This document shows, one piece after another, positions 1 through 64,000 of a stretch of 64,000 nt of DNA; position 1 is the stretch's first letter; each line of letters opens with the position of its first letter. The stretch is from assembly GCA_951406725.2 (NCBI GenBank), contig OX597834.1, forward strand, positions 17,050,001 through 17,114,000, written 5' to 3'. The notes under the pieces are model-generated. The model had not been told where the DNA came from. It was given only the letters and a program-made list of their open reading frames with translations, and searched no databases. The position numbers and the translations under genes are program-made. Origin of the DNA: Octopus vulgaris (taxonomy: Eukaryota).

Positions 1-1064
1 TGATATATATATACATAAAACTTTCAATTTAGATTGCTTCAAAATGGGTTTGTATCATTAACCCAAGGGTGGTCTCAAAGGGGTTAGTATTAAAAGGATT
101 GATAACTAATCTATCAGGCAGTGAATCCATACAAAAGCTCTGATTCACTTTCAATTATTAGGTAGCAATTACAACATCCTGGTGATATGGGGGGCTGTGA
201 AGAAAACAGTCCATTCTTTCGCACAATGAACTTTTTACATTTTTTTCTGTGGTTGTGATGTTTACTTCATTAGTATATGAAGGAGACTAGATTTTAGGTT
301 TTGTTTGTGTTTATTGAGCCCTCGTGGTTGTAACAGATGTATGTATTTGAGGCATTGTTGTGAAGACTTTGTTAGTCTTCTCACAAGCACTGATATTGTT
401 TGACATGTGTAAGCCTTATAAGGCATTACTGGAAAGCTAAATACAACTGGTACATCCTTATGCATACACAGATTGGTTGTCCTACAGACTTCCTGAATGC
501 TGTACAGTATTATGATGGATGATGTGGTTGAGCTGGATGTGAACGATCTTGATCAGGTAGTACCATTTCACCCGAGACTGTCCTGGTTCTTAATATCTAG
601 ATCATTTTATTGTTTCAGTCATTTGCATGTGACCATGCTGGGGTACTGCCGTGAAAGGATTTAGTTGCCTCACCCACCCACAGAAGTACTTTTCAAATTT
701 TTGGAAGCCTGGTACTTATTTCATCAGTCTATTTTGCCGAACTGCTAAGTTACGGGTTTGTAGACAAACCAACACCAGTTGTTGAGCGGTGGGAGACAAA
801 ATACATATATACTATGATCTTTCAGCTTCCACCAGGGTTATAGCAGAAGACTCTTGCCTGAGGTGTCAGACAGCCACATCTGTGCCTATATGAATTAGAA
901 CCTTTTTTTTTATTTATTTCATATAAGTATTTTGCTAATTTTCTGAATTCCTCTATTTAAAATTTGAGAGTCTTGTGAAATGACAAATTTGGAGTGTGAA
1001 GATAGGCTGTATAGCAAACTCGTATTTTAACCAGAAAAAATTTTGTGGGGTGGGATTCTCTTTC

Positions 1065-1134
1065 TGCAGTCCAATGATTTAAACCTATTTCATTATCTTT
1101 TGTGCTGATAATCCTGCAATTATGAGGACTTGCA
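1065..1134 (+). ncRNA. SNORD96: Box C/D snoRNA, SNORD96-like (5.8S rRNA G75-equivalent methylation guide), copy 1
   Basis: Terminal stem tgcagtcc/ggacttgca, 3-nt bulge then C-like box ATGATTT (1074-1080), guide TCCTGCAATT directly before D-like box ATGA (1122-1125). Guide is complementary to conserved 5.8S AAUUGCAGGA. Vertebrate SNORD96A has the same guide and is also hosted in a RACK1 intron. Confidence 0.8.
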
Positions 1135-1818
1135 ATTTTCTTCATGGCTATATTTGCTTTGCTTGCTTTTACAGATTTGTATGGTTTAGAAGTAATTTTT
1201 CTTAACTCCATAATCTGCTATATTTTGTCTCGTACAAGTTCCTTCAATTTTTTCCCTTATTAGTCTTGGTTATAGGTACAGGCATGGTTGTGTGATCAAA
1301 AAGTTTGCTTCCCAACTATATGCTTTCAGGTTCAGTTCAACTATTTGGCACCTTAGGCAAGTGTTTACTATAACCCCAGACTGGTCAAATCCTTGCCATA
1401 ACATCCAGTGGTAGCTGTAAATGAGTGTCACTGTCATACAAGTGGTGTTCTTCAATTCCAGTCTTCTAAACATGTTTGGCCATGGAGAAATATTACCTTG
1501 GAAACAGTTGACGATTACTGGCGGGAAGAGCATCTAGCCATAAATAAAATTTACCTTAAACCATTCTGTCCAAACCATGTGGGCAGAGAAAAGTAGATGC
1601 TCAAACCGATGCTGCTGCTGATGAATTAATCGCAGTAACATGTTTTGTAGACACTCTCAAACTTAGGGCAAAGTTGTGGTTGATGTTAATTTTGAACTTT
1701 TCCTGGAAAAACATTGGTGAGTTAAGAATTCTAGAGGACTTAAGTTCTGGGAAGGAATGGTTAGTGTGCAGTGTACTAATTAATACTTTGCTAACCAAAC
1801 AACATTAATCCCTATTTC

Positions 1819-1887
1819 AGACTCAGTGATGGAAACAATTGTATTAGCTATTGATATGGAATGAGAACACCTTTTTTCTGAGAGTCT
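1819..1887 (+). ncRNA. Box C/D snoRNA candidate, family not assigned
   Basis: 6-bp terminal stem agactc/gagtct, C box GTGATGG (1826-1832), canonical D box CTGA (1878-1881), exact K-turn spacing. Internal TGTATTAGCT and AACACCTTTT match conserved 18S and 28S segments as I recall them. Confidence 0.7.
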
Positions 1888-2682
1888 TCACATTATATTG
1901 ATGTTGTTTGGTTTATCAATCAATGTATAAAGGCCTTTTGTGACTCTGTTTTAAATAAAATACACTGCCTATGTTTTCCATTTACCTTCTCTACCCACAA
2001 TTCCTGGGAGGGTCATTGGGATAAAGTCCTCACATACTCCTCTGTTGGGTCCTATCAGATGCAACTGTCATTTCTTCCTGGTCTCCCAAGTATAACCAGC
2101 TGAGACTGGATATTACCCATCTATCTTGTTCTTGGTCTACCATCAGGTTTCCTGCTGCTTGGCTTAGCTTGGTTCAAAGAATTTTTGTAATCCATTTCTT
2201 TGGTATTCCAATCACACTTCTGTAGTACCAGAACTGTGTAAAGAGGCAGTGGTTTGACCTGGAGAGACTCCTTGATTACCAAGTTACGCATCCTATCTAG
2301 TAACATTACTCCAGCTATCCTTCAATGGAATTGCATTTCAGGCACTTGTATTTGCAATCATACTGACAGGTCCCCGGCGGATTCTTTGCTGCCTGTGTTT
2401 CAAAAATGAAAATTATTGAGAGATCTTAAAATGCTTTTCCTTTAGTCTTGGAACAATCAGTACAGCATTGGAGAAAATATATTTAGTTATGTCCCTTTAG
2501 ACACTGATTCCACTTGACCGTTTACCTTCTGAAGTAGCATCAGTTCTGGGGTTCGAGGCATGGTTATGTATTATGGTGGGGAGGGGCATGTTTTCAGAAA
2601 GATAAAAAATTTGTTTCTTTTTCAATTGGCAAATTTACTCCTTTTCTCAGATGTTAATTTTGTACATGATATATATTGTTCC

Positions 2683-2756
2683 TTGCAGTCCACTGATTAA
2701 AACTTTCATTTCATTATCTTAAATGTTGATAATCCTGCAATTATGAGGACTTGCAA
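2683..2756 (+). ncRNA. SNORD96: Box C/D snoRNA, SNORD96-like, copy 2
   Basis: Paralog of 1065-1134: stem ttgcagtcc/ggacttgcaa, C-like CTGATTA (2693-2699), guide TCCTGCAATT, D-like ATGA (2743-2746). Lies about 83 nt upstream of the 3' splice site, the usual position for intronic C/D snoRNAs. Confidence 0.85.
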
Positions 2757-2829
2757 GTTTCTTTGTTACATTGCATCAGTATTTTAAAGGGGTTTTTTTT
2801 TTCCTTACTATTTCATTTCTCCATTTCAG

Positions 2830-2925
2830 GAAGAGGGCCACGCAGATTGGGCATCTTGTGTCCGTTTTTCTCCTAGCACCACTCACCCTATCATTGTGTC
2901 CTGTGGCTGGGATAAAATTGTAAAG
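2830..2925 (+). CDS. RACK1: RACK1 exon (96 nt): [32 protein letters not shown]
   Basis: ttcag acceptor, gtttgt donor. Translation matches RACK1 WD40 repeat 4. Upstream exons lie outside the window. Confidence 0.97.
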
Positions 2926-3049
2926 GTTTGTAGATGTTTCCATACTCAGATAAATATTGCATTATGCAAGCTCTCTGATATTTCTGAAACCTGATAAATG
3001 GTATGAATTATTTACTGTTATTTTGTTAATATAATCTGATGTTTTCTAG

Positions 3050-3160
3050 GTGTGGAATCTTACCAACTGCAAGCTGAAGACTAATCACCATGGACATGCT
3101 GGATTTTTGAACACTGTTACTGTTTCTCCTGATGGTTCTCTCTGTGCCTCAGGTGGCAAG
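3050..3160 (+). CDS. RACK1: RACK1 exon (111 nt): [37 protein letters not shown]
   Basis: ttctag acceptor, non-canonical donor AAG|gcaagt. Unmistakable RACK1 sequence. Confidence 0.97.
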
Positions 3161-3432
3161 GCAAGTTCATGTTCATTTTTTTTATTTATTTATTTATTTT
3201 TTTTTTACAATATATTTAAAGACTCCTGCTCTACAATTATGTATACTTCACAATACAATACCATTATTTGACCTGAAAGTAAAACTGTGCCTCTGATTTG
3301 TATTTCTAGTTAGGTGATGATTTAGAGAACAGTAATATGAGAATATCTATTTCTGGGAGTTTGGAATTAATATTTTGTAACCAATATTTCTTCATAATTA
3401 CATTGATTTTATTTTTTACTTCTTTTTTTTAG

Positions 3433-3603
<171 letters not shown>

Positions 3604-3752
3604 TAATTTAGTATTGCAAAACCACAAGTTATTTAGTTTGTAGATCTATGGATTAACCTTTCTAATCCAGCTAAATGCATAATAGTTCCTGATGACTACT
3701 TACTAATTTTGTAATTCATAACTTTTATGAAATAAACTTAGGAATGTTTCTG

Positions 3753-3974
3753 TACAAGGAGGTACTGAAAGGTTCTTGGCTTCAAAGGTATTGCAAAAGG
3801 CCTGGTTGGAGGCTCAAACCTCTGAGTTCTTTTACAGGGTTTGGAAAAACTGAAGGACCACTGCAATAAGTGTGTGAATCCGAGAGGGAAATGTGTTGAG
3901 TAAAATCATAGTCAACTGATCCTCCTGTATTTTTTTTTTACACAAAGCCAGAAACTTTTCAGTATCTCTTCGTA
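3753..3974 (+). mobile_element. Mariner-derived MITE in RACK1 intron
   Basis: TA-bounded degenerate TIRs (tacaaggaggtactgaaaggttcttggc / gccagaaacttttcagtatctcttcgta). Internal KCVNPRGKCVE* resembles a mariner transposase C-terminus. Sister copy at 34218-34427. Confidence 0.75.
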
Positions 3975-4369
3975 TATCAAGTTCCTCTCTCTCTCTTGAA
4001 ATAATGAATTACCCTCTGCATAGATAGTGTTTCTTGTGTGTACAGTTATATGTACAACTGCTGTAGGTGGGTTGAGAGCTCCTTGTAAAGTATCAACATC
4101 CAGCATATTTCCACTGCAGTAGTGTAATTACTACTGTACTTATCAGTATTACTGGTTATAATATACAGAGCAAATGTAAAAAATGTTCCTCTGTTGAACT
4201 GCTGTGACTCAGCATCCAATTGCACTTAGAACACCCACTGCAGAAGTTGCAATTAACCACAATGGTGAAATGTTTGTAGGGAATATATATGAACTTATGC
4301 TTGTTGTTATATTTTTTTCCGGTGTATATATATAAATACATGTGAATTATTTTATTTTTCTGATTGCAG

Positions 4370-4543
4370 GATCTTGAAGGCAAAAATGTTGTTGATGAGC
4401 TTCGTCCAGAAGTTATTACCCAAAGTACAAAGTCACAACCCAACTGTATGTCTTTGGCTTGGTCTGCTGATGGTCAAACATTGTTTGCTGGTTACACAGA
4501 TAATAATATCCGTGTCTGGCAAGTGTCTACTGCCGCTCGCTGA
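4370..4543 (+). CDS. RACK1: RACK1 last coding exon: [15 protein letters not shown]...[30 protein letters not shown]
   Basis: ttgcag acceptor, 58 codons to TGA, canonical RACK1 C-terminus. Confidence 0.97.
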
Positions 4544-4595
4544 ACAATTTAAAATCACCCTAAAATGCATGATAGTGGCTGTTCAGATTAATATC

Positions 4596-4601
4596 AATAA
4601 A
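4596..4601 (+). terminator. RACK1 polyadenylation signal AATAAA
   Basis: About 53 nt after the stop codon, followed by GT/T-rich sequence near 4630-4650. Confidence 0.7.
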
Positions 4602-6834
4602 ATGTCTAAAAAAAAGTGGAACTTATCATGTTTGTTACTGTTATTTTTAATATAATCTGTCAGTTTAGATCAGTATCAACCAGGGTCCTTGGCGGACCAC
4701 ATAAGGTTTTTTCTGTTAAAATTCATGTGCAATAAATTTCTACAATGCAAGAAATATTTAAAAAAAAATTTTTTTCAACAATTCTTAATAATATTGTTGC
4801 AAAATGTAGCCTCCTGACACCAACACGATTCCAGCAGCTGGGAAGATGCAGGCCAGCCTAGCAAGTCATATTGCTTAGAGCGAAAGAAGTAGTCATACAC
4901 AGCTAGATGTCTTGTGAAATGTAGTTCTTTGCTGCCCGGGTTCACACTGACTAGTTTTTCCTTTCCCAGGTTTACATCACCAATTGACACCGCACATTCC
5001 CATGCCAATTTAAATTGTCCACCTCAGAAAAACACAAAAACCATGCAGCATGCTTTAAATTGGTGACACTAACATTATTTTTCAACGAATTAAGAATCCA
5101 TTATTTGTAGAACTAGAGACAGCAGTCTTATTTCCATACCATTTAAACCGGCCAAAAGTATTCTGCTTGTTTTATGTTCAAACTGGCCAGATCTAGTCTC
5201 TCACACCAACCCTACAATATTGTTTTAAAAATTAACAGCTACCTCTTTAAAATATCTTAGCTACAAGATAATGCCTGATTAGTTCAAAATAATGTGGATC
5301 AAAAAGGATTAATTGTGGCAGAATAATGTGAACACTAAATGGTTAGATTTATAAGAATATTTCTTCCATTTGCTGCAAATAGTTGACTTTATATTCTTTC
5401 GTGACAATATTATAAAAATATATGGGACTTTTAAACATTGACTGTTTGCCTGGATCCAGTAGAGTAAGCAAAAAAATGGTTGATAAACACTGGTTTAGAT
5501 GGTTAACACTCCAACTTGAAATGTTTGAATATTCCAATAAAGTAGATTTTTACTTACAAAAGCCTGACTACATTTAGATATATTGCTCAGTATGGGAAAT
5601 GGGTGTTAAATGATGAAGATGTAGGCACAAGTGTGGCTGAAGTTTGCTTCCTAACATTGGTCAGTTGGATCTACAGGCTTTTGAACTCAAGGAACTATGG
5701 CTCCAGGCAGTTTGCTGTATTTGAAAAGACCTGTCAACTTAAGTAAAAGCATGGTTGCCCTTGCATGCAGGCTTGTCCCATGCAATCCTCTCCTGCTGAG
5801 CATTCCTAATCTAGTAGGTGCCAGTGCCACGTAAAAGGCACCCAGTATACACACCAAAGTGGTTGGCATTAGGAAGGGCATCCAGATGTGGAAACCATGA
5901 TAAAACCGATGTAGGCTCAACAGCCCTTCAGCTGGTTAGCTGCTGTCAAACAGTCTGAACCTTGCCTGCGTGAAAGCTGGACATTAAATGATGGTCCACA
6001 GAAACTGGGAAATGTGTGTGTGGGCTCGTTTTGATATTACATAATGGTTAATGAACATGATTGTTTTCAGCCTTCTATGAAAGACGTCTGATCAGAGAGG
6101 AAATATTACCTAGCTTGTCAACAGGTTAGGCAACTGGCTGTAGGAAAATCTGCCTCAAGAAATTGACCCATGCAAGCATGAAGAAGACAGCCAATGACAA
6201 TATAAATCAGATGCAGCTGTGTGATGAAGTTTGCTCTTGGGTCCAAGCACACTTTGGTACTTTGGCAAACCCCTGGACGACCAAAGCCTTGGAAGTGGAT
6301 TTCACAGACAAGCTAAGAAGCCCATCATATATGTGTGTTACTGTCTTCTTGTCTTGGCTTAATGTAATGGTTGTTAAACAGATGTTGCCATCTTGCAATT
6401 GGTATCCCTCGTTTCCAATCTTCCGTGAAAACATGTCTGGTCATGGGTAAATATTGTCTTACTTGGAAATGGGTGAGGGTTGGCAACAAGGACATCAGGC
6501 TGAAGAGAAATTTGCCTCAACAAATTCTATCTGATCCATACAAACATGGAAAAGTGGACATCAAGTGATTATATATAGTAGAAGATACTATTCCATAGTA
6601 CACGTTTCTTTACCAATTGATGTTACAGTGGTATACATATAGGAAAACAACAACTCGTCAAATAGAGAATTAAAATATAGTCCCAGTACTAAATGTATTT
6701 TCAACTCATGTGGATCCTAACATCTACAGATATATCAACTTGGAAAACGAATCTACATATGTGCTTCGTGAGGGCACAGCTTGGACTATAACTCTATGTG
6801 ACATCTTAGGCAATTCTCCTCCACTATATCCTTG

Positions 6835-7697
6835 GGCCAACCAAAGCCTTGTGAGTGGGTTTTGTAGATAGAAACTGAAAGAAGCCAATCGTATATACAT
6901 GTATGGCTGTGTGGTAAGAAGCTTGGTTCTGGGTTCAGTGCTACTGCATGGCATCTTGGGCAAGTGCCTTCTACTATACTCTCAGGCCAACCAAAGCCAT
7001 GTGAGTGGATTTAGTGTATGGAAACTGAAAGAAGCCTATCATATATACAGGTGTGGCTCTGAATGGCATCTTGGGCAAGTGCCTTCTACTAAAGTCTCAG
7101 GCCGACCAAAGCTCTGTGGGTGGATTTGCTAGATGGAAACTGAAAGAAGCCTGTCATATTTGTTCTGCCCACCACCACTTGACAACCCTGTGCTGGTGTG
7201 TTTACATCCCTTTAACTTAGCAGTTCAGCAAAAGAGACTGATGGAATAAATACCAGGCTTTTAAGAAAATAAGTACTGAGATTGATACATTCAACTAAGA
7301 ATTCTTCAAAGCATGGCCACTGTGGTAAGTAGCTTGCTAACCAACCACATGGTTCAGGGTTCAGTCCCACTACGTGGCATCTTGGGCAAGTGTCTTCTGC
7401 TATAGCCCCGGGCCGACCAATGCCATGTGAGTGGATTTGGTAGACGGAAACTGAAAGAAGCCTGTCGTATATATGTATATATATATGTGTGTTTGTGTTT
7501 GCCCCCCCCCCCCCTGCTTGACAACCGATGCTGTTGTGTTTACGTCCCCGTCACTTAGCGGTTCAGCAAAAGAGACCGATAGAATAAGTACTGGGCTTAC
7601 AAAAGAATAAGTCCCAGGGTCGATTTGCTCGACTAAAGGCGGTGCTCCAGCATGGCCACAGTCAAATGACTGAAACAAGTAAAAGAGTAAAGAGAGT
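6835..7697 (+). mobile_element. Tandem cluster of tRNA-derived SINE family A copies; near-complete copy at about 7312-7697
   Basis: Repeated tggctgtgtggtaag...ggttcagtcccactg...gggcaagtgtcttct head and gactgaaacaagtaaaagagtaaaagag tail. Confidence 0.85.
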
Positions 7698-8872
7698 ATG
7701 TGTTTGCCCCCTACCACTACTTGACAATCAGTGTTGGTCTGTTTGATAAACGAGCTCCAAGCAAAAGGTTGGGTTGGCACAAGCTTACCTAGCAGTCTGG
7801 CAAAATAGATTGATAAAATAAGTACTGGGGTCAAATCATTCGACTACAAAATTCTTCAAAGCAATGCCCCTGCATGGTCAACGTCCAATGAGTGAAACAA
7901 GTAAAAGATATACATACATGGTAGTGGATCCGTCATTTTATCATCTGAATTAATGTGTGACAAGCTGAACATTGCAGGCAGCATGATTTTGCAACAGAAT
8001 CACTGCAATTGGCAGTATGTTTTGACTTGGAGATACAATCCATCCAACAGTGTCCATCTGCCCAATTTCACTCACAAGATATGGGTCAATCTAAGGCAAT
8101 AGAATATGACATTTGTCCAACATACTATGCAGGTATAGGAGTGGCTGTGTGGTAAGTAGTTTGCTTACCAACCACATGGTTCCGGGTTCAGTCCCACTGC
8201 GTGGCACCTTGGGCAAGTGTCTTCTATAGCCTCGGGCCGACCAAAGCCTTGTGTGGATTTGGTAGACAGAAACTGAAAGAAGCCTGTCGTATATATGTAT
8301 ATATATGTTCTCTCTAGAGAACATTCTTTTCTTTTTCTTTGTAGTTTGATCGTTGGTGATCTACTTCTAGCATACGGCTGTCCACATAGTGGTTTTTAGC
8401 TCTTTAAATATACACATGTATTAGAATTTTCTCTGATTTTTCAGATTTTTGTGTGCTATGCTACTGGTTTTAAATTGATATTAATTAAATCAATATTCAA
8501 TTTATCTCCATCATTATTTAAATTTATATGTATATATATGTATGTGTGTCTGTGTTTGTTCCCTCCCCCACAACATCGTTTGACAGCCAATGCTGGTGTG
8601 TTTACGTCCCAGTAACTTAGCGGTTCGGTTATTTCTAGCAGATCAATTCTTCCTAACTTTAGCACAAGGCCAGCAAGTTTGATAGGAGGGGGTAAGTTGT
8701 TTACATTAACCCCCTCAGAACTTCAATGGTCTTTATTTTATTAGCTCTGAAAAGTTGAAAGACGAAGTTGACCTTGAGGAATTTGAACTCAGAATGTAAC
8801 AAGTTGGAAGAGTTACATCCAATGCTCTAATGATTTTGGCAGCTCAAACGTAATGCTTTAGCTTCGTTACTC

Positions 8873-9566
8873 TCTTTCTCTTTTACTCTTTTACTTGTTT
8901 TAGTCATTTGATTGTGGCCATGCTGGAGCACCGCCTTTAGATGAGCAAATAGACCCCAGGACTTATTCTTTGTAAGCCTAGTACTTATTCTTTCTATCGG
9001 TCTCTTTTGCCAAACTGCTAAGTTACGGGGACATAAACACACAAGCATCGGTTGTCAAGCAATGTGTGGGGCGGGGGGGGGGGTAAACACAGACACACAC
9101 ATGCACATGTATATATATCTATCTATCTATCCGCTCAGTCGAAGTTGACTCTCGGTCACTCGTTGGATCAGTGTCCTCCACTCAGTTCTATCCTGGGCCG
9201 CTTCTTTCAGACTGGCTATGTCCATTCCGGTATCCCTCTTGATGGTGTCAAGCCAGCGGGTTCTTGGTCGGCCTATTCCTCACTTGCCACTGACCATTCC
9301 GAGCATGATGTCCTTCTCCAGGGATTTTCTCCGCATAATATGACTGAAATATGCCAATCTATGCTTGGTGATATATATATATATATATATACATACATAT
9401 ATACGACAAGCTTCTTTCAGTTTCTGTCTGCCAAATCCACTCACAAGGCTTTGGTCGGCCTGAGGCTATAGTAGAAGATACTTGCCCAAGGTGCCATGCA
9501 GTGGGACTGAACCCGGAACCATGTGGCTTGTAAGCAAGCTACTTACCACACAGCCGCTCCTACGCC
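8873..9566 (-). mobile_element. SINE family A copy interrupted by an RTE 3' fragment
   Basis: Reverse complement of the 44983-45394 element, with an insertion in its central (TA)n tract. Confidence 0.85.
9127..9372 (-). mobile_element. RTE-clade LINE 3' end fragment (246 bp)
   Basis: Near-identical to 52967-53212, which encodes YFGHIMRR...GKRERGRSRTRWLD...AAQDRTDWR, typical of an RTE ORF C-terminus. Confidence 0.85.
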
Positions 9567-10377
9567 GTGAAATGAAATTGTTTGGAATGCAGTGGGATTT
9601 GGACTCAAACGAAACATCTCTAAGCATTTCGTACAATACTTAATGATTCTGCCAGCTTGAACATTGTGCTGTAAACCTCTTCCTCAGTAGTAGGGGAAAT
9701 GGAATTATTTTTGGAACAGTCATCACCAAAGTAATTATAAATAACAAAAACATTAAAGATTAAATTTAGGATAGATTATTAGTATTATTTTTTCAAATTT
9801 TATTTTCTTTAATTTATTATTGATAACATGAAAGGTTTCATCAGATGAAAATCTATTGTACACATTTTTTTCATTACAACATTGTAATCAAGAGAGAGAA
9901 CAATTTGCACACAATAGTTTTACTACTACATCAATAATTATGCAATCAGTGGAAGCCATTTTTTTTCTTCAGTTTTCTTGCACCATCTTTATAAATATAT
10001 AAAAAAAAAAAGACAAAATGCTTTGCCCTACATATTTGTATTTCTTTGAAAAATTATTCGTATTACCTTCCATATATTTATTAGTAGTCAGTTACTTCAA
10101 ATGACTTCTTATTTTGCAGTATTTGAACTTATAAACTGTGAGGAGAAACAGAACTTTTTAACTGGCCTCCTTCAAACAATTTTGATAAGATTATACAGCT
10201 GTGTATTACATGTATTTTGTTTACAGAAAAAAAAAAGGGGGACTTTTTTCCCAAAAAACAAGTGTTTTTTTTCTTTTAACCAAATCATGAAAAAAAACAA
10301 AACATTTGGCATAAAAAGTTTCCAGGGTTTAAATATTTCAATTTATTTTGTTTCTGTTTTTACTTAACGCAAAGGGC

Positions 10378-10391
10378 TTATGTATATATAC

Positions 10392-10464
<73 letters not shown>

Positions 10465-10471
10465 GTGTATA

Positions 10472-10502
<31 letters not shown>

Positions 10503-10611
10503 GAGCATATAAACACCTATGTATATATGCATGTATACATATATATACATATACATATTATACACACACACATATATATATATATACATATATATATACA
10601 TATATATATAT

Positions 10612-10674
<63 letters not shown>

Positions 10675-10733
10675 TATATATATATACACATATATATATA
10701 TATATACACACACATATATATATATATACATAC

Positions 10734-10780
<47 letters not shown>

Positions 10781-11166
10781 TATATTATATATATATATAT
10801 ATATATGCATATATTATATATACATATATATGCAATACATTTGTATATATTGTATACACAATTAGGGGAGCGAGGATGGGTGCAATATAATAATATAATA
10901 ATATTATTATTATACTGCCACTAGCAGTAACAGAAATTATGATTAAATATGTATTTGATTTTTCTGATAAAGTGTTGTAACAAGATATAATGCATCATTT
11001 ATCTTACCTTAATAGTTTATTTTGTCACTTCATTTATTAAAAGAATTCTATTCGTTTCAAATTTCGTTTAAGGTTTATAGAGTAAAAAAAAAACCAACTC
11101 AAAATTATATATATATATACACACATATATGTATGTATGATTGTATGTAAATGTATACATATACAC

Positions 11167-11207
<41 letters not shown>

Positions 11208-11306
11208 TACAAACATATATGTATGTACATATATATACATGCATACATATATATATATACACACACACACAAACATATATATGTATGTACATATACATAC
11301 ATATAT

Positions 11307-11341
<35 letters not shown>

Positions 11342-11345
11342 CACT
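10378..11345. repeat. (TA)n/(CA)n compound microsatellite blocks
   Basis: Directly visible. These blocks produce the YI/HT-rich pseudo-ORFs. Confidence 0.95.
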
Positions 11346-11624
11346 TCAGCTATTTAAGAAACATATATATAGCTTGCATATTACCTGTCCCAATCCTTTA
11401 AATTTTGGATTTTATTTATATATATATATACATATATATATATGCATGTGTGTTTATGTATATGTATATATTACTGAATCAAGAATAAATCTAAGCTCTA
11501 TAATTCTGCATCTGAACTATTATTTTCTTATTTGGTGAATTACACACAAAAAAAAAACACCACCATCTCCAAACAATAAATATCAACCCTAAAGACGCTG
11601 TTTTTGCATCATGGTGCACAATAG

Positions 11625-11794
11625 TTAATCATATAGTCCAGCATTTACTGCATTGCATGGATGGCTCGCATCGTCGCAACTACAGCAACAGACATTGTCC
11701 TTTACTTTGCTCGTGATGGCTACCCCTGCATCATGCATGATTTTTTTTCTTTTGGCGAAGGCAGTGGGCATCATTTGCTCACGGACCCTATCGC
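11625..11794 (-). CDS. Putative terminal coding exon: DRVREQMMPTAFAKRKKIMHDAGVAITSKVKDNVCCCSCDDASHPCNAVNAGLYD*
   Basis: Acceptor cttttcttttgttgtgatcag, unique sequence more GC-rich than its flanks, 56-codon phase-1 frame to TAA, minus-strand AATAAA signals near 9800-9820. Parent gene uncertain. Confidence 0.5.
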
Positions 11795-12120
11795 CTGATC
11801 ACAACAAAAGAAAAGAAAAAAACAGTAACATGTTATACAACACCAGCTTCTGTTGGAATTTGGAATTTGTTTCTATGTTTTTTTTTTGCTTTTTTTTTAA
11901 TAGAAGTTCAGTTTATTATATAATATATACATTTTACACTATGTCACAATTAATATGAAACTACATATAGTGAATAGGTAGTTTATGGATAGGGTAAATA
12001 TCACAAAGATCACCAAAATGAAATTCTATATACATGTGCTCTTGCACGTGCGTGTGTATGTGCATGTGTGTGCATATACATATATACATGTATGTGTGTA
12101 TATATATACATGTATATATG

Positions 12121-12162
<42 letters not shown>

Positions 12163-12191
12163 CATATGTATATATGCATGTATACAAATAT

Positions 12192-12222
<31 letters not shown>

Positions 12223-12378
12223 TATGTACACACATACACGTGTGTAAATACATGTCTGTATGTATGTATGTATGTACATATTCCAGGGACTGACAAGTTC
12301 AAAAGAAGCTATGTCTGGCCACTAAGAATAAAATACAGAAAGATAAATATATTCATTACACATACACACATACATTAA

Positions 12379-12440
<62 letters not shown>

Positions 12441-12441
<1 letters not shown>

Positions 12442-12668
12442 TATACTTTATTTAAAAGCAGCAGAAATATAACAAAAGCTGTTACCCAGAGTTTCATGTT
12501 CCCGTTCTTCGGACAGTTTTGTTAAAACTGTCCGACAAACGAAACGTGAAACTCTGAGTAACAGCTTTTGTTATATTTCTGCTGCTTTTAAATAAAGCAT
12601 ATATGACTCTACCTCTGGTATCTGAGTACTCTTTTTCCACCTTGTTTCACATTTATGTGCTTACTCCA

Positions 12669-12670
<2 letters not shown>
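12441..12670. mobile_element. Penelope-like terminal remnant forming a long palindrome, with a degenerate hammerhead motif in each arm
   Basis: Inverted arms of about 80 bp centred at 12521-12523. Each arm reads CTGT-CCGANNA-stem II-GAAAC-loop-GTA-ACAG. Embedded in (TA)n. Confidence 0.6.
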
Positions 12671-12730
<60 letters not shown>

Positions 12731-13519
12731 ATACATATATACACACGCATACACATACACAAACACTTTGATTCACAACAATTGAAAGTAAAGTGTTTTC
12801 TCATAGCATTGTCAGTCAGTTTTATATGAACATTTTTTTTCTTCTCAGTTTTAGAAAAATACAAAAATAAAAAGGTTTACAACAAGTGTACTACTAGATT
12901 AACTATACAACATGGTTTATATATGAGCTGAAGATTTAGAAGAATAGAGGGTAGCAAGATGCTAAAAAGCAGCATGAATTAGTGAAACAATGTTAAGTTG
13001 GAAATGGCTGTTATTTATTTATTTATTTATATATTTGTTTAATGTTAGCATGTTGTTTTTTTTTTCAGTTTCTTGAATAACAACTTTTTAATTACAAATA
13101 AATAAATAAAAGTTTATAATGGTAATAAATATGGTTTCTGATTTAGATACAAGGCCAGCAATATTGAGAGGAAGGGATTAAGTTGAAGCCATCGACACCA
13201 GTATGTAACTGGTATTTTATTTTAATGAATTCCTAAAGGATAAAAGGTTAAGTTGACTTGCGTTGGATTTGAAATCAGATTGTAAAGAGTTGGAAGAAAT
13301 ATCACACGGCATTTTGCTCAATGCTCTACTGACTCTGCTTAATAACTCTTTCTTCTGTAAGGACAAGGCCTAAAATTTTGGCCTCGATTCTCGACTGGTT
13401 CTCATTTTTATTGACCCCAAGATGATGAAAGGCAGAGTCAACCTCGGTGGAATTTGAACCCAGATTGTAAAAGTTGGATAAAAGGCTGCTTAGCATTTTC
13501 TTTCTTGTACTAATGATTT

Positions 13520-13975
13520 TGGCAGCTTGCTTTAATAATGGTTTCAAAATCTGTCACAAGGGCAATCATTTTGGGGGAGGGGATGAGTTGATTACATTGG
13601 GCCCAGTGTTCAACTGGTACTTATTTTATCGACCCTGAAAGGATGAAAGGCAAAGTTGACCTTGGCAGAATTTGAACTCAGAACATAGCAGCAGACGAAA
13701 TACCACTAAGCATTTTGCCCGGCATGCTAACGATTCTGCCAGCTCACCACCTTCACTTACTTTAATAATAACAATAGTTTCTAATTTTGGCACAAGGCCA
13801 GCAATTTTATGGGAGGAGATAAGTCAATTACATCAACCTCAGTGCTTAACTGGTACTTATTTTATGAACCCCAAATTGAATCTCAGTAGAATTTGAACTC
13901 AGAACTTAAAGACAGACGAAATGCCACTAAACATTTCATCCATTACAGTAACAATTTTGCCAGCTCACCAACTTA
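13520..13975 (-). mobile_element. SINE family B copies (central gtcgactttgcctttcatcctttcggggtcgataaaataagtacc, Meta-domain-like)
   Basis: Same sequence recurs at about 14221-14428, 26084-26290, 32653-32868, 49186-49620, 50506-50715, 58109-58335 and 61588-61755. Confidence 0.8.
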
Positions 13976-13999
13976 ATAATAATAATAATAATGACAATA

Positions 14000-14220
14000 A
14001 TTGTTGGAGTCTTAGGAACAGTAAGTAAAGACTTTGGACTGTATATTGGACAAATAGGGTTTGCAACAAATATGGAGCACTTACAGAAAACAGCTTGAAT
14101 ACTCTTGAAGGTGCTTGGCAAATAAAGGGTGCTACCTCAGTTCACTGGTAGCGGAACAGCTGACACCATAATACATCCCCGGGATTAGAAACTGAGTAAA
14201 AGATAATAATAATAATAATA
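14000..14220 (+). mobile_element. R4/Dong-like non-LTR retrotransposon 3' end
   Basis: IVGVLGTVSKDFGLYIGQIGFATNMEHLQKTA resembles the C-terminus after the restriction-like endonuclease. Flanked by (TAA)n. Confidence 0.6.
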
Positions 14221-14619
14221 ATCCTTTCTGCTGAAGGCACAAGGCCTGACATTTTGGGGGAGGGAACTAGTTGATTACATTGACCCCAGTGTTTCATTAG
14301 TACTTAATTTATTGACCACGAAAGGCAAAGCTGACCTTGGTGGAATTTGAACTCAGAATGTAAAGACTGACAAAATGCCACTTGGCATTTTGCCAGGTAT
14401 GCTAACGAATTTACCATCTCACCACCTTAATGATGATAATAATAATAATAATAATTTCTTCAAAGACTGATACAAAAAAACCCCCTTAAATTTGGAAAGG
14501 AAGTGCACAGTTGATTTTAGAAGTCCTCGGTATATTAATGGTACATATTTTATTGACCTTGGATGAATGAAATACATAGTCATCCTTTGTGGGACTCGGG
14601 ACCAGAATATATTTCACTG

Positions 14620-15080
14620 ACCCCAACACTTTACTGACTCTACAAAGCACTAGTGAGACTTACAATGGATTATTGCTTCCCCAATAAACATGGTGTTGTT
14701 GCTACACATACTGATAGCCTGAACTGCATTCAGAGAAGAGCTTCCCCATTGACTGGCATTAAATCATTCACAGCTCACAAACAGACTTCAGCCTCAAGCC
14801 TACAAGCATGTTGTCCTTTCACTCTGCTATTTTCTGTTACTAATCTAATGGCCTTTGTTTCTCAGAGATGGCATTTCTTATATCTTTTCCATTCAGGTAC
14901 TCCTAACCCACTTGTTCTTACTTTTCAACACCTTTGTCATGTCGACCCCTTGCTCCAGATCATACAATTACTATGCTGAGCTCTCCTTCTTCCCTACAAC
15001 ACCATCCCTCTGGAATCTTTTCCCTGCTCATGTCTTTCCTGCAAGTGTTGATCTACGTAAATGGTTTAAAAGGAACATTA
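14620..15080 (+). mobile_element. Decayed CR1/Jockey-group LINE ORF2 3' end
   Basis: LYKALVRLTMDYC...IQRRA...SFFPTTPSLWNLFPAHVFP...FKRNIN across frameshifts. Confidence 0.75.
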
Positions 15081-17237
15081 ATAATCCTTTTTACTAAAGA
15101 CACAAGGCCTAAAATTTTGGGGAAGGTGTTAATTTGATTACATCGACCCCAGTACTCAACTGGTACTTAATTTATCAAGCCCAAAAGGATGAAAGGCAAA
15201 GTTGGATCATTCTTATTGGTCTCAAAGAGCTTACAAAGGCTATGGGCTGTACCTTCCACTAGACCCAGCAAATATAAAAAAAACTAGTAAGTTCTTTTCC
15301 TTATTCTAATCAGAATATCAAATTAATTATAGTTTTAGTCATTAAAAAATATTGTTATATTTGAAAAGAGTCACAATCAATTAAAAAACTAATCCTATAA
15401 ACATACTCATCAGTTGTTTGTCATGTTGATGTTTGTTTATATGACCAAAATATTTTTCATGACATAAACAAATATCAACTATTCTGCCCCCCAAAAAAGA
15501 AGTGAAATATAGACAAAGAACAACTGGCAAGTATGTTTGTTTGCTTTTTTAATCATGTAATCATGACTTTTCCCAAATATAAGAACATTTTTGTTAACAC
15601 AAAGCTTCAGATAAAAATTCTTACAAAGCAAATTCTAAATCAAAACTTTATATAAAAAAAAAAAAGGTACTTGGAAAAGAGAATTTTTTTTTTCTAAAAA
15701 TCTCACATGACATGTAAGGGGAATTAACAGTTATATATAAAAAAAAAGTAAATGGGGCCCCTCTAGAAAAACTGATGGTGAGACCTAGTTTTGTGGAATG
15801 ATACATACTGGAAATAAATCTTTAGATAAGATCCATCATAGATAAGAATCTAGAATCTAGTTTATCACAGGTAAAACATTTCCAGATGAGACAACTATTC
15901 TTGACAACCATGTGAGATTGAGGCCATGCAGAATGAAATGATCTACTAATACACACAACGAAACAATTCGAAGAGATTTTAATGTTCAGGATATGTGAAC
16001 ATTTAGAGGTTTCACTTATGATATGGCCATTACAATGAGTAATGGTTAAAATGACAAAATATAGGAAAGAAATATTTGAGAAAAATATCATTAAAAAAAA
16101 AATAATATGGGTCGATGTGTGTGTGTGAATTAAAGAGAAAATATACAAGCACATAAATCCATTCAAACTTTAATTCAGCAGACAACTATTTGTTGTTTCA
16201 TCAGCAGAAAAGTGAGTGCAAGATCTTGTAAATTCTATTTATCTCCCTTTATGATTAAAATACAGTCTACCTGTTTCAACTGATTTTTTAAGCAATGTTC
16301 ATGGCTAATATTGTCATTAATAAACTTCTGTTTGGAAAATATAACTTAAAAACCAAAAAAAAAAAAAGTCTTACATTTTTATATTGCACATTAAAACTAA
16401 GGGTGATCTTAGGCAGGCTGGTATCAAAATGGTTTAAATAAAAGATTCCCAGCTAAAAAAATAAATAAATAAAACTTATGCTTCAGGCATGGCTGTGAGG
16501 TAAAAGGTTTGCTTCCCAACCACATGGTTCTGGGTTCAGTCCCACTGCATGGCTCTAGGCTGCCCAAAGTGAGTAGATTTAGTAGATGGAAAAGAAGCCT
16601 GTCATATATGTGTGTGTGTGTGTTCCCACCCACCACTTGACAACCGGTGTTGGTTTGTTTACATCACCATAACTTAGTTTGGCAAAAAAGAAACCAATAG
16701 AATAAGTACCTGGCTAACAAAAACAAAAATGTACTGGTGTTGATTTGTTCAGCTGTGGTGCTCCAGCATGGCTACAGTCTAATGACTGAAATATGATAAA
16801 GCATAAAAGATAAATAAATGATCTCCGCAGCTCACCAGTTAGAATCGGTAAAAAGAAAATAGATATCACAACCATATAGTAAATGCTTTTAAGAAGCACT
16901 TGCATGTGAAAGTAGCAGCTATACTAGTTTCCTTGATGATGACTTTGTATCCAACTTACAACAGGCATACAGTTGTTTCCTATGCAGTTGCAAATATAAA
17001 CTCTATTTGTTTTTAAGTTTTTCAGCTTCTTTAAAAAATCATTGGTGTTTTCCTATTATCATTATTATTATTATTATTATTATCATTATTATTATCATTA
17101 TTATTATTATTATCATTATCATTATTATTATTATTAGACAAATACATGAAATCCATCTGGCTGAGATTTAATGACAAAAAGTTCTCCTCAAATTTCAAAA
17201 ATCTTTCTTAGCATTCTTGCAGGATACAAGATTTCAC

Positions 17238-17268
<31 letters not shown>

Positions 17269-17289
17269 GTTGTTGTTGTTGTTATTATT

Positions 17290-17650
17290 AATAAAATTCT
17301 CAGGACTTTTGATTTCACTTGGTTCAGCTAATTCTGTAAGAGCAGACACCCCATTGTCAAGGGTCACACAGGGTCTTCTTCCACGATACCTAACATCCAA
17401 GGTACCAGCCTCAAAATACTCACTGTTCCTAATATAGCAGTTTCCTGAGCAGCTTCTACCTTCATATCAATCTGAATTTCTCCAACAAATTTCTCAAACC
17501 TGGTTTACAAGGCTCCTAGTGCCTCAACAACTACTAGGATGACAATTACGTTCTTCATTGCCTTCATTCTCATAATCTCGTGGTCTGAATTTCTCAATTT
17601 TTTCCAGTTCTTGTACATTCCCAGGTTCAGCAATATCTATGATCTTGGTA
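17290..17650 (-). mobile_element. R4/Dong-like element, restriction-like endonuclease end and 3' UTR
   Basis: KIIDIAEPGNVQELEKIEKF...VILVVVEALGAL*...AQETAILGTVSILRLV, bounded on both sides by (TAA/TTA)n. Confidence 0.75.
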
Positions 17651-20600
17651 TTATTATTATTATTATTATTATTTCTTTACATTTTAAAAACTTTTTTACA
17701 TACTAGCATGTATTGGAAGGATTCATAGATTTTGTATAATTGCATGTTTTGGAAATACATTGGCTATTCTAAAATTAACCTCTTATACCAGCAGATATAA
17801 AAATTATAGCTGATATTGTTTAAATGGTTGTTGTCATTGCTTTATCTCCAGGTCAGTCCAAATCTGGCGTACATAAGATTGTAATTCAAACTACATTATC
17901 CAATCAAATGTCTTGTTTTTTGAAGACAGTAGGAAAATTTAGTTGTTGTTTGTAGAAGATCGAGCAATCGCATAAAAGCTCCTTAGTTACCTCATTGTTT
18001 AAAGGTTCGTTGGATTGGAGCAGGTATTGTAATTAGATCTCAGAGAAAAAAAAACACAATGCCAACAGCAAACAAGACTTTTAAACCTTATGAGCAACAT
18101 GTCAACAGCCCAACATTTTACATATTCAGCAGCATATCAGTGAATCTTTGTATTTACATTGTTTAATGATGAACAAACAAAAACGAAAACTTTAAAATAA
18201 ACTAACAAAAAAAGGAATTAGTTTCAATGTAGCATAACAATATATACATAAAACGGGAACAAGGAAGGCAATTATATTTCCATTGGAATGTTAAAACTTA
18301 TATTGAAACGATGATGATGATGATGAAGATGATGATGATGTCAAAACAACAACAATAATAAATAGGAATTGTTTGAAATTTTTCCATTTTACAGAGCAAT
18401 GAAACAAGAACAGTGATTTTTTGTTTTTTAACCCTCTGAACTTGCAGGTACAATTTTATTTGACTATACTCCCCGTAAAACACAAAAGCAATTGGCCATG
18501 TGTTTTTGAGTTTATGGCTGAAAATAACTATTTTCCTCCCAATCAGCAAACAGTAAATATGAAACCATCTAGCCCTATTTCTTCTGCGGTTTCCAGGGAT
18601 ATAATCAAATAAAATCATGCTTTTTGAGTTTAAAGAGTATAAGGAAACAGAGGCAGGGGGGTATTAAAACAATTTGCCCAAATCCTGCTTCACAAAAGAA
18701 TCAGTGACACAAGTGGAATGAAAATCTTCTGACAGGAAATTAGAGATTTGATTCACAAAGAGTAACTTCAATCCATCAATCAAAGGAAAGTCTTTGAAAC
18801 AACAAGAGAACCACCCAGTTCTATTATACTTGTCTTTATTATTCTGTAAAGGGCAGCAGATCAACAGGATTGTTATAGCATAAGAAAATATGTCTGGTGT
18901 TATTTGCTCTGAGTTCAAATCCTGACGACGTCAACTTTGCTCTTCATCCCTCTGGAGTCAATAAAATAAGGTACCGGTCAAACATTGTAGTCAAAGTAAT
19001 TGACTGAATGGCTTCCTTTCAAAACTGAGCATTATTTGGTTGGCATTTTGTTTCATTGATCCTAAAGAGACTGAAAATGTAAAGTTGATCACTGCAGGAT
19101 TGGGACTCAGAATATAAATGGCCAGAATAAATACCACAAGGTATTTCTTTCCTATGCTGTAATGATTCTGTCAAAACCTAATAATCATTTATCTTTGTCG
19201 TAAGCCGTAAACCTAGAAGACACAAACTGTTTGAGTGTCATTTCTTTGTTTGTATTAATCTGTGTAGATGTCTTTGAGAGAAAGCCAGGGACGTTTGACA
19301 ATTTCATATTGTGTCATGACAAAAAACAGTAACAATATAAAAACAAAGGGTAGACAAACTGTCTTTAACAAGTGTTATGAGAGTAAAAAAAATAGAAGGG
19401 AAGATTAACATGTGCGCACACACACACACACACACTCATACATGTAGTAAAATCAAAAAAAGTGTATGGTGAACAAGCTGTGAAGGTGGAAAATCAAATG
19501 TTTTGGACTGAGTCCTTCTTCAAGGAAAAGCTGAAAGGAGGGAAACTAATAACAGACAGAAGGGAGAGTATGTAAAACTCTGCTGAGTCTCATCAATTTC
19601 TCTCCTTTCAACCTTTTTCCTGAAAAAGACTGTTTGAGACATTGGATTTTCTGTTGCTAATGGGCAAGTTCACTTGACTCTTGATTGTGCCTCAGTGGTT
19701 AGGAGATGTTGGATTCATGATCGTAAGATTGTGGTTTTAATTCCTGGATTAGAAGACATATTGTGCTCTTGAGCAAGACACTTCATTTCACCCTCCTCTA
19801 GTCCACCCATCTGGTAAAATGGAGTAATCCTGCAATGGCCTGGCATCCTATCCAGGAAGTGGGGGTGTGGAGTATATGTGCCATGGAAACCAGCCCTATG
19901 AGCCAATATGAATGGCAAAAGATCTCTCTATATATATATGTATTACATGCTACATTATTCAGCAGTTTCAAATGTTTTTTTCATCTCTTGGGACATAGAA
20001 TATTATGTTTCTAAAACTGAAGTTTGTTTGTTTGTTTGTGTGTGTGTGTATGTGTGTAAAAGCTTTTCTTATTTCACTTTTCATTTCCTGTGTTAAAAAA
20101 AAAAGTGTAAAAAAATATGAATTAACTGACTGGAAGCTAATATATTAAAAAGTATTTTATTTTAGAAATGCTCTCACATTAGGATAAACTTTAAGGGTTA
20201 AGAAAAAGAGGAAGGAGTCTATGACTGAAATTTTAGAACTCAGAAACCTATGTGGAACTGGTGCCAAATTTGGGTATTATGCTGTTCTCTTGTCCCAACT
20301 ACTTTGTCAAAGATTTTTCAAGTTGAACTAGAAGTTTGTAACTAACGAAGGGTAGTTCAGTCAGCCAAGTGAGTCTGGAATGTGATCAGAAACTGGAAAT
20401 TAACCTTGATACCCTTATCTAATGCATCCATTGATTTCTTTTCAAAGTGAGTTGGGGTGTCACTACTGAGAATGAGGGTGGGATCAGTAATGCTAGAAAC
20501 AAGATTTCTGAGAATAGATTTTTGCTGCTGCTGCTGCTGTCTTTTGGCAAGAAGACTGGACAATATTCTTGAGCTGGATGGTGGTGATGATGGTGGTGGT

Positions 20601-21361
20601 GGTGGTGGTGGTGGTGATTGCAAAGGAAGTAATAAGATGGTCAAAACTGGGAGTAGTGAGGATGAAAAACATGGGCTTCCTCAATACAGCTCTCATGGAA
20701 TTTTTCAAGAAAAAAAAAATGATGTGGAAGGCTGAGTCAGTTTGCCATCAGGAGGATTTTTATGAAAGATCGGTGAAAGTGCTTGGTGTGTCATAAATGA
20801 ATGGAGCAATGGAAAATTGTTATGTCTAGATCAGTCAGGCATATTGTGGCCTGCAGGACTTTTTGAAAGGGTCATTAACGAAAAATTACCTTGAATTTTT
20901 TTAGTAGTGCAGCCCACCTGATGAGCCTGTTACATGCAGTGTGCTTCTTGAAAAAGGTTGCCCATGCCTTCTCTAGATGGAGCAAAGGTGTATCACTTAC
21001 AATTGAGGTCAAGTGCTAATGAGACAAGCTTATTTTTTCTGTCAATAAGGTGAATATTGGTTTGTATTTATTTTTAATGCTTTGTTTTGTCATTGCTTTA
21101 GCCTAGTTAAAAATAATTCACAATTTTGTTGGAAAAGTTTAATGAACTCCATTTACTGATTTCCTAACTTTATACAATCATCTTCAACACTATTATTATT
21201 GAGTGAGAGAGCAGTGCATGCCATCAAAGTGATTATTATTATTATTATTATTATTATTATCATCATATTATTATTATTATTATGATTATTATTATCGTAT
21301 TATTATTATTATTATTATTATCATATTATTATTTTTATTATGATTATTATTATTATCATCA

Positions 21362-21392
<31 letters not shown>

Positions 21393-22239
21393 AATAATAA
21401 TAATAATGATATAATGATAGGGATTTCAAATTTTGGCACAAGGCCAGCAATTTCGAAGGAGGAAGTAAGTCACTTACATTGTCCCCCAGTGCTCAACTGG
21501 TACTTATTTTATCGACCCTGAGTGGGTCAAATGTAAAACCGACCTTGGCAAAATTTAAACTCAGAATATAAAGATGGATGAAATGCCACCAAGCTAATGA
21601 TTCTGCCAGCTTCCCACCTTCAGTGATGATAATAATAATAATAATCTTTTCTACTATAGGCACAAGGCCTGAAATTTTGGGGGATGGGACAAGTCGATTA
21701 CATCTACCCCAGTGCATAACTGGTACTTGTTTTATCGAGGGAGTGAATTTAAATATGTATTTTGTCATCCCCTTTTTCACAAGCTTTTCATATAATCCCG
21801 CAGTGTATCGTTTTGTACCATCCTTGATGTTTTTGCTAACCTTGCGGTTAATAAAGAAAGCATTATTATTGTTATTATTATTAAGGTGGTGAGACCTCTG
21901 CTGAGGTCAACTTTAGCTTTCATCCTTTCGGGGTCAATAAAATAAGTACCAGTTGAGTACTGGGGTCGGTGTAATCAACTTAACCCCTGCCCCAAACTTG
22001 TTGGCCTTGTGCCAAAATTTGAACCCATTATCATTATTATCATTTTATGTTTGACTTTTGCTTTACATTTGTACAAGTTGTCTCCAAGTCTCACCCAGAG
22101 ACCTCAAGAGACAACAAGTTGGAAGTTCATGTTGGTGTTATGCCTAGGGTGCCATATATTTGGTTTTGTACATAGTGTTGTTCTAGAGAATGTTTAAGAA
22201 ACCATAAGAAAATTATGTTTGTTTTAATCATTATTATTA

Positions 22240-22280
<41 letters not shown>

Positions 22281-22928
22281 GGAAATCCTTATTTTGGTTT
22301 GTATTTTATATCACTGTTACTGATTCTTATTTTGCTTTTAAGCTCTAGGACTCGAAGGGCCAGTTATTCAGTTTCCATGGCATACAACAGGCTGAGATCA
22401 CAATATTCTCCTGAAAGGGATGCTAGTCTGTTGCAGGGCACAAAGACAGCAATTTTAAAGGGAGGCAGAGAAAGTCAATTACATCAACCCCAGTACTTAA
22501 CTGGTACTTCCTAAAAAGGGATGTATATGGTAAATTTGACCACTGCAGGATTTGAACTCAGAACATAAAGAGCCAGAAGAAATGCCACTAAGCATTTTGT
22601 TAATGATTCCATGCTAACGATTCTGTCAGTCCACCACCATGTTAATGATTCTAAGTATCATCATTGTTGCTGTCAATAGATTCTATGTGTGTAGTTTCAC
22701 TTGACACCGGAATATTTATGAGGTCCAAACATACAGATGCTGCACTAAACATTTACCTTTAGTGTAGGGTAGGGTTTCCCCCCGCCCCATCTCCAGTCAC
22801 TCTCTGTCTATCACATACATGAGTTGTTACAAAACATATTGCAATACAATGGATGACGTTGCACAGATTATTAATTCTATTCTGTAGAAATAAATTCATT
22901 GAAATATAATAGATATATACATACACAC

Positions 22929-22975
<47 letters not shown>

Positions 22976-23075
22976 CACACATGTAGAAAGCATGGTAACA
23001 TCAACTGAAGTGTAGCTTGTGTTAAAATGAGAAAAACACTTGGAATTCCATCAAATGCTGCCTGATGAAACTTCA

Positions 23076-23127
<52 letters not shown>

Positions 23128-23192
23128 CGAAAAAGAATTGAAGTTATTCTAGGAAATGTAACAGATAACAAATTAAATAAAATTGAAATAAA

Positions 23193-23372
23193 TACCGTAT
23201 TTTAATGTGCATAAGGAACCCTTTTTTGTCAAAAATTTGTTTAAAAATATGGGAGTTTCTTCTACATGGAAGGTATTATAATCCCTTACAAACCTTTTTT
23301 GCAAATTTTAAGCCCTCAAAATTAGGGGGTTCCTTATACACGAGGGTTCCTTATAAATGTTAAAATATGGTA
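23193..23372. mobile_element. Tc1/pogo-type MITE
   Basis: Terminal taccgtatttt / aaaatatggta inverted repeats with TA ends and internal ggttccttata repeats. Confidence 0.65.
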
Positions 23373-23625
23373 TACATCAAACTTTAGAAAGTCAGCTTTG
23401 AAAAGCTTGGAAATACATCCAGAATGGGAGGTAAAAAACAACAATAGTTTTTTTTCTTTTTATGTATAAGATGTCAGTGTTTAGCAGAGCAAGAATTTGA
23501 TTAAAATGTTTTTATTGTTTTTAAAATATAAGATAAACTATATTGATAAAATATATCCAACTCAAAATCTTATTTTAAAATAATAATATTTTTATTTACA
23601 ATATTCAACATGATGGTACTGCATG

Positions 23626-23674
<49 letters not shown>

Positions 23675-23911
23675 TGATTTCAATATTCCTGGATTGGGTG
23701 GTGGGTTGTGTTCTTGAGCAAAACACTTCATCTCACGTTGGTATGCGTTCACTTTGACACCTGACGTGTACCTGTTCAGGTAACATCAATTTGATGGTAG
23801 GAGTGAACTTATGTACAGCACAAACATTTGATCACTATCAACAAATCATTTGTGAAGGTTCTTTAGTAAGCAATTGCAGAACCATCTTTTTTGGAGCACA
23901 AGAGACTAACG

Positions 23912-23954
<43 letters not shown>

Positions 23955-24376
23955 GTGAGTGTGTATTTGTATTGTGCAACATCATCATGTTAAATATTAG
24001 AACTTCATGTTTTTAGAATTAATATTTCAAACTTATTATGAACAAATCAATCATTTAAAACGGGCAAATTTTGCAGTACCACTTGATACCATTGCTGATA
24101 TTCTGGGGTACCTTCAAAAACTTCAATGTTGTAGCAGCAGTGGTCCAAGAATGGGGTTGAAAACATGATTTAGGGTTAACAAACAGAATTTTAATAAATG
24201 TATTAAAAAAAACTAAATAAATGCAATCGAAAAAAGTTGTAAAACAAAGTTTTATTTGTATTGTTTTGCAATGGAATGTCAAAGTAATGGAATGGAATCT
24301 CAAAAAGGTGCATTTTTAGGTAATTTTTAGTTATCAACAGAATAACATTTCAATGAAATATTGATATATATATATA

Positions 24377-24441
<65 letters not shown>

Positions 24442-27026
24442 GTATATATGTATATATAATTATGTATGTATAAATTGTCACAGGGAACAGGAATAAATAT
24501 AAACAAATGCAGAAAAAAAAAAGTTTGCTTTTATAAAAAATTATCAAAAAAAATTTAAGATTTGAAAAAATATTTTTGAAAAAAAAAAAAATATTATGCT
24601 GTGGTTAAATAAATCGTCATGAAAAATTATTGGTTTTTTTTCTTCTGTAAATAAATAATAAAATCTTATATATAAATATTTTTAAAAAAAGCGAAAATAA
24701 AATATAACAAGACCAACACATAGGAATGTCTCTTATTAAGAGAAGGCAGTGGTGTAGTTTACATAGGGCCAGGGTAGAAAATAGAAAAAAAAATCAATGA
24801 AATAAAACAAAAAAAATCATATGGAATCATGTGACAGAGACAGAATCAATAAGTTAGCAAAGAGAATCACAGACGAAATTTCTTTCCTTTTTCCTTTTTC
24901 TTTTTTTTATAGATTGTATTATAGATTATATTGTTAGTTATTGTAATTGTAAAAATGTGAATGTCACCAATATACATATATAACATGAGTTTGTGTGAAT
25001 AATTTCATAATGGAAAGAAGAGCCTACTGTGACATTATATAAAACCTAAAATGAAATTAATTACTGTTTTTACTTGTGTATAAGTTGTACTGTTTTATAT
25101 TTTATTTTAATTGGAAAAAAAAACCCAGGTGTGACTTATATATGGGGCATAGCTAAGACTATGAAGGGAGAACATTTTGTACCAAGATTTTACACCAAAT
25201 TAGAGGTGTGATTTATACATGAGTGCGACTTATATATAGGTAAAGAGGATAAATTTCTTGTAGACAGTTACATAGGGACACTAAGGAGCTTATATTGGAA
25301 GTTAATAGTGGAATGTAAGGAGCATATATTGAGATTAAACATAAGGAGCTTACAATGGGAGTTAATAGCAGATTGTAATTCTTTAACATTTAAACTGATC
25401 ATATCTGGCCAAAATATATTCTACCTGCTTAATGTTCAAACTGGCCAGATCCAGCCTCTCACATCTACCCAACAATGTCATTCTAGAAGTAAACAATCAT
25501 GTCATTGAAATCTTAAAGCTATGAGTTAATTCAAATCAATTTGAATAAACACACAGTACATTTGACAGAGTAAACCTGAATGCTAAAGGGTTAAGGAGAA
25601 TATAATGAGGTTAAACATATAAGTCCATTGATTCCTATGGGACTGCTATTGTCCCCACCTCACCAGGAGGCATTGGGAACACACCCTTTGGAAATGCTCT
25701 ATGCTATAATCCCCCATGTGAATTGTGTGAACTACTGAGTAATGCTATAGAATGGGAGAGATTTGAAGATGATCTGTAGGACCAAAGGAAGAACAGACTG
25801 AAAATGTTGAAGAATGACATTTCGATGACAGCCAGATGAAAGTAGGGTTTGACTGAGTGGTCATATGAGCAACACTTGCATTGCCATTTGTAGCACTCCA
25901 CTGGGTTTGTGATTAAAACAACTTTACTAGCTGCCAATAAGTATCATACAGAACACAGACTGAAAGCAGAGGAAGGGTAGGCACAACAGGATTGATGAGT
26001 GGTTCCTTAGTTTGCAGTATTAAGTTTAAATCTTTTCATGTGGTAACAATTCTGCCAGCTTGCCATCTTTATAACAATAATGATCCTTTCTACTATCGGC
26101 ACAAGGCCCGAAATATTAGGGGAAGGGAATAGTCGATTACATCGACCTCAGTAACTAACAGATACTTATTTTATCGACCCTCAAAAGGATGAAACATTAA
26201 GTCAACCTTTCTGGAATTTGAACACAGAATATACAGACAGACAAAAGGCTGCTAAGCATTTTGTCCAACATGCTGAGCCTGCCAGCTTGCTGATGTGTTT
26301 TTAAGCTTCTTTCTACTGTAACCCTTAATCATTTAAACCTGCCTTATCTGACCCATAATTTTCTACCTGTTTTATGTTCAAACGAGGTAGATTTGGTCTC
26401 TCTCACCTACCTTACAATGTCATTCTAAAAATAAGCAATCACACCATCAAAATCCCAAAGCTATGTAAATGAATAAGCATTTACACCTGACAAAAGTAAT
26501 CTGAATTCTAAAGGGTCAAGATTAATGTATTTCTCTTTTGTCAAATTAGGATAGCATTAACAGGGAGTTTGATAATTTGTTAAGTCAGGCATTGGCATAT
26601 CTGTCTTGATCAGAAGCTAATACTCTAGAAAATGATTTTCTAACCATCTTTTTTGAGAAGTATAGAGTGGATCTATTATTTCTTGTTTTATACAATGGCA
26701 GCAAATAAAGAAATAAACCATTTGTTTCTCAGGACAAAATAATACAAACAACATACATGGATCTTGGAATGAATAATTTTAATGCTTAAACCATTGTTCT
26801 GTCGATGAATTATCATTATTGTCTCTGGCATCATAATATTTTTTCCTCCTCATGTCTCTATTACGTTTAATGTTAAAATAATAAATTTTCCTCTTCTGTT
26901 AATTAATTAAACCAGAGATAATTAACCGACACACAATGTTAGTTTTTTACAAAATATTAAGGTTAATCCAATTAACTAAACCCGCTCTTCTTTGAAATTG
27001 GCTCAGTGCCTAGTTATTATTATCAT

Positions 27027-27071
<45 letters not shown>

Positions 27072-28761
27072 TGTTTTTGTTGTTATACCAATTGATACAA
27101 AATCTTTGTACAATGAACAAGCAAGGCTCATGATACATATGACAAAATTGATATCTTGTCATTGCATGTTTTATAGATGTTGCTATTGTTGTTGTTGTTG
27201 TTGTTGCTTAGCCCTATGTCAATCCTGACGGAGCAGCCCTATAAACAAAGGCTTCACTGCTCCATGACCAACCCATATTTTAAGGGGTTTACAGGGCTAT
27301 GTTATCTAAAATGTGCCCTTTCCTTATTCAAAATGGTAGGGTGTGATTCAATGGAAACCTGGCTGCTATTTGGAGCAGGTTGAGTGACAGTGTGGAAGTC
27401 CTCCATTGTTGAGTTGGCTCATGATGATGGCAATGATGATGATGATTATGATGATGATGATGATGGTGATGGTGGTGAGAACTAGGAATTGCTTGTGGGC
27501 CAAGGTGAGTCCACAAGTACAAATCAAGCCTCTTTAGGTTCTTGCAAACACTCGTTTGATACCATCATATACTTTCTCATACCAAACACACTTGCAACTA
27601 GCTAATTAATTAGGGGCTGTCTGAACATAACTGAAGGAGGCAGCAGGTCACACCGCCAAGCAGAAATAGGAGTTTAATGATGGAAGAAAGGGGTCACCGC
27701 CAGCGGTTGTTAAGCTCTAGCTCAATCCTGATCAAACATACTTATGATCAAAAGCTTTCCAGCCACGACCATCCCTGTTGTTTTGTATACCTTGGACTAC
27801 ATTATTCAATGTATCCTTCAATTTTTAAGAGAGTAGGATGTGATTTATGGAAGATTTGGTTGCTATTTCAAACAAGTTGTCAAACCAATAAAAGAGCTTC
27901 TATGATGACACAGAGGCTCCTTCATTGGTTTGAATGTAATTGTTATTGCTGCTGCTGCTGTTTAGCCCTAGGTCAGCCCTGATCAGGCAAAGTCATGATG
28001 CTGTTGTGGTTGCCCTATTCTGAAGTTTGAGGTTCAAGTGACAGAATGACTTTAATTTAAATTAACTTGATATTTGAAATTTTTGGTGATGAACTTGAGC
28101 CTTAGGAACTGTGCTTTGGGCAAGTTTCATAGGTGACCAATTTGCATTCCATGTTGAAAATCCTTGATCTATGATCAAAGGTATTCCAGTCATGATCATC
28201 CTGTCATATGTTAAAGGTATAATCCAGGATTATAATCTTGGATAGACATGTCTCCAGTTTGTTTTTTAATGACAGATGAGTGTGATTTGAGGGAAATTCA
28301 GCTCTATTTCTTGCAGATTTAGCAACCTCACAGAGACTCCCTGGTGTAGGTTAACAATAATGAATGAAGAATGAATGTGTGTGTAATAATGTAGTAATAA
28401 ATCTGAATACTCAACAAGCATATTGTATATTTTAACTAATAGAGAGAGTATGTAAATGTAAGGGTCTCTCAAGCTCTCAAGTGAAGGAGAAGGATGCTGT
28501 TTAAGTGGTAGGTGCTTAACTTTCAGATATACAGTTTTAAGAAGATAAGAAATAAAACCCTCCATACCCAAAAGGGGCCACCAGTTTGTTTATTATAGGT
28601 TAATATTCCTTGATAATCTGGTATGTAATTCTGAAAGCTAGGCAAAACTGAGGCAATGTAGAGTTAATTGTACTGTCCAAATTACACAATAAAATACCTG
28701 TTGTTGTACAAATTTGAAATTAAGATCTTTGAATCGATAGCCCTATTCAGATAATTTTAAT

Positions 28762-28966
28762 TTAACCTTTTGCCTGTTCAAAGCATTTTCATAAGTTTGT
28801 CCCTAAATGTCCATGCTTGTCTTCGGAGTTTTACTTAACCCTTCTCTCATATGCTCTTTGTAATATAAAGCTTTCCTTTCATAAAACCCAAGTTGCTCTG
28901 GTGGATGAAAAAAAATTGGGACATGTATCATATATGATGCATGGATGCCAACAGGCAAAAGGTTAA
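28762..28966. mobile_element. piggyBac-like MITE
   Basis: TTAA-CCTTTTGCCTGTT ... AACAGGCAAAAGG-TTAA: perfect 13-bp TIR with TTAA target duplication. Confidence 0.7.
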
Positions 28967-30093
28967 CAAGCCCTCAGGTTGGATTCATTACAGACAATAC
29001 AGAGCTCATATCATAAAAAATTGAAAGAAAAATTCTAAAAAAAAAAAAAGGAGGGTGTAGAATAGGGTTTTGTTATACATTTGGTTAGAATAAAATAAAA
29101 ATAAAAGACGAAATGGTTTTCTCTTTTAGCAGTATTTGACCAGATGTAAAATTTTTTTTCTTTATAATGGAGGAAGATCAGCTGAATATATTTTTTTACC
29201 CCTTCTTTCTATGAGGAAAAATAAAACCCCCACCTCAACAGAAAATATATTTATAAAATATATTGATATGTTAGTAAGATCTTGTAGAATAATTAATTAT
29301 ATGAAGCATTTTTACTGAAATATGAGCAAAGAAAGTGTGATGAACCCATTCGCAGGATTCACCATTTTGTCTTTGCAAGTATTTATATGGATTCAATTGT
29401 AGATGTTTCCTATTTAATTTAATTTCGCAGAAAGACAAAAAAGGAAAAAAAGAAAATTATTATCTCTTGTAACCAAATTACTGTAAGAATGATAAGAATT
29501 TGGGCTTAATTTTTGAAGAAGAAAAAATATATACATTTCAATGAAATAATTCTAGTTTAGGGGGCAAAAAAAAAAAACCGACTCCTTACTTGTTAATAAT
29601 TTTAGACGGTCTAAGATACAAAATATGCAAATAGTCATGGTCACTGCCATTCGATAATTTAAACTGGTTGCGATATATTTTAGAAATTTAGAAATTTTTA
29701 CAAATTCAGATTTCAGGCAATATTTTTAAAAATACAAAGTACAAAGGGAGTAAAAAATAAAAATAAAAAGTTTATGTTTCTTTAACAAATCTGAGTAAGA
29801 TTAATGAATAAATAAATCAATAAATACACACACACATATATATACATGTATATATGTATGGGTTATATAGATATATAAATATATATATATACATATATAG
29901 CTGTGTGCATGCATGTATGCTTATAATGTATTCATGAGTATGCATGTGCTTGTACATATTTAATTACACACACACATATATATATATGTATATATATATA
30001 CATACATATATATACATGAATGTATGCATTTAATTATATTTTGTTATTGGTTTCAGTTACAAGTTAAAGCCATATTGGAGAATATGCACATAC

Positions 30094-30154
<61 letters not shown>

Positions 30155-30578
30155 AAAGTGAGACAATTGTTTTTCTCCCAAATAAAAAAATCAAATACAT
30201 TGATATTTGCCCCAAAGTTAAGAGGAAACAACAACAGGTGTGGTGTGTGTGTGTGTGTGTGTGTGTGTGCGTATGCAAGCACACATGCTCAGAAAGAAAG
30301 AAAGAAAGAAAGGAAGGAAGGAAGGAAGGTTTACAAATTAAAGAACAACTGAGTATGTATGTTTCAGGTCTTGTGGTAGTGGTGGTGGTGGTGGTGGTGA
30401 GGGTGAAATATGCATAGTTCGATGTATACAAGGGATGGGTTGGGGTGGTGGTCGTGGTGGTCAGGGGAGTGAAGAATGTGAAGAAGGTGGGGGGGAGGAA
30501 GGGGGGGAAGACAAATTAATGGTAAAGAAAAACGAGAAAGAAAAAAAAAATTCAGAACTTCAAAAAAAAATCTTCGTT

Positions 30579-30657
30579 TCAAACTTCGATGGGTTCAGTT
30601 GCATCCTTCATGTTGAATGGAAGCCCTTCTGGTGAAGCCCCAGCGCTGCTGTTGGAA
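30579..30657 (-). CDS. TM-protein gene last coding exon (exon 11): SNSSAGASPEGLPFNMKDATEPIEV*
   Basis: tctttctccctag acceptor, phase 2 matching the upstream donor, TGA stop. Confidence 0.8.
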
Positions 30658-30959
30658 CTAGGGAGAAAGAAAATGTAAGAGAAATGGGGTAAAAGGAAAT
30701 GACAAAATATGAGGGAAAAAAAACAACAACAAAACAAGCAAAAATATATAGCAAAATGAAAAATATTGGTTTCAAATTTCAGTATAAGGCCCCAAGAGGA
30801 GCCGAGGTGATTAAATTGACCCCAGTGATCAACTGGTAATTATTTAATCAACCCCAAAAGGATGAAAGGCTAAATCGACCCTGGCAGAATTCTGTCAGCT
30901 TGCTGCCTTGCAAAATGTAGAAAATATTATTAGAAAAGTCTTTCTTTGTTGATTTGTCT

Positions 30960-31305
30960 GTTGTTAGACAGGCAATTATCGAAATAGTCTGTTCTCCTAT
31001 TATCTATTGCCAGATGGTCAGTTGTCAAGCTGTCTGCTACCAGGTGATCTGTTGCCAAATGGTCTTTTACTAGATAGCCTGTTGTCAAATTATCAGTTGC
31101 TAGATGGTTTTCTGTTATATGGTTTGTTGTTAAATTGTCTATTGCCTGATAGTCAGTTATCAAAGTGACCGTTACCAGATAGCCTGTGGTCAAATTGTCA
31201 GTTGCCAGATAGTGCGCTGTCAAACTGGCTGTTGTTAAATTGCCATCAAACAGTCAATTGTTAGACTATATACTGTCGGGTGGTTTGTTTGTTGTCAGAT
31301 TATCT
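30960..31305 (-). repeat. Degenerate 15-bp tandem repeat (reads as ATDHL/TTDNL pentapeptides)
   Basis: More than 15 units resembling gcaactgaccatctg on the minus strand. Confidence 0.8.
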
Positions 31306-31697
31306 GTATATCCTCACAACAATATAACACGAAGAAGCCCTTTAGCACTTAAACTGGCCATATCTGGCCTAAATATTCTACCTGTCCAATGTTCAAACTG
31401 ACCAGATCTGGCCTCTCATAACTAACCCACAATATCATTCTAAGAAATAAGCAGATGCATCATCAAAATCTCAAAGCTATGGGATAATGCATGATTAATT
31501 CAAAAGAATGTGAATAAATAAATATTACAATCAATAAAAATAATCTGACTGCCAAAGGCTGGTGCCACATAAAAGCACCCACGACACTCTGTAAAATGGC
31601 TGGTATTAGGAAGGGCATCCAGCTTTAGAAGCCACGAAAAGCAAAGCTGACCTCGGTGGAATTTGAACTCAGAGAGAGGGGGAAGAGGGAGAGAAAG

Positions 31698-31786
<89 letters not shown>

Positions 31787-31991
31787 ATGGCAATGTATTT
31801 CTTGTAGGTACCAGTAATATTAGTGAGGTGGTTCTGATAAGGAAACAAAACAGAATAGGGTATTTGGTCTTTATAAAAATAATTGTTGGACCAACAGCAA
31901 GAATAATAGTAACAAACAACAACAGCAGGAGTAGCATCAACATAAATATAAGAAAGATAGGAGAAGATGAGACGGTAAAAAAAAATATTAC

Positions 31992-32410
31992 CTTCTTTCA
32001 GAACATTCGCTGACGTAAGAAATGTCGTCTTTGATAAACGTTGACATACATTTACCACTTCTTTCACTGTATGAGCTGGCACATGTATAAATGTTGTTTG
32101 CACGGTCATTATTGTCGTTTACATGATAGCCATTCAGATGGCGCTTATTTTTCTTTAAATAGGCTGGCGGCTTGCTCGGTTTGTTTGGTTGATGACTGTT
32201 GAAATAAGGAATCGATACACTACTGTAGTATCCGCTATCAGCAGTTCCTACTGCTTTTGGAGCACTATGGTTGGCTAACGTTGAGGGTTTATTGTCTGTA
32301 GCTATACGGACAGCGTCTTGACAACTATCATGGGGAATTGCATATATCGGCTGGACATCAACGGATGAAATCTCAGCACGTGGTGCCTCAGAAGAAGTAG
32401 AAGAATCTTG
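31992..32410 (-). CDS. TM-protein gene exon 10 (419 nt): QDSSTSSEAPRAEISSVDVQPIYAIPHD...DSGYYSSVSIPYF...ISYVSECSER
   Basis: tttacag acceptor (phase 0), AG|gtaata donor (phase 2), 139 codons without a stop. Confidence 0.85.
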
Positions 32411-33368
32411 CTGTAAACAAAAAAATAAAGAAAAAACAAAACATATTAAAAAAATTGACTAAAGTGTAAGGTTTCGCCCTTTAGTATTCAAACTGGCTAT
32501 ATCCGGCCAAAATATTCAAAGAGATCAATGGTAAAGTCAGCCTTGGTGGAATTTGAACTCAAAATGTAAAATTACAGAGGAAATACCACTAAGCATTTTA
32601 TCTGGCAGGGTAATGAGTTTGCTAACTTGTCACCTTTAGCAAAATCATAATAATCCTTTCTACTAAAGGCATAAGGCCTGATATTTTTGGGGAGGGAACT
32701 AGTCAATTACATTGACCCCCAGTGTTTCCCTGGTAGTTAATTTATCAACCCCAAAAGGACGAAAAGCATAGTCAACTTTGGCGGCATTTGAACTCAGATC
32801 ATAGCAGTAGACAAAATACTGTTAAGCATTTCGCCAGGTGTGCTAATGATTCTGCCAGCTTGCCGCCTTAAAATAGTCTGATACTCTACTGACTGAGCTA
32901 TGTGGGCAGACTACAAGAGCATAATAATGGAAACATTTGTTGTTTTACAGAATTCATCAGAATTCTTGATTATTTTCAAAATTAACTCTCACATAAATGC
33001 TGAGTATTTCACTGGAAACATGATGATGAAATGCTTAAATATACTTTTTTACTCTAGGCACAAGGCCCAAAGTTTTGTGGGAGGGGGTCAGTTCATTAAA
33101 TTGACCCCAGTATGCAATTGGAATCACTAGCACTGACCACGTTCAGATGATGGGTTTTACATGCCACAGGAACGGGAGCCAATCAGGGGGCACTGGCCAC
33201 AGCTACGATTTTGGTTTTACTTGATTCAACAGCTCTTCTCAAGCATAGCATATCACCTGATGCATCAAGGGTACTTTTAAATGGGCTGGACATGCAACAC
33301 TGGCATTGGCCATGGCTGCAATCTCACTTTAGTTGTCGGGTCTTCTCAGTTACACATAAATATATATG

Positions 33369-33400
<32 letters not shown>

Positions 33401-33643
33401 CATCTTTGTGTTTGTTCTGCACCAGCACTTGATGACCGATGTCAGTTTGTTTACATTCCACTAACTTAGCGGTTCAACAAAACAGAGCCTGATAGAATAA
33501 GTACCAGACTTAAAAGAAAGAAAAAAACCCAGTGGACTGGAGTCAATTTGCCAGACTAAAACTCTTCAAAGTGGTGCTCCAGCATGGCCACAGTTCAATG
33601 GACTGATACAATTAAAAGATGAAAAACACACAAAGATACTGAC

Positions 33644-33779
33644 CTGCCTCAGTTCATAGTAGTCATTGAGCATCTGTTTAGCCCATTCAAGAAGCCCTAA
33701 AGCATCAGCTGGAACACTGTTGTTGAGCTCATTTTTATTCAAAAGTCCAAGGACCCTACACAGTTGGTTGATTACACCC
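33644..33779 (-). CDS. TM-protein gene exon 9: GVINQLCRVLGLLNKNELNNSVPADALGLLEWAKQMLNDYYELRQ
   Basis: ttttcctccag acceptor (phase 2), CAG|gtcagt donor (phase 0), amphipathic helical sequence. Confidence 0.88.
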
Positions 33780-33886
33780 CTGGAGGAAAATAACAAAAAA
33801 AAAAAAAGAAAAAAAGAGCCACATATAAATTTACACAATAGATATAAATTTACAGGTGATGATGTATATATATATATATATATATA

Positions 33887-34063
33887 TAGTTAATCCAAAC
33901 AAGAACGCACAAAAAAACACAACAACGCAAGGATGTGGAACAAATATAGTATTATTGGACGCTCAGGAAAGAAGGAAAGAAGGAGGGTTTAACGTTTCGA
34001 GCGGAGCTCTTCATCGGAAACATAGGAGAAGGGAAGACAGAGGAAAGAAAATCGCCAACGGTA
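33887..34063 (-). mobile_element. Penelope-type terminal fragment with a minimal hammerhead motif at 33987-34021
   Basis: Minus strand reads GTTT-CCGATGA-A-GAGC TCC GCTC-GAAAC-GTT-AAAC. Second copy at 56793-57000. Confidence 0.65.
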
Positions 34064-34217
34064 TAGCGGTTCGGCAAAAGAGGCCGATAGAATAAGTACT
34101 GGGCTTACAAAGAATAAGTCCCGGGGTCGATTTGCTCGACTAAAGGCGGTGCTCCAGCATGGCCGCAGTCAAATGACTGAAACAAGTAAAAGAGTAAAGA
34201 GTATATATGTGCAAATA

Positions 34218-34427
34218 TACGAGGGGGTGCTGAAAAGTTCCTGGCTTTAAGATTGTCGTAAAAAGCCTGATTGGAGCCTCAACCTTCCAAATTCTTTTAC
34301 AGGGCTAAGAAAAACTGCCATAAGTGTGTGAATCTGAGAGGGGAATATGTTGAATAAAATCATAATTAACTGATCCCCTGTATTTTCTTATTTTCAAAAA
34401 GCCAGGAACTTTCTAGCACCCCTCATA
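34218..34427 (+). mobile_element. Mariner-derived MITE, with an extra right end at about 34479-34545
   Basis: tacgagggggtgctgaaaagttcctggc ... gccaggaactttctagcacccctcata. Confidence 0.75.
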
Positions 34428-34999
34428 AAATCCCGTTGCATAGCACCTTCAGCAAGCATCTTTGGTAGATGGAAACTATTTAATTAACTGATCCGCCTGT
34501 ATTTTCTTTTACCCAAAACCAGGAACCTTACAGCACCCCCTCGTATACGGTTGTTATATTTTGCTTGTTTCAGTCATTGGACTGCGCTCATTCTGGAGCA
34601 TCACATTGTACTTATTTTATTGATCCCAGAAGGATGAAAGGCAAAGTCAACTTCGGCAGAATTTGAACTCAGATCATCAAGGTAGATGAAATACAACCAA
34701 GCAATTCGCCTGGCATGCTAACAATTCTGCCAGCTCGCCACCTTTGCATACATACATACCTACATACACAGTAAAAATATAGAAAATACAGAAGTAAAAT
34801 TAATTAACATTCATTCATAGAAGAATGAGATTAACACAATGGAAACGTTTTTATAATGGAAGTAAAAAAAAAAGGGAATTGGATTTTAAAAAAGCAATCA
34901 TAAAGATAAAGAACAGGAGTTTTCTGAAAGAATTTAGAGTAGGAAGCACATGATAATAGCAGAAATAGTTGGTGAGTGTAAAGGAATTAATGTACATAC

Positions 35000-35168
35000 T
35001 TGTAAGTAGGTACTCGTGTATCATCTGAATTCATAGCTCGCAAACGTGTCCGCACCTGACTTAGCAACTCTTCTAGGGTTTTTTTGTGAGGTCGCATTTT
35101 CTCGAGTTTGTAAAAGTAGACTTGTTCATCAATGACGCAGCTATCTGAAATGTTGACCTCTTCCGTTT
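35000..35168 (-). CDS. TM-protein gene exon 8: ETEEVNISDSCVIDEQVYFYKLEKMRPHKKTLEELLSQVRTRLRAMNSDDTRVPTYK
   Basis: First AG after the pyrimidine tract (caccag, phase 1) and AA|gtatgt donor (phase 2). Both phases fit the neighbouring exons. Confidence 0.82.
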
Positions 35169-36290
35169 CTGGTGAGTTCGTAGTTGCATTGGTGTCGGAG
35201 TTGTTGTCGTCGTTGTCGTCGTCGGTGGTGGTGGTGGTGGTGGTGGTGGTGGTAGTGGCGGCGGCGGCAGCAGCGGTGGTGGTTGTGGTGGGGGTGGTGG
35301 CGGCGGTGGTGGTGGTGGTTGTAGTAGTGGTGGTTGAAGAAGCCGACGTGATTGCAGAAAAAGGGAGAGAAAAAAAATGAGGAAGAAATAAAAGTGTAAA
35401 GGTAAGATGAAAGTAGCAAAGAACTTCTTTCCATTGTTGAAGGATTTTTTTCCCCTTTCTTTTTGCTTCTAACAAGAAAAAGATTCACAATATAAAAATT
35501 TTGAAGGTCAAAGAGGCCAGTGTGATTGAAGATAGATAGATAGATAGAAAGATAGAGAATATATTTTCATTAATGCACCTGGTGTTAAAACACCTGAAAG
35601 TCATAAGCATGGCCTATACACACACTAGCAAAACCTACCTTGTGTATATGTGTTCAATATCGTTTATATCCCTTGAGTTACTTCTAATATATATTTGAAT
35701 TTTTTTCTGTGGTATAAAATGTTGGGACATACCAGCAGATGGTTCTTACACTCTTTTGCATTTAGTTGTAGACAGTGATTTAGCTTGCATTGGGCCTTGT
35801 CCAGGCATGTGGTGTTGACAAGTCACAACAAACACGAAACATCAATATCCATTGCTTCTGAATAGAACCTGATGCAAGTTATCTCCCTTGTCAATGACTT
35901 CCAGATGTTTCGACACCAGGTGCATTGATGAGAATATATTCTCTTACGCTGATAAGCACAGCCTACCCATGAACTAGCAAAACACACACCTTGTGTAGGT
36001 GTGTCCAATATTGCACACACAGATATATATATGTATAAGATACAAGGATTTTTCATCAAGGTGACTCAAAATAATAGGTATGAGCTCTGAGTGCTTAAGT
36101 TGGCATGCCATTAACATTCCGGTTTCAACTGCAGTTGAAAATGTGATTTTGTATTTGAATAGCTGAGATATCCTAGAAACAGCTGTTGGAGACTATCAAA
36201 CCTTTCACTATATAGCTACATTAAATGTCCTTGTCAAGTCTTGCTAAACTGTTTGCCTTTTTTTTTCTGCTTTAATCAATCAATCAATCA

Positions 36291-36326
<36 letters not shown>

Positions 36327-36331
36327 GTCTG

Positions 36332-36362
<31 letters not shown>

Positions 36363-36375
36363 CTCTCTCTCTCTC

Positions 36376-36423
<48 letters not shown>

Positions 36424-36696
36424 CATACATATATATACAGATAAATAGATAGATAGATAGAGAGAGAGAATGAAGGAGAAATAAATAAATGTGTGAAGGT
36501 TAGATAAGTGTTACAAGAAAGCACCTTTCATCATTGTCGTATTTTTCTCCTCTTTTTGTATATCTATGACCATATGTTTATTGCCAGTGGACCTTCCTTT
36601 TTTTTCAGTGGGCAGAGTGTGAGTGTGATTTAAAGGAGGCATGACTGCTATTTCTACTAAGCCAAGGTTCTCTCACTGGTTTGATATTAAATTAGA

Positions 36697-37163
36697 CTGC
36701 GTAACAAAATTTTAATTTTGTCTTCGGTCGGTAAGTGTTATTTCCTATTTGTTTCCATCTAGAAATCAAAGGAAATGACAACCATTCCCTTCAAACTTTG
36801 CTTTTCTGACCTGGACATCAATGTTTTCAAACTGACCTATTTTCCATTACATTTCAGACAGATTCAGTGCTGAGATGCTGAAGCAGAAATATCATTATAG
36901 CAAATATTCTGCTGAACACCATAAATCTGCTTATTGGTTGCTTGACCATAACCATTTGAGTATGTCGCTTAGCGGCTGATCTCTGATCATGAGCAGGAGT
37001 AATAGGGGAACATCACAGCCATGTGTTGAAAGGGATTCTTAGGAATTTGAATAAATGTAATAAAAGCAAAGTTTGAAGGAAATATTAGCCTTTTCATACT
37101 TTCTAGGGTAAGCACATAGGAAATAACAGTTGCAACCCAAGGACAAAAATCGTGTTACACAGC
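36697..37163. mobile_element. MITE-like element with imperfect TIRs of about 110 bp
   Basis: Left arm ctgcgtaac...tgttatttcctat...ccttcaaactttgctttt is mirrored by aaaagcaaagtttgaagg...ataggaaataaca...gttacacag. Confidence 0.65.
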
Positions 37164-37466
37164 GTTATAATGTCTACTGGTAATGGAGGCATTCATGATC
37201 ATAAGATTGCGTTTTCAATTCCTGGACCAGGCAATGCTTTGTGTTCTTGAGCAAAGCACTTCATTCCACGATGAGTAATCCTCTGACGAACTGGTATTCT
37301 GCCCAGGTAGTGGGGATGAAATAGCTGCCACAGAATCCGGTAAACCTGCCTTACGAGTCTAAAGCTCAGGAAGGAACCTTTAACTGGTAATGAAGAAAGA
37401 AGACAAATATTGATTTTTTTTTTTTTTGCAATTATTGGATTTAAATATTTCTGTAGAAATACTTAC

Positions 37467-37494
37467 CATAGCCCTTATTGTCGAACACTGGTAT
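37467..37494 (-). CDS. TM-protein gene exon 7, 28-nt microexon: IPVFDNKGY(E)
   Basis: tctttctattttcag acceptor, G|gtaagt donor. Supplies exactly the phase 0 to 1 bridge needed between exons 6 and 8. Confidence 0.8.
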
Positions 37495-37615
37495 CTGAAA
37501 ATAGAAAGACAGACACATGTCTAATTAACAAAAATTCAGAACAATTATGTATGCGTGTGTGTGTATGCGTATCAATCAATCTATCTGTACGTACATACAT
37601 ATATATCGAAATAGG

Positions 37616-37922
37616 AGGCGCAATGGCCCAGTGGTTAGGGCAGCGGACTCGAGGTCATAGGATCGTGGTTTCGATTCCCAGACCAGGTGTTGTGAGTGTT
37701 TATTGAGCGAAAACACCTCAATCTCCAAGAGGCTCCGGCAGGGAGTGGTGGTGATCCCTGCTGTACTCTTTTACCACAATTTTCTCTCACTCTTTCTTCT
37801 GTTGGCCTACTCGCTTTGCCAGTGGGGTGGCGTCATTCGAAGGCTAAACCAACGCGAAATGCAATGTGACCAGCGATGTGTAGCAACATCTGATGGCCTG
37901 GTCGGTCACGTGATCACGTGAT
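37616..37922 (+). mobile_element. tRNA-derived SINE family C
   Basis: A box ggcgcaatggcccagtggttagg and B-box-like ggtttcgattccc. Relatives at about 49730-50035, 60576-60880, 61018-61380 and 63746-64000. Confidence 0.75.
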
Positions 37923-38347
37923 ACTAAAATAATGATTGGGCTGTTAAAGACCTATTGCAAGAAATGCTTTTATTTTGAGTCATTGGACTGCGGCCATGCT
38001 AGGGCAGCACCTTGAGGTTTTTTTGTCAAGCAAGTCAACCAAGTACTTGTAATTTTTTTTAAAGCCTGGTACTTATTCTATCTGCTTCTTTTTGTTGTGC
38101 CACTCAGTTATGGGAACATAAACAAACCAACACTGGTTGTTAAGTGGTGATGGTGGACAAACTTAAAGGCATGCATGCACACACACATACACACATAGGA
38201 TGGGCCTCTTTCAGTTTCCATCAACTAAATCCACTTACAAGGCTTTGGTTGGTCAGAGGTTAAAATAGAAGACAACCGCCCAAGATGCCACACAATCTAG
38301 AACCATATGGTTGGGAAGCAAAATTCTTGCCACATAGCCACACCTGT

Positions 38348-38384
<37 letters not shown>

Positions 38385-38682
38385 CACACACATACACAAA
38401 ACGTGTATGATGGGCTTCTTTCTGTTGCTGCCAACCAAATCCATGTAAAATGTTTTAGTTGTCCCAAGGCTATAGTAGAAGACACTTGTCCAAAATGCTT
38501 TGCAGTGGGACTGAACCTGGAATCATGTGGTTGGGAAGCAACTATTGTTTATGAAATGCATAATATAAGTTTGAAAAAAAAAAATTCAATAAAGAATATC
38601 TTTAAAATAAATCCATGAAATACACCAATTTAGAAACTTCTCAAAAAATGCAAACTTCTAGAGGAAAAAAAAAATGGCTTAC

Positions 38683-38746
38683 CTTCCTAATTTTTTCATT
38701 TGGAAGATGTCTGCTTTTTAGGTTTTCTTGAAAGTTTGCACTTTGC
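38683..38746 (-). CDS. TM-protein gene exon 6: (K)QSANFQENLKSRHLPNEKIRK
   Basis: aacag acceptor (phase 2), AAG|gtaagc donor (phase 0). The only open frame is the required one. Confidence 0.72.
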
Positions 38747-38827
38747 CTGTTATTGATATATAAAAAAAGGTGTTATCACAAAGTACAATAAAAAAAGAAA
38801 GACTATTAACAGAAATGATAGACAAAT

Positions 38828-39296
38828 CAGTGTTTCCCAACTGTTCTACACCTATGGATTCCTTTGATTCTTATTTACTCAGGTGGACCCTCATAACCAT
38901 CCAATGTTTAAAAAATCTTATATTTTTTATAATCAAATATTTAGGAACTGTATGAAAAAAAATTGTTGAAATATTTTGTGTGTTGTCATCATCATCATCG
39001 TTTAACGTCCGCTTTCCATGCTAGCATGGGTTGGACGATTTGACTGAGGTCTGGTGAACCAGATGGCTGCACTAGGCTCCAATCTGATCTGGCAGAGTTT
39101 CTACAGCTGGATGCCCTTCCTAACACCATCCACTCTGAGAGTGTAGTAGGTGCTTTTATGTACCACCAGCATGCGGGCCAGTCAGGTGGTACTGGCAACG
39201 GCGTTGTAGAAGTATAATTGATCTATTGCATATAAACTTTAACAAAACCTTATGTGGACCCCTAAGGGTCATGTGGACCCTAGTTGAGAACCACTG
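38828..39296. mobile_element. hAT-like MITE with a nested (GAT)n-tailed retroposon at about 38990-39200 (-)
   Basis: cagtgtttcccaac ... gttgagaaccactg termini. The nested ccgtccaacccatgctagcatggaaagcggacgttaaacgatgatg family is also at about 5815-5995, 52135-52450 and 57760-58055. Confidence 0.6.
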
Positions 39297-39849
39297 AGAT
39301 GCATGACAAACACAAACACACATATATATGATGAACTTCTTTCAGTGCCTGTCTACCAAATTCACTCATAAGGCTTTGGTTGACCCAAGGCTAGAGGCTA
39401 TAGTGTAAGATTCCACACAGTGGAGCTGAGCCCAGAACCATGTGGTTTGGAAGCAACTCTTTGTCTGGACATCACATGATAGTTGTAAGTGAGCATTAGT
39501 GTCATTCGTTTCCTCTCATTCATGAAAACATGGGAGGATTGCCAACAAGAAGAGCTTCTAGCCATAGAAAATCTCTCATCAAAGTCCATCTGATTCATGC
39601 AAGCATAAAAAAATTAACATTAAAACAATGTCCTTAAATACAGGCATGTCCCCTGCATCCCTCTTCAGCTGAGTGATCCCTAATCTTGTGAGCTCAAGGG
39701 TGCTGATGCCATATAAAAAGCACCTGTGCCGGAGCCATGTAAAAGTACCTGTCCTGGAACTGCGTAAAAGCACCCAGTTCATTCTGTGAAGTGGTTGGCA
39801 TTAAGAAGGGTATCCAGTTATAGAAACCATGCCAAAACAGATGTTTGTG

Positions 39850-40185
39850 TTCAGGTAAATAATACCAAGTCAAAACCTTTCAACATGGGTGTTGGACTTT
39901 GACAAGGAGGTGTATTGTTACCTCTCCTTTTCATATTTTTTATGAACTGGATCGACATACACAGCCATTGTGTAAGTGGTAGTATCACAACTGATCCGAG
40001 TAAGCTGATTATATTTGAAGACAACATGGTGCTCCTTGGCTCATCAGGTGATTTCCGGCATGCACTGAATGGATCTGCTGTTGAATACTGCAAGACAGGG
40101 ATGAGAGTTAGTGCTGCAGAGACTGCGACATTGGTCTTCTCAAGAAAGCTTTCCCAGTGCACTCTTCATGCTACTGGAATATCGC
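39850..40185 (+). mobile_element. Decayed non-LTR reverse transcriptase fragment (RTE/CR1-like)
   Basis: SKPFNMGVGL*QGGVLLPLLFIFFM...LIIFEDNMVLL corresponds to degenerate QGxxLSPxLF and FADD motifs. Confidence 0.75.
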
Positions 40186-40452
40186 CATACGCATACATCA
40201 TCATTAATTAACATCTGTCTTCCATGCTTGGCAGGGGTTGGATCATTTGACAGGAGCTGGCAAGCCAGAGGACTGCACCAACTTTCACTGTCTGTTTTGG
40301 CATAGGTTTTGTGGCCGTAATTGCCTTGTCCTAACACCAACCACTTTACAGAGAAAAAACAAAAAACAAGTCAAAATGGATGTTATACTTATTTAGACAA
40401 AAACAACAGGTAACAAATAAGGTTTCCAGAATATATTATTACTTAGCCTTAC

Positions 40453-40564
40453 TTTTTCTTTTTTTTGCAGGCAAACACAGCCAGTAGAACCAGCAGGCAG
40501 AGTATGATGCCAGCACCACAACCAGCCCCTAAACCGATCCATAGACTCGTGTTGATTAGAGATT
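40453..40564 (-). CDS. TM-protein gene exon 5, transmembrane helix: ESLINTSLWIGLGAGCGAGIILCLLVLLAVFACKKKK
   Basis: ctttgtccag acceptor (phase 1), AA|gtaagg donor (phase 2). Hydrophobic stretch followed by a poly-Lys stop-transfer run. Confidence 0.9.
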
Positions 40565-40739
40565 CTGGACAAAGAAAAACAAAGAAATACAGACATTTTT
40601 AAAAATCATTATAAAAATGATGTAACAACTGAGATTTTGGCTGGTAGATTACAATTAGATAATCAGAAACATATATAGGAAAATCTTTAAAAATCAATTA
40701 TATTGTATTGCATAGCACATTTTTATAAACTTAAGGACA

Positions 40740-40794
40740 TGCACGCACGCACACACACACACATACATGTATGTATATATATATATATATTTAT

Positions 40795-40825
<31 letters not shown>

Positions 40826-40856
40826 ATATATGTACATATATATAAACATACATATA

Positions 40857-40906
<50 letters not shown>

Positions 40907-40955
40907 TACATATATATACACACATATATATATATATACATATATACATATATAT

Positions 40956-41030
<75 letters not shown>

Positions 41031-41125
41031 CATATATATATACATATATACATATATATACACACACACATATATATATATATAAATATATATATAATGT
41101 ACATATATATAAACATACATATATG

Positions 41126-41178
<53 letters not shown>

Positions 41179-41180
41179 CA
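40740..41180. repeat. (TA)n/(CA)n compound microsatellite
   Basis: Directly visible. Confidence 0.95.
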
Positions 41181-41641
41181 AATACACAAACAACCCATTA
41201 CGAATAATTACCAAATCTGCCTCAAATAATGATTGCTAATTCATTTGATAACTTTTAAAATCTGAGAAACCATTTGTGTACAGATTGAATATTTGCTGTG
41301 AATCTTTATTGAACCAGTTCAACATAGACAAACAGTTGCAATATGTGGACACAACGATCAGTATTGTAACTTGGAATTACTGGTTATTTTTGAGCCTTGC
41401 ATCCTTACACCCTTAGTAAGGTGACCCAACGTGGGTCGGTCAAGCCTAGGCCTGTGTCCAAGCGTCATCCTATAGACACCACTGGTCATCTTTTTTTGCA
41501 TCCAAAATCATTTGAATGCTTTCTCAGTAGGCTCTACATTGTTCTTGATAACTCAAGGCTTTAATCGTGCGTGTGTCTGGTCAGAACAGGCCTGGGAATA
41601 TATGATGAAAAAAACAAAAAAAAACAAAGTCAATCACTTAC

Positions 41642-41745
41642 CATTACAAATAATACCCTGCAGAGGTCCGTGCAGAGAAACTTGAGAAACTCCGTTACAG
41701 CTGTCCAAACAGGTATGAGTAGTTTCGTCGATAAAATTAACACAG
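41642..41745 (-). CDS. TM-protein gene exon 4: CVNFIDETTHTCLDSCNGVSQVSLHGPLQGIICN
   Basis: ctttctatag acceptor (phase 2), G|gtaagt donor (phase 1). Second half of a furin-like Cys repeat. Confidence 0.87.
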
Positions 41746-41966
41746 CTATAGAAAGAGAAAAAGCCAATAAGGGTGTTGATATTAATGTTTTCCTATTTTG
41801 GCACAGGGCCAGCAATTTCGGGGTGGGGGTGGAGGAGATAAGTCAGTTACATTGACCCCAGGGCTCGATTGGTACTTTTATTTTTTATTTTTTAGTCTTT
41901 AATACTTCCTTATAATCTGACATTTAGAGAGCATAAAAATTTATAGTCAACCTAAACTTTTCATCA

Positions 41967-42200
41967 TAATAATAATAATAATAATAATAATAATTGTGTA
42001 CAGTGCTCAGGTGCACTACAACTCATCTAAAGTGTATATATAATCAGGTGTAGTTTCGACGGATTTCGGGAAGCATGAGGGCCTTAAAGGATGCAGTGTC
42101 ATGGCAGTCAACAACTGATGCAGGCAGTTTATTCCACGCTTCAGCAACCCTGAGCGTGAAAAAATGTTTCCGAAAGTCATGGGAGCTGTGCTGTTTTCTG
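41967..42200 (-). mobile_element. CR1-like LINE 3' end with trinucleotide tail
   Basis: FRKHFFTLRVAEAWNKLPASVV...SFK, the typical CR1 ORF2 C-terminal motif. Confidence 0.8.
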
Positions 42201-43817
42201 ACTCATCATCATCATTATCACCAACATTTAATGTCTGTTGTCCATACTGGCATGACTTGGACAGTTTGACTAGAGCTTGTAAGCTGAGGGGTTGTACCAG
42301 ACTCCAGTCTGATTTGGCATGGTTTCTATGGCTGGATGCACATCTTAATGCTAACCACTCCAAGAGTGTAATGGGTACTTTTACGTACCACCAGCATGGG
42401 TGCCAGTTGCAAGGTACCAGTATCTGCCATGACTATAATTTCACTGACTTCACAGTGGCAAATCCGAGTCAAGACAACTAGGGATGGAGATGGATGCAGT
42501 GGATCACCTAGCCTCACCTTGCTCCCGCTACTCTACAATGCATTGCTGCAGTCACCTTCCCCTTCATTGAACCACAAAGGTTTCTTTCACAGATTCCACC
42601 AGATCTAGTCTTTACATGTATAGGTAGGCAAGCCCCAATAAGTTAATTAATCCATTGATGGGATGCTGACAGGTGCTACTACACTGGCGCAGAGAGTCGA
42701 CCTGAGAACAATAGTGGCTAAGAGGGAGTTCCATAATTCTTCAAAGACTTTAGAAGTACCAAACCAGGGTCCTACAACTGAATGTAGTTTAAAATCATAT
42801 CAATAGTCTCCTCCACTGATTTGATCAATGGAATGGCTTGTTCATGAAATTAACAAGCAAGTGGCTGAGCACTCCACAGACACACATACTTTCAGATTCA
42901 GTGTGACATATAATGTGACAAGGCTGGTCCTTTGAATTACAGGCACAACTCATTTTCGCCAGTTGGGTGGACAGGAGCAACGTAAAATAAAGTGTCTTGC
43001 TCAAGGACACAACATACCACTGGGAATTGAACCCACCACCTAACGATTGTGAGCTGAATACCCCTAACCACTAAGCCATGCACCTTCATATCAATAGTAT
43101 AAAATAAATAAGTACACCCAATACAATATACAAAGAAAATTCTAATTTATCAATCTGTGGCATTTGCTGTTTGCTGCTAATGGCTGAGCCATTTACTAAG
43201 TTTAAACATCTATCTACTTAATATATTGGATACAACTTGCTGTTGCTTAACTGCTGTAACACACTTTTTATGGCCATCAACACAACAAAGCTTCAACAAA
43301 ATGAAAACTAATAAAATGTGGCATCAATCTATACATTTGTCTTTATTTATCACATGTTATTGCAATAACCAAAACAAACTGCTTGATCCCCCACCCCCCA
43401 CTTTTTATTTTTGTTATCAGATGTCTATCAATGTATGATTCATCTATTGATTTTAAGAGTTATGATGTTCATATCATTACTGAAGAGAATGTTTTGTTTG
43501 TCCAATTGACTAAGAATAGCAGCCAAATCTTTAAATAACATCCTTTCTTCTTAAAAAGAAAAGAAGGGTATATAGCATAATGTAGTTTTATATCAAAAAG
43601 CAATCTCTATATCCAACTTAACATGGTTGTTTTGTTAGAATGCCAAATATTGTATCATTTTCTATGGAGAACATGCTCTTGCTTACCTTCAGCCTCAGTT
43701 TCTAGACATAAATGGTCCCGAGACCAAAGCCTCTACCACAACTTTTAAGAAATGTGGTGGCAAACTAGCTCAGGAAGGAGGGACGCTACTCCCTGAGACC
43801 CCTTTTGAACTCCCTTA

Positions 43818-43848
<31 letters not shown>

Positions 43849-44234
43849 CTGTTTTACTCTTTTACTTGTTTCAGTCATTTGACTGCGGCCATGCTGGAGC
43901 ACCGCCTTTTTAATCGAGCAACTCGACCCCGGGGCTTATTCTTTTGTAAGCCCAGTACTTATTCTATCGGCCTCTTTTGCCGAACCGCTAAGTAACGGTT
44001 GTCAAGCAATGCTAGGGGGACAAACACAGACACAAACACACACACATATATATATATTATTATACATATATACGACAGGCTTCTTTCAGTTTCCGTCTAC
44101 CAAATCCACTCACAAGGCTTTGGTCGGCCCAAGGCTATAGTAGAAGACACTTTCCCAAGGTGCCACGCAGTGGGACTGAACCCAGAACCATGTGGTTGGT
44201 AAACAAGCTACTTACCACACAGCCACTCCTGCAC
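43849..44234 (-). mobile_element. SINE family A copy
   Basis: Reverse complement of 44983-45394 with a small internal deletion. Confidence 0.85.
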
Positions 44235-44248
44235 CATATATATGTAAA

Positions 44249-44501
44249 AATTAATAATGAAGGGTGCCACTTGTAGCACCAGTATGCTAAAGAAAGCAAT
44301 GAAAATAACTCAAAACCACAGTTTCACTTGTACACAAAGGCGAAATTGAGGGAATGGGAGTCTATGGTACAGGGCCTTAGAATTTTACTGCCCGTTCCCT
44401 TCATTTCACTCTTGTGTACAAATGAAAACTGTGGTTTTGAGTAGTTTTGACTGCTATCTTTAGCATGCTGGTGCTACAAGTGGTACCCTTCAATATTAAT
44501 T
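44249..44501. mobile_element. Fold-back (palindromic) MITE-like element
   Basis: Arms of about 110 bp: gaagggtgccacttgtagcaccag...aaaccacagttt / aaactgtggttt...ctggtgctacaagtggtacccttc. Confidence 0.75.
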
Positions 44502-44982
44502 GATAATTTTGCTTTTATGATTCTTTTACGCATGCTAGTCACTGATATTATTGTAAATTATTAATAGTAATATCCTTATATATTTATATATATACATACA
44601 CACACACACACACACACACATGATGGGCTTCTTCCAGTTTCCACCTACCAATTTCACTCACAAGGCTTAGGTCAGCCAGGGTCTATGGAAGACACTTGCC
44701 CAAGATGCCATGCAATGGGACTGAACCCAGAACCATGTGTTTGGGAAGCAAACTTCTTATCACACAACAGAATTTTGGAAAAAAGAAAAAAAATTCCATA
44801 AAAAGTTTAAGAGTAAAATTTTATTTTAGGTTCTATATTTGTTTTGTTTTTGTGTGTTTTTTCCATTCCGTTCAACTTGAGTCATCTTCTGGATGGCTTC
44901 GATCCAAGAATTATAAATGAATCAACACTCCCAGACTAATTGATGATTTTTCATCATCTTTTTAATCCTTTTTAATACTATA

Positions 44983-45394
44983 GGCGCAGGAGTGGCTGTG
45001 TGGTAAGTAGCTTGCTTACCAGCCACATGGTTCCGGGTTCAGTCCCACTGCGCGGCACTTTGGGCAAGTATCTTCTACTATAGCCTCGGGCTGACATAAG
45101 CCTTGTGAGTGAATTTGGTAGACGGAAACTGAAAGAAGCCCGTCGTATATAAGTATATGTATATATATATATGTGTGTGTGCGTTTGTGTGTCTGTGTTT
45201 GTCCCACCAACATCACTTGACAACCGATGCTGGTGTGTTTACGTCCCCGTCACTTAGCGATTCGGCAAAAGATACCGATAGAATAAGTACTGGGTTTACA
45301 AAGAATAAGTCCCGGGTGTCGATTTGCTCGACTAAAGGCGGTGCTCCAGCATGGCCGCAGTCAAATGACTGAAACAAGTAAAAGAGTAAAGAGT
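44983..45394 (+). mobile_element. SINE family A full-length copy
   Basis: tRNA-like head with A and B boxes, central (TA)(TG) tract, gtaaaagagtaaagag tail. Nearly identical to 55489-55908. Confidence 0.9.
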
Positions 45395-45717
45395 ATCCCA
45401 TCCAAGACAGCCTTTCGCCCCACAATACAAACTGATCTATATTAAAACCTTCCATAAAGCTTACATGTTAATTAAAACTTCAAACACAAGATCAAAAACG
45501 ACAAAGTTATTTTACTAAAAACTTCGTTATTTTCCAAAATTAATTGAAGCAAAGACAGTGTATTTCAACATAAATATGGCAAAGAAAGGGTTAAAGCAAC
45601 TTATCCCAACCAGATATAATGTGATTGTATTTTATATCCATTCTAAGAATGAATAAATCTTGCAAGGCTGGGTATGATTACGTGGTGCACCCCCACCACA
45701 TACACTCACACCAACAG

Positions 45718-46240
45718 ACACACATGTACACACACATGTACACATGTACACACACACATGTACACATACACATGTACACACACACATGTACACACACACA
45801 TGTACACACACACATGTACACATACACATGTACACACACACATGTACACACACACACATGTACACACACACATGTACACACACACACACATGTACACACA
45901 CACATGTACACACACATGTACACACACATGTACACATACACACATGTACACACATACATGTACACACACACATGTACACATACACATGTACACATACACA
46001 TGTACACACACACATGTACACGCATACACATGTACACACACACACACATGTACACACACAAACATGTACACACACACATGTACACACACACGTACACACT
46101 CACATGTACACACACACATGTACACATACACATGTACACACACACACATGTACACACACACATGTACACACACACATGTACACACACACACACATGTACA
46201 CACACATGTACACACACACACACACATGTACACACACACA
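45718..46240. repeat. Minisatellite: CATGTA cores separated by variable (CA)n
   Basis: Dozens of catgtacaca.. units, almost purely alternating purine-pyrimidine. Confidence 0.95.
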
Positions 46241-46375
46241 GCTGTCTAAAAATAGTCTCAATGTGATTTACTGCCTAACACATCAACTTTCAAAAGACAT
46301 GGCAATCGACTGATAAGAAAGTAGCAAGTTTTATGTTATGAATGATGAATTAGTATAAAATTTCCGTCAATATAC

Positions 46376-46433
46376 CGAATGCATTTATTTTCAGCATTAC
46401 ATTCTAGGCAATTCGATATATGATCACATCCAT
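46376..46433 (-). CDS. TM-protein gene exon 3: DGCDHISNCLECNAENKCIR
   Basis: poly-T acag acceptor (phase 1), CG|gtatat donor (phase 2). First half of the furin-like repeat (C..NCLEC....KCIRC). Confidence 0.85.
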
Positions 46434-46865
46434 CTGTAAAAAAAAAAAAAGAGAGAGAAAATAGTCAAATAAAGAAATTGTTAATACAAATACTGATTTT
46501 TCTGTACAATTACGTATACAATTCATATTTTTTTCTCATGCAAAAAAGAGAAAAAAAACTTGTTCAGTATTCAAAAGAAAAGCCATGTACAGCAACTTAA
46601 CATGTTTCTAATTATTCTAATTAGATTCTAATTATTCTAATTATTGCATAGGTGCAGGCATGGCTATGTGGTAAGAAGCTTGGTTCCTAGCCACATGGCT
46701 CTGGGTTTATTCCCACAGTGTGACACCTTGAGCAAATGTCTTCTACTATAGCCTTGGACCAACAAAAGAAAACCGGCACAGCCTCCTGGCTTCCCAGACC
46801 CCGGTTGAACCGTCCAACCCATGCTAGCATGGAAAACGGATGTTAAACGATAATGATGATGATGA

Positions 46866-46923
<58 letters not shown>

Positions 46924-47929
46924 CTGCATTGTCACTTTTTTGTTCCCAAATGTGACCCTCTGTAAATTCTAAATTTTATTTTAGAATTTATGGGAGCAAC
47001 TATATATGCATATATCTTTGTGAATGGATCTTTCTGTCAATGTTTGTCTCCCACCACTGCTTGACAACTGCAGTTAGTGTGTTTATGTCTCGTAAGTTAG
47101 TAGTTTGGCAAAAGAGACCGACAGAATAAGTACAAGGCTTTAAAAAAATAAATCTTGGGGTTGATTTGTTTGATTAAAAACCCTTTAAGGCAGTCCCCTT
47201 GCATGGCTGCAATCAAATGACTGAAACAAGTAAAAGATTTAAAAAAAAAGGTAAAAGATTGCATTGGGGACTTTTAGATGGTGTTTTTACTTAAAGGTCC
47301 TTTATAAAAAAAATGGTCATAATGAATATTCAGTGCATTTTTAAATTAAAAAACTAACAAAAAATAACAAAAACAAAAAGGAGTGGAGGAGTGAATGATG
47401 ATGTGACGAGAACTTGTAGAGTAGTTTTAGTTTGAGAAAAATTAATTCAAACAGGTAGAGTGTTTTGCAGTAATTGAAAAGAATGGGTTGACCTGCCATA
47501 TCCTAGTAATACTAGTAAAGTTCCCAGACATGAGTATAATTAAAGAAGCTGTGAAAGGTTAATCAAATGTCACTAATTATGCAAAAGTAAAGGAAGGCTT
47601 AGAGAAATGTATTACCTTTGTTTGAGATACATAGACACAGATTTTCTTTCACTCTCAAACACACATATATGACTATACACACTCACACACACACACACAT
47701 ATACATACATACACACATATACATAGATAAATATATATATATATACACACACACATACATACATATACATACACACACATATATATATATATAAATATAG
47801 GTCAAAGTAGTGAGGAAAGGCAAACAATTAGTCAAGGCAGAACAAGGACATTAGATTTCATTGAATTCAATCTAAAAAAAAATTGCTACATAGCAAATGG
47901 TAAAAGTAGTACCAACTGGTAAAGATAAT

Positions 47930-48290
47930 CTCTGACAGTTGTTTCTGGGATATCCCAGCTATTGGAGCAATGTATTGAGTGAAATATAGTGGAAAGAATT
48001 ATAGGACCAAATGACATACATAATAGTGATAATGCTGGGAGCAAGCCAAAGAAAACAACCCTAAAACCTAGCATGCCCTCTAATAGTACAGCATCCAATC
48101 CACATACAGCAAGTTCCTATGGACCAGATAGATCTGGCTGCAACTGCAAATCTAGGAATGAATGCCTGCTGCAAACCCATTGCAGAAGGTTTAATGTTGT
48201 CTACAAATGCATGGTTCATAACACACTTCACAATTCTACTAGGTACTATATTGGATCTACAATTAATCTCTAGCATTGGCATGTAAAGAC
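47930..48290 (+). mobile_element. Penelope-like element fragment (Cys linker and GIY-YIG start)
   Basis: GCNCKSRNECLLQTHC...NVVYKC...RYYIGST, characteristic of the PLE endonuclease region. Confidence 0.8.
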
Positions 48291-49059
48291 CATCTTATCT
48301 GATGGAGGCGAAGTGGCTGAGTTCCTTTTGAGTGTTGGGCCTCATGGAGGCAATGACCAAGACCTTTGGCATTATGTCGTGCTTGAGAAGAAGACACATC
48401 AAGCTGAGAGAGAGAGAGAGAGAAAGAGGGAAATGGGAGTACTCAGCCAGTATCTGAGAGCTGTGGGATTGAGTCCCGTGGCTGTTTGCTGACCACTTTT
48501 TCCATCTTATAAAGGTAAAATATGCAATCTTCCTGCTGTTTTCATAGCTATACTGCATTCGGAATACTAAATTTCTTGTCTGTATGACACACATTTGACA
48601 CTTCCAAAAACAAAAACAAAAAAAGACAAAACAAGTTTGTTTACATATGTCGTTGCACATATAAATATATATATATGTGTGTGTGTGAGTGTATATACAT
48701 ATGTGTATATATGAATGTATGTCATCGTCATCATCATTATCATCACAATCATCATCATTACACATCTGTTTTCCATACTGCAAATCTGTGTGCGGGTGTG
48801 GGGGTGTGAAAGAGACAGGAAGAGGAAAAAAGAGAGATTGAGAGAGATAGAGAGAAAGGGAGAAATACAGAGAAAGTGTGTAAATGAACTGTTTTCTACT
48901 TATTCATGCCACTTAATGTATGACTCAAAAAGTCCAATCTACTAAAAGATATATTAGTACAAACTGACCGGCCTTCTAGCTGTCACTATTGCATTGCAAA
49001 AATTCTCCTTTTGTGCTAATTTATGCTACATGACCTAACTGGCAGAATGTTACTGTATA

Positions 49060-50350
49060 TACAGCTGTACAATATGGAAAAGTGCAATATAGTATAGTAC
49101 AGAGAACGTTATAGTATAGGATAGCAACATAGTACTGTGGGGCGTAGTATAGTATTGTAGAGCGTTATATAATATAGCGGAAGAAGGTGGTGAGCTGGTA
49201 GAACTGTTAGCACGCCGGGCGAAATGCTTAGCGGTATTTCGTCTGTCTTTACGTTCTGAGTTCAAATTCCGCCGAGGTTGACTTTGCCTTTCATCCTTTC
49301 GGGGTCGATAAAATAAGTACCAGTTACACACTGGGGTCGATGTAATTAACTTAATCCGTTTGTCTGTCCTTGTTTGTCCCCTCTATGTTTAGCCCCTTGT
49401 AGACAATAAAGAAATAAGAAATGTTAGCATGCTATGTGAAATGCTTATTGGTATTTCGTCTGTCTTTACATATTGAATTCAAATTCCGCTGAGGTCGACT
49501 TTGCCTTTCATCCTTTTGGGGTCAATAAATTAAGTATCAATTGCATACTGGGCTCGATCTAATCAACTAAATTCCTCCCCCAAAATTTCAGGCCTTGTGC
49601 CTAGATTAGAAAAGATTATAGAATATAGCAGGATAGTAAATACAGTAGAATATAGTGAACAGTACAGTAGTACACAGGATTGTAGGATAGTACAGTTCAA
49701 TGCAACATAGCTCAGTATAGTATAGTAGTGAAGGCGTGTGGCTTAGTGGTTCACAATTGTAAGGTCATGAGTTCAATTCTGGTGAAGTGTTGTGTCCTTG
49801 AGCAAGACACTTTATTTCATGTTGCTCCAGTCCACTCAGCTGGCAAAGATGAGTTGTACTTGTATTTCAAAGGGCCAGCCCTGTCACACTCTATGTTACG
49901 CTGTATCTCCCTGAGAACTATGTTAAGGGTACATGTGTCTGTGGAGTGCTCAGCCACTTGCATGTTAATTTCATGAGCAGGCTGTTCTGTCGATCAGATC
50001 ATCTGGAATTCTCGTCATTGTAACGGAGGAGTGCCAGTATAGAATAGTATAGTATAGCATAACATAGTATAGTATAGAATAGAATAAAATCGAATAGAAC
50101 AAAATAGTACAGAGAACCATATAGTATAATGTAGGATAACAAAATAGTACAGTGGAAGAGCAGTAGAGTATATAGTATAGAGAACTGTACAGTATAGCAT
50201 AGGAGACTTGGATAGTATAGTGCAATATAGTACAGTACATGCAGAACATAGTATAATACAGTATAGCAGAATAGTATAGTACAGGATATTATACTATAAT
50301 ACAGAATAGTATAGCACAGAGAACAGTACAGTATAGTATAGTAAAATAAT
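49060..50350. repeat. Degenerate (TATAG/TACAG)n pentamer array interrupted by SINE B and C copies
   Basis: 5-bp periodicity (agtatagtatag) visible at 49080-49180, 49620-49725 and 50035-50345. Confidence 0.8.
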
Positions 50351-50816
50351 ACTGGTACTTATTTCATCAACCCTGAAAGGATGAAAGGCAAAGCCAACCC
50401 CAGTGTATTTGAGCTGAGAATGTAAAGACGGATCAAATGTCACTAAGCATTTTGTCTGATCCACTAACAATTCCACACCTTGTTGCCTTAATAATGATAA
50501 TAATAATCCTTCTACTATAGGCACAGGGATCAAAATTTGGGGGAAAGGGGCTAGTTGATTACGTTGACTCCACAGTACTCAACTGGTACTTAATCTATTG
50601 ACCCTGAAAGGATGAAAGGCAAAGTCGACCTTGGCGGAATTTGAACCCAGAATGTAAAGACAGACGAAATACTGCTAAGCATTTCGCCCAGCATGCTAGC
50701 AATTCTGCCAGCTTGCTGTCTTGACTCCACCCATAACAAGACAAAGAAAAATATATCTGGAAACGAAACAACAGAGGCTTTGTGAGAGAAATTGTAGAAG
50801 GTTGCTGTTAACGTAC

Positions 50817-50939
50817 CTTTTCTGCAATCTCTTTTGTTGTCATGCAAAACTGAGTTGTTGTTAAGGCAGCTACAGGAGTTATTATTGCACCAAGCTTTCC
50901 AACCACATGGAACGGTATCATTGCATTCATTTGAGTAAC
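50817..50939 (-). CDS. TM-protein gene exon 2, EGF-like module: GYSNECNDTVPCGWKAWCNNNSCSCLNNNSVLHDNKRDCRK
   Basis: ttcttttag acceptor, G|gtacgt donor. Symmetric phase 1-1 exon with six Cys including CxC. Confidence 0.87.
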
Positions 50940-51885
50940 CTAAAAGAAACAAAGGAAAACAATAATAAAAAAATCTTTTTTTTTTAATTTACCCATCACT
51001 AATTGAAAAAAAATGACAATTCAGTGAAATTATGACAATAATAAATCAATCAATCCATAATTTTATTTATTAATTTTACACAATTATAATGGAAGCAAAT
51101 AGCTGGAAATTAAGGTCTTCTGTCATTGTGTTGCGAATTTGCAACATGGGTTTTTAAAAAAATATAAACGATGAAGAGCAATTAAACCATTAATTGGGAA
51201 ATTAAATTTCATGGTTATTCCAGTAATGACGTTGAATATCTACCAAAAGATGGCATTTGTATTTTCTGTAAGTCATATGGCCTAATATCAACAAAACCCG
51301 ACCTAATATCAACAAAAAATAATTTCAAGCATGACATTCCTCAACAAAAGATAGACTGGTATGTAAAACTGCTCTCTGCAGTTAAGGATAATGAAATTTG
51401 AGTGGATATATCTGATTTCTGCAGTAAAAGGGTTAAAAACCAGTGCAATGGTGAAATAAAGACAAAGAAAAGCATTTGTTTCATTTTTTTGTGTCCTAAT
51501 TCCATCTTTAACAGGTCTTGGCCACAAACTAAAAATTTTAATAAATGAAAATACAAAGTGTAGACATTGCTCTATCTAGGGAGGGTCATTAAACCAATAA
51601 TAAACACACACACACTGGTTCAATTTCACTCCTTTATTGTTCATCAATTGGTTAGTTATCCAACCAACTAACTAATCTTTTGTTTAATTTGTTGCTAAAC
51701 AATCAATCAGTTGTTTGTCAAAGTCCTTTCATTCCTATTCATGATCTCATCAATGACATGCACTCTCTTCTACAGGTCTGTTTTGAATTTCAAAACAATG
51801 CAAGAGCAGATATCAACATTTTATATCAAGATTTTACATTAGTGCTTAACAATATGGAATTGTTTAATAAATTTATTGTTCTCTT

Positions 51886-52115
51886 TAACCTGTTTGCATT
51901 TAAACCAGCCATATCTGGTCCAAATAGTTTACCTTTTTTTAATGTTCAAATAGGCCAGATGTGGTTTCTCATACGAACCCTATAATATTATTCTAAAAAA
52001 TTAACATTTATGTCATCAAAATCTCAGAACAGCAAGATAATGGATGATTAATTCAAGACAATGTGAATAAATAAGCATTACATTTAACAGAATAATTTGA
52101 ATGCTAAAGGGTTAA
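51886..52115. mobile_element. piggyBac-like MITE family (TTAA-flanked)
   Basis: ttaacc...gcatttaaaccagccatatctgg...gaatgctaaagggttaa. Relatives at about 5140-5346, 25378-25594, 26318-26518, 31338-31550 and 63585-63740. Confidence 0.7.
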
Positions 52116-52966
52116 TCCTTTCATGACCAGATTTCATCATCATCATCATTGTTTAACATCCTCCTTCCATGCTGGTATGGGTTGGACGGTTTGATAGGAG
52201 CTGGTCAGGCAGGAGCCTGCATCATGCCTCTGTCTGTTTTGGTTGGGTTTTTATGGCTGGATGCTCCTTCCTAACACCAACCACCTTGAGAGTGGGCTGA
52301 ATGCTTTTTATGTGGCACTCACACAGGTGAGGTCAGTTTTGGCATGTTTTTACAGCTAGATGCCCTTCCAAATGCCAACCGCTTTACAGTGTGGACTGGG
52401 TGCTTTTTAAGTGACACCTGCTCTGGCAGGGTCACCAAGTAACTTTGCAAGACAAGGAATCTTTGAGAGGGAAGGGGGTATTAGAGGAGGTGATCTTGTG
52501 CCAGATGATGAAAGATTAGAGTGTGACAGAAAGACAGTCTTGCTGTTCAGGAGGTCATGGTTTCTAATAGAATATTACATTGCCCATGTATTTCAATAAA
52601 TTTGCTAAAATAATTAAGATTTTTGAAGAATTTAATAAATATAACTAATTTTTTTAATGAAATATAAGCTGCTATCTGAAATACAAGAACGGATTCATAC
52701 ATAAAAAAATTATGATGGAAGATTTTAATTCCAATTCTTTTTTTCTTTTAGTTGTTTCAGTCATTTGATTGCGGCCGTGCTGGAGCACCACCTCGAAGGG
52801 TTTTAGTCAAACTAACTGACCTCAGGACTTATATTTTTAAAGCCCAGTACTTATTTTATCAGTCTCTTTAAAATAAAAGCAATGATAAAAGCAAGAGGTT
52901 TTCTGTAATGGAACTACAGGTGGTCTCAGGAGGGTTTGCATGAGATTGGTTTAAAATCATCTCTCT

Positions 52967-53212
52967 CTATCCACTCAGTCGAAGTCGACTCTCGGTCACT
53001 CGTTGGATCAGTGTCCTCCAGTCAGTTCTATCCTGGGCCGCTTCTTTCAGATTGGTTATGTCCATTCTGGTATCACTCTTGATGGTGTCAAGCCAGCGGG
53101 TTCTTGACCGGCCTCGTTCTCTCTTGCCACTGACCATTCCGAGCTTGATGTCCTTCTCCATGGATTTTCTCCGCATAATATGACCGAAATATGCCAATCT
53201 ATGCTTGGTGAT
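52967..53212 (-). mobile_element. RTE-clade LINE 3' end fragment (246 bp)
   Basis: ORF MAYFGHIMRRKSMEKDIKLGMVSGKRERGRSRTRWLD...QRVTESRLRLSG*. Confidence 0.85.
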
Positions 53213-53471
53213 CCAAAATCATAATAGAACTAATAATTTAACATCCTTAATACTTTCGCTTTCATATTACTCTATCAAATATGAGGGTGGGCTGCAAAGT
53301 TCTTAGGCTGACTATGAAGGATTGATGTTAAAGCTGTGAAATCTTGCATATATTAATTTCAACTCATCTTATTAATAGCTGCATGGTTTCTTTCCAGGTA
53401 GACTGACATCTGACTGTTCAAAGATGACTTTAGAATTTCTTGTTTGTGTCATTATCAGAGTATCTGGTTAC

Positions 53472-53556
53472 CCTTATATAATACCCAGTGAAATTGAATA
53501 AACCAAAGTATCAGATAAAGTTTTATGTTATCATCAGAGCAAGGTGGTCCTGACAT
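53472..53556 (-). CDS. TM-protein gene putative first coding exon (signal peptide): MSGPPCSDDNIKLYLILWFIQFHWVLYK(G)
   Basis: AAAC-ATG context, hydrophobic core, phase-1 donor G|gtaacc joining the EGF exon in frame. The start codon and 5' boundary are uncertain. Confidence 0.6.
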
Positions 53557-54801
53557 GTTTATGCTTGGTCGGTTGAAAGTCAATATAGGAGCCTCTGTGC
53601 AGTCTAGATACACCGTCAGGTTCATGCTATTATCAGAATGATAGAGAGATGTGGCGTGTTTATTCTTGGTTGAGAACAAGTCAATATAGAAGCCTCTGTG
53701 TAGTTTCTCAATCTACTAGAAATAGCAACCAAATATCACCCATATCATATTCTACTGTCTTTAAAAATGAAATAAACATGGAATATTGTAGTCCTAGATA
53801 TACTATTCCTGCAAAAAAAGAAACAAAACAAAAAGAATACAGAACAGGGTGTTTATAACTTGAATGCAATCAATCAAGATGCGTTGGATTAGCGTGACCT
53901 TTGAATAACAACTCGATCAGACCATCCAAACATGGCTTGGATGTTAAAGATGAAATAAATGGAGCATGAACACAGGAAATATAAGACATTTGCTACTGTT
54001 TCTCTTGTGTATTTGATTACCAACATTACTCATGTGCTTGGCTGGTGATTGTAGTGTTTTACTTAACCAACAATAAAATAATATTTCTGCCTAATGACTA
54101 AGCACAGCAGGTGTAGATAGTCACGGAAATTTAGTACAGCTGTGTACCCAGTTAGTAAATATCTACTGCAGGGTACTCAGGGTACAACTAAAAATTGTGA
54201 TTTGCTTAGTGATCAACTAAGCACTCAAAGTGTATGCAGTGATTAACAAGGCACTTGTAATGCACCCAGATAGTGGCTCAGTACTGTACAAAGTGCACCA
54301 GTATAGTCAGTGATTAATAAAGCACTTGTAGTGTCCCTAGTGAGCAACAAAGCACTGTGGTGCACCTAGTTTGCAACTCAGTACTGCGTAGTACCTAGTA
54401 TGCAAAATGAGCACAGGAGAATACCTGGTTAGTGAACAATAACAGCAGTGTACACTGCAGTGCAGCTTTTGTGATTATTGCAACCAAGTAGTGCTGTATA
54501 GCCGAGACAATGCATGCTGTGTTTACAGCAGTTGCATTTACTGCAACTACCTATCAACAATTGAACAACTTAGTCAGTGATCTGAGAAAAAAAAAATTGC
54601 AGTGCAAATGCACATAGTGGAGGAATGGTTAGCGTGCTGTGTGACTTTTGAGGCAGCATGAGAGGTGAGTTGTTCAAGTTCTCATTGAAATGCTGCTGCA
54701 AAATGTATATTCAGTGCTAATGCTAAATGGTGGGTGGAAATACCATTACCTTACATTTTATATCTTCTATGTTACTGTAAAAAAAAAAAAAAAAAAAAAT
54801 C

Positions 54802-55050
54802 AAAGAGGAAATATGAGTCTGTATCAGAAGGAAGGTTCCATGTCAGTAGATAAAGGTAGATTTTTTTTTGGTGAGGAAAAAATAATAATAAAAAGTGGAA
54901 ATATGGGTTTATATCAGAAGGAAGATCCAACTCAGAAAATATTAGGATTTTTTTTTTTGAGGGAAAATAATAATAATAAAAAGTGGAAATATGGGTCTAT
55001 ATCAGAAGGAAGGTCCAAGTCAGAAAATATCAGGATTTTTTTTGGAGGGA
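54802..55050. repeat. Three tandem units of about 85-90 bp
   Basis: ggaaatatg.gt.t.tatcagaaggaag.tcca..tcag repeated three times. Confidence 0.85.
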
Positions 55051-55488
55051 AGGTCCAACCACTACCACCACCACCACCACCACCACCACTCTAACATCTA
55101 CTTTTCTATGCTTGCATGAGTTGAATAAAGTTTATTCAGGTAGATTTTCTATGGCAGGATGCTCTTCCTGTTGCTAGCGCTCATCTGATTCCAAGAAAGA
55201 TAATATTTTCAAGTTGTCTGACATGTTCTCACAGAATATTGGGAATGAATGATAGTGACATTCAAACACATTCATATTCACACACACACCACACAAGTTT
55301 CTTTTAGTTTCCATCAACCAAATCCATTGATGAAGCTTTGGTTCACCAGGGCCTAAAGTAGAAGACAACAACTGTCCAAAGTACTGTACAATGGGACTGA
55401 ACCCAAAACCACGTGGTTGGGAAGCAAACTTCTTAACTACGCAACAATATCAAATATTTTTTAAAAAGAAAATATATGAACATATATA

Positions 55489-55908
55489 GGCGCAGGAGTG
55501 GCTGTGTGGTAAGTAGCTTGCTAACCAACCACATGGTTCCGGGTTCAGTCCCACTGCGTGGCATCTTGGGCAAGTGTCTTCTGCTATAGCCTCGGGCCGA
55601 CCAATGCCTTGTAAGTGGATTTGGTAGACGGAAACTGAAAGAAGCCTGTCGTATATATGTATATATATATGTGTGTGTGTGTATATGTTTGTGTGTCTGT
55701 GTTTGTCCCCCTAGCATTGCTTGACAACCGATGCTGGTGTGTTTACGTCCCCGTCACTTAGCGGTTCGGCATAAGAGACCGATAGAATAAGTACTGGGCT
55801 TACAAAGAATAAGTCCCGGGGTCGATTTGCTTGACTAAAGGCGGTGCTCCAGCATGGCTGCAGTCAAATGACTGAAACAAGTAAAAGAGTAAAGAGTAAA
55901 GAGAGTAA
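55489..55908 (+). mobile_element. SINE family A full-length copy
   Basis: As 44983-45394. Confidence 0.9.
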
Positions 55909-56792
55909 ACAAAAAATATTCCAGCATTCATTGAAAATGTCAGAAGGTTGAAAAAATCTCAGATGGTTTTTGCAGTGTTTAATCATAATGTGTTTCTGTG
56001 TGACACAAAGCTCTACCCTAGATTTTCATTCATTTTCTTGCCAACACTTACATTCTTTCTGTTCTTGTTTTTGACCTTCTGCCCTATGGAATTTTCAACA
56101 GACAACACATGCATGTACAAGCACATTAAAACATACGATTTATAAATGCATTAACTGTTTTCACGAAGACCACCCATTATAAAGTTTATATGCTAAACAA
56201 TCAATGAAAGAAAAAGAAGAGAACTAAGAATAATTAAAACAAAAACAAGCCAGTCAAAGCAATTCTGAAGCAATATCAATTTACAGTTTTTTCTTCTAAA
56301 ACAGGGAAATAACAGCATAAATAATTTAGAGATGTTGCCACTAACTGGGTTGCTAAGATGCTGGTCTGCTTCACTGAAGAGCCAGTAGGCTTTGCATCCT
56401 GTTACTGATTTGTCTCTTGCAAAGACAGTTAAAAACTAAACGCCTCAATCAATCTCACTGCAAACTGGTTCCATGGGAAGAGAGGCTTCGCTCGTTACGG
56501 CAAACAACAATGGTAGGTATTAGCTCATAGACAAAAAAGCATTTAATTAAAACTTGTAGTGTTTAGCTCAAATCACTGAAGAGACACAGGCACAGGTACG
56601 GTTGTGTGGTAAGATGTTTGCTTCCCAGCCACATGGTTCTGGGCTCAATCCCACTGCACACCAACTTGGACCAATTTTTTCCAATAAAATCCTGTGCTGA
56701 CCAAAATCTTGTGAGTGGATTTGGAGAATGGAAACTAAAAGAATCCTGTTGTGTGTGTGTATATATATGTATGTATGAATGTATATATATAT

Positions 56793-56997
56793 ATAGTTAA
56801 TCCAAACAAGAAAGCACAAAAAAACACAACAACGCGAGGACATGGAACAAATATAGTATTATTGGACACTGAGGAAAGAAGGAAAGAAGGAGGGCTTTAA
56901 CGTTTCGAGCGGAGCTCTTCATCGGAAACATAGGAGAAGGAAAGATCCAGAGAAGGGAAGACAAAGGAAAAAAAATCGCCAACGGTACACACGCGGT

Positions 56998-57000
<3 letters not shown>
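56793..57000 (-). mobile_element. Penelope-type terminal fragment with a minimal hammerhead motif at 56896-56929
   Basis: Paralog of 33887-34063, inserted in (TA)n. Confidence 0.65.
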
Positions 57001-57040
<40 letters not shown>

Positions 57041-57041
<1 letters not shown>

Positions 57042-57548
57042 CTAGCAGTATCGCCCGGCGTTGCTCAGGTTTGTAAGGGAAATAACTATATAAGCATTTT
57101 TAGAGAGTTACTTCCCTTATAAATTCGGGCTTTCTTAGCCATTTTTGTTTTGGTGTCTTCAAGCCATGAAGTCGTTGTTCTAAAAGAACGCTGGTTTCCT
57201 TCACAACGCATTACGACGTTGATTTCTTTACACTCCCTTCCCCACAGCTTCACGAGGGAGGGAAGGGGAGAAGCAAACAGGTGCAGCTGTGAGCGTGGAC
57301 GCCAACTCCGCCGCCATCGACATACGATGCATTTTATGCATTAAAATGGAATAAAAAATGATGTTAAATTATTTTAAAAATCGTAGACTCATTGTTGACG
57401 CGCGCTAATAGTCAGACGGGCTCGATATGAATCACGACTATAAGATACCCGAATTTGGTTAAACTGCACCGCAAAATGTGGGAGGAGTTAGGAATCTAAA
57501 TCGAAGGGGACAGACACTCACACAACTAGAGTTTTATATATATAGATA
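57041..57548 (+). mobile_element. Non-autonomous Helitron/Helentron-like element (DINE-1/Lep1 style)
   Basis: Starts actagcagtatcgcccggcgttgctcagg (short hairpin), ends gacagac...ttttatatatatagat, inserted in (TA)n, CpG-rich relative to its flanks. Confidence 0.55.
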
Positions 57549-58338
57549 TATATATATATATGTATATATGAGTGTGTGACTTTTAGTTTGTTCCCCACCA
57601 CTGCCTGACAACCAGTGTTTGTTTGTTTTTGTCCTTTATAACTTAGTTGTTCAGCAGGAAGAGAATGACAGAATAAGTAGCAGGCTTAAAAAAAAATTGC
57701 ACTGAATTTGATTTGTTTGACTAAACCCTTCAAAGCAGTTCCCTAACAAGGTGACCCTGCCAGTGCTGGTGCCATGTAAAAAGCATCCAGTTCACACTGT
57801 AAAGTGGTTGGCATTTGGAAGGGCATCCAACTGTAAAAAATCATGCCAAAACTAACCTTGCCTGTGCTAGTGCCACGTAAAAGGCACTGAGTCCACTCTG
57901 CAGAGTGGTTGGTGGTAGGAAGGGCATCCAGCATTAAAAACCCTGCCAAAAGAGACAGAGTAGCATAGGGTAGTTTTTCTACCTGACTAACTCCTGTGAA
58001 CTGTCCTACTCATGCTTGCATGGAAGATGAACATCAAACGATGATGATGATGATGTCTCAATGATCTTGTGGGTAAAGACATGGACACAACAACACACAA
58101 ACCTCAAAGGCGACGAGCTGGCAGAAACGTTAGCACGCCGGACGAAATGTGTAGCCGTATTTCGTCTGCTGTTACATTATGGGTTCAAATTCCGCTGAGG
58201 TCAACTTTGCCTTTCATCCTTTTGGGGTCGATAAATTAAGTACCAGTTACGCACTGGGGTCGATGTAATCGACTTAATTCATTTGTCTGTCCTTGTTTGT
58301 CCCCTCTATGTTTAGCCCCTTGTGGGTAATAAAGAAAC

Positions 58339-58373
<35 letters not shown>

Positions 58374-59052
58374 TATCTGAGTGTGTGTGTTACTGTCACC
58401 TCACTTTGACTACATGTTACATGTGACAGTTGTTAACAAATGCCAGGGATTTAGTTATAAGATATTACATCAGATTAATCCTTCCTTGAATTAATGAAAT
58501 AGCTTTCTTTTGTTATTGATCCAATGATCCCCACAAGCGTTTGCATGGGTCATGGAAATGGCATAACGGGAGTCCACTCCTGTGTAGCTTCTCTAAACAA
58601 CAGATAATTGGTCCCCTGCCACAAAGCCAATAAGGCTGGTTACCCGCAGTTGGACATCACTGAATAATTAGGAAAAGGTCAGAAAATCGATTAAGCTTAT
58701 TGCACATGTATATGATAAATTAAATATTTAAAATATATGATGCGATATGTGAGTTTCACCAGCTGTCAAGTCGAAGTTAAGACTACATGCATGCATGCGT
58801 GCATGTGTGTTTGCATGTGTGTGTGTGTGTGTGTATGTGTGCATGTATGTATGTCGGTTTGCATATATATGTACATGTGTGTGTGTGTTTATATATGTAT
58901 ATGCATGTATATAGATGTGTGTATGTATGTATGCATGTACATATATGTGTATATCTATCTATCTATCTATATATATATACGTGTGTGTGTGTATATATAT
59001 ATATATAATGTATTTATATAAATATATATATATACACACACATACACACAAA

Positions 59053-59097
<45 letters not shown>

Positions 59098-59116
59098 TAT
59101 ATTATTTTTGTGTGTA

Positions 59117-59156
<40 letters not shown>

Positions 59157-62100
59157 TGAAGTAAGCTATTTATTTCAGTTACTAAGCAATCAATGGGAAC
59201 ATCAATACAGCTAAGATGAACAGACAAACCAACCAACCAACCGATCAGTCGACCAAAAAGAGAAATTTAATATACTTTATTTCACTACATATCTATTCAG
59301 TGATTGTTGGTTAGCAGTCAGGTTTTAAAAAAAAAGTACAAAACACACACATAGTGAACAAAAAAAAAAAAAAAAAAGAAAAAGAAAAGTATAATACAAA
59401 GTTACAAGGAAAGAAGATCTGAAAATAAATTGCAACAAATGAAGAAAAAAAAGAGAAAATAAAAAATAAAAATAAAAATAAACAAATCAATTTACAAAAT
59501 AAATAAATAAAATAAACAAATAAATGAATTTAAAAAAGAAACAAAAAACAAAACAAAACCAAAACATGAAAAATCAGAATGAAAAATGGATCAGTTAATA
59601 GTTTCTTAGATATACAAATCTGTATGAACAGAGAAGAGAATGTTTTTATGTGCAAATGTACATGTGTGAAATATCCAGAGAATTTAATCACACACACACA
59701 CACACACACGTATTTATTAATATGGCTTTATTAATGTGCCTGGGATGCTATCTCTCTTTCCATATCTACGCACAGCATTTTTAGTATTTCTACATATTTG
59801 TCTGTAAGAATTGGCAAGCATGAACCATTACTGAATTTGGATAATGAGGCAATTGAATAATGGGAAGTTTCATGTGAATGCAACATACACACACACACAC
59901 ACATACATGCACATTTGCACACAGATTTTATAAAGGTCAGCTTGCACTAGTTACTAATGTATAAATTTATTAACGTTCTGACTCCTCAGTTGATTGATGT
60001 TTTCTAATCTTCTCCCAGAAACCGTTCCAGCTTTTACTCAGTTACTGCTAACAGCAACAGAGACCGGAGAAGGTACTTAGACAACTAATGTCCGAAAATA
60101 TAACAACACAACTTAGGAAATCTTGGATCATCTCAGAGCAAAAAAAACAAAAACAAATTCTTGAATCCTTTAGCATTTAAACTGGCTATATCTTGCACAA
60201 ATGTTCTGCCTTTCTCTTTTTGGCACTCTATCGGTTATGATAACGAGTGTTCCAGTCGATCTGATCAGCAGAACAGCCTGCTCATGAAATTAAATTCCAA
60301 ATGGCTGAGCACCCCACAGACACATGTACTCTTAACATAGTGCTCAGAAAAATTCAGCGTGACACAGACAGACAGTTGTGAACAAGTGTCACTGTCATAC
60401 AAGCAGTGTCATTTCCAGTATTCTGCAAAAACATTACCTTGCCTGGAAACAGGTAAGGGTTGGCAACAGGAAGGGCATCTCACTGTAGTAAATCTGCCTC
60501 AATAAACTTTATCTGACCCATGCAAGCATGGAAAAAGTAAACATTAAAACAATGACAACAACGATATATATATGTGGAGGCACAATGGCCCAATGGTTAG
60601 GACAGTGGACTCACGGTCGGAGGATAGTGGTTTCGATTTCCAGACCGGGCATTGTGTGTGCTTATTGAGTGAAAACACCTAAAAGCTCCACAAGGCTCCG
60701 GCAGGGGGTGGTGGCGACCCCTGTTGTACTCTTTTGCCCCAACCTTCTCTCACTCTTTCTTCACTGTTTCTTGAGTAATGCTGCGATGGATTGGCATCCC
60801 GTCCAGCTGGGGGGAACACATATGCCATAGAAACCGGGAAACTGGGCCCATGAGCCTGGCTAGGCTTGAAAAGGGCACATAAATAATATATATATACAAT
60901 CAGACTAGATCCTGGCGCAGCCTTCCAGCATGCCAGCCCAGTCAAACTGTCCAACCCATGCCAGCACGGACAATGGATGTTAAATGATGATGATAATGAT
61001 GATGATATGTGTTGTGATGGCACATAGCTCAGTTGTTAGAGCACCGGACTCCCAATCATGGGGTAGTGAGTTCGATTCTCAGACTGGGCTGTGTGTTGTG
61101 TTCTTGAGCAAGCTGTATCGGCCTTTGCCTTTCCTTTGGATAACATAAGTGGTGCAGAGAGGGGAGGCTGGTATGCATGGGCGACTGCTGGTCTTCCATA
61201 AACAACCTTGCCTGGGGTTGTGCCTTGGAAGGGAACTTTCTAGGTGCAATCCCATGGTCATTCATGACCAAAGGGGTTCTTACATATGTCATAGTTTTGA
61301 CCAGACTATTGGATGTTGTTATACATTGCTGGTTACAAATTGTTTTAGCTTCCAAATGATGCCACCTGCTGGTTAGGTGAGCAGGCCAACAATCTCCCAG
61401 ATCGGAAAGCTAGTCTGTCACAAGGTTATCCATTTACAGATGAGTGGAGCGGAGCAAGATGAAATGAAGTGTTTTACTCAAGAATACTACATGCCACCCA
61501 GTCGGGGAATTGAACCCATGATTGAGCAATCATGAGTGTAACACCCTAACCAATAGGCCATGCACCTTCACACACACACACACACACGTTACGTTCTTAG
61601 TTCAAATTCCGCCGAGGTCGACTTTGCCTTTCATCCTTTTGGGGTCGATAAATTAAGTACCAGTTACGCACTGGGGTTGATGTAATCGACTTAATCCCTT
61701 TGTCTGTCCTTGTTTGTCCCCTCTATGTTTAGCCCCTTGTGGGCAATAAAGAAATATATATATGTAGATATTTGTCTATACTTACACAAGTAGTCCAACA
61801 CACACACACAGTCTATTAAAATTAGGCAGAAATCCCTGTAGATAAGAGACAATTTTATTTTACTTGTCAGATTGGAAATAGAAACGAGAGCTGTCTTTCA
61901 AGGCCATTTATAGATTTGGAAAAGGAAAGGGGTTACAATGGGGATGGCAAAGCCCCACCCCCCACCCCCTCAACTCTGCTCCACTCTCCGCAGCCACCAA
62001 GTAAATCCAATAACTCTACCCAGCCCCTACAACTGGCAGTGATTCCAACACTCCCAACCCCACCATTCAACCCCCAATATAGCAAAAAAAAAAAAAAAAA

Positions 62101-62426
62101 AAAAAAAGATAGGGGTTGGATATGCCAACAGCTTAAAAGTAATAATAGAATTAGCTTTCAGTTTCTAATGTAAAAGGAAAGGGCGAATTTCCAACTCTTC
62201 AATTGAAAGGATGTTGCTAGAACAGATTTCTATTCTATTTTATTTTATGACCTTGTTATAAAAGGAGGGGGGGGGGGTGGGGTGAGAGAGAGAAGGGGGT
62301 AACCAGAACATCACACACTAATAATTATTGTTGTAAACAGGAACAGAACTAATGAGACGATTATGTGCATGTGTTGCTAGCTAAACTCATCCAAGTGTCA
62401 GTGTAAGAATGAGTGCATGTGCATGT

Positions 62427-62485
<59 letters not shown>

Positions 62486-62695
62486 AGAATGTAAAGGTGT
62501 AATTGAGAGCTAAAAATATAACTTTAGATTACAAAATCACAAACACACACACACATGTATGTATGTATATATATATATATAAGCATGTGTGTGCGTATGT
62601 GTATGATATACAAATCATGAATGTACACTAAATACACTCATATATATAAACATACACATATATCCATACATATATTTTCTATATATTAATATATA

Positions 62696-62790
<95 letters not shown>

Positions 62791-62918
62791 ATACATACAC
62801 GTACATTATATATACAAATTATATGTGTTCTATATGTGACTATGTATGTATATATTTCTATATGTATGTGTATATACATCCATATGTGAGTGTGTGTCTA
62901 TCTATCTATCTATCTATC

Positions 62919-62950
<32 letters not shown>

Positions 62951-63745
62951 TACACACACGTATATAAATATGTATACACACACACAACACATATACACGT
63001 TACACAAACATTATGTGTATGTGTGGGCATGCATACAATATGTGTAGGAGAAAGACTTATAATTTGATTAAAATATGTATCTACAAGTAAGTTCTAAAAT
63101 GCCCAAAGAGTAATTTGAAACAAGGATTTAAAAAAAAAAGTTCTTTTCTTCATTCTTCCTTTCTTTTTTAGTTTATTTTTATTCATTTTCTTGGCTGATG
63201 GACAATTAACACAGTATTTTTAGAAAAATTCTTCTATCTAACAAGTCAAATAATTCATCTTTTAATGTGTGGTATATATGGGTCCATATAGATATATATG
63301 GAAACCAAAATGAAAATTAAAATGAAAAAAAAAAAAAAAAAAAAGAGGAGTGCATGGCCAAATAATTGTATTTAATTTTGGTAAGATGCCAGCAACTGGG
63401 AAGAGAGAATTCAAATTGTTTACCCCAAACCTTTTACTTAATTGGCACTTCATTGACCCTGAAAAGCAAAGTTGATTTCGGCTGGACTTGAACTCAGAAC
63501 ATAATGACTCAGAAGAACTGCTTCTAAGTGTTTTGTCTAATACACTACCTATTCTGCCAGTTTGCTGCCTTAAGTTTTAGCATTTAACCCATTAGTATTC
63601 AAGCAGGCCATATCAGGCCTCTCCCGCCTACCCTACAATACCATTCTGAAAATAAACAATCACATCATTGAAATTTGAAGGCTACAAGATAATACATGAA
63701 TAATTCAAAACAATGTAAATAAATAAGCATTACATTTGATAGCGA

Positions 63746-64000
63746 AGGCGCATGGCTCAGTGGTTAGAGCATCGAGCTTACAATTGTGAGGTTGTGAGTT
63801 AGAATCCTGGACCGGGCTACGTGTTGTGTTCTTGAGCAAGACACTTTATTTCACGTTGCTCCAGTTCACTCAGCTGTAGAAATGAGTTGCGATATCATAG
63901 GTGCCAAGCTGTATCGGCTGTTGCCTTTCCCTTGGATAATACTGGTGGCGTTAAGAGGGGAGGCCGGTATGCAAGGGCGACTGCTGGTCTTCCATAAACA
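63746..64000 (+). mobile_element. tRNA-derived SINE family C (runs off the window)
   Basis: ggcgcatggctcagtggttagagc A box, then gtgttcttgagcaagacactt. Confidence 0.8.

Follow-up and report, generated by a model that had tools for sequence, protein, structure and literature searches.

Two probable SNORD96-type box C/D snoRNAs with a U-A box pair in a RACK1 intron of Octopus vulgaris

The RACK1 gene of Octopus vulgaris very likely harbours, in its third coding intron, two SNORD96-type box C/D genes (here referred to as B1 and B2) whose RNAs would direct 2'-O-methylation of G74 of the 5.8S rRNA, the equivalent of human G75. In both copies, the C and D boxes carry a U-A pair in place of the consensus G-C. 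The box swap itself is already on record for the SNORD96 of zebrafish rack1, in a supplement (PMC7668251); what is new is that the RACK1 host and the U-A arrangement may be common to fish and molluscs through common descent.

Host gene and anatomy of B1 and B2

The window, i.e., the 64,000-nt stretch of contig OX597834.1 that was analysed, starts inside the RACK1 gene (G000:C21). The gene comprises seven coding exons in a frame of 317 codons, with introns after coding nucleotides 109, 284, 432, 528, 639, and 780, and its identity is indicated by one exon whose best PDB matches are RACK1 (E 1.5e-31). The following features were mapped in the window:

1..2829, + strand: 3' part of RACK1 coding intron 3 (exon map; full length 4,499 nt, GT..AG), which hosts four snoRNA candidates
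1065..1134, + strand: B1, putative SNORD96-type box C/D snoRNA, copy 1 (sequence; Rfam SNORD96, 26.6 bits; 10-bp match to own 5.8S with D+5 = G74); stem arms 1068-1072 and 1126-1130, 3-nt bulge 1073-1075, C box AUGAUUU 1074-1080, C'-like box 1103-1109, guide 1112-1121, D box AUGA 1122-1125
2683..2756, + strand: B2, putative SNORD96-type box C/D snoRNA, copy 2 (Rfam SNORD96, 30.5 bits; own-5.8S match); stem arms 2687-2691 and 2747-2751, 3-nt bulge 2692-2694, C box CUGAUUA 2693-2699, guide 2733-2742, D box AUGA 2743-2746
2830..2925, + strand: RACK1 coding exon 4 (exon map; single genome match)
3050..3160, + strand: RACK1 coding exon 5, with a GC-AG intron after it (exon map)
3433..3573, + strand: RACK1 coding exon 6 (best PDB matches RACK1)
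4370..4543, + strand: last RACK1 coding exon with the stop codon (exon map)

The 5' end of the gene (L016:230-328) begins with a pyrimidine run and is 5'TOP-like; starts of this sort typify the genes of ribosomal proteins and those that host snoRNAs. Intron 5 opens with GC (window 3161-3162), and a GC donor has been reported for intron 2 of human RACK1, the host of U96A (PMC3941584).

The initial annotation described two paralogs sharing a terminal stem, a 3-nt K-turn bulge, and a guide, with UGAUU in the C box and AUGA as the D box of each, and this was confirmed at 1065-1134 and 2683-2756. Each copy has a 5-bp terminal stem in register plus a 4-bp extension, and a K-turn made of the 3-nt bulge, G-A, A-G, and U-U pairs, and next a U opposite an A, so that the boxes at the ends, tandem G-A, U-U pair, bulge, and stem of a box C/D guide are all in place. 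C-box G6 normally pairs with D-box C1 in K-turn stem II; where the consensus has G opposite C, the U at C-box position 6 faces the A at D-box position 1 in both copies, which supports the proposed compensatory U-A pair. The boxes (AUGAUUU in B1 and CUGAUUA in B2, with AUGA in each) depart from the consensus letters RUGAUGA and CUGA, including a U at C-box position 7 of B1 and a C at C-box position 1 of B2, where the consensus has a purine; the latter had been overlooked in the initial annotation. They were not treated as disqualifying, since the departure is compensatory and present in accepted members (nucleomorph and zebrafish, see below). A C'-like element, UG(C/U)UGA, aligns in both copies with the C' box of the SNORD96 family, and the D' box segment is deleted.

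The cores of B1 and B2 are 85% identical; six flanking 70-nt windows reach 41-51%, and 285 pairs taken at random from the intron reach 46 ± 4%. A blastn comparison of the intron with itself returned just two snoRNA pairs (B1/B2 and the A1/A2 pair described below) and a weak inverted repeat. That B1 has kept its boxes, guide, and stem beside flanks that have diverged to background argues for selection acting on it as an RNP. A scan of the intron for K-turn registers, devised post hoc with the candidates already known, yielded four candidates; 500 dinucleotide shuffles averaged 0.1, and none of them reached four. Nineteen of the 4,490 intron 10-mers are perfectly complementary to the octopus rRNA, and four of these are the guides of the four K-turn candidates. 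The folding energies of B1 and B2 are no better than those of shuffles (z -1.1 and -0.8) and were rejected as uninformative; unremarkable folding energy is usual for C/D RNAs. Contigs from sequencing runs under other organism labels show only 1-9 letter differences in each long contig, too few for covariation, and no change lies inside B1 or B2 among the listed rows of this comparison. One sequencing-run contig carries C>T at window 1105, turning the C' box of B1 into the form of B2.

Guide target, Rfam status, and genome-wide search

The target expected by the initial annotation, AAUUGCAGGA, is present in the octopus's own 5.8S rRNA, in all eight loci inspected of the 40 found in the genome. 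The B guide forms 10 Watson-Crick pairs with it at positions 1-10 upstream of box D, which places G74 at D+5. By a published rule, a guide should make 9 or more base pairs to rRNA within positions 2-10 upstream of box D (PMC7668251), and both B1 and B2 conform to it and to the SNORD96 pattern of a D-box guide to 5.8S G75. Methylation of this site is tabulated for fly, human, Xenopus, and Arabidopsis (PMC11014333). The proposed identity as SNORD96-type guides to a 5.8S G is supported by target match, best Rfam family, and host, and B1 and B2 are real elements and very probably functional SNORD96-type snoRNAs.

With relaxed thresholds, SNORD96 (RF00055) is the best Rfam family at both loci, B2 scoring 30.5 bits (E 0.012) and B1 26.6 bits (E 0.13), but both remain below the gathering cut-off of 43 bits. 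In the Rfam alignment, a 16-nt deletion removes the D' box, and the low scores are due to the loss of this segment too and not to the boxes alone. By target, host, and boxes, B1 and B2 are predicted SNORD96-type orthologs and not formal Rfam members. The initial annotation was right that threshold-based annotation misses them, since Rfam at the gathering score gave no match in the window and both are absent from the genome-wide SNORD96 search (51 candidates scored). Two genome-wide RF00055 matches were rejected as SNORD96 guides, being without the guide.

A 13-nt block common to B1 (1087-1099) and B2 (2708-2720) resembles the 28S guide of the SNORD96 family. As a second guide it was rejected, having fewer than 8 Watson-Crick pairs to the octopus's own 28S and no D' box. 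Having lost both the D' box and the consensus 28S guide of SNORD96, B1 and B2 are, as predicted from their sequence, single-guide RNAs. The octopus 28S differs at otherwise conserved guide targets, so that guide predictions require the animal's own sequence. The rDNA array lies on C20 as units of ~18.4 kb on the minus strand (L013:3603-8494, L014:2322-4970), and the rRNAs are long, with matches of 2,649 nt for 18S and 4,892 nt for 28S.

A genome-wide search for C box, guide, and D box gave 19 matches, with a 5-bp stem in register only in B1 and B2 and 0-3 bp in the others; with looser patterns, the stem never exceeded 2 bp in the 34 inspected of 68 further matches. Among these 19 + 34 inspected matches, B1 and B2 are the sole candidate guides found for the conserved 5.8S site. 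Roughly 17 of 30 inspected loose matches belong to a dispersed repeat of ~950 bp (L161, L167-L171, L173-L177, L179-L181, L183, L185, L189), whose copies are 85-93% alike, lack a terminal stem, and combine a C-box-like word, a near-guide, and CUGA by chance. A pattern scan of metagenomes gave 116 matches, none with an in-register stem of more than 4 bp and none near RACK1 (tblastn); these were discarded as chance matches and not homologs. RACK1 fragments in prokaryote assemblies were likewise rejected as a source of homologs: five of 48 loci are eukaryote-like RACK1, with no Rfam match and no guide. The five contigs concerned (L190-L194) show 63-84% identity over long stretches and are probably contamination.

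It is very improbable that both copies are degenerate relics, with another RNA guiding 5.8S G74 or the site being unmodified in octopus. The sub-threshold Rfam scores, the lost D' box, and the non-consensus C and D boxes are what such relics would display, and the remainder of the loose matches could hold another guide. In Xenopus oocytes, removal of C'/D' had little effect on D-guide activity, and guides lacking an internal K-turn tolerated alterations of the terminal one less well, where the tests reported altered the U-U pair and the bulge and not the stem II G-C/U-A pair (PMC6770171, as far as available). The greater sensitivity of such guides, taken together with the missing D' box of B1 and B2, is a point against working B1 and B2. 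Against this, both box changes compensate each other and recur unaltered in two old paralogs and in tabulated zebrafish SNORD96, and no other stem-flanked guide was present among the inspected matches, so that functional guides remain the preferred reading.

Relatives of the U-A box pair and its origin

The closest counterpart is zebrafish SNORD96, which, according to Supplemental Data 4 of PMC7668251 (row 5.8S_75), lies in sense orientation in a rack1 intron like the octopus copies, has GUGAUUU as its C box and AUGA as its D box, and thereby shares the UGAUU/AUGA state. It likewise has a UGUUGA-type C' box before a D-box guide to 5.8S G75, but keeps a CUGA D' box that the octopus copies lack, whereas the two copies and an intron shared with two other snoRNAs are octopus features. 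In the same source it is the sole guide listed for 5.8S G75 in a minimal collection of SNORDs that are expressed, which covers 93 of 96 sites. SNORD143 carries the same pair there, and these two are the only C-box entries among 11 UGAUU matches in the file (PMC7668251). Beyond vertebrates, GtNM-R12-14 of the Guillardia theta nucleomorph are expressed with AUGAUU/AUGA, i.e., the same compensatory pair as in B1 and B2; their authors spell out the compensation and cite Kuhn 2002 as having restored archaeal L7 binding with the double change (PMC6461891). The nucleomorph RNAs and SNORD143 differ from B1 and B2 in targets and hosts, and no homology is claimed. The Rfam U54 consensus shows the UGAUU/AUGA swap as well.

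The Rfam consensus of SNORD96 and the fly guide are canonical. Human SNORD96A (U96A) agrees with the octopus RNAs in RACK1 host, guide, and target (PMC3941584, PMC11014333), while the RF00055 consensus has GUGAUGA/CUGA and a D' guide, unlike B1 and B2; human RACK1 is reported to hold U96A in intron 2 and SNORD95 in intron 1, with one snoRNA per intron (PMC3941584). Drosophila snoRNA:Me5.8S-G74 (CD34; PMC11014333, Table S6) has the same target site, a length of 69 nt close to that of the octopus RNAs, and a C at C-box position 1 like B2, but a canonical G-C (CUGAUGA/CUGA) and Sf3b3, not Rack1, as host; this supplement contains no AUGA D box and no Rack1 host. A Xenopus annotation that searched for RUGAUGA/CUGA left SNORD96 as "?" though 5.8S G75 was noted as modified (PMC6984369), and the table of the fly paper lists a Xenopus guide "96" (PMC11014333). 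UGAUU/AUGA in RACK1 introns may thus serve as a search rule for "missing" SNORD96 genes such as this Xenopus entry. Literature searches returned no mollusc report, and the accessible parts of PMC13736004 and PMC3511168 contain no mention of RACK1; other supplementary files of PMC7668251 and PMC4914119, snOPY/snoDB, and genome annotations may already list the loci.

With zebrafish SNORD96 tabulated in the same state, two elements of the initial annotation lost their support, namely, that the U-A variant is a surprise or octopus-born, and that G-C has become U-A in the octopus lineage. The U-A state may be older than G-C. The sharing of the host with vertebrates fared better, as the octopus, human, and zebrafish hosts are all RACK1/rack1; the RACK1-SNORD96 linkage proposed for vertebrates and octopus holds for the gene, but the intron seemingly differs (intron 2 in human, coding intron 3 in octopus). 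This matching of intron numbers depends on the exon sizes of the human gene.

Inheritance of the U-A pair and the RACK1 host from the fish-mollusc ancestor is somewhat favoured over their having been reached twice, because the same host gene and the same rare box state occur in fish and octopus. Under such inheritance, fly and the lineages that underlie the Rfam consensus would have reverted to G-C. Caution is warranted since the comparison covers only two U-A lineages, unrelated families show the swap repeatedly, and the intron differs from that in human. An independent origin, with the RNAs working as described and the U-A pair and the RACK1 location arising separately in octopus and fish, is considered possible at less than even weight. 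The occurrence of the swap in unrelated families (zebrafish SNORD143, the nucleomorph RNAs, the U54 consensus) indicates that it arises repeatedly, the fly guide is canonical and lies in another host, the RACK1 intron number differs between octopus and human, and snoRNAs are described as moving among broadly expressed hosts, with host switching common (PMC3511168). Against this, an independent origin needs two coincidences in one family, the same host gene and a box state found in just two C-box entries of the zebrafish minimal list and in none of the D boxes of the fly table. Inheritance is therefore retained as the preferred reading.

The general view is that the link between a given snoRNA and its host does not survive over deep time. 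A host link and a rare box state common to fish and octopus would, if true, be a clean counter-example to this view, and they would suggest that the U-A pair is kept on purpose.

A putative second snoRNA pair and proposed release from a shared intron

Intron 3 holds four candidate C/D RNAs in the order A1-B1-A2-B2, which the initial annotation had missed, with spacers of 1,520, 690, and 801 nt. The additional pair is located as follows:

1819..1887, + strand: A2, a second kind of putative box C/D snoRNA (weak Rfam C/D matches; 10-bp match to own 18S); C box 1826-1832, D' guide 1840-1849, D' box 1851-1854, D box 1878-1881
G000:C21:17049479-17049551 (L016:4479-4551): A1, paralog of A2, ~450-520 bases before the window start

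A1 and A2 are 87% identical with flanks at background, and their stem II pair is the canonical G-C. The simplest explanation of the arrangement is that a cassette of two snoRNAs was duplicated in tandem long ago. The D' guide of the A pair forms 10 Watson-Crick pairs with the octopus 18S at positions 2-11 and points at U176 (counted from the start of the Rfam match), for which the pair is the predicted guide. Set against the zebrafish rows SSU_166 and SSU_172, this uridine corresponds to human 169. Human SNORD44 and SNORD45 have guides overlapping the same 18S stretch, whereas D'+5 of the A pair points to the U three places after A166, between two known sites; the uridine is absent among those zebrafish rows (PMC7668251), and the fly cross-species supplement, as a weak test, has no label for it (PMC11014333). 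The A pair has no Rfam family match above noise. Its identity as SNORD95, a guide to 28S A2802, was rejected, the best match of A2 being to 18S, and Rfam scans gave no SNORD95 match in the octopus RACK1 gene. The 3' guide of the A pair (8 Watson-Crick and 2 GU pairs to 28S) was discarded as well, its length being unequal between A1 and A2.

Intronic C/D snoRNAs have a preferred position relative to the 3' splice site. The stem of B2 ends 78 nt from this site, which fits the preferred position, and B2 probably arises through ordinary, splicing-coupled processing; B1 ends 1,699 nt away. Intron 3 would be released as a lariat and then debranched, and Snu13/15.5K would bind the terminal K-turn, in which both sheared G-A pairs and the U-U pair are kept and the next pair is changed from G-C to U-A. 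NOP58, NOP56, and fibrillarin would then join the complex, exonucleases would trim the snoRNA back to the stem, and the D-box guide would pair with 5.8S, fibrillarin methylating the nucleotide opposite D+5.

As four snoRNAs share one lariat, release of B1, A1, and A2 most likely requires cleavage between adjacent snoRNAs ahead of trimming, at about even odds against rare alternative splicing or stable sno-lncRNA intermediates. Trimming from the ends alone would leave a long sno-lncRNA-like RNA capped by A1 and B2, and an internal cut is preferred for this reason. A joint spanning the entire 4,499-nt intron at GT..AG was found in contigs from all four runs guessed to be RNA, and no internal GT..AG joint occurs among the 14 others listed inside the intron (15 of 35 joints listed; contigs drop rare forms). 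Contig depth is 3-13 on the intron versus thousands on the exons, which is uninformative on small RNAs, and contig ends are inconsistent between runs.

It is unlikely that only B2 works, with B1 (and A1/A2) stable only as sno-lncRNA ends or never released. The lack of an internal joint among those listed and the distance of B1, A1, and A2 from the branch point agree with this, and introns with two snoRNAs are reported to yield sno-lncRNAs in human cells (PMC10557570). The preserved boxes, guide, and stem of B1 speak against it, and we retain the reading in which B1 is functional too. A pyrimidine tract ending in CAG (1173) lies 39 nt past B1, with GTAATT 17 nt further on; this stretch (window 1150-1197) may be a hidden mini-exon, in which case B1 would lie in an intron of its own, and no joint was found there among those listed from the sequencing-run contigs.

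The broadest scenario combines SNORD96 residing in RACK1 with U-A since the mollusc-vertebrate ancestor, a return of mammals and flies to G-C, release of the octopus four-snoRNA lariat by a non-vertebrate route (internal cleavage, or else a sno-lncRNA of 3.3 kb with A1 and B2 as its end caps), and guidance by one of these RNAs of an 18S methylation unmapped in any animal; taken jointly, this is doubtful. The four-in-one intron offers a compact substrate for how animals release clustered intronic snoRNAs. A branch-point-like CTAAC followed by a pyrimidine run ending in CAG lies exactly at the 5' stem of A2 (window 1789-1820).

What the first reader, a model, noticed from the sequence alone, without database searches (positions are those of the whole stretch)
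35169..35423. 253-nt AG-free zone with an in-frame latent CAA acceptor: distant branch point or editing-created splice site
Seen: on the minus strand there is no AG from 35423 down to 35171. The strong pyrimidine tract (about 35355-35400) ends TTTTTCTGCAA|TC, a perfect acceptor except AA for AG, and the first real AG lies 183 nt downstream. Splicing at the CAA (exon start 35351) keeps phase 1 and would add 61 in-frame residues (Thr/Ala runs, then DDDNDDNNSD). Established: long AG-exclusion zones mark distant branch points, A-to-I editing of AA to AI creates an acceptor in mammalian ADAR2 pre-mRNA, and coleoid cephalopods edit extensively. Inference: a possible editing-controlled exon extension. 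Caveats: being in frame has a 1-in-3 chance, ACC-type repeats naturally lack AG and stops, and I found no pairing partner for ADAR.
Basis: partly seen in the sequence, partly recalled or inferred. Interest (0 to 1): 0.7.

Follow-up and report, generated by a model that had tools for sequence, protein, structure and literature searches.

The report
Microsatellite-displaced splice acceptor in octopus
In an octopus membrane-protein gene a triplet repeat separates an intron's pyrimidine tract from its splice acceptor; assemblies of likely RNA runs join the exons at the distant normal AG, show no edited base at the proposed site and still carry this intron, and a rare TG acceptor beside the tract is likely used as a minor alternative.

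Summary
The 253-nt AG-free zone is real, but the editing idea is not supported. The gene encodes an uncharacterised mollusc single-pass membrane protein. The AG at 35170-35169 is joined to the upstream exon in 3 of 3 likely-RNA runs laid, and 4 of 4 runs show no other letter at 35352. No ADAR pairing partner beat controls. The AG form is the only one in 11 of 12 aligned homologues. The exception is RefSeq O. sinensis isoform X1. It carries the extension, but on the window it maps to a GT..TG intron with exon start 35354, not to the CAA site. One run's intron contig ends exactly where that TG junction would merge; two others run on unbroken. The pyrimidine tract and five branch motifs lie 210-240 nt upstream of the AG, behind an unstructured ACC/GCC/GAC repeat. 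The intron's 3' part is in the RNA contigs while the next intron is not. Best reading: a distant-branch-point intron, likely made by microsatellite growth and slow to splice, with a probable minor TG acceptor 186 nt from the AG. The TG junction itself was not seen.

The parts
37467..37494 (-). 28-nt upstream coding exon (residues 187-195 of P0001), phase-1 donor GTAAGT follows
   Evidence: exon mapping; its sequence is the loose end at 35169 in 3 of 3 likely-RNA runs
35357..35423 (-). polypyrimidine tract with candidate branch adenosines at 35408, 35403, 35397, 35389, 35378 (24-54 nt before the TG, 210-240 nt before the AG)
   Evidence: motif scan; branch use is inferred, not mapped
35355..35356 (-). 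candidate non-canonical TG acceptor (exon start 35354), preceded by C and 20 of 20 pyrimidines; in frame, adds 62 codons
   Evidence: only placement with a GT donor that gives the junction peptide of RefSeq isoform P0002; contig end at about 35327 in run X14
35352..35353 (-).
35169..35354 (-). 186-nt spacer: compound ACC/GCC/GAC/AAC triplet microsatellite, no AG until its last two bases, largely unpaired; intron in the main form, exon extension in the long form
35169..35170 (-). used AG acceptor (exon start 35168) without an adjacent pyrimidine tract
   Evidence: junction contigs in 3 of 3 likely-RNA runs
35000..35168 (-). conserved coding exon (residues 196-252 of P0001), spliced to the next exon at 33779

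Best explanation
This intron end has its pyrimidine tract and predicted branch point about 210-240 nt upstream of the AG that is used, likely because a triplet microsatellite grew between them, and it likely splices slowly and sometimes joins the exon at a TG right after the tract instead. Shown: the AG junction, the displaced tract, the AG-free unstructured spacer, intron sequence in RNA-run contigs whose next intron is absent, and a RefSeq long isoform that maps to the TG. Inferred: U2AF/U2 bind the tract and branch near 35378-35408; the second step scans 186 nt to the first AG; the weak distant AG delays splicing, so retained transcripts build up (they would stop 9 codons into the intron); the TG at the normal acceptor position is a minor second-step target and adds about 60 Thr/Ala/Asp/Asn residues to the cytoplasmic juxtamembrane linker.
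For: AG junction in 3 of 3 likely-RNA runs. AG form in 11 of 12 aligned homologues across cephalopods, bivalves, gastropods and a chiton and in 3 more near-full-length ones. Tract 20/20 pyrimidines before the TG against 10/20 before the AG; the only yUnAy motif in the spacer is 5 nt from the AG. Spacer mean unpaired probability 0.86 in the repeat, fold z-score -0.21. Intron contigs at depth 4-21 in 3 of 3 runs against 0 in the next intron; human introns with distal branch points tend to splice after their neighbour (PMC5378181, passages). TG use: P0002 (3 RefSeq accessions) maps to GT..TG; the base at 35356 is unchanged in 4 of 4 runs from two organism labels; the X14 intron contig ends at about 35327, the merge point predicted for that junction, and the same arithmetic gives 35140 for the AG junction, seen in 3 of 3 runs. 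A 91% match of the GAC/AAC part lies in a compound microsatellite elsewhere in the genome.
Against: The TG junction was not seen directly. The laying tool places nothing inside the triplet repeat, which leaves about ten letters on the exon side, and donor-side contigs were not examined. In 2 of 3 RNA runs (X4, X7) the intron contig runs unbroken past the predicted merge point. The X14 contig has depth about 4, its other end (about 35511) is unexplained, and a heterozygous change at 35326 would end it at the same place. The O. sinensis reference base at this site is unknown and could be an AG; RefSeq XP models are predictions. Human TG acceptors were all within 28 nt of an AG (PMC2374985). X7's junction contig has no branch at the donor, which simple retention would predict. 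Run types are the tool's guesses, depth is a poor measure of level, and the runs were chosen for holding this stretch. No branch point was mapped, and no other species' intron was seen, so repeat growth as origin is inferred. A search for short proteins carrying the long junction found 0 of 37 candidates.
Confidence: 0.55

Rival explanations
1. Distant branch point with the AG as the only real acceptor in the window's species. The RefSeq long isoform comes from an AG allele in the O. sinensis reference or is an annotation artefact, and the TG is never used.
For: No merge at the TG site in X4 and X7. Only 1 of 12 aligned proteins has the insert. RefSeq-based TG candidates in human had a high false-positive rate, with SNPs masking an AG among the causes (PMC2374985, passage). 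The distance is far beyond the 28-nt limit.
Against: T at 35356 in 4 of 4 runs, including both runs of the second organism label. The X14 contig ends at the predicted base. An AG directly after a 20/20 tract should dominate, yet the same species also has the short isoform X2; this last point is inference.
Confidence: 0.29
2. The AG-free zone is a by-product of the repeat. Splicing uses a weak nearby branch, and the intronic RNA comes from an intronic start site or an antisense transcript rather than from delayed splicing.
For: Triplet shuffles stay AG-free in 15% of cases. A similar tract-plus-ACC run lies after the stop codon at 30557-30372. X7 has intron contigs but no donor-side branch. Contigs give no strand or start.
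Against: No tract and no usable yUnAy motif within 200 nt of the AG. X4 and X14 junction contigs are 59 nt, which implies a second path out of the donor. The intronic contigs join the exon and stop being covered at its 3' end.
Confidence: 0.13
3. ADAR edits the A at 35352 to inosine and creates an acceptor at 35351.
For: GT-AA introns edited to GT-AG exist in human (PMC4176328, passages). The site is in frame after a strong tract. Contigs cannot exclude editing of a few percent. Table S3 of PMC9699675 lists 0.45% 'AtoG?' junctions for O. vulgaris reads mapped on the O. sinensis reference.
Against: No other letter at 35352 in 3 of 3 RNA-run contigs that cover it as unspliced sequence. The base is predicted unpaired (0.86) and no partner beat controls in the part of the pre-mRNA searched. 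No contig ends at 35322-35323, where this junction would merge. The annotated long isoform reads Ala-Ile after the Tyr, not Val. The same paper found 0 such junctions in O. bimaculoides and concludes they are very rare.
Confidence: 0.03

Closest known systems
Distant-branch-point exons with long AG exclusion zones (Gooding 2006, PMC1431707; passages read)
   Same: Long AG-free zone with tract and branch motifs at its 5' end and the first AG used; 165 of 67,334 human exons have a zone of 150 nt or more.
   Different: The spacer here is a polymorphic triplet microsatellite (62 codons in the window, 59 in P0002), not a conserved regulatory element; the branch is not mapped; 3 of this gene's 9 mapped acceptors have zones over 150 nt, so long zones may be common in octopus.
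Distal branch points that delay splicing (Taggart 2017, PMC5378181; passages read)
   Same: The intron is still present when the downstream intron is gone.
   Different: There a second branch in the usual zone often exists and exon skipping follows; here no proximal motif is usable and no skipping was tested.
TG alternative acceptors in U2 introns, e.g. GNAS (Szafranski 2007, PMC2374985; passages and section 12 read; FlyBase lists 23 GT-TG introns, PMC4528330, passages)
   Same: GT donor, pyrimidine at -3, alternative to an AG acceptor of the same intron, in-frame change.
   Different: Distance to the AG is 186 nt against a reported limit of 28 nt (their EST screen looked to 36 nt); +1 is C, not a purine. 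Parada 2014 (PMC4176328, sections 20 and 25) reports that 24% of human non-canonical sites are constitutive, so dependence on a near AG is not absolute.
Editing-created acceptors (ADARB1/ADAR2, NRK, HOOK3, COG8; PMC4176328 Table 2)
   Same: A genomic AA after a pyrimidine tract, upstream of a canonical AG.
   Different: No A-to-G signal, no duplex and no junction found here.

Membership tests
Distant-branch-point intron | AG exclusion zone of 100-150 nt or more before a used AG | tested here: met
   253 nt; AG used in 3 of 3 likely-RNA runs
Distant-branch-point intron | Branch motif and tract at the 5' end of the zone, none near the AG | tested here: met
   five yUnAy motifs at 35378-35408; one 5 nt from the AG; 3 T of 20 before the AG
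Distant-branch-point intron | Branch mapped by lariat reads or mutation | not testable with these tools
   only assembled contigs were available for the holders
U2-type TG alternative acceptor | Genomic TG with no AG allele, GT donor | tested here: inconclusive
   TG in the window and in 4 of 4 laid runs; O. sinensis reference base not seen
U2-type TG alternative acceptor | Transcript junction at the TG in independent reads | tested here: inconclusive
   RefSeq model maps there; contig end fits in 1 of 3 RNA runs; junction sequence not seen
U2-type TG alternative acceptor | AG partner within 28 nt | tested here: not met
   186 nt to the next AG downstream, about 68 nt to the one upstream
Editing-created acceptor (ADAR2 type) | A-to-G difference in RNA but not DNA at the AA | tested here: not met
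   0 of 3 RNA-run contig sets differ at 35352; low-level editing is not excluded
Editing-created acceptor (ADAR2 type) | Double-stranded structure around the target A | tested here: not met
   best duplex -27.6 kcal/mol, 16 of 44 controls as low or lower; A unpaired 0.86; 33644-38746 searched except the first 100 nt of this intron
Editing-created acceptor (ADAR2 type) | Junction at the edited site | tested here: inconclusive

The most novel reading that the evidence does not exclude
A microsatellite pushed the ancestral AG 186 nt away from its tract, and the U2 spliceosome now ligates at a bare TG in the normal acceptor position, far beyond the 28-nt limit reported for TG acceptors. The repeat becomes a length-polymorphic, in-frame exon extension that splits a mollusc-wide tyrosine motif in the cytoplasmic tail. 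It would be a natural case of TG use without a nearby AG, and of a new coding segment born from a repeat through a non-canonical acceptor.
Probability: 0.45. Interest if true: 0.55.

Novelty: new member of a known kind. Interest (0 to 1): 0.3.

Why it matters
As a distant-branch-point intron it is one more member of a known class, with a plausible recent origin by repeat growth. If the TG junction holds up, it tests the proposal that TG acceptors need an AG within 28 nt, and it gives a simple minigene in which TG use, scanning to the far AG and retention can be measured against repeat length. It is not evidence for editing-controlled splicing in cephalopods.

Tried and rejected
Editing at 35352: no signal, no duplex. 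Assembly error or AG allele at 35352 or 35356 in the laid runs: none in 4 of 4. Exon shortening by loss of an upstream AG: rejected, because homologues from chiton to argonaut have no insert. Asp/Asn run as a sign of coding selection: rejected, a similar run lies in a compound microsatellite on another contig. Other placements of the P0002 junction give TG..TC or GG..CT intron ends. Naming the protein: 0 Pfam families for P0001 at E up to 1, no usable Atlas hit, 3 PDB hits with E 0.39-0.88. Short proteins with the long junction: 0 of 37 candidates. The isoform annotation in supplement 1 of PMC9699675 was held as only 100 characters of text, so its long-read isoforms at this locus are unseen and may bear on the TG claim. 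Paper searches for a distant TG/UG acceptor gave 2 irrelevant papers and 0 papers; some searches were read as listings. Earlier scan notes: 0 near this place, 0 by words, 8 of 106 shown by genome, none on this locus.

Full report
Observation. On the minus strand no AG occurs from 35423 to 35171; the next AG is 35170-35169. The tract, the CAA and the in-frame 61 codons are as described. The length is not rare in this genome: 18 AG-free runs of 253 nt or more in 508 kb of strand sequence, 15 of them dinucleotide-repeat-rich. The spacer stays AG-free in 15% of triplet shuffles and has no stop in any frame. The displaced tract is the unusual part: 3 T in the 20 nt before this AG against 11-16 at the 8 other acceptors mapped in the gene.

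The gene. The window encodes residues 33-462 of P0001, an O. vulgaris predicted protein, in ten exons on the minus strand; residues 1-32 were not mapped. It has a Cys-rich N-terminal part, one hydrophobic segment and a conserved cytoplasmic region. No family name was found. The intron falls in a juxtamembrane motif, [FY]-[DE]-N-x-x-[YF] followed by Glu in most homologues. Of 12 aligned proteins from octopods, bivalves, gastropods and a chiton, 11 have no insert here. Three more near-full-length hits agree (6 of the 14 hits were fetched, 4 were seen earlier, 4 long multi-stretch hits were left). Three short unnamed ORFs begin in intron-like sequence just before this exon, one with a Phe/Leu run that suggests a T-rich tract next to the AG; this is inference from protein alone. 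The AG at 35168 is therefore the ancestral acceptor and the spacer is intron-derived.

RNA evidence. Of 24 runs listed, 14 hold half or more of the words of 34900-35500; 7 of these are guessed to be RNA and hold 0.75-0.86. The exon plus upstream intron make up 0.835 of the stretch, the exon alone 0.283. Four runs were laid: X4, X7, X14 (RNA by guess, three studies, two organism labels) and X6 (DNA by guess). In 3 of 3 RNA runs a contig joins the 28-nt exon to 35168, and the exon's far end is joined to the next exon. The next intron has depth 0 in all three and 41.9 in X6, which serves as the silent control. All three also have contigs across the intron-exon boundary (depth 18.4, 20.6, 5.7, against 19.3, 16.8, 9.5 for the spliced junction) and through the tract (13.6, 9.2, 4.0). 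The tool warns that depth is a poor measure of level and that holders are chosen for holding the stretch. No run shows another letter at 35352 or 35356. Contigs drop rare variants, so low editing is not excluded.

The long isoform. RefSeq O. sinensis isoform X1 (P0002, three accessions) carries a 59-residue version of the extension; isoform X2 is the short form. After the Tyr it reads Ala-Ile-Thr. On the window, three placements give this peptide, and only one keeps a GT donor: exon start 35354 after TG. That TG follows C and 20 of 20 pyrimidines, with yUnAy motifs 24-54 nt upstream, which is the usual acceptor geometry. Whether the O. sinensis reference has TG or AG there could not be seen, and it is not shown that either coded organism is that species.

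Contig-end test. In a graph of 31-letter words, a contig running down the intron ends 29 bases after the first base shared with an incoming junction. This predicts 35140 for the AG junction, seen in 3 of 3 runs; 35327 for the TG junction; 35322-35323 for the CAA junction. Counting unlaid letters without indels, the intron contigs end at about 35327 (X14), 35294 (X4), 35292 (X7) and 35308 (X6, DNA). One of three RNA runs fits the TG to the base, none fits the CAA, and two pass both. Against over-reading: X14's contig is shallow, its other end is unexplained, and a heterozygous change at the start of the repeat would end it at the same place. Junction contigs of 59 nt in X4 and X14 imply a second path out of the donor (retention or another acceptor); X7 has none.

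Editing. The best duplex for 41 nt around 35352 within 33644-38746 (first 100 nt of the intron left out) is -27.6 kcal/mol; 16 of 44 control sites do as well or better; the A is unpaired with probability 0.86. The region folds no better than shuffles (z -0.21). [quoted passage not shown] Its isoform file could not be read.

Mechanism. Shown: AG use, displaced tract, unstructured AG-free spacer, intron sequence in RNA-run contigs. From established knowledge: long AG-free zones mark distant branch points, with scanning to the first AG (PMC1431707, passages), and such introns tend to splice after their neighbours (PMC5378181, passages). Inferred: the branch lies at 35378-35408; the far AG is found slowly, so unspliced transcripts persist and would stop 9 codons into the intron; the TG at the normal position is an occasional second-step target. 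The spacer looks like ordinary octopus compound repeat: its GAC/AAC part matches a microsatellite on another contig at 91% over 44-46 nt, and its length differs by 3 codons between the window and P0002. The long form would insert about 60 low-complexity residues between the Tyr and the Glu of the conserved motif. That the motif resembles tyrosine-based sorting signals is recalled, not tested.

Comparison and novelty. The intron meets two of three features of the distant-branch class; the third needs lariat data. It fails the editing-acceptor tests that could be run. As a TG acceptor it would lie 186 nt from its AG, against a 28-nt limit in human (PMC2374985, section 12). Later work found constitutive non-canonical sites (PMC4176328) and 1 of 23 fly GT-TG introns without a similar alternative (PMC4528330), so this would stretch a rule rather than break new ground. 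Searches found no paper on a distant TG acceptor; the library lacks most subscription journals.

Verdict. Observation confirmed; editing reading not supported (0.03); distant branch with minor TG use 0.55; distant branch with AG only 0.29; repeat by-product with another source of intronic RNA 0.13. Interest 0.3.

Noticed in passing
window 33961-33782 and 30832-30660, minus strand: Two more acceptors of this gene have AG-free zones of 180 and 173 nt, but with a normal tract next to the AG; 3 of 9 mapped acceptors exceed 150 nt, far above the human rate.
   Followed up: partly
window 30557-30372, minus strand: Just after the stop codon, a T-rich tract followed by C-rich and ACC repeats forms a 186-nt AG-free run with a layout like the finding; no splice role checked.
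   Followed up: no
L002 about 5240-5560, minus strand: A 326-nt AG-free run with a 20/20 pyrimidine tract 289 nt before the closing AG, the only other run with this layout in 508 kb; gene context unknown.
   Followed up: partly
window 3050-4655, plus strand: ORF pieces resemble WD40-repeat exons of a RACK1-like gene (name recalled from the peptide, no search run).
   Followed up: no
window 30960-31250, minus strand: Degenerate 30-nt tandem repeat (periods 15 and 30) in the last intron, with an open frame of 107 codons.
   Followed up: no
window 59604-59421, minus strand: 184-nt AG-free pyrimidine-rich run ending in TTTCAG; may be an acceptor of an unmapped 5' exon of this gene.
   Followed up: no
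P0001 residues 196-297 and the last 12 residues: A cytoplasmic segment and a C-terminal motif are strongly conserved across molluscs but match no Pfam family or solved structure; the protein family is uncharacterised.
   Followed up: partly
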